Part shown: one piece after another, positions 1-40,447 of the stretch
Position numbering within the stretch: the first letter of the stretch is position 1
How the letters are laid out: each line of letters starts with the position of its first letter
NCBI GenBank assembly: GCA_030167865.1
Contig: JALAGF010001217.1
Span: 1-40,447, forward strand
DNA length: 40,447 nucleotides
Reading direction: 5' to 3'
Origin: Craspedostauros australis
Lineage: Eukaryota
Notes under the pieces: generated by a model
Seen by the model: the letters and a program-made list of their open reading frames with translations, nothing else
Database searches by the model: none
What the model was told of the DNA's origin: nothing
Position numbers and translations under genes: made by a program

Positions 1-775
1 ACCTTTACCTAAAATATAACATTTTTAGTCATATTTGCCCGCGTACGATCTTAAGTTTTAAATCATTCTTAAATAATAAAAAAAGATTAAATTTCTATTT
101 CACAAAGAATGAAACAATTCGTCAAGATCATTTTAGAAAAGCTAATACATATTTTAACTTAATAACTATAAACGTCTCTAACTAAAACCTACATAATCAA
201 TAAAAACACTCACATACAACCTATCAATATAAAATATAACTATACTTATATTAAATATAACATGTATTATCACCCAAATCATCCTCATTAACATTTTCAC
301 TAATTCCCTTAAAATAGTCGATTGAATAAAATGCTCCCATGTCTAATTTGTATGTTTATATAAACCCATTAAAGCGATTTTATACTGCAATATCGTTTTA
401 TAAATTCATCAAATTTAAGTGCTAAGTACATTGTTTAAACCTTGAAGACTTTTAATCCGCCCATTTTACTTGTTTGTAACCCTTGTCCGCGCCATAAGTC
501 TCCCGTCTAAAAAATCCTTAAATTTTTTTAAATTTGCAAAATGCCATCAACCCGAATTTTTTCCCAAATTTATTCTAAAATGGAACTAAATGATTAAAAT
601 CAACTAGCGATTCTTGTAATTTAATAACAAATTAACTTTAAAAAATTTCATCACCGCCACTCCAATGATCACACTTTATTTCAACTACAGTCCAATGTGC
701 AACTTGATAGTAATACTTTTCTTTTATCGAAACTGTCACAAAACTCAATAAGGAAACATAATAAAGACACTTCGT
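1..775. repeat. Large diverged direct repeat, copy B (control/repeat region)
   Basis: Collinear with 39687-40447 (shared e.g. TTTGCCCGCG, TAAATAATAAAAAAAGATTAAATTTCTATTTCACAA, AGTCGATTGAATAAAATGCT, AAATGCCATCAACCCGAATTT); no ORF >=60 aa. Confidence 0.95.
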
Positions 776-1189
776 TCTAAATAGACTTTTTATATTTCTA
801 CAAGGTAAAATATCAACCCTGAACAGTTTAAGGGTCTTTGTTTCTATTTCATAAAAAATCGAGTAATCTTAAATAATTCTCATTTTATTAATTAATGTTT
901 TTTTTATGCTATACGACGTGAACTTCTTTACCAGACTAAAACGAAGCGACCTTATAATACAGCAAGCTCAATATTTACGGACATCGAGCAAACTTTCTAC
1001 AGCTTTTGACTCTAACCGTAATATACGAGTCTTTCTGACAACAGACACTTTTTTGCATCTGTTCTGCTTTTAAAAAGCTTCCTTCGTTTTAAAATTATAT
1101 TTTACCATAATATACGTATACCTGTATCTTATATTTTTCTTTAAATATAATCGACCGTGCAGCTTGATGATAACGTCCTTCTTGTATCG

Positions 1190-1388
1190 TAATTTCTACA
1201 AGATCTAATGAAAAAACCTATTAAAGACCCTTCCTAAAATGTAATACTTTTAATTACATTTGTCTACATATAATCCAAAATTTTAAACCAATTCCTAAAT
1301 AAAATTTCTGTTTCACAAAAAATGAAATAATTCATCAGGGTAATCTTAGAAAAATCGATACATATTTTAATTTAATAGCGGTAAACGT
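1190..1388. repeat. Partial, more diverged third copy (C) of the repeat unit
   Basis: AAAGACCCTTCCTAAAATGTAATACTTTTAATTACATTTG...TTTCACAAAAAATGAAATAATTC...ACATATTTTAATTTAATA matches the unit junction and the first ~175 nt of copy B. Confidence 0.8.
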
Positions 1389-1523
1389 TATGCAATTAAC
1401 CAGGATAACGTGCATATAAGCAGCCCAACTGTCGCATACCAAGTAAACTAAATAAAATTTACGTTAATATTCTCACACATTTCTTCTTATTTTTTGGCTA
1501 TTAAGAAAAAAGAACTCAAGTTA

Positions 1524-2138
1524 TTAATTAAAATTTGGTGTAAGAACTCCTACAGGGCACAAATCAATAACATTACCTGATAATTCAGATAGTAACACTT
1601 TGCTTACATACGTCCCAATTTCACTAGAATTTCCTCGACCAAATACACCAAGTTCTTCGGAACCAGCGATCTCTGCACTAAATCGAACGCACCGAGTGCA
1701 ATGAATACACCGTGTCATTACAGTTCGAACTATTGGACCTAAATTCTTGTCCATAACAGCTCGTTTAAACTTGTAAAATCTTCTTTTGGTCAAGCCAAAA
1801 AAAAGCGATTGATCTTGCAAATCACATTCACCACCCTGATCACAAATCGGACAATCCAATGGATGATTCAATAAAAGGAACTCCATAACATTTTCTCGAG
1901 CTTTTTTTACAAGACCACTGTTATGGTATATATCGTGAGTAAACAGACTAGCACCTGCACTTACGGCGCAGGCAACTACAGGTTTTGGCAAATTACCCAT
2001 TTCAACAATACACATTCTACAATTACCTGCAATAGATAAATTATTATGATAACAATAATGAGGTATAGAAACACCTAAATTTATTAAATAAGCCAATAGA
2101 GAAACCTTGTTTAGGTTAACAGTATTGCGGTTTGACAT
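1524..2138 (-). CDS. nad11a: NADH dehydrogenase subunit 11, N-terminal Fe-S half
   Basis: [49 protein letters not shown] motifs; start set at ATG 2138 because the upstream ORF extension runs through trnE. Confidence 0.95.
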
Positions 2139-2143
2139 AGAAT

Positions 2144-2215
2144 TATTCTTAACGGGATTTGAACCCGTATTTCTACCGTGAAAGGGTAATGTCCTAACCA
2201 TTAGACGATAAGAAC
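2144..2215 (-). tRNA. trnE: tRNA-Glu(UUC)
   Basis: Cloverleaf, anticodon loop CT-TTC-AC, T loop TTCAAAT. Confidence 0.95.
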
Positions 2216-2240
2216 AACTTTTAAAAGTGAGAAAAACTTA

Positions 2241-2314
2241 GGAAATGTAGCTTAATTGGTTAAAGCGCCGACCTGTCACGTCGGAGATTATGGATTCAAA
2301 TTCCATCTTTTTCA
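2241..2314 (+). tRNA. trnD: tRNA-Asp(GUC)
   Basis: CCGAC-CTGTCAC-GTCGG anticodon arm; one T-T mismatch in acceptor stem. Confidence 0.95.
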
Positions 2315-2322
2315 ATAAATTA

Positions 2323-2649
2323 TTATACTTTTAAATTTTTATTTTGGATTTTAATAGAATCTAATTGAATATTTTCTCGCTGCTCATAATAAACGGCAAG
2401 TATAGATAGACCGATTGAAGATTCTGTTGCAGATAATGTCAGAATGAACAACACAAAGATCTGACCAGTAATGTCATCTAAGTAAAGCGAAAAAGTTATA
2501 AAACTTAAATTCACAGATAGTAACAACAGTTCTAAAGCCATTATTGTTTTAAGAATATTCCCTCTATTTAGAATTAAACCTAACATTCCTATGTGGAAAA
2601 GTATTATTATTACAGTTAATAAATGAAAATTCGTCTCTATTTCATACAT
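2323..2649 (-). CDS. nad4L: NADH dehydrogenase subunit 4L
   Basis: LNRGNILKTIMALELLLLSVNL, DDITGQIF, ATESSIGL. Confidence 0.97.
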   Translation of the reverse strand: MYEIETNFHLLTVIIILFHIGMLGLILNRGNILKTIMALELLLLSVNLSFITFSLYLDDITGQIFVLFILTLSATESSIGLSILAVYYEQRENIQLDSIKIQNKNLKV

Positions 2650-2650
2650 T

Positions 2651-2723
2651 TGAGCACACTGGGGCTTGAACCCAGGACCTGTGGATTAAAAGTCCAACGC
2701 TCTCCCAACTGAGCTATATACTC
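2651..2723 (-). tRNA. trnK: tRNA-Lys(UUU)
   Basis: Cloverleaf, loop CT-TTT-AA. Confidence 0.95.
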
Positions 2724-2750
2724 TATTAGAGAATAAGTTATGTCTGAATC

Positions 2751-2999
<249 letters not shown>

Positions 3000-3066
3000 T
3001 CATTTCGGAAAACGAGAGCAGCATATAATTTAATTCAAGTTTCATCTACGCTTCTTTTTTAATTTA

Positions 3067-3471
3067 TTAGTCAAAGATTTTTGTTGAAATTGGTAGTTTC
3101 ACACTTCCAGCATTAAAAGCTTTTACAGCTACTAACGCACTTACGCCACAGATTTCAAATAACGCAGTTCCTGCAGCAACACGAGCGGCCCAATATAAAA
3201 CAGACCCTTTACCTTTCCCCATCCTTGACTCAGTCGGCTTGGCTGTAATAGGTAAATGTGGGAAGATTCTAACCCAAACCTTACCTTTACGCTTTAGTTT
3301 TCTTGTAATAGCACGTCTCGCAGACTCTAATTGACGAGCACTTATTAACCCCGAAGTTTGAGCTTTTAACCCTAGTGTGCCAAATTGTAATTCATTTGCT
3401 TTAAACTCAAAACGCTTTAATTTTCCTTTTTTTAACTTTTTATATTTAGTTTTTTTAGGAGATAGAAACAT
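3067..3471 (-). CDS. rpl16: Ribosomal protein L16
   Basis: PKKTKYKK, QLESARRAI, KPTESRMGKGKG. Confidence 0.98.
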   Translation of the reverse strand: MFLSPKKTKYKKLKKGKLKRFEFKANELQFGTLGLKAQTSGLISARQLESARRAITRKLKRKGKVWVRIFPHLPITAKPTESRMGKGKGSVLYWAARVAAGTALFEICGVSALVAVKAFNAGSVKLPISTKIFD

Positions 3472-3489
3472 ATTTAATTTAATCGTATA

Positions 3490-4470
3490 CTATTTTTCAA
3501 CTACCCAGACCTTAATACCGTAACTTCCATTAGGGTTCTGAACACTAATAGAAGAATAATCAATTATCTCGCTAATTGTTTGAATAGGCACACTACCAAC
3601 AGTGATTATCTTATGCTTAGCTCTAGGGGCCCCATTTAACTTCCCTTTAACAATAACCTTTACACCTTTCAAACTTGACATATTTGTGTTTATAAATAAA
3701 TTAAAGAATCGTTTTATAAACATAAATATTGGCTTTTGTCGCTTTGAACGTTTAAGTTCCGCAGCAATAAAAGTAGCCAACAGGCTGGCCCCACTACCAT
3801 TAGATAATGTTACAAAGAACACATTGAAGCCTTCTTTAAAAAATGATGAATTTCGAAACCTCTGCAAATTTAATAACTTTTTTTTTAGCGTTTTTGACTG
3901 ATACTTTGTTAAAACGAAATTAGTATTTATACATTTCATTGTTAAAATAAACTGATGTTTATTACCCGTAAATAAATTGAGACCTTCAACAAGTTTGGCC
4001 AGAACGTTCGTTGATGAACGTTCGACTGAGTATTCTCCCCGACGCTTTAAAGTTAATGAATTATAAACAAATAATCTACTCAGTCTATTAATATAACCAG
4101 AAGAGCTATTTATAAGCCGACTATTCGAGCCTCGTTTTATCTTTTCCCTTGTGCCAACTAATTTGACAATTTTCGAGCCTTTACCTGAATTATCTGACCG
4201 AATTTGAAGTTTATTTTCCAGATGTGTAAAACTAAATTTTTCTGTAATAAAATACGATATAAAGATATTAATAGTTGAATTGCTATATGATAGTTTGTAG
4301 TCATGTAGGTACAAATCGTTCGTTTGAAAAAACCTTTTTATGTAGTTAATAATTTCTAAATCGTTAAAAATAAAATCCGCGAGTTCTCCTGTTTTTTTTT
4401 CATAAAATTTAGTTTTCCATGTTTTACTAATACCAAGCCGAAATATGTTTGGATTTGTTTTTTGTCCCAT
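3490..4470 (-). CDS. rps3: Ribosomal protein S3
   Basis: MGQKTNPNIFRLG N-terminus; GKLNGAPRA, GSYGIKVWV C-terminus. Confidence 0.97.
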   Translation of the reverse strand: MGQKTNPNIFRLGISKTWKTKFYEKKTGELADFIFNDLEIINYIKRFFQTNDLYLHDYKLSYSNSTINIFISYFITEKFSFTHLENKLQIRSDNSGKGSKIVKLVGTREKIKRGSNSRLINSSSGYINRLSRLFVYNSLTLKRRGEYSVERSSTNVLAKLVEGLNLFTGNKHQFILTMKCINTNFVLTKYQSKTLKKKLLNLQRFRNSSFFKEGFNVFFVTLSNGSGASLLATFIAAELKRSKRQKPIFMFIKRFFNLFINTNMSSLKGVKVIVKGKLNGAPRAKHKIITVGSVPIQTISEIIDYSSISVQNPNGSYGIKVWVVEK

Positions 4471-4481
4471 TTATATATAGA

Positions 4482-4730
4482 TTACTTATTTTTTTTCTTC
4501 TTAAATACCGCACATTCTTTTGTTGGAGCAAACTCTCCTACTTTGTGTCCTATCATCTCTTTCGTTATTTTTACTATAATTGACCTATCCCCACAATGAA
4601 CACTTACAGACGAATCAACGTCTTTAGCGGTAATTTCGGTACTCCGAGCTAAAGATATCGCATAGTTCATATTTGTTTGAGTTCGATTCATATTATTGAG
4701 AGATGGACCTTTCCATTTTGATCTTCCCAT
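4482..4730 (-). CDS. rps19: Ribosomal protein S19
   Basis: RSKWKGP, MIGHKVGEFAPT. Confidence 0.97.
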   Translation of the reverse strand: MGRSKWKGPSLNNMNRTQTNMNYAISLARSTEITAKDVDSSVSVHCGDRSIIVKITKEMIGHKVGEFAPTKECAVFKKKKNK

Positions 4731-4744
4731 GATTTTGTAATATT

Positions 4745-5530
4745 TTAATTGCTATGTTTACCTGTTTTACCTCTCAAGTTAGACTTTCCCCAAGGCGTCT
4801 TGGATATTCCAGACTTCTTACCCTCACCACCTCCGTGAGGATGGTCTGTAGGATTCATTGCGACACCCCTTACAACAGGCCTATGATTTAACCAACGGGA
4901 TCTTCCAGCCTTTCCTAAACATTGCAACAAATGCCCAGTGTTGGACACTTCTCCTATAGAAGCAAAGCATTTTGGTGAAACTTTTCTACTGAGACCAGAA
5001 GGTAACAAAATAGTGACAAATTTCACCGATTTGTCTCTCAAAATCGCAAAAGTCCCTGCGGATCTCGCTACAATAGAACAAGATTGTTTCTTAAGACTAA
5101 CGTTGTATATATAAGTACCTACAGGTATTTGAGACAAAGGCAAGGAACTCCCTAAACTCGGTTTAATTTCTTGACCGTAACTAACAATGTCCCCCACAGT
5201 TAATTGTCGAGGCGCTAAAATGTAAGCGAAAGTTTTTGTCGAATAATCGTAAACTGAAGCAATAAAAGCACTTCGATTTGGATCATGCTCCAAGCTACAC
5301 ACAATACTCATTGCAGAAACGTTTAAATGATTAAAACTTATTTTTCTAAAACGTCTTTTTACCCCGCCCCCTCGATGGTAAGCGGTAATCTGACCTGAGT
5401 TGTTTCGTCCGGCAAAGTTTTTTTTGCCGCAAATTAAAGTTTTTAATATAGGTTTTTTTTGTAAATAATTCTTATTTAACTGTAACAAATTTCTCTGAGA
5501 CGGTGTAAACGGTTTGCTTTGTTTAAACAT
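4745..5530 (-). CDS. rpl2: Ribosomal protein L2
   Basis: GRNNSGQIT, EHDPNRSA, VRGVAMNPTDHPHGGGEG. Confidence 0.99.
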   Translation of the reverse strand: MFKQSKPFTPSQRNLLQLNKNYLQKKPILKTLICGKKNFAGRNNSGQITAYHRGGGVKRRFRKISFNHLNVSAMSIVCSLEHDPNRSAFIASVYDYSTKTFAYILAPRQLTVGDIVSYGQEIKPSLGSSLPLSQIPVGTYIYNVSLKKQSCSIVARSAGTFAILRDKSVKFVTILLPSGLSRKVSPKCFASIGEVSNTGHLLQCLGKAGRSRWLNHRPVVRGVAMNPTDHPHGGGEGKKSGISKTPWGKSNLRGKTGKHSN

Positions 5531-5578
5531 AATGCAACTAATACTCTTTATTTCTAATTAAATACGTTTTTTATTTAT

Positions 5579-6139
5579 ATGTCTTTATCAAACTTAACTT
5601 TTAAAAATTTAATGCTCAAATTAAACTTGAAATCTCTAAAAAAAACAAAAGAACAAATTCACTTGGCAAAGTTACTGAATCAGACGACCCAATTAAAAAC
5701 AATAAAAAAAACTAACTTAAGCAAAAAATTAGGTGAACAAAAACACTCCTCAATAACAAACGAAAATCTATTAGTCTCTTATATTTTATCAATAACTTTT
5801 CTACGAACAAACACAACAATACAATTATCTAACGCAAAAGGGGAAATAATTTTTTTCCGTGGAGCAGGTGATATAGGGTTCCAAGGAAAACAAAAGAAGA
5901 GAAGAAAGATAGCTTTAAACAGATTAATCCGATTGTTAAAATTAAAAATTTCGTTCGCAAATGATGCCCCAGTGGCCATTCATTTAAAAAATGTTAGAAC
6001 ACACAAATTTTTTATCATAAAACATTTAGAAAGTCTTTTCTTTATTCGAGTCATTAAAAGTTTTAATAAAGTACCTTACAATGGCTGCAGAAAAAGAAAG
6101 GTTCGGCGAAAGAAATATGTACGCAAAACTATAAAATAA
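5579..6139 (+). CDS. rps11: Ribosomal protein S11 (with N-terminal extension)
   Basis: NTTIQLSN..G, AGDIGFQG, PYNGCRKRKVRR. Confidence 0.93.
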   Translation: MSLSNLTFKNLMLKLNLKSLKKTKEQIHLAKLLNQTTQLKTIKKTNLSKKLGEQKHSSITNENLLVSYILSITFLRTNTTIQLSNAKGEIIFFRGAGDIGFQGKQKKRRKIALNRLIRLLKLKISFANDAPVAIHLKNVRTHKFFIIKHLESLFFIRVIKSFNKVPYNGCRKRKVRRKKYVRKTIK

Positions 6140-6146
6140 ACTCACT

Positions 6147-6229
6147 GGAGAGATGGCTGAGCGGTTTAAAGCGACAGATTGTAAATCTGTTGAGTTTTCT
6201 CATCATAGGTTCGAATCCTATTCTCTCCT
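6147..6229 (+). tRNA. trnY: tRNA-Tyr(GUA)
   Basis: ACAGA-TTGTAAA-TCTGT, long variable arm. Confidence 0.95.
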
Positions 6230-6249
6230 TCTTCTTTATCATAAATCAT

Positions 6250-6322
6250 CGAAATATGGCGTAGTTGGTAGCGCACCTGTTTTGGGAACAGGGGGTCATG
6301 TGTTCAAATCACATTATTTCGA
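6250..6322 (+). tRNA. trnP: tRNA-Pro(UGG)
   Basis: CCTGT-TTTGGGA-ACAGG. Confidence 0.95.
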
Positions 6323-6781
6323 GTTTTTAAATGACCAGGAATACGGACTTTTAAAATAAACATTTAAAGAAGCATTAAATGTAGACATTATTTGTTTATA
6401 TGAAGCCTTGTCACAATATTTCGTGTTATTAACTTCATAAATTTTATTATTGAGTTTTAAAAAAAGACAAACAAAGATTGAATGGAATTTTTTTATTAAG
6501 GTTTCCATTAAAATTTCTTCAGTATTACTTTGTAATTTTAAAATTGTAACAGTACCTGAAATTGCCGTAGTAAAGTTCCGATATATAGAAGATTGGGTAA
6601 TTCTTGAAATTGCACTATTTGCAACTTTATATTGCACTAAACCTAACTTTTTCAAATCTTGTTCTATAAGAAGCAGCTTCTTACACCTTAGTCTAGGCGT
6701 ATGATATACTACAAGAATAGGTGATTTTTTTAAATAATGCTTTATTCTTAACGCACGATAGTTTTTTAAATCCAAATTCAT
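6314..6781 (-). CDS. rpl10: Probable divergent ribosomal protein L10 (155 aa)
   Basis: Size, L10-like pattern (ILVVYH..L....L..IEQDLKKLGL..YKVANSAI..I...IY.NF...ISG), and position in the diatom rps11/tatA/tatC block. Confidence 0.75.
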   Translation of the reverse strand: MNLDLKNYRALRIKHYLKKSPILVVYHTPRLRCKKLLLIEQDLKKLGLVQYKVANSAISRITQSSIYRNFTTAISGTVTILKLQSNTEEILMETLIKKFHSIFVCLFLKLNNKIYEVNNTKYCDKASYKQIMSTFNASLNVYFKSPYSWSFKNSK

Positions 6782-6806
6782 ATCTAAAGAGTCTTTATAA
6801 ATACGC

Positions 6807-6879
6807 TAGGCCCAGTAGGATTTGAACCTACGACTAAACCGTTATGAGCAGCACGTTCTACCAACTGAACTACAGGCCT
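6807..6879 (-). tRNA. trnI: tRNA-Ile(CAU), presumed lysidine-modified
   Basis: Loop CT-CAT-AA followed by CGG, AGGCCTG acceptor, resembling mitochondrial trnI(cau); two other CAU tRNAs fill the Met roles. Confidence 0.8.
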
Positions 6880-6904
6880 ACAATTTTTAATTAAATATAT
6901 TTTT

Positions 6905-7036
6905 ATGAGAACAGTAAGTATTGGACAAATATTCGTTTTATTAACTTTTCTTTTTATGCTCTTCGGAGATATTAAAGCATTAAAAAAACAAACACGATAT
7001 GTTTTAAAACAAATAAAAAACTATACTAACAAATAG
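6905..7036 (+). CDS. tatA: Twin-arginine translocase subunit TatA (43 aa, absent from ORF track)
   Basis: MRTVSIGQIFVLLTFLFMLFGDIKALKKQTRYVLKQIKNYTNK: SIxQ, short TM helix, FG hinge, amphipathic helix; just upstream of tatC. Confidence 0.88.
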   Translation: MRTVSIGQIFVLLTFLFMLFGDIKALKKQTRYVLKQIKNYTNK

Positions 7037-7049
7037 TATAGCTTTTTAA

Positions 7050-7122
7050 CAGGAAAAAAGGGAGTCGAACCCCTGTCCTTTGGTTTTGGAAACCACTGCT
7101 CTGCCAACTGAGCTATCCTCCT
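7050..7122 (-). tRNA. trnW: tRNA-Trp(CCA)
   Basis: Loop TT-CCA-AA. Confidence 0.95.
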
Positions 7123-7138
7123 AAGAGCAACATATAGA

Positions 7139-7873
7139 ATGAAAAATTACTATAAATATCTACTTGAATTACGAAATCGAATAATTATCTTAATTACTAC
7201 ATGGCTTTTCCTATTTTGCACATGCTACAAATACAAAAAAACAATTTTCTTTTCTTTCGTAGGCTTATTTAATTTTGAACAAATTGGCTTAACTGAAGGG
7301 CATTTTATCTATACAGATATAACAGAACTTTTTTCAACAAATCTCAATGTACTCCTTCTTGTAACGAACCAAATTATGTTCTTTTATACGTTATACGCAA
7401 TTTTTCTATTTATGGCACCTGGATTCAATATAATCGAGTATAAAAAAATGAAGAAATCTTTTGTCTTGTTATTATGTCTTTACGTAATCGTATTGACCAT
7501 ATTAAATAAACTAGTTTTGCCTTTTTCTTTAAAATTTTTTCTAACATTTTATCAACATTTAGAGCAAGAAGCTCAGCCAATCTATTTTGAAGCTAAAATT
7601 AGCCAATATTTGAAATACTATCAAAACCTTTACTTCACCAGTTTATTCAATATCTTTCTCCTTGTTACCACGAGCATAATTATAGATAACGTTAATCAAA
7701 AAATTATCTTAATGAAAAAACTTAGAAGGTTTCTCTACTGTTTCTTTCTACTCATATCAACTCTAAGCACTCCTCCAGACATAATTAGTCAGATATTTTT
7801 GACAATACTCCTTAGCACACTTTATGAATTTCGCATACTTCTGAAAATTGTCAAACAAATTTTAGTAAGGTAA
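7139..7873 (+). CDS. tatC: Twin-arginine translocase subunit TatC
   Basis: [43 protein letters not shown]. Confidence 0.95.
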
Positions 7874-8851
7874 CCAATTAAAACTTATTAAACTACACGA
7901 CGTAAATACAAAATACGCAATAGACAAAGGGAGGAAACTCTTCCAACCGAGATGCATTAGCTGATCATATCTATATCTAGGCAAAGTAGCTCTTGTTACG
8001 ATAAAAAAAAGTACACCGAATAATATTTTTAAACTAAACCACAAACTCCCTGGGAAAAAATTTAATGGGAAAATATTAAAAGGTGGGAGCCACCCACCCA
8101 GGAATAAAACAGATGAAATTGCACTCATCATTAACATATTAGCATACTCGCCTAAAAAGAATAGTGCAAAGGTCATCGCAGAATATTCTACATTATATCC
8201 TGATACAAGTTCGGCTTCGGCCTCAGGAAGATCGAAAGGATGTCTATTAGTTTCTGCTAACATTGAAATGTAGAACATAATAAAGAGGGGAAAAAGAGGA
8301 ATTATTAACCAAATCTCAGTTTGTGCTAAAACGATTTTACTTAAGTTTAATGAACCTGTACAAATTACAACACTTAACAAAATAAAACTGATGGACATTT
8401 CATAAGAAATCATTTGAGATGCCGAACGTAATCCTCCGAGATAAGCATATTTAGAATTACTTGACCAACCAGCTAAGATTATCCCATAAACATTTAATGA
8501 TGAAACAGCTAATAAATAAAGCAGTCCTAAATTTACGTCAGCTAACACAATTTTATGAGAAAACGGAATTGCCGCCCAACCAATCAAACTTAATAGAAAT
8601 GATAATAAAGGAGCTAAAAGAAATATAATAACGTTAGAATTACTGGGTAGAGTAGTCTCCTTAACAAACAGTTTTAAACCATCAGCAAGAGCCTGTAAAG
8701 TACCAATAAACCCTATTACATTAGGGCCTCTTCGTCTTTGAATAGCACCCATAATTTTTCGTTCCGCCACCGTAAAATAAGCTACCGCTATAAGAAGAGG
8801 AACAGTGATACTAAGAATTTTTAAAAAAAGAATTAAAATTGTAATTAACAT
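7862..8851 (-). CDS. nad1: NADH dehydrogenase subunit 1
   Basis: [44 protein letters not shown]; start ATG 8851 (ORF-track extension crosses trnC/trnS). Confidence 0.98.
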
Positions 8852-8856
8852 ATCAA

Positions 8857-8928
8857 AGGCTAAAACTGGATTCGAACCAGTATTAAAAAATTTGCAATCT
8901 TTTACATTGCCAATTATGTTATTTAGCC
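8857..8928 (-). tRNA. trnC: tRNA-Cys(GCA)
   Basis: Loop TT-GCA-AA, GGCTAAA acceptor. Confidence 0.93.
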
Positions 8929-8951
8929 AACTAGCCAACTCTATAAGAATT

Positions 8952-9037
8952 AGGATAGAGTGGGATTCGAACCCACGGTATCGATAAAATACAACAGTTT
9001 TCAAAACTGTCACTTTAGACCACTCAGTCATCCATCC
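8952..9037 (-). tRNA. trnS: tRNA-Ser(UGA)
   Basis: ACAGT-TTTGAAA-ACTGT, long variable arm. Confidence 0.95.
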
Positions 9038-9040
9038 TTA

Positions 9041-9113
9041 AGCAAATGAAGGGACTCGAACCCTTAGCTTCAACCTTGGCAAGGTTACACTCTACCTATT
9101 GAGTTACAATTGC
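9041..9113 (-). tRNA. trnG: tRNA-Gly(GCC)
   Basis: AACC-TTGCCAA-GGTT. Confidence 0.95.
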
Positions 9114-9148
9114 ATTTTGCTTTTGTGCTGCATCACTAAAAGGTTGAG

Positions 9149-9682
9149 CTAAAAAGGTAACCTTAAACTACTTAATAAATAACGAAACTGTGTATAGGTT
9201 TTTGCAGTTGTCACAAAGGTTACATTTAGCTTCTCTAAATCATTAAATAAATAAAACTGACGCTCCAACTCTTTAAACACAATTAATTGTGACAACTCTA
9301 AAGATAAAGCGCCTGTCCGACAGTTTTTCTTTAACTTCAAACCAGTAAAATCTTTTAAAGAAGGCGCTATTTGCGAGGTAAAATTATCCAAAAAGATGAA
9401 GGAATCAGTTCCATCTAAACGCGCAACACAACCAGCAGGTTGCCCTTTTCGTATCCTAAGCATTAAATTAGATTTTTTTGCTTTACTAACTGAAGCCCGG
9501 TCTTTTGCTATTAATTTTAAAGCGAGTAAAGCAGAAGCTACGTTTTTAAGATCATTTGTTTTATAACCAAAATTTAAACTAATGTAACTTAATTGTGGAA
9601 GCTCTTTTGTATTTTTATAGTGAAATTTATTAAATAAATCGCGCGCTATTATGTATTTAAAATAGTATTCTAAAATGTTCAT
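9149..9682 (-). CDS. rpl5: Ribosomal protein L5
   Basis: LPQLSYISLNFG, KAKKSN..LRIRKGQPAGC; follows rpl14. Confidence 0.93.
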   Translation of the reverse strand: MNILEYYFKYIIARDLFNKFHYKNTKELPQLSYISLNFGYKTNDLKNVASALLALKLIAKDRASVSKAKKSNLMLRIRKGQPAGCVARLDGTDSFIFLDNFTSQIAPSLKDFTGLKLKKNCRTGALSLELSQLIVFKELERQFYLFNDLEKLNVTFVTTAKTYTQFRYLLSSLRLPF

Positions 9683-9687
9683 TTAAT

Positions 9688-10068
9688 TTAAATTAAACCT
9701 GAAGAAAGACTTACAAATTTAACAAATTTTTTCTTTTTCAAAATTTTTGGAATGGAGCCTAAAATCCGAGTAGCTATAGGGGTACCCTGTTTGTTAATAA
9801 GAACAACAGAATTTTCAACCGAAGAAAAGCTTAACCCATCTCGCCTCAATTTTTTCGTTTTTGTTCTAATAACTAAAGCCTTAAAAACCCCACCTTTCGA
9901 GACTTTTGCGCTCTCACGAGCTCTATTTCGTAAATTTTGTACCGAAACGATAATGAGGTCTCCTACAATAGCGTAACGTTTTTTAAACCCGCCCAAGACT
10001 TTTATACATTTAACAGTTTTGGCACCTGAGTTATCGGTTACTTTTAATATAGTTTGTTGTTGAATCAT
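9688..10068 (-). CDS. rpl14: Ribosomal protein L14
   Basis: MIQQQTILKVTDNSGAK, ENSVVLI, PIATRILG. Confidence 0.98.
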   Translation of the reverse strand: MIQQQTILKVTDNSGAKTVKCIKVLGGFKKRYAIVGDLIIVSVQNLRNRARESAKVSKGGVFKALVIRTKTKKLRRDGLSFSSVENSVVLINKQGTPIATRILGSIPKILKKKKFVKFVSLSSGLI

Positions 10069-10090
10069 ACAATGACGCAATCATAAAACC

Positions 10091-10164
10091 GCGTTTATGG
10101 CTCAATTGGACAGAGCGTCGGATTTCGGTCCCGAAGGTTGTAGGTTCAAATCCTACTAAACGTA
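10091..10164 (+). tRNA. trnR: tRNA-Arg(UCG)
   Basis: Cloverleaf, loop TT-TCG-GT. Confidence 0.9.
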
Positions 10165-10167
10165 AAG

Positions 10168-10629
10168 CTACCATCTAAATTGAGCCAAGTATCTTTTATT
10201 TGCTAGTGCTTTCGCATGATAATCAGTCTTATAATCAATAGACCTGCTTTTGAGACTTAGAGAATTCGAAATCTCATCCGCTAATTTTTGATACGACAAC
10301 TGAGCTTTCACACTACTTGATGACTTTACCGCTAATCTAAATAATTTCAAAGCGAATAAAACACGATGATTCGCACTCAACACAAATTGTGGTACAATTT
10401 TTATACTTTTACGTTTACCTTTTTTTGTTTTTTGCTCTTTAATTTTAAAAAGTGGTGCCGAATTAACGAGCGAAATTTTAAATAACGATAAAAACCTTTT
10501 CTTTGTTTTTTTTTGCACTAATTTCGAACTAAATTTTAATAGCTTTTCGCTAGTTTCTTTTTTGCCATTTTCTAGCAAAATTGTTAGAATTTTGGATTTT
10601 AACTGCTTAGAATAATTTTGTATAATCAT
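10168..10629 (-). CDS. rps7: Ribosomal protein S7
   Basis: NGKKETSEK, LADEI, HAKALANKRYLAQFRW; follows rps12. Confidence 0.93.
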   Translation of the reverse strand: MIIQNYSKQLKSKILTILLENGKKETSEKLLKFSSKLVQKKTKKRFLSLFKISLVNSAPLFKIKEQKTKKGKRKSIKIVPQFVLSANHRVLFALKLFRLAVKSSSSVKAQLSYQKLADEISNSLSLKSRSIDYKTDYHAKALANKRYLAQFRW

Positions 10630-10659
10630 ATTACTTTTTTATTTCGCTGCCAGTTGAAT

Positions 10660-11040
10660 TTATAAGTATTTTCTGATTTTCTTGGTACCGTATTTTGATC
10701 TAGAAGTCTTTCGTTCTTTTAAGCCAGAAAAGTCAAGCTTACCACGAACTAAATGATACTTTATCCCAGGTAAGTCTTTGACTCTACCCCCTCTAATCAA
10801 GACAGTAGAATATTCTTGTAAGTTGTGACCTTCGCCAGGGATATATGCATAAATCATTTTACCACTGTTCAAACGAAGTTTGACGATTTTACGAAGCGCC
10901 GAGTTTGGTTTTTTTGGAGTCCTTAGAACGAGTTTTGTACAAATTCCTTTTTTTTGAGGACATCTGTTCAATGCAGGAGTCTTATTAAGTTTACGTTTTT
11001 TTAGACGATTTTTCTTGCAGAGTTGGTTTATTGTAGCCAT
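10660..11040 (-). CDS. rps12: Ribosomal protein S12
   Basis: [30 protein letters not shown]. Confidence 0.99.
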
Positions 11041-11060
11041 ACCGTACGTTTATTGCAGAT

Positions 11061-11142
11061 TACCAAAAAGGGGACTTGAACCCCTACTCACTTAAGAACT
11101 AGAACCTAAACCTAGCATGTCTACCAATTTCATCATTTTGGC
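11061..11142 (-). tRNA. trnL: tRNA-Leu(UAG)
   Basis: CTAGG-TTTAGGT-TCTAG, long variable arm. Confidence 0.95.
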
Positions 11143-11158
11143 TTGCTCAAAGATAAAT

Positions 11159-11239
11159 TACTCGCTATCGGACTTGAACCGATACTCATATAGAATCAGA
11201 TTTTAAGTCTGACGTGTCTACCAATTCCACCAAACGAGC
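11159..11239 (-). tRNA. trnL: tRNA-Leu(UAA)
   Basis: TCAGA-CTTAAAA-TCTGA. Confidence 0.95.
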
Positions 11240-11259
11240 CATAGTTAAAACGCAAAAAA

Positions 11260-11481
11260 ATGCCGCAGTTCGATTTCTCTACTTTATCTATTATTCTAGT
11301 AAGTTCTTTAGTAAGTGTAATGATTTATTATTCGTTCATTTCACTTCAGTTATTACCAGAAGTAATAACAACTTTTAAATTCCGTGCTAAAAGATTGTTG
11401 AAAAATGAATCTTTAACACTAACTTCAGTTTCTTTACCAAATTTTTTTAGTTATCACTCAATAACTGAACTAAAAAAATAA
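11260..11481 (+). CDS. atp8: ATP synthase subunit 8
   Basis: MPQFD start, single TM helix, basic KFRAKR. Confidence 0.92.
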   Translation: MPQFDFSTLSIILVSSLVSVMIYYSFISLQLLPEVITTFKFRAKRLLKNESLTLTSVSLPNFFSYHSITELKK

Positions 11482-11496
11482 AACATAAAAATGAAA

Positions 11497-11569
11497 GGGG
11501 GTATAACTCAATTGGTAGAGTGTGTGCTTTGCAAGCACAAAGTTATCGGTTCGAGCCCGATTACCTCCA
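11497..11569 (+). tRNA. trnA: tRNA-Ala(UGC)
   Basis: TGTGC-TTTGCAA-GCACA, G3:U70 pair. Confidence 0.96.
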
Positions 11570-11577
11570 TATTTTAA

Positions 11578-11649
11578 CTCTTCAGGTAGGATTTGAACCT
11601 ACGGCCTAATGGTTAACAGCCACTTGCTCTACCACTGAGCTACAGAAGA
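11578..11649 (-). tRNA. trnN: tRNA-Asn(GUU)
   Basis: Loop CT-GTT-AA. Confidence 0.95.
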
Positions 11650-11666
11650 TTATAAGCCTATCTCTA

Positions 11667-12368
11667 TTAAAGCGTAATTGTTAAAGATTGAATTTTAAGA
11701 TGATGATTAAATATTGGTTGAGTATTTCTCTCTACACAATTATCCGCTAATGTTAATTGTAATGTTTTATAATTAATTACAAAGTGCTTAGGTGGTATTG
11801 GCCAAAAGTTAGCCATATCTATATTCTTTCTTACCATTTTTCTAATACTAGGATCACTTTGGATCTGAACAATATCCCCAGAACCTACCGTATAATGACA
11901 CGTGGACACAGTATGGCCGTTTACAAGAATATGTTTGTGCAATATTAATTGCCGAGCCTGACCAATGCTCGATGAAAAATTCGAACGATATAAGACAGTG
12001 TCCAATCGACATTCAAAATAGTCAACAATACTTCGTGTCATATTACCTTTGGTTTTCGCTTTACTTATTATGTTTTTGAAAGTAGACTGTTTTATATTTC
12101 CATAAAAAAGCTTTATCGTTTTAACAGTTAACAGATTATTTTTAAATTTTCTTCGAAAAGAATTGCCACGACCAGCAAATTTAGACACAGTTAACTGATA
12201 TTGGTCTTTAATTCTAAATCTTCTAGTGAACGTTAATTGACGACGTGAGTATCTTTGAAGCTTTTTCCATTTCTGCTTGTTAAAACGAAATAATTTGAGC
12301 CGATTTTGTATATTTTTTCTAATGCGTAAAACTTGTTTATGAAACGGTTGATATCTTTTATTACTCAT
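11667..12368 (-). CDS. rps4: Ribosomal protein S4
   Basis: S4 domain FECRLDTVLYRSNF..SIGQARQLILHKHILVNG. Confidence 0.96.
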   Translation of the reverse strand: MSNKRYQPFHKQVLRIRKNIQNRLKLFRFNKQKWKKLQRYSRRQLTFTRRFRIKDQYQLTVSKFAGRGNSFRRKFKNNLLTVKTIKLFYGNIKQSTFKNIISKAKTKGNMTRSIVDYFECRLDTVLYRSNFSSSIGQARQLILHKHILVNGHTVSTCHYTVGSGDIVQIQSDPSIRKMVRKNIDMANFWPIPPKHFVINYKTLQLTLADNCVERNTQPIFNHHLKIQSLTITL

Positions 12369-12380
12369 GTCTTCTAATAA

Positions 12381-12971
12381 TTATCTTAAACGGCTTAACA
12401 CAGCATTCGTTAAAATTAAAGCCAAATCACCTAAAATAGGCTTTTGCAAGATTACATCGTAATTTAATTTAAATTTTTGTTCAGCTTCAATATTTACTGA
12501 TGTAAAATTAATCAGTGGTATTCGCAAATCGTTACACTGTCTCACTACATGTTTATCTTCTTGACCAATGGAACTAAACAACACAACCAAATCAGGTCGT
12601 TGATTATATTTTTTAAATTGAGAAAGCTTGGAAAAGGCTTTCGAATCATTTAACAAAAGTTTTTGCACAACACCTTTATTTAAACTCAAATTTCTATACT
12701 TAAAGTCTTTTGAAAACATAAGATTATCTTTAGAGTCTTTAACGAAACCTTTGCCTAAAGTTGTAGAAGAATTGAAAAACCAAACAAGCTTTTTATTTCC
12801 AACATATTTAAATATTAATCTCAAGGCCTTTTTTAAATTTATTATTTTATGATTCAGACAGCTCCCCATTTCAATATTTTTTATATTTTTTTGTTCCTTA
12901 TAAATTTTAAATTTGATTAATTGTAATTTAAAAAAACGGTTTGATTTTTTAAAATTTTTATTTATTTTCAT
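12381..12971 (-). CDS. rps2: Ribosomal protein S2 (divergent)
   Basis: IINLKKALRLI, RPDLVVLF, CNDLRIPLI; position in rps8-rpl6-rps2-rps4 block. Confidence 0.8.
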   Translation of the reverse strand: MKINKNFKKSNRFFKLQLIKFKIYKEQKNIKNIEMGSCLNHKIINLKKALRLIFKYVGNKKLVWFFNSSTTLGKGFVKDSKDNLMFSKDFKYRNLSLNKGVVQKLLLNDSKAFSKLSQFKKYNQRPDLVVLFSSIGQEDKHVVRQCNDLRIPLINFTSVNIEAEQKFKLNYDVILQKPILGDLALILTNAVLSRLR

Positions 12972-12973
12972 AA

Positions 12974-13546
12974 TTAAATTTTTTTCCCGCGCTTTAAAAC
13001 AAGAGTCTCTTTTTCATACAAGACCCCCTTACCTTTGTAAGGTTCCGGAGTCTTACATGCACGAATAGAAGCTGACAGTTGGGTCAATTTATCATAACTA
13101 ACATCACCGTATAAAGATATTTTCGTTTGTTTAGGACACGCTGCAACAATATTCTCAGGTATTTTAAAATAAATTGAATGACTATACCCAAGCTTAAAGT
13201 TTAATTGACCTTTTGCAGATCCCACAGGAAAGACCTTATAACCAACACCAATTAACTTTAACTTCGAATACAAGACATAAACAATCTCAGTTAAACTTTG
13301 CCGAATCAACACCACAGTGAGTTGCTGCAATGACTTTAGACGCCCTTGAGTTAATGAAGATTGAGAACGCCACATCTTTTGACTTATTACGATGATATTT
13401 GGAGAAGGTAAGATAAAAACTATTACTTTAAGCTTTAGTGATTTTGTTTTAGTATCTCCCATCAATGTTAATAATTGTTTTTTTTGATCATAAATTATTT
13501 TTATATTTTGTGGTACCTTTATTATATGTTTCTTTTGTAAACTCAT
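12974..13546 (-). CDS. rpl6: Ribosomal protein L6
   Basis: LIGVGYK, KLGYSH, PEPYKGKGV. Confidence 0.97.
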   Translation of the reverse strand: MSLQKKHIIKVPQNIKIIYDQKKQLLTLMGDTKTKSLKLKVIVFILPSPNIIVISQKMWRSQSSLTQGRLKSLQQLTVVLIRQSLTEIVYVLYSKLKLIGVGYKVFPVGSAKGQLNFKLGYSHSIYFKIPENIVAACPKQTKISLYGDVSYDKLTQLSASIRACKTPEPYKGKGVLYEKETLVLKRGKKI

Positions 13547-13554
13547 TAATTCTA

Positions 13555-13938
13555 TTAATATATAAATATAAAAGGCTCTCCTCCAACATTACCTTTTTTA
13601 CACTGTTTAAGAGATTTTAAACCCTTATTAGTTGAAAAAATAAGGAATGTTTTACTCGAGTCAATCTTCCAAATTTGCTTAGACGAGTAATACACCCTTT
13701 GACTAGGCTTAGACATAAATTTTATAACGTTAATTGCAGGCTCACCAGTTTTTCTGTATTTTAAAAAAACTTTTAATTGGTAAGAATCACGAACACTATA
13801 ACCTGATATGAAACCCTCATCCCATAAAATTTGTAAGAAAGACTCCAGTATACTTTGACGAGGTAGTATAACAATACTTTTTTTTGCTGACTGACCATTA
13901 TTTATTGTTGCGAAGGCGTTCCATAAATGATTTTTCAT
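13555..13938 (-). CDS. rps8: Ribosomal protein S8
   Basis: ILWDEGFISGY, SKPSQRVY, STNKGL, VGGE; ATG 13938 abuts trnF. Confidence 0.96.
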   Translation of the reverse strand: MKNHLWNAFATINNGQSAKKSIVILPRQSILESFLQILWDEGFISGYSVRDSYQLKVFLKYRKTGEPAINVIKFMSKPSQRVYYSSKQIWKIDSSKTFLIFSTNKGLKSLKQCKKGNVGGEPFIFIY

Positions 13939-14011
13939 TGTCCAGAGGCAGGTTTGAACTGCCGTCACAAGGATTTTCAGTCCTTTGCTCTACCAACTGA
14001 GCTATCTAGAC
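13939..14011 (-). tRNA. trnF: tRNA-Phe(GAA)
   Basis: AAGGA-CTGAAAA-TCCTT. Confidence 0.96.
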
Positions 14012-14213
14012 ATTTATGTCGTAGGATTCTACTATTTTGAATTCGGGGATGAAACGGGTTCTTTCTTTCGAACTTTATGTGCTAAGATGATCCAATGTCT
14101 GATAATATTTTAAGTAAGTTTCTTTGTACAACATCTAAAGAGAAAAAAAATGGTACTTATTGAAGTGTCCAATAGAATACGATACCATTTTTTTCGTCTA
14201 TAGCGAAAACGGT

Positions 14214-15322
14214 TATAGAGTTTGAAGATACTTTGTTTTTATTCGAGTCCACAATAGGGTAAAAATCTTTATCAGACGATATCGAGAGTTTTTGTAATTT
14301 GTCGTAAAAGTTCTTGTCAATTTTTTTCATGAGATCTATTTAAACAAAAAAAAAGGAAAAACTATATAGGACTAGGTTATTTTTTTCTTCATCCTTCTTT
14401 TTGGCTTGACTTAAACAAGGATGAAGAAAACTTGCGATGATTAGTCTTATAAGACCTAAGGGATTCAAGTACGTTAAATTGATTTCACAAGAAAAGACCT
14501 TTGATAATATAGAGAAAATGTGATAAGCTTGGAAAGTTAAGGAAGGGAAGAGCAATTTATCATAATTTTTTAGGAGTCCCACCCCCAGGTCTTGATTATT
14601 TGATGGAGTTACAACAATGTGAAAATCTAAAAACATGACGGAAATATTGTAAAGTGAACTCCACAAAAGCGGAAAAGCTATGATTTCAACCGCTGCCAGA
14701 GCCTGCTTTTGGTTAAAGATAAGGAAAAAGCATCTGATCAGTAAAAAGAACAAAGCTAAAGTAGGAGAAAATAGTAAGACGAAAGTCGTAAGAAAGAATT
14801 TAAGTAAAAAATTAAGATCCATTATTCCACCATATAGAGAAGGATTATGAGAATTTTCCTGAAGCTCCTTTCGAGCTAAATAAGCGCAGGTGTAAAATTT
14901 CCTATTTAAGTAACGACTTAGAGCTTTTTGATCTTTTGAAGAGGTACTTTTCATTAAATTTGTTACTTCCGAATAATCAAGCTCCAAGCTAAGCCTATCC
15001 AAATACTCTTTACTGTTGTACATTTCATTATATTTGTGTACAACCTTCCTGCTCTGTATCTGTCGTCCTTGAAGTTTTCTTCAAGATACCCGTACGAGAC
15101 TATTCTTTCGAAGTTAGTCCGATTGCTACTTGTAACCAATCTTCGTGAAATGTTGTCTGGAGTATCTAAAATACTATCAATAACATTAAATTGATTTTTG
15201 ATTTTCTTGAAGACTTCAGAGCAACTGAAATACTTTTCAAGATTCTGGCTAAAAGCTAAATATGGTTGTTCTTCAATCAACCTGCCAAAAAGATACTGTT
15301 TAAAGATTATAAGCTTCTTTAA
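14214..15322 (-). pseudogene. Fragmented ORFan, probable membrane protein (pieces 14963-15322, 14340-15023, 14214-14339)
   Basis: Two overlapping ORFs joinable by a single-base frameshift at ATGAAATG (15021-15028); frame reopens for 41 codons after the TAA at 14340; several hydrophobic stretches; no recognisable family. Confidence 0.5.
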
Positions 15323-15329
15323 CTATAAA

Positions 15330-16088
15330 TTAATGTAATGCCTCACTTTCATTTAAATAAATGGAACTTAAGGTTATAAAAACGTAAGCCTGAATAAGAG
15401 CTACCCCAAGCTCTAAACCCATTAAAATTACTAATATTAAAAGAGGAATTACAAAAATAATTGCTTGCAAGTTTTCTACCAAAAGTATATTCCATGAGAA
15501 TCCGACAATTACCTTTAGCAAACTATGTCCTGCCATTAAATTAATAAAAAGTCGCACACCTAAACTGATAGGCTTAGCAATAAACGAAATTAACTCAATA
15601 GGCACGATTAATAAAGCAAGAAAGAATCCCGTATTGGCAGGTAAAAAAAGTGAAAAAAACTCGATACCGTGTTTCTGAAAACCTATCACATTCATAGCAA
15701 CAAAAATTGAAAAAGACATAAAAAAAGTAAGGGTAATATGACTAGTTACAGTGAAACTGTATGGAACAAGACCAATTAAGTTATTTGAAAGAATAAAAAT
15801 AAACAATAAAGCCATTACCGGAAAATATTTTTCACTCCCAGTTGTGATAATATCTGAGAGAAGTTGAGTGATAAGACCGTAAATTTTCTCAATAAGATGC
15901 TGCCATCCAGTTGGAATTACGAAAAATGAATTAGAATGAATATCTTTCATTAAAAAAACTAAGCTCCGCAGAGTAAAAATAGTTAATAAAGAGACTAACA
16001 AAAAATTTGTTGCAGATAAATCTACACCAACAATGACTAAACTAAATAAAGGAGCTATTTTAAATTGATCTAAAGGACTATATAGCAT
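15330..16088 (-). CDS. atp6: ATP synthase subunit a
   Basis: SPLDQF, NLIGLVPYSFTVTSH, ISLGVRLFINLMAGH, LELGVALIQAYVF. Confidence 0.99.
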   Translation of the reverse strand: MLYSPLDQFKIAPLFSLVIVGVDLSATNFLLVSLLTIFTLRSLVFLMKDIHSNSFFVIPTGWQHLIEKIYGLITQLLSDIITTGSEKYFPVMALLFIFILSNNLIGLVPYSFTVTSHITLTFFMSFSIFVAMNVIGFQKHGIEFFSLFLPANTGFFLALLIVPIELISFIAKPISLGVRLFINLMAGHSLLKVIVGFSWNILLVENLQAIIFVIPLLILVILMGLELGVALIQAYVFITLSSIYLNESEALH

Positions 16089-16102
16089 TCAAGAACTTTA
16101 AA

Positions 16103-16422
16103 TTAATGTTTTGTTGTTATTCGGTTTGAATAAAACGCTTCAAATGCAATAAAGAAAAAAAGAAGAAACGATGCTGCTGAAATATATGAACCCCACGACG
16201 CTACTTTATTGAAAGCGTAAAAAGCATCTGGGTAATCAGGAATACGACGAGGCATACCAGCAACTCCTAACCAATGCATTGGAAAAAAAGTTAAATTAAC
16301 GCCTGCAAAAAACGTCCAAAAATGAATTTGTGCTAAAATTTCAGAATATTTAACACCAGTGATTTTATCAAACCAATAATATATACCACCAAATACTGAA
16401 AAAATTGCACCCATAGAAAGAA
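16103..16422 (-). CDS. cox1: Cytochrome c oxidase subunit 1, exon 2
   Basis: (G)TT CTT TCT ATG = [31 protein letters not shown]; spliced CDS 1506 nt / 501 aa. Confidence 0.97.
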
Positions 16423-19955
<3,533 letters not shown>

Positions 19956-19967
19956 CTAAAACGAACG

Positions 19968-20267
19968 TTACCAAACAGATTTACGGATACCACTAATTAA
20001 ACCTGCTTTAGCTAATCGTAAAAAAACAACCCGTGAAAATTTTGAAAATTTAAAAAAAGTTCTTCGATTAATTGTTTTGATACACCTATTCGATAAATGC
20101 GTTTTTGAATTATTTTTTATTGACTGAGACAAATTATACAAGACTCTCCATCTAAGAGTCTGCGGTAAATTTTGATTTAAAGAAATATGTTTCGATATAA
20201 AAGTCTTCAATTCAGTTAGATTTACTAATTTTCGATTTAACGTATCTTTTGCAAATATTTTTTTCAT
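19968..20267 (-). CDS. rps14: Ribosomal protein S14
   Basis: KD..NRK, SKTHLSNRCI, SRVVFLRLAKAGLISGIRKSVW. Confidence 0.95.
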   Translation of the reverse strand: MKKIFAKDTLNRKLVNLTELKTFISKHISLNQNLPQTLRWRVLYNLSQSIKNNSKTHLSNRCIKTINRRTFFKFSKFSRVVFLRLAKAGLISGIRKSVW

Positions 20268-20273
20268 TTTCAA

Positions 20274-20846
20274 TTATTTTAATTCAAGAGATTCCCAAGG
20301 AGACGCAAATTTAAAAGCTCGAAACTCTTGAGCCAACTCCACCCTTTCATTAGACACCCGTTTACGAGTGTAATCATAGCTCACCTCAATAAATCCTGTA
20401 AGAGGGAAGTCTTTTCTAAGTGGGTAACCTTCAAAACCATAATCAGTAAGAAGACGAACTAAATTGCTATGATTGGCAAAAAATATCCCAAACATATCCC
20501 AAATCTCAGACTCATACCAACCCGCAGCCAGAAAAACATTTTCAACAGAATCAACAGGAGATAATTCATTTGTGAATGTTTTAACTCTTAAACGAGTATT
20601 GTACCTAACACTCAAAAGTTCATAGACAAGCGTAAATCTGTTAACGTTTTCAGGATAATCGACACCAGAAATACAAGTTAGCATTTTAAACTGAAAATTT
20701 ATGTGATTTTTTAAAAACAATAGAACGGAAAAAATATGCTCCTTCTTAACGATTAAAGTAACATCATTATGATGAAATTGTATTTTTACGATCGGCAACG
20801 ATCGAGTTAATATTTTAAGATTTTCAGTAACAAATAAATTATTCAT
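20274..20846 (-). CDS. nad9: NADH dehydrogenase subunit 9
   Basis: ISGVDYP, WYESEIWDMFG, LLTDYGFEGYPLRKDFPL. Confidence 0.98.
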   Translation of the reverse strand: MNNLFVTENLKILTRSLPIVKIQFHHNDVTLIVKKEHIFSVLLFLKNHINFQFKMLTCISGVDYPENVNRFTLVYELLSVRYNTRLRVKTFTNELSPVDSVENVFLAAGWYESEIWDMFGIFFANHSNLVRLLTDYGFEGYPLRKDFPLTGFIEVSYDYTRKRVSNERVELAQEFRAFKFASPWESLELK

Positions 20847-21205
20847 ATTAAAAGTAATTTTCGAACACGACGAGCCGATTTAGCATTAGTATGGGTTCGC
20901 TGACCACGTACCGGAAGACCCTTAATTCGACGTATTCCACGGTAAGACCTTGTTAAAATTAATCGTTTTATTTGAAATGACTCAAATTTCCTTAACTCAT
21001 TATTGATTTTCCAACCCAACCTATCAATAAGTTTTAGTAAATCAAAAGTTTGTTCTTGAGTCAAGTGTTTAACTTTTAAATTAGATGAAAAGCCTAATTT
21101 TTTACACAATGTCCTTGCTTTAGTCAACCCTATACCATAAATAGAAGTTAATGCAAATAATAAAGGCTTGTTCTCACGTAATTTTGTTTCAAGTATATAG
21201 AGCAT
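20843..21205 (-). CDS. rps13: Ribosomal protein S13
   Basis: ALTSIYGIG, SYRGIRR..GLPVRGQRTHTNA; TGA stop overlaps nad9 ATG (ATGA). Confidence 0.98.
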   Translation of the reverse strand: MLYILETKLRENKPLLFALTSIYGIGLTKARTLCKKLGFSSNLKVKHLTQEQTFDLLKLIDRLGWKINNELRKFESFQIKRLILTRSYRGIRRIKGLPVRGQRTHTNAKSARRVRKLLLI

Positions 21206-21208
21206 GTT

Positions 21209-22696
21209 TTAAAAATACATATTTTCAATCAAGTTATTTACACTCATATGAACAGAATTTAAATAAAGATCAGGAACAATACCTAAAATTAATGTGTAAA
21301 CAATCAAAGCTAAAAAAATAACAAACTCTCGCTTATTAATGTCTAAATTTTGAGCAAGATATAGATTTTTCAAATTTCCGAACGCAATTCTATTAAATAA
21401 CCAAAGAGAGTAACATCCACCGAGGACCATACCCGTAGCACCAAAAAAAGTCACACTTGAATTTACTTTAAATGAACCAACTAAAATAAGGAACTCTCCA
21501 ATAAATCCACTGGTTCCAGGAAAACCTATGTTTGCCATAGTAAAAAATAAGAAAATAGAAATATATAGCGGCATAGTATGAGCCAAACCACCGTAATATT
21601 TAACCAAACGCGTCCTATATCGTTCATATACTACACCAATAACTACAAAAAGTGCACTCGCGACAAAACCATGACTTAGGCTTTGTAGTAAAGCACCTTC
21701 AATACCAATATTATTGAAACTAAAGATACCTAACATTACAACATTCATATGAGCAACAGAAGTATAAGCAATAATCCGTTTAAAGTCAGTCTGTCGAATA
21801 GCTGTCAAAGATGTATAAACAATACCAACGAGTGATACTGTATACACAAATGGGGCAAAATAAAATGAAGCTTGAGGAAATAAAGGTAAAGAAAATCTAA
21901 TAAAGCCATATGTTCCTAGTTTTAGAAGCACACCGGCGAGTATCACAGAACCTGCTGTAGGTGCTTCTACGTGAGCTTCGGGCAACCATAAATGAACAGG
22001 CATCATAGGAACTTTTGCAGCAAAAGCAAGAAAAAAAGTAAACCAAAGAAATTTTTGTTCCAACTCGGAAAAGGTAAATGTAAGCAAAATTTCATAATCA
22101 GTAGTCCCTGCCTGGTAATATATATAAAGTATAGACAATAACATCAATACAGAACCTAATAATGTGTACAAAAAGAAATAGAAACCTGCTAAAACTTTCC
22201 GTTCTCGGGAACCCCAAATTCCGATTATCAAAAACATAGGAATAAGTATACTTTCAAACAAAATATAAAAAAGCAAAACATCTAAAACACAAAAAACTCC
22301 TATTAGTAAAAATTCAATTAGTAAGAATGATATTAAATAGCCTTTTACGTTATATTGAATGGCATTCCAACTTATTAATAAACAGAGTGGAATTAAAAGA
22401 GTTGTCAAAAGAAGAAAAAATAAGGAAATACCATCTACTCCTAATGTAATATTTAAATTTAAAATCGGAATCCAAAAAATCTTAGTCACATACTGAAATG
22501 TCCCAACAGACTTTTCAAAACCTGACCAAACAAATAAAAACCCGATCAAAGGAAGAAAAGAACTATGTAAGGCTACTTTTTTCAGCAAAGCTTTATTTTC
22601 TGAATCAATAAAAAACAATGATAAAATTCCTATAAACGGAATAAAAGAAATATAGATCAATAGATCTTGAATTATAAAATCAAAATTGAGATTCAT
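21209..22696 (-). CDS. nad4: NADH dehydrogenase subunit 4
   Basis: HLWLPEAHVEAPTAGSVILAGVLLKLG, DFKRIIAYTSVAHM. Confidence 0.99.
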   Translation of the reverse strand: MNLNFDFIIQDLLIYISFIPFIGILSLFFIDSENKALLKKVALHSSFLPLIGFLFVWSGFEKSVGTFQYVTKIFWIPILNLNITLGVDGISLFFLLLTTLLIPLCLLISWNAIQYNVKGYLISFLLIEFLLIGVFCVLDVLLFYILFESILIPMFLIIGIWGSRERKVLAGFYFFLYTLLGSVLMLLSILYIYYQAGTTDYEILLTFTFSELEQKFLWFTFFLAFAAKVPMMPVHLWLPEAHVEAPTAGSVILAGVLLKLGTYGFIRFSLPLFPQASFYFAPFVYTVSLVGIVYTSLTAIRQTDFKRIIAYTSVAHMNVVMLGIFSFNNIGIEGALLQSLSHGFVASALFVVIGVVYERYRTRLVKYYGGLAHTMPLYISIFLFFTMANIGFPGTSGFIGEFLILVGSFKVNSSVTFFGATGMVLGGCYSLWLFNRIAFGNLKNLYLAQNLDINKREFVIFLALIVYTLILGIVPDLYLNSVHMSVNNLIENMYF

Positions 22697-22732
22697 TGAT
22701 TTGGAAAAGGAATCTAACCTTTATTAATAACA

Positions 22733-22804
22733 TTGGAATAAAAGGATTCGAACCTTTGAATGATCGTACCAAAAACGATCGCCTTGCCACTTGGCTATAT
22801 TCCA
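22733..22804 (-). tRNA. trnQ: tRNA-Gln(UUG)
   Basis: ATCGT-TTTTGGT-ACGAT. Confidence 0.95.
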
Positions 22805-22813
22805 TATTTAAAT

Positions 22814-23011
22814 CTAAATTTTAAAGTATCGAGTCTTGTAAAGAGAACTAAATTTCAAATCAATCGAAGTCTTTACTCTCTTTTGATTTAAAAAAAAGTT
22901 TACTTCATCTTTTTTTTTTAGTAGAATACACTGTGTTTTATCACCTAAACTGAAGATAGTGTGAAAAGAAAAAGAACCATCTGAGGAAACCTTTAATATT
23001 CTCGTATTCAT
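22814..23011 (-). CDS. Small basic ORF (65 aa), probable divergent ribosomal protein L31
   Basis: MNTRILKVSSDGSFSF...KDEVNFFLNQ...YKTRYF; xDGS, D-x2-N-aromatic and C-terminal Y-K-x-R-Y pattern resemble organellar bL31. Confidence 0.6.
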   Translation of the reverse strand: MNTRILKVSSDGSFSFHTIFSLGDKTQCILLKKKDEVNFFLNQKRVKTSIDLKFSSLYKTRYFKI

Positions 23012-23049
23012 AGACTTTAGCAAGAAATATTTCAAGAACGGCAAACAAA

Positions 23050-24243
23050 TTATCGGTCAACCTCCCCAAATACAATATCTTGGGTACCTATAATTGTGAC
23101 AACATCAGCAATCATATGACCTCTTGACATCATATCAAGCCCTTGCAAGTGAGCAAAACCAGGCGCTTTTATTTTACATCTATAAGGCTTACTAGAATTA
23201 TTTGATATAAGATATACACCAAATTCACCTTTTGGAGCTTCTGTACCAACATAGGTTTCACTACTAGGTACGTTTATACCATTGGTAAAAAATTTAAAAT
23301 GGTGAATCAGAGCTTCCATAGATTGCTTCATATCAAATCTAGAAGGTGGTGTCACCTTGTAATCAGAAGATTTTATAGATCCTGCAGGTAACTGATCAAG
23401 ACATTGTTCAATAATAAATAAAGATTGCTTCATTTCAAATAATCGAATCAAGTATCGATCATAACAATCACCATTACTCCCAGAAAGAGTCTGAAATTCA
23501 AGTTTATTATAAATCTCGTATGGTTGAGTTTTTCGAACATCCCACTCTAACCCAGAGCCACGTAACATAACACCACTAAAACCCCAATTTAAAGCATCGT
23601 CTAGTGAAACAACGCCAATATCCACCAACCTTTGTTTCCAAATTCGATTATCAGTAAGCATCTCTTCAATCTCTACTAAACGCAGTTTGAATTGCTCCTT
23701 AAATAAATAAATGTCCGTCAATAAACCTTTAGGTAGGTCAGTATGAACACCACCCGGCCGAAAATATGCAGCATGCATCCGCGCACCTGAAACACGTTCA
23801 TAAAATTCCATCAACTTTTCTCTCTCTTCAAATCCCCACAAAAAGGGAGTCATTGCCCCAACGTCCATTGCATGGCAACCTACAGCTAACAAATGATTCA
23901 AAATCCGTGTGATTTCTGCAAACAAAACTCGAATATATTGAGCTCGCTCTGGAATTTGGCAATTTACTAATTTTTCAATGGCTAAGCAATACGTATGCTC
24001 TTGTGACATCATTGAAACATAATCAAGCCTATCAAAATAAGGTAATGCTTGAAGATAATTTTTGTACTCAATTAATTTTTCAGTACCCCTGTGTAACAAA
24101 CCAATATGAGGCTCTGCCCTTTCAACAACTTCGCCTGTTAGTTCTAGAACTAACCTAAGAACACCATGCGCTGCAGGGTGTTGTGGACCAAAGTTTATTG
24201 TGAAATTCTTAATATCTTTTACTAAATCTTTTTTTAAACTCAT
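23050..24243 (-). CDS. nad7: NADH dehydrogenase subunit 7
   Basis: [34 protein letters not shown]. Confidence 0.99.
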
Positions 24244-24258
24244 ACAACAATAAATTCT

Positions 24259-24332
24259 TAAGCCTAAATAGATTTGAACTACTGACTTTACGCTTATCAG
24301 GCGTACACTCTAACCAACTGAGTTATAGGCTT
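24259..24332 (-). tRNA. trnI: tRNA-Ile(GAU)
   Basis: TACGC-CTGATAA-GCGTA. Confidence 0.96.
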
Positions 24333-24340
24333 ATCTTGTA

Positions 24341-25117
24341 TTAGAATAATTTTGAAACAACAAAATAGTGATACTGTATCGATGGTACAACTAACAATAC
24401 AATAGGCATAAAACCATGATTTACACCACAAATTTCACTGCATTGACCAAAAAACATACCGATTCGTTTAAGAAACACATTGACTTGATTTAAACGACCT
24501 GGGCAGGCATCAACTTTCACACCAAACGATGGTATTGCCCAGCTATGTAAAACATCCACAGAAGTTACTAATAACCGCAAATGTGTGTTAGATGGCAGTA
24601 AGACTCGTTTATTAGTCTCTAATAGCCTAAAAAAGCCTAGGTAATTTTTTTGTGAAATACTTTCCTCAGCAAGCAAATAACAAGTATACTTTAATGTCTT
24701 ATCAGATTCCATACAAGTCGCCATGGTGTCAAAATCAGAAATCTCATAACTCCAATACCATTGATGCCCAATAATTTTTATTGAAATTTCAGGAGTTGAA
24801 ATTTCATCCATAGAATAAAGTAAAGTAAATGAAGGAGATGCAAGATTTAACAGTGTTAAAGCTGGTAAAGAAGTCCATACAATTTCTAAAACATTTGAGT
24901 GAAAAAAGCTTTGACTTTTTGGATTATTAAATTCATCATAATTAGAAATAGTTGCAAACATTAACCAAGCAACTAACACTACGATAATAGTTATAACAAA
25001 CAATAAATGTTTGTTAAACTCTAATAAGCCTTCCATTGTGGTGGTAGAAGGATCTTGTAATCTTAATTGAACGAGCTCTGGAGCATCGCATAGAAAGAAA
25101 ATTTTTTCTGTAATCAT
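24341..25117 (-). CDS. cox2: Cytochrome c oxidase subunit 2
   Basis: GHQWYWSYE, DVLHSW, CSEICGVNHGFM. Confidence 0.99.
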   Translation of the reverse strand: MITEKIFFLCDAPELVQLRLQDPSTTTMEGLLEFNKHLLFVITIIVVLVAWLMFATISNYDEFNNPKSQSFFHSNVLEIVWTSLPALTLLNLASPSFTLLYSMDEISTPEISIKIIGHQWYWSYEISDFDTMATCMESDKTLKYTCYLLAEESISQKNYLGFFRLLETNKRVLLPSNTHLRLLVTSVDVLHSWAIPSFGVKVDACPGRLNQVNVFLKRIGMFFGQCSEICGVNHGFMPIVLLVVPSIQYHYFVVSKLF

Positions 25118-25132
25118 AATTACTAAGAGATT

Positions 25133-27142
25133 TTAACTATTCAAGTCACTAATAAAAAATAAAGACCCTAAAAATAAAACCAAAACCCTTAAATCAAAAT
25201 TATAATAGAATAGTATGTAAAATTGACGCAAACAAAAAGCGCTAACTAAACCAATTAAAATAATTAAAGTGTAATGGTAAACAGATCCTGTTTGCAATTT
25301 ATGTAACGAAATAGACATTCGTGACGCAACATTTGATAAACCAGTTGGACCAAGAATTTCAAGAGGGGCTCGATCAACTAATTTATAACTAACAGAATAG
25401 CCAAACCTAAAGAAGAATTGGCCAATCAATTCGTTGTAGATCTTATCAAAGAACCACTTTTTATTTAAAAAACTGTAAGCCTTTCTCCCAATATATGTTG
25501 TTTTCAATCTATAAAGAAACTCACCCTGAAAATTGTATAATATGAAAGCTGAAATAGAACCTAGTAAACTTAAACTTACAGGTAGAATTTTATAAAAAAA
25601 TTCTATAAACTCAGCGTCAAATACATGGAGAGTCCGCGGATTATTGTATATAGCAGGACCAAAAAAATCAGAACCCACACCTACCATAAAGTCTTTGGTT
25701 AAAAAACCTATTAACACACTAGGAACAGCCAAAAAACAAAGTGCTAAAAACATTGTACTAAAAGTTTCCTGAGCAAATCCTACTACCGTTTTATAACCAT
25801 TTGGCTTGACTAAAAATGTTAAACAAAGAAGCCGCATTGAATAGAAAGCCGTTAAAAAAGCTCCGAAAGTACCTAAGAAGTAGCTAAAATGACTGTGTGG
25901 GGTAAACTTACCATAGGAAACCTCTAAAATTAAATCTTTCGAATAAAAACCTGCTAAGAACGGGAAACCTATTAATGCCAATGAACCAATAACCACAATT
26001 GAATAAGTAAAAGGAACTAACTTCTTTAATCCTCCCATTTTTCTCATATCCTGCTCGTCATTGACGGCATGTATCACAGCCCCTGCAGCAAGAAATAAGA
26101 GAGCTTTGAAAAACGCATGATTGGATAAGTGAAAAATACCCACGGAGTAATCAGAAAGGCCACAAGAAAAAACCATATAACCTAATTGACTACACGTCGA
26201 ATAAGCAATAACCCTTTTCAAATCATTTTGCAAAAGCCCAACACTTGAAGCAAAAAAAGCTGTCATGGCACCTAAAATAGTGATAAACTCAAGTACTTCA
26301 GGTGTATATTCATAAATGAAAGAAGTTCGAGCTATTAAAAAAACACCTGCCGTAACCATTGTCGCAGCATGAATAAGTGCAGAAACAGGAGTAGGCCCTT
26401 CCATAGCATCAGGTAACCAAGTATGAAGACCGAGTTGAGCAGATTTCCCCATCGCGCCTAAAAATAGAAACAAGCCTACCACCGCTAATACATTTAAATC
26501 AAAATTTAAAAAATTTATAGTATGATTCTTAAATAAAGGAGTTAGCGCAGCAACTGTAGAATAATCTACAGCTTTGTAATTTGTAAAAATCACAAGTATG
26601 CCTATAATTAAACAGAAATCCCCAATCCGATTTAATACCATTGCTTTAATAGCTGCTTTATTAGCCTGAACTCTAGTGAACCAAAAATTAATAAGAAGAT
26701 ATGAACAAAGGCCAACACCCTCCCAGCCTAAAAACATTTGAATAAAATTATCGGCTGTAATAAGTATAAGCATAAAAAAAGTAAAAAGAGATAGATATGA
26801 CATAAACCTCGGCAAATGAGGATCATGTGACATATATTCTGTAGAGTACAAATGAACTAACGATGAAACGAAAGTAACAACTATGCACATAACTACAGTA
26901 AGGCTATCAAACATGAATCCCCAATTAATAAGTAACACTTCAGAGCTTAACCATGTACCAAGACGAACATAAGTAACACTACCCATAAGACCAACTTCAT
27001 AAAATGCGATCAATGAAAACAAAAGAGTAAAAATCAGACAGCCCGTTGTTATAAAAGAAGCGCCACGAGGACCAATATATCTGCCGAATAATCCAGCTGT
27101 ACTAAAACCAATTAAAGATAAAAAAACTAATAAAATATACAT
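25133..27142 (-). CDS. nad5: NADH dehydrogenase subunit 5
   Basis: GWEGVGLCSYLLI, KSAQLGLHTWLPDAMEGPTPVSALIHAATMV; ATG at 27142. Confidence 0.99.
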   Translation of the reverse strand: MYILLVFLSLIGFSTAGLFGRYIGPRGASFITTGCLIFTLLFSLIAFYEVGLMGSVTYVRLGTWLSSEVLLINWGFMFDSLTVVMCIVVTFVSSLVHLYSTEYMSHDPHLPRFMSYLSLFTFFMLILITADNFIQMFLGWEGVGLCSYLLINFWFTRVQANKAAIKAMVLNRIGDFCLIIGILVIFTNYKAVDYSTVAALTPLFKNHTINFLNFDLNVLAVVGLFLFLGAMGKSAQLGLHTWLPDAMEGPTPVSALIHAATMVTAGVFLIARTSFIYEYTPEVLEFITILGAMTAFFASSVGLLQNDLKRVIAYSTCSQLGYMVFSCGLSDYSVGIFHLSNHAFFKALLFLAAGAVIHAVNDEQDMRKMGGLKKLVPFTYSIVVIGSLALIGFPFLAGFYSKDLILEVSYGKFTPHSHFSYFLGTFGAFLTAFYSMRLLCLTFLVKPNGYKTVVGFAQETFSTMFLALCFLAVPSVLIGFLTKDFMVGVGSDFFGPAIYNNPRTLHVFDAEFIEFFYKILPVSLSLLGSISAFILYNFQGEFLYRLKTTYIGRKAYSFLNKKWFFDKIYNELIGQFFFRFGYSVSYKLVDRAPLEILGPTGLSNVASRMSISLHKLQTGSVYHYTLIILIGLVSAFCLRQFYILFYYNFDLRVLVLFLGSLFFISDLNS

Positions 27143-27176
27143 TTTACTATTACTAAAGCATCTCACCTCAGATAAT

Positions 27177-27250
27177 TACGTCTTAAAGGAATTGAACCTT
27201 TGACCGTCAGCTTAGAAGGCTGTTGCTCTATCCAACTGAGCTAAAGACGC
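27177..27250 (-). tRNA. trnR: tRNA-Arg(UCU)
   Basis: CAGC-CTTCTAA-GCTG. Confidence 0.95.
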
Positions 27251-27257
27251 TAACAAA

Positions 27258-27734
27258 CTACAATTTTAGCAAATCACTTTGGAGAATTAACTCACCTGAG
27301 GAATCGAATAAATACATTAGTTGGAATGCATTAATTTTTAAAATCTCTTTTTTTTGATCAAAAAACTTCACAGAACCGTGCGAAGACCTTATCGCAAAGA
27401 GAGCTCCATTAATTCCATAGGTTTTTTCAAGAGAAAATTTGATACGTAATTTTACTCCCGGAGAAATATGCTCTTGAATTTTTTTAATATTAACTAAATC
27501 TCGTAACGATTGAAAAGAAACACGTCGGATAGATTTTGAGAAAATTCGAAACTCAAACTTTTCTTGCGCTGACTTATTTACATGAGGAGATTTCAGAACA
27601 GTTACCACTTTCTTTATTCTTTTATCAGAAAATAATTTTAAAAATAAAGTTGACATTGGAGACTCACAAAGCACTTTCAAAAAATTACACAAGACTCTTT
27701 TATCTTTTGCAGATATTTTTATCGAAAAAAACAT
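27258..27734 (-). CDS. rps10: Ribosomal protein S10
   Basis: VTVLKSPHVNKSAQEKFE. Confidence 0.93.
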   Translation of the reverse strand: MFFSIKISAKDKRVLCNFLKVLCESPMSTLFLKLFSDKRIKKVVTVLKSPHVNKSAQEKFEFRIFSKSIRRVSFQSLRDLVNIKKIQEHISPGVKLRIKFSLEKTYGINGALFAIRSSHGSVKFFDQKKEILKINAFQLMYLFDSSGELILQSDLLKL

Positions 27735-27767
27735 AATTTAATTTATAGACAAACCATATTGAAGATA

Positions 27768-27855
27768 TGGAAGAAGTGGGATTCGAACCCACGATACAGA
27801 ATTACTGTATAAAGATTTAGCAGATCTTCGCTATAAGCCACTCAGCCATTCCTCC
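27768..27855 (-). tRNA. trnS: tRNA-Ser(GCU)
   Basis: AAGAT-CTGCTAA-ATCTT, long variable arm. Confidence 0.95.
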
Positions 27856-27865
27856 ATTTTTGTAG

Positions 27866-29779
27866 TTAAAACCCAACACTTAAAGCAACCCGATAAAAGA
27901 TAAGATACAAAATCTTTGGATTTAGGCATAAAATTATCAAAGAAAATGATAATAGAACCAATAAAATAGCTTTTTGCGTAATAATAGGGTGATACAATCT
28001 ACCAACTAAAATATTTTCAAAATATAATAGCTTAATTATACGGATGTAATAAAAAGTAGAAGTTATACTCAATAAAATAGCGATTACTGCCACACCGTAA
28101 GCGGACGCTTGAACAACTGTCAAAAACACGCCAACTTTTGCCAAAAAACCAATTAAAGGTGGTATTCCTGCTATAGAAAATAATGTCATTGCAAAAATCA
28201 AAGCTAAAACAGGATTAGACTCTCTTAGAAGAACAAAATCACTCAATTCTTTATTATGCTTTCTAAAATAAACCATTTGATTTCGCTTGAGAAAGAGGTA
28301 CACAGACCAAAAACATAACCCTGATACCATAAAAATAACTAAGTAATATAAGATAATTTGAAAACTTTCTGATGTGCTCATACTAAAAGCCAGAAATAAA
28401 TAACCAGTATGACTGACAGAACTATACGCCATTAACGTTTTTAATTTACGTTGCTCTAAACCGCCTATGGAACCTACAAAAATGCTTAACACGCCAATTA
28501 AAATAAAATAATTTTGATAATTTTCAACAGCGATACTATAAAAGGTAGAATAACATAAACGCATCAATAAAACGAACAAGGCTATTTTAGGTATCACTGC
28601 AAAAAACACAGTTGTAGAATTTGGGGAACCTTCATATACATCAAGTGACCATAGATGAAACGGAGCTAACGCAAGTTTTATAAAAATACTAATGCAAATA
28701 AGTAAAAAACCTATATACGCGATCTCTAATTCAGCGAAACTTTTATCTAAGTCAAAAAAATAAGCGTCTATCATTAAATCAAATAAGTTTAACAGTATAG
28801 GTAATATAGAGCTGGTACTATATCCAAAACTAGAAATCACTTCATTATTAATAACACGTGTCCAATAATGCAAATTTACAAAACAACCCTCTAAAAATGC
28901 AGTGCTCTGAAAAGACAAGTTTATATCGGATAAAATAAAATAATTTATTTGTGGGTTTTCTTTAGTATAAATCAAATCAACTAAGTCATGTTTTATATCA
29001 ACGTTAACTATGCTAGAAACACCTAAATTACTTAAATTTATAACATCGCTAACAGTCGAACCTAATTCGGCACTAAAAACAACTACACCAATATTGTTAG
29101 AAGATACAACAGATGACCCCGATACTAGACCACTGTTAATAGAAAAGAGAACAGATCGAAGACCATCAAAATTTAAAGTACCTAATGAGCCGTATAGAAG
29201 AGAAGACCCAAATAAAAAAAAAGCAGAAGATAGTGAACCTATAATAAAATATTTTAAACCGCTCTCGATAGAATATGCTGAATTTTTTTTAAATGCAGCC
29301 ATTAAATAAAATGCAATACTATGCAACTCGATAGAAAGATAAGCTGTTATTAAATCGTTAGAAGAACACAAAAGCAATAAACCAAGTACTGAAATTAAAA
29401 TCAAAACTAAATATTCAAAATTGTTATAGATTAATTCATCTTTATAAGATAATTTTACCATTAACAAAAAAAATACTGACAATAAACAAATAACGAACTT
29501 CACGTTAAAGCTCAAAAAGTCATTGATCACAGAATTACTACCTATCATTAAATCAGCTAAAAATAAGCCTTCATTAAAGTAAAGCAACGACGTGAGAACC
29601 AAAATAAGAATACCGATACTATAAATCTGTTGACTTAAAATAACATAACCATGCTTTCGTTGATATGCAGTTCCTATTGCATAAAATGTCAGTTGAAGTA
29701 CAGAACAGCTTAAGAAAAACTCTGCAGAAAGAGTCATTTCTTTTAAATGATACATTTGAAATAATTGAAATTCAGTCAT
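27866..29779 (-). CDS. nad2: NADH dehydrogenase subunit 2 (637 aa, large internal insertion)
   Basis: ESGLKYFIIGSLSS, KLALAPFHLWSLDVYEGSP, SIAGIPPLIGFLAK. Confidence 0.97.
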   Translation of the reverse strand: MTEFQLFQMYHLKEMTLSAEFFLSCSVLQLTFYAIGTAYQRKHGYVILSQQIYSIGILILVLTSLLYFNEGLFLADLMIGSNSVINDFLSFNVKFVICLLSVFFLLMVKLSYKDELIYNNFEYLVLILISVLGLLLLCSSNDLITAYLSIELHSIAFYLMAAFKKNSAYSIESGLKYFIIGSLSSAFFLFGSSLLYGSLGTLNFDGLRSVLFSINSGLVSGSSVVSSNNIGVVVFSAELGSTVSDVINLSNLGVSSIVNVDIKHDLVDLIYTKENPQINYFILSDINLSFQSTAFLEGCFVNLHYWTRVINNEVISSFGYSTSSILPILLNLFDLMIDAYFFDLDKSFAELEIAYIGFLLICISIFIKLALAPFHLWSLDVYEGSPNSTTVFFAVIPKIALFVLLMRLCYSTFYSIAVENYQNYFILIGVLSIFVGSIGGLEQRKLKTLMAYSSVSHTGYLFLAFSMSTSESFQIILYYLVIFMVSGLCFWSVYLFLKRNQMVYFRKHNKELSDFVLLRESNPVLALIFAMTLFSIAGIPPLIGFLAKVGVFLTVVQASAYGVAVIAILLSITSTFYYIRIIKLLYFENILVGRLYHPIITQKAILLVLLSFSLIILCLNPKILYLIFYRVALSVGF

Positions 29780-29786
29780 ATTAATT

Positions 29787-29845
29787 AGCCAAGATCAGGA
29801 ATCGAACCTGATGTGAAACCGAAAACAGAGTTTTGTATTCTTGGC
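29787..29845 (-). other. tRNA-like minihelix (t-element) between cob and nad2
   Basis: GCCAAGA/TCTTGGC 7-bp acceptor stem + TCAGG-TTCGATT-CCTGA T arm; 27-nt linker without canonical D or anticodon arm. Confidence 0.75.
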
Positions 29846-29855
29846 ATTGATCTCA

Positions 29856-31109
29856 TTATACTATTTTAACGTCCATTAATTTTGTCTCTATTAAACCAAT
29901 AATAGGTATAATGATAATAAAAAAGGCAAAATAATAAATAGATGCATATTGCCCAAGAGCTATAAACGGATCTGTTATTGGAGCCTGACCAATCCACATC
30001 AATGCAACAAAATCAGCCACTAATAACCAATAAAATATTTTGAACAAAGGTCGGTAAGTGGTGTTTCTTATATAACCTGTGTAATTGAATGGAATCAACA
30101 GTAAAACTAAAATAGAGCCTCCCATAGCAACAATACCAGCAACTTTATGAGGAATAGATCTTAGAATAGCATAAAAGGGTAAAAAATACCATTCAGGCAC
30201 AAGATGTTTAGGTGTCTCCATTGGATCAGCTGGAATACAATTGTCTGGATGATTCAATAAATTTGGGAAAAAAAACACAAATGTACCAAAAAATAGCAAG
30301 AAGCAAGTAAATGCAAACAAATCTTTTGAAAAATAATAAGGATAAAAAGGTATATCATCTACACCAGTATCCGATCCTATAGGACTCGTAGACCCATCTT
30401 TATGCAGTAAAGCCAAATGTATTAAAGTAATACCAGAAATGATAAATGGTAATAAGAAATGAACACTATAGAATCTTCGTAAGGTAGGTGCATTTACTGT
30501 AAAACCACCCCACAACCATTCAACTATCGTCTGACCCCCGAAAGGGATAGCGGTTACCATATTAGTAATAACAGTTGCCCCCCAAAAACTCATTTGACCC
30601 CAAGGTAAAACATAACCCGTAAAAGCGGTACCCATAATCAGTAAAAGTAAAATAACACCAGAACACCACAAGAGTTGTCTCGGTTTCATATATGAACCAT
30701 AATAAAGACCTCTGAAAATGTGACTGTATACAGCAATAAAAAACATTGACGCACCATTTGCATGAACATATCTAATAAACCACCCGTTAGGAACATCACG
30801 CATAATATACTCTACACTAGCAAAAGCCAAATCAATATCTGCTAAATAGTGTGTTGATAGCAAAGTACCAGAGATAATCTGTATAACCAAACATATACCT
30901 GCTAATGAACCAAAACTCCAAGCATATGTTAAACCAATGGGTGTTGGGTAGTGAATTAAATGACAATCTACGAAGCCCAAAAGATAATTTTTATTCCATC
31001 GAAATTTATTTAATGAAACATTATGAGCTCGGATTCTAGTAGCTAAAGCTGTTTGCTTGATAAGTGTATTTGCACTTAAATCGTTTTTATTTAAAAAATT
31101 AATAGTCAT
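29856..31109 (-). CDS. cob: Apocytochrome b
   Basis: [41 protein letters not shown]. Confidence 0.99.
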
Positions 31110-31124
31110 TGCACTAACTCGACT

Positions 31125-31985
31125 TTAAACAAATAAAGTCACAGATAATGTTTGAGGCTCCAAATTTCCCCACCAATAAATGTTGATAAACAAAAATAGC
31201 CATACCACATCAACAAAATGCCAATACCAAATCGCTGATTCAAAACCAAAGTGATGCGTATCAGTTGAGTGATTCAAGACTATTCTGACAAATGACACAA
31301 ATAAAGCAACAGACCCTGCAAAAACATGGAAACCGTGAAACCCTGTCGCCATATAAAAACAAGACCCATAAATTCCATCACTTATATTAAAAGGAGCAGA
31401 AACATACTCCAAACCTTGAAAATAAGTAAATAAAATAGCCAGTATTAGTGTGTAAATAAGCGCAACAATTGTCTGTCTTTTTGCTCTAAGAATAATTGCA
31501 TGATGAGCCCAGGTTACAGTAGCCCCAGAACTTAAAAGTAGAAAAGTATTCGTAAGGGGTATCGTATAAGTATCCATAGAAACTATGGATTTAGGAGGCC
31601 AAACGCCTCCAATATTAAATACAGGAGACAAACTTGAATGGAAAAATGACCAAAAGAATGCAAAAAAAAACATGATTTCTGACACAATAAAAAGCACCAT
31701 ACCAAGCCGCAAACCTCGTTGTACAACAAAAGTATGCTGCTCTTCATAAGTAGCTTCTCTAACAATATCACGCCACCAAACATACATTACATACAGAACA
31801 GTTAAAAAACCATTTAAAAACAAAGCCCAGCCCCCCAACATTCTATGCATATACAGAACGAGGCCAATTGTAAGCATAAACCCTCCAAGCGAAGCTAATA
31901 GAGGCCATGGGCTAGGGTCAACCAAGTGAAATTGGTGAGTTGTGTTTAGATATTTAAAATTTAAATTATTTTTTACGTTACTCAT
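31125..31985 (-). CDS. cox3: Cytochrome c oxidase subunit 3
   Basis: HQFHLVDPSPWP, TGFHGFHV, WYWHFVDVVWLFL; first ATG 31985. Confidence 0.98.
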   Translation of the reverse strand: MSNVKNNLNFKYLNTTHQFHLVDPSPWPLLASLGGFMLTIGLVLYMHRMLGGWALFLNGFLTVLYVMYVWWRDIVREATYEEQHTFVVQRGLRLGMVLFIVSEIMFFFAFFWSFFHSSLSPVFNIGGVWPPKSIVSMDTYTIPLTNTFLLLSSGATVTWAHHAIILRAKRQTIVALIYTLILAILFTYFQGLEYVSAPFNISDGIYGSCFYMATGFHGFHVFAGSVALFVSFVRIVLNHSTDTHHFGFESAIWYWHFVDVVWLFLFINIYWWGNLEPQTLSVTLFV

Positions 31986-32003
31986 AATATTTATCAAAGC
32001 TAA

Positions 32004-32441
32004 TTACTTCCAATCAATTGCCCCCACTACCCAAATATAAACAAACCCAACACCAAGTTCTGCTAAAAATTCAATAATAGACCAAAAACTTAGAATGTTA
32101 AGCTGTGACAATGACAAACACCAAGGGAGTAAAAAAATTATCTCAATATCAAATAATAAAAACAAAATCGCAATTGTGTAAAAACGGATATTAAATCTAT
32201 TTCTACTATCCTCATAAGGCTCAAAACCACATTCATAAGTCGACAACTTTTCAGACTCAGGACTTTGAGTGACAAACAAATAAGAAAGACCAACAATTAA
32301 TAAGCCTAAACAAGCACCAAAAATGATATAAATTAAAATACCCAAATATTCTCCTTTAAGCGAAGACAATGATATTAGGCTTAAATTTTCTAGATAATTA
32401 GTGGTTTCAGTAAAGTTTTTTAAAAAAAGATTAGTATTCAT
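32004..32441 (-). CDS. nad3: NADH dehydrogenase subunit 3
   Basis: EKLSTYECGFEP, FLLFDIEIIFLLPW. Confidence 0.98.
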   Translation of the reverse strand: MNTNLFLKNFTETTNYLENLSLISLSSLKGEYLGILIYIIFGACLGLLIVGLSYLFVTQSPESEKLSTYECGFEPYEDSRNRFNIRFYTIAILFLLFDIEIIFLLPWCLSLSQLNILSFWSIIEFLAELGVGFVYIWVVGAIDWK

Positions 32442-32461
32442 AATATATATATATCAAGAAA

Positions 32462-34036
32462 TTAAAAAAAATTAGTCATATTAGCTCGTTGAATTTTGGA
32501 GCAATTAATTAAAGCCGAAGAATTATAGCTATAAAAGTCTTTCCCTGCAGTGTTAAAGAAGTCGTCCAACCAATTTTTCAGTTTTGTATTAAAAATCTTC
32601 ACCCTTTTTGATTTGATTGGTTGCGAAACTGCCAGATAATTTAAAGGTTTTGCTCGCTTAGTTAAAAAGGAACCCATACTGGTAAGGCTTTTCGATGTCT
32701 GAAACTGAAAATGCATAAAATTCTTAAAACTAAACAAGTTGTTACAATTATAATGAATTAGGACGTTATCTTTTTTATTAGTCAATACAACTAATTTTTT
32801 CACTTTGGCGTAAAGCTTTCTAAGAATCTGCCAATTTGTTTTAGCTTCTTTCTTAAAATGAATTGTCTTAGTTACTCGTTTAATCAGCCCTTGCGTGTTT
32901 ATAAAAGTTTCACTATCTTCTAAAAACAAGTTATTTGGTAAGTAATAGTACCGACTTAAATCATTTTCATTAAACTGTAAACAAAACTCTTTACTTAAAT
33001 TGGTATTATTTTGGCTTATAATATTACTATTAGCTTTTAATCTGTTTGGAACAGTTAAATCAAGTAGTTCTAGCTCAGTCAATTGCTTCAGATTCGATAC
33101 AGCACTCACTGAAATATTAATAAAATATAAACCGAAAAAATTGCTAAAATCTTCTGAATTTACCGGAAGGAAATTCGACAAAGAATTCATTCCTGTTGCA
33201 CCTAAATTTGGATTCAATGTATTTAAAGCGTTCCAAGCGCCATTCATTAAGACAACACGCTTCAGTATTTTAAAAATTTCTTTTGCATCATTACGTCGCA
33301 TCGTTTCAGAATTGGATATTAATAAAGGAAATTCTGCATTTTTAAAATCCTGGCAACTTAAATTAGTACCTTCTCCAATTGAACGCAAAATATTCATATT
33401 TGACCCTAAATTATAAACTGGGAATGTCAGATCTACTATAGAATTTAGTACAAACAGTTTAAAATTTCCTTTTAAGAGTCGCTGCCTTAGACTTAAATTT
33501 AAAACGTAACCTTCATAGCGGACATTAGTATTAATCAGCAAACCTAAAGTAGATTTGTTTAGATTATGTTTCCTTGAACTTGAATTAAGTTGATAAAAAC
33601 TTTCCAAATCATTTTTATTGGAGGAAGCTTCTGCTCTACGAAGTTGAATTAATGAAGATTGCCGGCCTAATAAATATAGTATATTCAAGGTTTCTAAACT
33701 AAGATTTTCAAATATGAATAATAACGAAAAGATAGAGCTTTTTTTAAGATAATTTAAATGATCTGTAAAGTACAAAGAATCCATCACTTTTCGGAAAAAT
33801 TCTTGCCAATCTAAATCAGAATGAGATTCTTCAAACATCCCATCAAAAAATAATCGACCACGATCTGTTAACCATGGCATATCAGGATCATTAGGTTCTG
33901 CCAAGAATATCTGATTTTCTCGTATAGAAAGCCGTAAACTGGTCCCAAAACCATCAGTAGGATCAATGCCTTCTCCTTCAATAAACTCCCATTCTCTAAC
34001 CTCATCAGAAAATGTTTTTAGTGTTAACGCTCCCAT
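32462..34036 (-). CDS. nad11b: NADH dehydrogenase subunit 11, C-terminal (molybdopterin-oxidoreductase-like) half
   Basis: MGALTLK..REWE, WLTDRGRLFFDG, NTNVRYEG, LPNNLFLED..FINTQG, NWQILR. Confidence 0.9.
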   Translation of the reverse strand: MGALTLKTFSDEVREWEFIEGEGIDPTDGFGTSLRLSIRENQIFLAEPNDPDMPWLTDRGRLFFDGMFEESHSDLDWQEFFRKVMDSLYFTDHLNYLKKSSIFSLLFIFENLSLETLNILYLLGRQSSLIQLRRAEASSNKNDLESFYQLNSSSRKHNLNKSTLGLLINTNVRYEGYVLNLSLRQRLLKGNFKLFVLNSIVDLTFPVYNLGSNMNILRSIGEGTNLSCQDFKNAEFPLLISNSETMRRNDAKEIFKILKRVVLMNGAWNALNTLNPNLGATGMNSLSNFLPVNSEDFSNFFGLYFINISVSAVSNLKQLTELELLDLTVPNRLKANSNIISQNNTNLSKEFCLQFNENDLSRYYYLPNNLFLEDSETFINTQGLIKRVTKTIHFKKEAKTNWQILRKLYAKVKKLVVLTNKKDNVLIHYNCNNLFSFKNFMHFQFQTSKSLTSMGSFLTKRAKPLNYLAVSQPIKSKRVKIFNTKLKNWLDDFFNTAGKDFYSYNSSALINCSKIQRANMTNFF

Positions 34037-34053
34037 TTATAAAAATTTTATTT

Positions 34054-34126
34054 TAAGTAATAGCGGACTCGAACCACTAACTTTCTCGTTGTAAGCAAGA
34101 CACTCTACCAATTGAGTCAATTACTC
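34054..34126 (-). tRNA. trnV: tRNA-Val(UAC)
   Basis: TCTTG-CTTACAA-CGAGA. Confidence 0.95.
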
Positions 34127-34132
34127 TTTATT

Positions 34133-34206
34133 TGATGAAAGAGAGATTTGAACTCCCGACATTTGGATTATGATTCCAACATTCTAACCAACTGAACTAT
34201 TCCATC
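34133..34206 (-). tRNA. trnM: tRNA-Met(CAU), probably elongator
   Basis: TTGGA-ATCATAA-TCCAA. Confidence 0.85.
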
Positions 34207-34213
34207 ATTTGAA

Positions 34214-34801
34214 TTATAAAACATTTTTTCTCGAAATTTGTTTAAATAAAGATTGACCGTACGAAGTTTTGTTTGACTCAGGAAAAATTGTCAGAAAGGC
34301 CACACCAATAACAGCGATATATAAGATCAAACCCGCAACTAATATTTGCAGCAAATACTGTGTATAAAATACTTGACTTATAGCTAGTACATCTGTTAAT
34401 GCATCAATATTGTTATACCAATTTCCATAGATATTATAGTTTTGATCTTTTAAAGGAGAAATTGTTGAGAAAATCTTAGAGACTGCACCGTGGACTTCGA
34501 AAAATAAAACACCACCCAGCAAAATACCAACAGGCAAGTATAACCGTGTTATTTGCAACTCATGGTATTTTATGTCCAACATCATCACGACAAATAAAAA
34601 TAGGATTGCTATAGCGCCTAAATATATGATTAAAAAAAATAAAGCTAAAAACTCATTATCGGTTAAAAAAATTAGTAAAGATGCATGCAGAAAACAACTT
34701 ACTAAAAATAAAACAGAATGAAGTGGATTCTGAGCAAGGATTACCATTACTGCGCTAAGTATTAGTAAAGCGGAAAATATATATATTAAAGAAACTGTCA
34801 T
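34214..34801 (-). CDS. nad6: NADH dehydrogenase subunit 6
   Basis: NPLHSVLFLV, IYLGAIAILFLFVVMMLD. Confidence 0.98.
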   Translation of the reverse strand: MTVSLIYIFSALLILSAVMVILAQNPLHSVLFLVSCFLHASLLIFLTDNEFLALFFLIIYLGAIAILFLFVVMMLDIKYHELQITRLYLPVGILLGGVLFFEVHGAVSKIFSTISPLKDQNYNIYGNWYNNIDALTDVLAISQVFYTQYLLQILVAGLILYIAVIGVAFLTIFPESNKTSYGQSLFKQISRKNVL

Positions 34802-34802
34802 C

Positions 34803-34875
34803 TATCAGAGGCAGGATTCGAACCTACAAGTTTCAGGGCATGAACCTGATATGCTAACCTATGCACTTCCCTGAC
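34803..34875 (-). tRNA. trnM: tRNA-Met(CAU), probably initiator
   Basis: TCAGG-TTCATGC-CCTGA anticodon arm resembling mitochondrial fMet tRNAs. Confidence 0.85.
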
Positions 34876-34964
34876 TTAGCTATTAGACTATCTTACGTAA
34901 TTCCCGATCTTCAGTATTAAAAAGCTTTCTAAAGATTACTCTTGAACAATTGTTCAGGTAATTA

Positions 34965-35016
34965 TAGTAGATTGAGGATTTGAACCTCTTTATTAGTCAA
35001 ATATATTAACTCTACT
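34965..35016 (-). other. tRNA-like minihelix (t-element) abutting the 3' end of rns
   Basis: AGTAGA/TCTACT stem enclosing GTTAA-TATAT-TTGAC hairpin and GAGG-TTCAAAT-CCTC T arm. Confidence 0.65.
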
Positions 35017-35447
35017 GTATTCCAGCTACACGTTCCCGTACAGCTACCTTGTTACGACTTCATCCAAATCATCAGTCTCTCAATAGATTTTATTAAAATC
35101 TTCAAGCGAAACTAACTCTTTGCAAGTGACGGGCGGTGTGTACAAGGTCAAGTTACATGTTCACCGCAACGTTCTGATTTGCGATTACTAGTGATTCCAC
35201 CTTCATATAGACGAGTTGCAGCCTATAATCCGAACTGGGAAAATTTTTACAGATTAACTTAAAATTTCTTTTTTGTTACTCTTTGTAATTTTCATTGTAG
35301 CACGTGTGTAGCCCAATTCATCAGGGTCACATTGACTTGACTTAATTCTTACCTTCCATTAACTTATCGTTAATTGTCTCTTTAAAGCAATTAAGAGCAA
35401 AAACCCTTAGTTTGTCTCTATTATAGATAAGAGTTACGCCCGTTTCA

Positions 35448-35484
<37 letters not shown>

Positions 35485-35617
35485 AGTCGTGCAACACCTG
35501 TAATAATAATAATCCAAACAAAAATAAATTGTAAAATTAATTATTAATATGTCAAGAATTGGTAAGGTTTTGCGCGGATTATCGCATTAAACCACATGCC
35601 CCACCACTAGTGTTAGA

Positions 35618-35650
<33 letters not shown>

Positions 35651-36484
35651 ATCATACTCTTCAGGCGGGGTACTTATTGCGTTAGCTTGAAAGATCCAAC
35701 TTTTAAAAATTAAATCACAGTACCCAGAATTTACAATATGGACTACCAGGGTCTCTAATCCTGTTTGCTACCCATATTTTCGTCCCTCAACGTCAGTTTG
35801 TACCAAAAAGCCGCCTTCGCTGATGGCATTCCTTTATATATCTACAGATTTCACCCTTTCTTATAAAATTCTGCTTTTCTGTACCAAACTCGAAGTAAAA
35901 TAGTATTAATTGCAAAAGTTAAAATTAGGTTTTAAGATTTAACAAAAAACTTATTTTACAGTCTACGGACCCTTTACGCCCAATTAAGCCGAATAACGCT
36001 CGCCCCTCCCGTATTACCGCGGCTGCTGGCACGAGTATTTGCCGGGACTAAATTACTTTAAATAATGTCATTATCTTCTTTAATAAAAGAGCTTTACAAC
36101 TTTAATAAGCAGTCATCACCCATGTAGTATTGCTGGATCAAACTTTCGTTCATTGTCCAATATTCCACACTGCTGGCCAACATGTTAGCCTGGACCTTGT
36201 TTCAGTTCCAGTGTGGTTGATCATCCTCTCAGACCAACTAAAGATCGTAGGCTTGGTAAGCTTATAAATTACCAACTACCTAATCTTCAACAGAAACATC
36301 TCTTTGCGACTAAAGTCTTTGATTATTTGGAATTTTTACTTATAAAATAAGCTTTGTGCCAATCAAAAAGGCAGTTCTTCTGTTTTCTCCTCACCCGTTC
36401 GCCACGAAAAAAACTTTCGTTAGACTCGCATGTGTTAGGCATACTACTAGCGTTCATTCTGAGCCAGGATCAAACTCATATAAT
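35017..36484 (-). rRNA. rns: Small subunit rRNA (ends approximate)
   Basis: GAGTTTGATCCTGGCTCAG, GTGCCAGCAGCCGCGGTAATAC, AAACTCAAAGGAATTGACGG, AAGTCGTAACAAGGTAGC on minus strand. Confidence 0.98.
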
Positions 36485-36516
36485 ATTAATTAATAAGTAT
36501 TTATATACAATTTTTT

Positions 36517-36618
36517 AATTAATTTGAATTAAAATCTGAACAAAGGCGAAAAAATTAAACTAATTCGCCTTAAATTGATTTACAGAGCTAAAGTTTCCAA
36601 TAAAAATGTAAATTAATT
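36517..36618 (-). rRNA. Candidate divergent (possibly permuted) 5S rRNA
   Basis: 102-nt segment closed by AATTAATTT/AAATTAATT, with TCTG/CAGA helix and 8-bp AAGGCGAA/TTCGCCTT hairpin with 13-nt loop, immediately downstream of rnl; no 5S sequence motif recognised. Confidence 0.35.
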
Positions 36619-36623
36619 TTTAA

Positions 36624-39362
36624 AAACATTAAAAATAAGAAATTTTAATTTAGTACTTATTAGCTGAAAACCTTACAATTCTTACACACTAAGCCTATCT
36701 ATGTAGTAATCTTCCACATTAAAAAAAACGAATATCAAGAATAACTTCTCACTTAGATGCTTTCAGTGATTATTTATTATAAACGTAGCTACTCGACAAT
36801 GCAATAAGTCTTGCAATCGATTCACCAGAGGCTTACTTTTCCCAGTCCTCTCGTACTAAGGTCTACTTCTTACAATTTTATACTCTTATGGTAGATAGGG
36901 ACCAAACTGTCTCACGACGTTCTAAACTCAGATCATGTACCGCCTTCATTGGCGAACAGCCAAACCCTTGGAACCATTTACAGCTCCAGGATGCGATAAT
37001 CCAACATCGAGGTGCCAAACCACCCCGTCGATAGGGTCTCTAGAGGGTGATTAGCCTGTTATCCCTGGCGTACCTTTTATCCGTTGAGCGGTGACCTTTT
37101 CCATTCAGAATCACCGGATCACTATAACCGACTTACGTCCCTGCTTGATTTGTCAATCTTACAGTCAAGCAACCAATATACTATTATGCTTTAAAGAAGT
37201 TACACATCAACTTAAGGTTACCTTTTGTACGCCTCCGTTACTTTTTAGGAGGCGACCGCCCCAGTCAAACGACCCACCATACAATGTCTTCTAAATAAGT
37301 AACAAAAAATCTTCAGAGTGGTATTTCAAGGATGTTTAAATAGTTTACTAGCGTAACACATCAAAATGCAACTTTCCACTTATTCTATACAAAAAAAATT
37401 TTATTACAATGCATAATTATCGTAAAGGTGCCAGGGTCTTTCCGTCTAGCCACAAGAATCCTGCATCTTCACAGGAACTTTAATTTCACTGAGTCTGCGT
37501 TGGAGACAGTAGGACAGTCGTTACGCCATTCATGCAGGACACCAATTAAATGCCAAGGAATTTCGCTACCTTAGGACCGTCAGAGTTACAGCCGCCGTTT
37601 ACTGGGAGTTCGAGTTAAAGCCAAAAGACCTCTTCTTTTAATCTTACAGCACTGGGCAGGCGTCAGTTTCAATACATCTTCTTACAAATTAGCAGAAACT
37701 TGTGTTTTTAATAAACAGTCGCTGTCCTCGATTATGTGACAACACTTTCAGGGTTACCAAAAAGTGTCACTCCTTATTCCGAAGTTACAGAGTCAATTTG
37801 CCGAGTTCCTTCAACGCAGTTTTCTCAAGCACCTTAATTTACTAAACTAGTTCACCTGTGTTGGTTTAGGGTACGGTTTTATCTTTAAAGCTATTTCTTG
37901 AAAACACTAAAAAACCTAAATTTAAACTATAAAATTCAGATAGTCTTAATATTTTGTCACTTTTAAAAATTAGAAGATTTGTACTTTATTACTCATCAAA
38001 ATAAGATTATCATCTTTATCTTAGAGACCGAATTACTTAACCAAAACGATTTAATCTTGTTTTGGAAACCTTGAACTTAAGGTGACGATGTTTAACACCG
38101 TTTATCGTTACTCATATCAACATTATCACTTCTGATATCTCCAACCCATATAACTATGAATTTTCTTTGATTTACAGAACGTTCTGCTACCATTTTATTT
38201 AAAAATAAGTAAAATTTATAGTTTCGGCAAATAACTTTATTCCCTATACATTTTCTGGGCAAAAAAACTAGACCAATGAGCTGTTACGCTTTCTTTAAAG
38301 GGTGTCTGCTTCTAAGACTACCTCTCGGTTGTTTGTATTTTTTAACCCTTTTTAACTTAGTCATTTTTTGGGGCCTTAACCAATAATCAGGGCTGTTTCC
38401 CTCTTGGCTGTGAATCTTAGCACTCAAAGCCTGTCTGTTTAGCTTCCTTTTAATAAGTATTCGAAGTTTTACTAAATTCAATAAGACGTTAAGTCCCTAT
38501 CATTTAATAAGAGCTCTACCTCTTCCAAAGTAAATTCTAAACGTTCTACTAAAATAGATTTCGCAGAAAACCAGCTATCTCTAAGTTTGATTGGCCTTTC
38601 ACCCCTAATCACAAGTCATCCCAGCATTTTTCCACATACACGGGTTCGGTCCTCAATGAAGCGTTTCCGCTTCGACTTCAACCAGCTCATGATTAGATCA
38701 CTTAGTTTCGGGTCATATTTTAAAGACTTAATTGCAGTATTACAACTTATTTTTTTTACGCCTAAATAATTAAACTTTAGCTCGCCATTAAAATACACTT
38801 GTTGATCCATTATGCAAAAGGTACGCCGTTATTCTGTGTAATTGAACTACGACAATTTGTTGGCATTAAATTTTAAAAATTTTTCATTTTCGCGAAAATT
38901 CTTTCACTTTTCCCTCACGGTACTTTCCACTATTAGTCATTAAATCTCTAAGACTTCGAGGATGGTCCCCCGGTTTTTAATCAACACATGACTTGTATCA
39001 ATTTACTTACAAAAAATTTATATGCCGCTTCACAGGACTGATCTATTACGATTAACCTTCTTTGGGATACTTTTAAACGACACCTTAAATAAAAATTTTT
39101 CAGTCTTTTATCGCTTTCGTTCGCCACTAATCACGATATCTCGATTGATTTCAATAACCTAATTACTTAGATGATTCAGTTCATTAAGTTTTTAATTTTC
39201 TCTTAAAAGAAAAATTGCTTAAATCAATAAAACTCGATTTTTCGATCTATGAGAAATTACAAGTCTCAGTTAATAAAAAACTCATTGTAATATTTCGAAG
39301 TTAAACGCTCATTTAGATCTAATGCTTAAGTATCCTTTTAATGCTATAAATTTTTAATGTTT
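36624..39362 (-). rRNA. rnl: Large subunit rRNA
   Basis: Peptidyl-transferase motifs (GGCACCTCGATGT, TTTAGAACGTCGTGAGACAGTTTGG), sarcin-ricin loop AGTACGAGAGGAC; 12-bp terminal helix AAACATTAAAAA/TTTTTAATGTTT defines ends. Confidence 0.98.
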
Positions 39363-39378
39363 AAAATAGAAAAGTCGA

Positions 39379-39453
39379 GGTGAATAACAGGATTTGAACC
39401 TGTGACTCCTAGAATCACAACCTAGTACTCTAACCAACTGAGTTATATTCACC
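39379..39453 (-). tRNA. trnH: tRNA-His(GUG) with encoded G-1
   Basis: CTAGG-TTGTGAT-TCTAG; G-1:C73. Confidence 0.95.
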
Positions 39454-39686
39454 ATAATCTAGCTTTACATATCCCGGATGACTAGATAACATTAAGCAAT
39501 AAACTAAAAAAATTTTAACTGAAACGTTAAATGAAAATCCGTATAAAAAAATTTAAACGAAGTTTCCTGTATACGTTAAAAAAAACATTAAATCTTAAAA
39601 ATCACTCATAAATGTATTAAATTTACTAAAATCTATATGGTACACTTACGTGAATCAAATACGCGTATAATAACTCAAAACACAGC

Positions 39687-40447
39687 ATAATACTTTTAAT
39701 CACATTTGCCCGCGTGTGGTCTTAAGTTTTAAATCATTCCTAAATAATAAAAAAAGATTAAATTTCTATTTCACAAGAAATGAAACAATTCGTCAAGACC
39801 GTTTTGGAAAAACTAATACGTATTTTAACTTAATAACTATAAACCTCTCTAACGAAAAACTGCATAATCAATAAAAACACTCACATACGACCTATCAATA
39901 TAAAATATAACCATACTTATATTAAATATAACATATATTACCACCCAGATCACCCTCATTAACATTAAAAAACATTAATTCCCTTAAAACAGTCGATTGA
40001 ATAAAATGCTGTCATGTCTAATTTAAATACTTATATAGATACATTAAAGCAATTTTATACTACTATGTCCTTTTATGAATTCGTCAAATTTGAGTGCTAA
40101 GTACGTTATTTGAACCTTGAAGACTTTGAATCCGTCGATTTTACTTGTTTGTAACCTTAATTCGTAACACGAGTCTTCCGTCTAAAAAATCTTTAAACTT
40201 CTTTAAATTTACAAAATGCCATCAACCCGAATTTATTCTAAAATCGGACTAAATGATTAAAATCAACTAGCGATTCTTCTAATTTAATAACAAATTAACC
40301 CTAGAAAATTTTATCGCTGCCATTCCAATAATCACATCTATCCTTCATGCATTATTTCAAATATAATCTCATGCGAAAACTTAATAGTGACACCTTTTTT
40401 ATCAAAATTCACACAAAATCGAATAAAAAGACATATCAAAGACCTTT
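39687..40447. repeat. Large diverged direct repeat, copy A
   Basis: Collinear with 15-775; adjacent to copy B if the molecule is circular. Confidence 0.95.

What the first reader, a model, noticed from the sequence alone, without database searches (positions are those of the whole stretch)
29787..29845. Armless tRNA mimic between cob and nad2: candidate processing signal or trnT relic
Seen (minus strand): GCCAAGA-atacaaaactctgttttcggtttcaca-TCAGG TTCGATT CCTGA-TCTTGGC-T. This is a perfect 7-bp acceptor stem stacked on a perfect T arm, but only 59 nt long with no D arm or proper anticodon loop. It fills the spacer 10 nt after the cob stop and 7 nt before the nad2 start. All 24 expected tRNAs are found elsewhere. 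Established: RNase P and RNase Z recognise the acceptor/T-arm half, and plant mitochondrial t-elements set mRNA ends this way. Inference: selective retention of just this half points to an RNA punctuation role, which I do not know to be described in diatoms. The GCC…GGC ends fit descent from the missing tRNA-Thr (or a Leu tRNA).
Basis: partly seen in the sequence, partly recalled or inferred. Interest (0 to 1): 0.72.

Follow-up and report, generated by a model that had tools for sequence, protein, structure and literature searches.

The report
Armless tRNA-like element between cob and nad2
A 59-base remnant of a transfer-RNA gene, reduced to the two stacked helices that RNA-cutting enzymes recognise, sits between two genes of a diatom mitochondrial genome and probably marks where the long transcript is cut, as similar elements do in plant mitochondria.

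Summary
On the minus strand, 29845..29787 forms a perfect 7-bp acceptor stem stacked on a perfect 5-bp T stem with a canonical T loop, with 27 nt in place of the D and anticodon arms. It lies 10 nt after the cob stop and 7 nt before the nad2 start.

It is not chance: 0 of 200 shuffles give such a module. It is not a decoding tRNA: standard ARAGORN and Rfam do not call it.

It sits in its spacer as real tRNA genes do here, has tRNA-like GC, and matches the engineered "acceptor + bulge + T arm" minimal RNase P substrate. A second, weaker armless module abuts the 3' end of rns.

My best reading is a tRNA-derived element, analogous to a plant t-element, cut by RNase P and RNase Z. The cuts would separate cob from nad2. 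This is plausible but untested.

The "trnT relic" idea is not supported. The literature places the loss of trnT in the stramenopile ancestor, and nothing in the element is specific to Thr.

No relatives' DNA could be fetched, so conservation, the key test between selection and a decaying pseudogene, stays open. It is a new member of a known kind, of moderate interest.

The parts
29787..29845 (-). 59-nt armless tRNA-like element: 7-bp acceptor stem (29845-29839 with 29794-29788), 27-nt middle (29838-29812), T stem-loop (29811-29795), discriminator T (29787)
   Evidence: Sequence. Fold. It is the only non-tRNA hit of the strict module scan, with 0 of 200 shuffles giving a hit. It carries the motif GGTTCRANYCC.
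29846..29855 (-). 10-nt trailer between the cob stop codon and the element; it would be the 5' leader of an RNase P cut predicted between 29846 and 29845
   Evidence: Base -1 (T at 29846) and the discriminator are both T, so they do not pair. The cut itself is inferred.
29780..29786 (-). 7-nt stretch between the discriminator and the nad2 ATG; it would be the nad2 5' leader after an RNase Z cut predicted after 29787
   Evidence: The cut itself is inferred.
29856..31109 (-). cob (cytochrome b), the upstream gene
   Evidence: Pfam Cytochrome_B, E 1.9e-75; ORF.
27866..29779 (-). nad2 (637 aa, with the in-frame insert seen in raphid pennate diatoms), the downstream gene
   Evidence: Pfam Proton_antipo_M. 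Named relatives are Nad2 of Nitzschia species and of the Kryptoperidinium endosymbiont. The N-terminus is conserved from Met1.
34965..35016 (-). Second, weaker armless tRNA-like candidate (52 nt): 6 acceptor pairs and 4 T-stem pairs, with mismatches at 7-66 and 49-65, T loop TTCAAAT and a 20-nt middle. It starts directly after the conserved end of rns.
   Evidence: Motif hit; sequence. With criteria set after I saw it, 4 of 2000 shuffles give a hit. With laxer criteria that allow G-U pairs it is not beyond chance (51% of 300 shuffles). The Rfam SSU alignment stops matching at 35017.

Best explanation
The element descends from a tRNA gene and still sits in a tRNA-gene slot of the long minus-strand transcription unit.

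- **What is left.** It has lost its D arm and its anticodon arm, so it cannot decode. It keeps a perfect acceptor stem stacked on a perfect T arm.
- **Why that matters.** That half is what mitochondrial RNase P (probably the protein-only PRORP type in this lineage) and RNase Z measure and cut.
- **Predicted cuts (inferred).** RNase P cuts between 29846 and 29845. This leaves the upstream transcript, which ends in cob, with a 10-nt trailer. RNase Z cuts after the discriminator at 29787. This leaves nad2 mRNA with a 7-nt leader. A 59-nt by-product is released and may receive a CCA tail.
- **What it resembles.** It works like a plant mitochondrial t-element.
- **What is shown and what is not.** The structure, the position and the non-randomness are shown. 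Cleavage, and selection for it, are inferred.
For: **Intact recognition half**
- The element has 7 Watson-Crick acceptor pairs, 5 Watson-Crick T-stem pairs, a G53-C61 pair and the loop TTCGATT, with T54, A58 and a purine at 57.
- 0 of 200 shuffles produce such a module.

**Predicted to form in context**
- Both helices appear in the minimum-free-energy and centroid folds of a 231-nt stretch.
- With 80-nt flanks, the mean pair probability is 0.77 for the acceptor and 0.98 for the T stem. The medians for the 24 real tRNAs are 0.405 and 0.81.

**Matches tested minimal substrates**
- In PMC4797305 (abstract and passages), an acceptor stem plus T domain with a 9-nt bulge at the junction is cut by PRORP3 at the canonical site. 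The anticodon domain is dispensable, and a purine at position 57 is preferred.
- In PMC3790967 (passages), RNase Z faces the stacked acceptor and T helices, and other parts are largely dispensable.
- Plant t-elements are cut by PRORP1 and RNase Z (same paper). They set mRNA ends (PMC1920247 passages).

**Sits like a tRNA gene**
- Real tRNAs here start 7-10 nt after a stop codon (the four nearest junctions, with trnS2, trnR2, trnI and trnM2; rpl5-trnG is 35 nt).
- Real tRNAs here end 1-33 nt before a start (junctions with nad6, nad5, nad7, nad11C and rps10; trnQ-nad4 is 36 nt).
- The element has 10 nt and 7 nt.

**Genome compactness**
- 15 same-strand junctions between Pfam-identified protein genes have gaps of -4 to 30 nt. 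The cob-nad2 gap is 76 nt, and the element accounts for the excess.

**Composition**
- The element is 42.4% GC. tRNAs average 43.0% and short spacers 23.8%.

**No close parent in the genome**
- The best match to any tRNA is 20 of 31 compared positions, and BLAST finds no paralogue. It is therefore not a fresh duplicate.

**Other context**
- A second armless module lies at the rns 3' end.
- No RNase P RNA gene is found in the window.
- PMC9181182 (passages) says that TSAR organisms mostly have PRORP predicted to be mitochondrial.
Against: - There are no transcript data and no comparative data, so neither cleavage nor selection is shown.
- The genome does not use tRNA punctuation generally. The 15 protein-protein junctions above have no tRNA or tRNA-like element.
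- cox3-cob is reported as co-transcribed in related diatom endosymbionts (PMC3423374 passage). A cut at cob-nad2 is therefore not obviously required.
- The genome tolerates at least one tRNA fragment that looks like plain debris: a partial duplicate of the trnQ 3' part just before nad4.
- PRORP3 cuts substrates without a D domain less well than whole tRNAs. The kinetics for the D-domain deletion and for the bulged minimal substrate Aab9T are in PMC4797305.
- The fold z-score of the 76-nt spacer is only -1.6. For the element alone it is -2.9.
- The criteria that make the second element significant were chosen after I had seen it.
Confidence: 0.5

Rival explanations
1. It is an inert tRNA pseudogene. 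A tRNA gene that became dispensable lost its middle, by one or a few internal deletions. The stems are intact only because too little time has passed. Any cleavage is incidental and nothing selects for it.
For: - tRNA debris exists in this genome. A copy of the trnQ T arm (15 of 17 bases), followed by a shortened acceptor strand, lies 10 nt after trnQ.
- Most gene junctions manage without any tRNA-like signal.
- Neither the element nor the second candidate could be shown to be conserved.
Against: - No parent tRNA is left in the genome, so it is not a recent duplicate.
- Its centre keeps no recognisable D or anticodon arm, yet all 12 stem pairs and the T loop are perfect.
- The genome is very compact: junction gaps between protein genes are -4 to 30 nt, so a useless 59 nt should be prone to deletion.
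- Its GC content is tRNA-like, not spacer-like.
- A second module of the same architecture lies at another gene end.
Confidence: 0.32
2. It is a non-decoding tRNA-like RNA with a function of its own as a small RNA. This would resemble the tRNA-X loci of Vischeria (eustigmatophyte) mitogenomes. Separation of cob from nad2 would then be a side effect.
For: PMC13449250 (passages) reports tRNA-like loci in mitogenomes of a related algal class. Their anticodon arm varies or is nearly missing, while the T arm is highly conserved. The authors judge them kept by selection, with unknown function. The diatom element has the same pattern within a single sequence.
Against: - Those loci derive from trnK(uuu). 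The element shows no special likeness to this genome's trnK (14 of 31 positions).
- No expression or conservation data exist here.
- Plant t-elements, the better-studied analogue, are CCA-tailed but not aminoacylated, and no function of their own is known (bioRxiv 10.1101/2024.09.09.612099 passages).
Confidence: 0.1
3. It is a working, bizarre decoding tRNA: a D-armless tRNA read as Asn(GUU), or the missing tRNA-Thr.
For: ARAGORN in metazoan-mitochondrial mode calls it a D-loop tRNA-Asn(gtt). The genome has 400 Thr codons and no trnT.
Against: - The ARAGORN model needs a 9-nt anticodon loop and an A.G mismatch.
- That mode makes 4 calls beyond the 24 real tRNAs in this window, one of them inside rns.
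- A normal trnN(gtt) already exists.
- By hand I found no register that gives a 5-bp stem with a 7-nt loop and T at position 33.
- Rfam finds no tRNA match at E<=10.
- trnT is reported lost in the stramenopile ancestor.
Confidence: 0.02
4. It is a chance inverted repeat in an AT-rich spacer.
For: None beyond the modest fold z-score of the whole spacer (-1.6).
Against: 0 of 200 shuffles give the strict module. The exact T-arm motif is expected 0.18 times per window.
Confidence: 0.01

Closest known systems
Plant mitochondrial t-elements (Forner et al. 2007, PMC1920247; first described by Hanic-Joyce et al. 1990, which I know only as cited there)
   Same: Both are non-decoding tRNA-like structures that carry the T-arm motif GGTTCRANYCC, lie in transcribed spacers, and have borders that coincide with gene ends. 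In plants RNase P and RNase Z cut them and so set mRNA and rRNA ends.
   Different: - Plant t-elements are described as non-canonical cloverleaves of about 74 nt, some with a traceable parent tRNA. This one is 59 nt, has neither a D arm nor an anticodon arm, and has no identifiable parent.
- It occurs in a stramenopile lineage and a very compact genome.
- Cleavage is untested here.
Engineered minimal RNase P substrate 'Aab9T' (acceptor stem + 9-nt bulge + T domain; Brillante et al. 2016, PMC4797305)
   Same: The architecture is the same: an uninterrupted 3' strand, with the acceptor and T helices separated on the 5' side by an unpaired insert. The T loop is canonical, with a purine at position 57. 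PRORP3 cuts the engineered substrate at the canonical site.
   Different: That substrate is a laboratory construct from a bacterial tRNA-Gly, tested with a plant nuclear enzyme. Here the insert is 27 nt and may form a small hairpin, and the enzyme is an uncharacterised diatom one.
tRNA-X1/X2/X3 loci of Vischeria (eustigmatophyte) mitogenomes (PMC13449250)
   Same: Both are tRNA-like loci in an ochrophyte mitogenome with a degenerate or nearly missing anticodon arm and a conserved T arm, and are judged non-decoding.
   Different: Those loci are paralogues of trnK(uuu), are conserved across a genus, and have unknown function. The diatom element has no known parent, its conservation is unknown, and it lacks the D arm as well.
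tRNA punctuation of animal mitochondrial transcripts, and mascRNA cut from MALAT1 (as summarised in PMC9181182 and bioRxiv 10.1101/2024.09.09.612099)
   Same: tRNA-processing enzymes are used to cut a longer transcript at a tRNA or tRNA-like fold.
   Different: Punctuation uses working tRNAs at nearly every junction. mascRNA is a nuclear cloverleaf mimic. Here there are at most two elements, in a genome where most junctions have no such signal.

Membership tests
Canonical decoding tRNA gene | Cloverleaf with a D arm, and an anticodon arm of 5 bp with a 7-nt loop | tested here: not met
   Standard ARAGORN makes no call. Rfam RF00005 gives no match at E<=10, while the 24 real tRNAs score 49-71 bits. 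By hand I found no register with a 5-bp stem and a 7-nt loop.
Canonical decoding tRNA gene | 7-bp acceptor stem, discriminator base, and a 5-bp T stem with a TTCRA-type loop stacked on it | tested here: met
Mitochondrial t-element (plant type) | tRNA-like fold outside the tRNA set that carries the T-arm motif GGTTCRANYCC | tested here: met
   (motif at 29798-29808). Folds.
Mitochondrial t-element (plant type) | Borders coincide with mapped mRNA or rRNA termini | not testable with these tools
   Only gene coordinates are known: 10 nt after the cob stop and 7 nt before the nad2 ATG. There are no transcript data.
Mitochondrial t-element (plant type) | Cut by RNase P and RNase Z; non-templated C/A or CCA added to the 3' end | not testable with these tools
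   Inferred from studies of minimal substrates.
Mitochondrial t-element (plant type) | Homology to a tRNA gene | tested here: inconclusive
   The acceptor and T arm are of tRNA type, but the best match to any resident tRNA is 20 of 31 positions and there is no BLAST paralogue. tRNAs of other genomes could not be fetched.
Relic of mitochondrial trnT | Descent from a trnT present in the lineage; Thr anticodon or Thr-specific sequence | tested here: inconclusive
   There is no anticodon arm to read. The literature places the loss of trnT in the stramenopile ancestor, which argues against this reading. I had no trnT reference sequences to compare.
D-armless tRNA of the metazoan mitochondrial type | D-replacement loop together with a regular anticodon arm | tested here: not met
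   The ARAGORN -mt model has a 9-nt loop and an A.G mismatch. That mode gives 4 calls beyond the 24 real tRNAs in this window.
Eustigmatophyte tRNA-X loci | Paralogue of trnK(uuu), conserved across species | tested here: not met
   Likeness to this genome's trnK is 14 of 31 positions. Conservation across species could not be tested.

The most novel reading that the evidence does not exclude
Diatom mitochondria use naturally minimised 'armless' tRNA mimics as selected punctuation marks. These mimics are only the acceptor stem and T arm with a short insert.

- One sets the cob 3' end and the nad2 5' end. A second sets the 3' end of the small-subunit rRNA.
- Both would be conserved among raphid pennate diatoms, with compensatory stem changes.
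- Both would be released as CCA-tailed small RNAs.

This would be the first t-element-like system outside plants. It would also be a natural counterpart of the laboratory minimal substrates of RNase P and RNase Z.
Probability: 0.3. Interest if true: 0.6.

Novelty: new member of a known kind. Interest (0 to 1): 0.45.

Why it matters
Almost nothing is known about how diatom mitochondrial transcripts are cut into mRNAs. In my searches of the held library, no paper describes a tRNA-like processing element in a diatom mitogenome.

If this element, and the one at the rns 3' end, are real processing signals, three things follow:
- The use of tRNA mimics as punctuation would reach beyond plants and animals into stramenopiles.
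- They would show what the smallest natural substrate of an organellar RNase P/RNase Z pair looks like.
- They would give annotators a reason to look for such elements, which standard tRNA finders miss.

If it is only a decaying pseudogene, it is a small record of tRNA gene loss in this lineage.

Tried and rejected
**Comparative DNA**
- I ran the search for related loci with the cob protein against genome contigs, hoping for diatom mitochondrial contigs mis-binned in bacterial assemblies.
The best 80 were all alphaproteobacterial or similar, at 47-58% identity. None was mitochondrial and I did not use them further.

**Rfam.** A search of the region at E<=10 gave only four weak plus-strand matches (ppoRNA, two snoRNAs, U3) at E 2-9. 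I take these as chance.

**ARAGORN at relaxed thresholds**
- It gave an 84-nt 'tRNA-Leu(caa)' at 29870..29787 that uses a different 5' strand inside cob.
- That model has a mismatched acceptor and two mismatches in the anticodon stem. I rejected it in favour of the perfect 7-bp pairing.
- I also rejected its 'Asn' call in metazoan mode.

**Parent tRNA.** A comparison of acceptor and T arm with all 24 tRNAs and blastn-short of the spacer against the window found no parent.

**ORFs.** No ORF longer than 26 codons crosses the element, apart from the 5-codon upstream extension of the nad2 frame. Neither a protein reading nor a protein-database route to relatives is available.

**Literature**
- A search for the genome length found nothing (one search was a format error; one search gave 0 papers).
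- The trnT mentions in two diatom organelle papers (PMC12949581, PMC11767216) concern plastid genes only.

**Laxer module scan.** With G-U pairs allowed and thresholds of 6 of 7 and 4 of 5, the scan is not informative: it gives 0.69 sites per shuffle.

Full report
**What the window is**

- The window is a diatom mitochondrial genome or most of one.
- Pfam identifies cob, cox1-3, nad1-7, nad9, a split nad11, atp6, tatC and many ribosomal protein genes, almost all on the minus strand.
- Rfam finds rns, rnl, 24 tRNAs and a group II intron domain.
- The 637-aa protein downstream of the element is Nad2. Its named relatives are Nad2 of Nitzschia dissipata, Nitzschia ovalis and the Kryptoperidinium foliaceum endosymbiont. 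The best hit has 63% identity.
- The long in-frame nad2 insert and the split nad11 are features that PMC3423374 (passages) describes for dinotom endosymbionts. The split nad11 is also reported there for Fragilariopsis. I therefore take the source to be a raphid pennate diatom with no very close relative in the protein set.

- The parts are: acceptor 5' strand 29845-29839; 27-nt middle 29838-29812; T stem, loop, stem 29811-29795; acceptor 3' strand 29794-29788; discriminator T at 29787.
- cob stops at 29858-29856, so 10 nt precede the element.
- The nad2 ATG at 29779 is the true start, because Met1 and the following residues are conserved in an 11-sequence alignment. So 7 nt follow the element.
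- Standard ARAGORN finds 24 tRNAs, none for Thr and none at this site.

**It is not chance**

- I scanned both strands for a module in tRNA geometry: 7 Watson-Crick acceptor pairs, then 5 Watson-Crick T-stem pairs with a TTCRANN loop, directly followed by the acceptor 3' strand.
- The scan returns 6 hits: 5 real tRNAs and this element. With G-U pairs allowed it returns 22 hits: 21 of the 24 tRNAs and this element.
- In 200 dinucleotide shuffles, the strict scan found nothing in any shuffle. The G-U version found at least one hit in 50 of 200. A version without the loop motif found at least one in 142 of 200.
- The motif that Forner et al. used to find plant t-elements, GGTTCRANYCC, has 21 exact matches, against 0.18 expected. 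Of these, 19 are in tRNAs, one is this element and one is a further site.

**It is not a decoding tRNA**

- Rfam's tRNA model gives no match here at E<=10. The 24 real tRNAs score 49-71 bits.
- ARAGORN's metazoan-mitochondrial mode calls a D-armless tRNA-Asn(gtt). That model needs a 9-nt loop and an A.G mismatch.
- That mode also makes 4 calls beyond the 24 real tRNAs in this window, one of them inside rns. A normal trnN(gtt) exists.
- A relaxed standard run proposes an 84-nt Leu(caa) that uses a different, mismatched 5' strand inside cob. I reject it.
- No ORF crosses the element.

**How it sits in the genome**

- Same-strand junctions between Pfam-identified protein genes have gaps of -4 to 30 nt (15 junctions). 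In that table I set the starts of nad1 and rps8 by hand, to clear the adjacent tRNAs.
- The cob-nad2 gap is 76 nt, and the element explains the excess.
- At the four nearest junctions, real tRNAs start 7-10 nt after the upstream stop: nad2-trnS2 10, rps10-trnR2 7, cox2-trnI 8, nad6-trnM2 7. The rpl5-trnG gap is 35 nt.
- Real tRNAs end 1-33 nt before the next start: trnM3-nad6 1, trnR2-nad5 10, trnI-nad7 15, trnV-nad11 17, trnS2-rps10 33. The trnQ-nad4 gap is 36 nt.
- The element's flanks of 10 nt and 7 nt are those of a tRNA-gene slot.
- Its GC content is 42.4%. tRNAs average 43.0% and short spacers 23.8%.

**Folding**

- The element alone folds at -15.6 kcal/mol, with z = -2.9.
- Both helices persist in the minimum-free-energy and centroid folds of a 231-nt context.
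- With 80-nt flanks, the mean pair probabilities are 0.77 (acceptor) and 0.98 (T stem). The medians for the real tRNAs are 0.405 and 0.81.
- The whole 76-nt spacer has only z = -1.6.

**Origin**

- No resident tRNA is a close parent. The best match is 20 of 31 compared positions. trnL(uag) shares 6 of 7 bases of the acceptor 5' strand but has a different T arm.
- blastn-short of the spacer against the window finds no paralogue.
- Passages of PMC4824035 and PMC7936722 state that trnT is thought to have been lost in the common ancestor of stramenopiles. A neutral trnT relic with 12 perfect stem pairs is therefore not credible. A selected relic should be widespread, which I could not test.
- The isotype of the ancestor stays unknown.
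- The genome does make tRNA debris. Ten nt after trnQ lies a copy of its T arm (15 of 17 bases) and a shortened acceptor 3' strand, ending 5 nt before the nad4 ATG.

**A second element**

- The extra motif hit lies on the minus strand at 34986-34976, in the 134-nt gap between rns and trnM.
- Around it, 35016..34965 can form 6 acceptor pairs and 4 T-stem pairs in tRNA geometry. The two pairs at the helix junction are mismatched, the middle is 20 nt and the loop is TTCAAAT.
- In the Rfam SSU alignment, matching letters end at 35017. The model's last 7 positions are laid without identity on the 7 bases that form the acceptor 5' strand. An RNase P cut there would make the rns 3' end.
- With the motif, at least 4 of 5 Watson-Crick T pairs and at least 6 of 7 Watson-Crick acceptor pairs, the window has 16 hits (14 tRNAs and the two elements). 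4 of 2000 shuffles have any hit. These criteria were chosen after I saw the site.
- Under a laxer scan that allows G-U pairs, 51% of 300 shuffles have a hit.
- The acceptor pairing is absent from the minimum-free-energy fold of a 141-nt context. With 80-nt flanks its pair probability is 0.56.
- I treat this second element as suggestive.

**Mechanism**

- Established, from the passages I read:
  - RNase Z faces the stacked acceptor and T helices, and the rest is largely dispensable. Plant PRORP1 and long-form RNase Z cut t-elements (PMC3790967).
  - t-element borders coincide with mapped mRNA ends in Arabidopsis (PMC1920247).
  - t-elements are CCA-tailed but not aminoacylated (bioRxiv 10.1101/2024.09.09.612099).
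  - PRORP3 cuts an acceptor-plus-T-domain substrate with a 9-nt junction bulge at the canonical site. It measures the combined helix length and prefers a purine at position 57, but works less well than on a whole tRNA (PMC4797305).
  - TSAR organisms mostly have PRORP predicted to be mitochondrial (PMC9181182).
- The window has no RNase P RNA gene at Rfam gathering score.
- Inferred: the element is cut on both sides, which separates the transcript ending in cob from nad2 mRNA.
- I put 0.5 on this as the selected role. I put about 0.32 on an unselected pseudogene, which might still be cut, and 0.1 on a small RNA with a role of its own, as proposed for the eustigmatophyte tRNA-X loci (PMC13449250). 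Very little is left for a decoding tRNA or for chance.

**What is known and what is new**

- tRNA-like processing elements are well known in plant mitochondria.
- tRNA-like loci with a conserved T arm and a degenerate anticodon arm have been reported in eustigmatophyte mitogenomes.
- Four searches of the held library found no such report for diatoms:
  - 'diatom', 'mitogenome', 'tRNA-like': 5 papers.
  - 'diatom', 'mitochondrial', 'tRNA punctuation': 6 papers.
  - 'diatom', 'mitochondrial genome', 'tRNA-like': 12 papers.
  - A pseudogene/remnant term set: 24 papers.
- Subscription papers, and supplements I did not open (for example Note S5 of PMC13449250), may hold more.
- I file the element as a new member of a known kind.

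**What stays open**

- Comparative DNA could not be obtained. 
- Conservation, the ancestor's isotype and every statement about cleavage therefore remain untested.

Noticed in passing
window 34965-35016 (-): A second armless tRNA-like candidate (52 nt) starts directly after the conserved end of rns and lies 89 nt upstream of a trnM(cat). It has 6 acceptor pairs and 4 T-stem pairs, with two mismatches at the helix junction, and the T loop TTCAAAT. With criteria set after I saw it, 4 of 2000 shuffles give a hit. With laxer criteria it is not beyond chance.
   Followed up: partly
window 22702-22725 (-): A partial tandem duplicate of the 3' part of trnQ lies in the 36-nt spacer between trnQ and the nad4 ATG. 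It has 15 of 17 T-arm bases and then a shortened acceptor strand. It shows that tRNA fragments arise and persist in this genome.
   Followed up: partly
window 9041-9113 (-) and all protein genes: The only tRNA-Gly has anticodon GCC, yet 149 of 428 Gly codons in 26 genes are GGA or GGG. There are 400 Thr codons and no trnT. At least two tRNA species would have to be imported or decoded in an unusual way.
   Followed up: no
window 27866-29779 (-); 1524-2201 (-) and 32462-34036 (-): nad2 carries a long, poorly conserved in-frame insert (roughly residues 205-355 in the alignment). nad11 is split into two distant pieces. PMC3423374 reports the nad2 insert for dinotom endosymbionts and the nad11 split also for Fragilariopsis.
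   Followed up: partly
window 16103-19946 (-): cox1 is interrupted by a group II intron. Rfam places domain V at 16423-16503. The intron holds a 718-aa ORF with reverse transcriptase, maturase and HNH domains at 16530-18686.
   Followed up: no
window about 29711-29741 (-): A hairpin of 6 + 6 bp with one bulged base and a 6-nt loop lies inside the first 25 codons of nad2. It is present in both the minimum-free-energy and the centroid fold of the 231-nt context.
   Followed up: no
window 39453-40447 and 1-1523: About 2.5 kb has no ORF of 90 aa or more and no Rfam match. Its GC content is 27-28%. It is probably the non-coding or repeat region that many diatom mitogenomes have. I did not examine it.
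   Followed up: no
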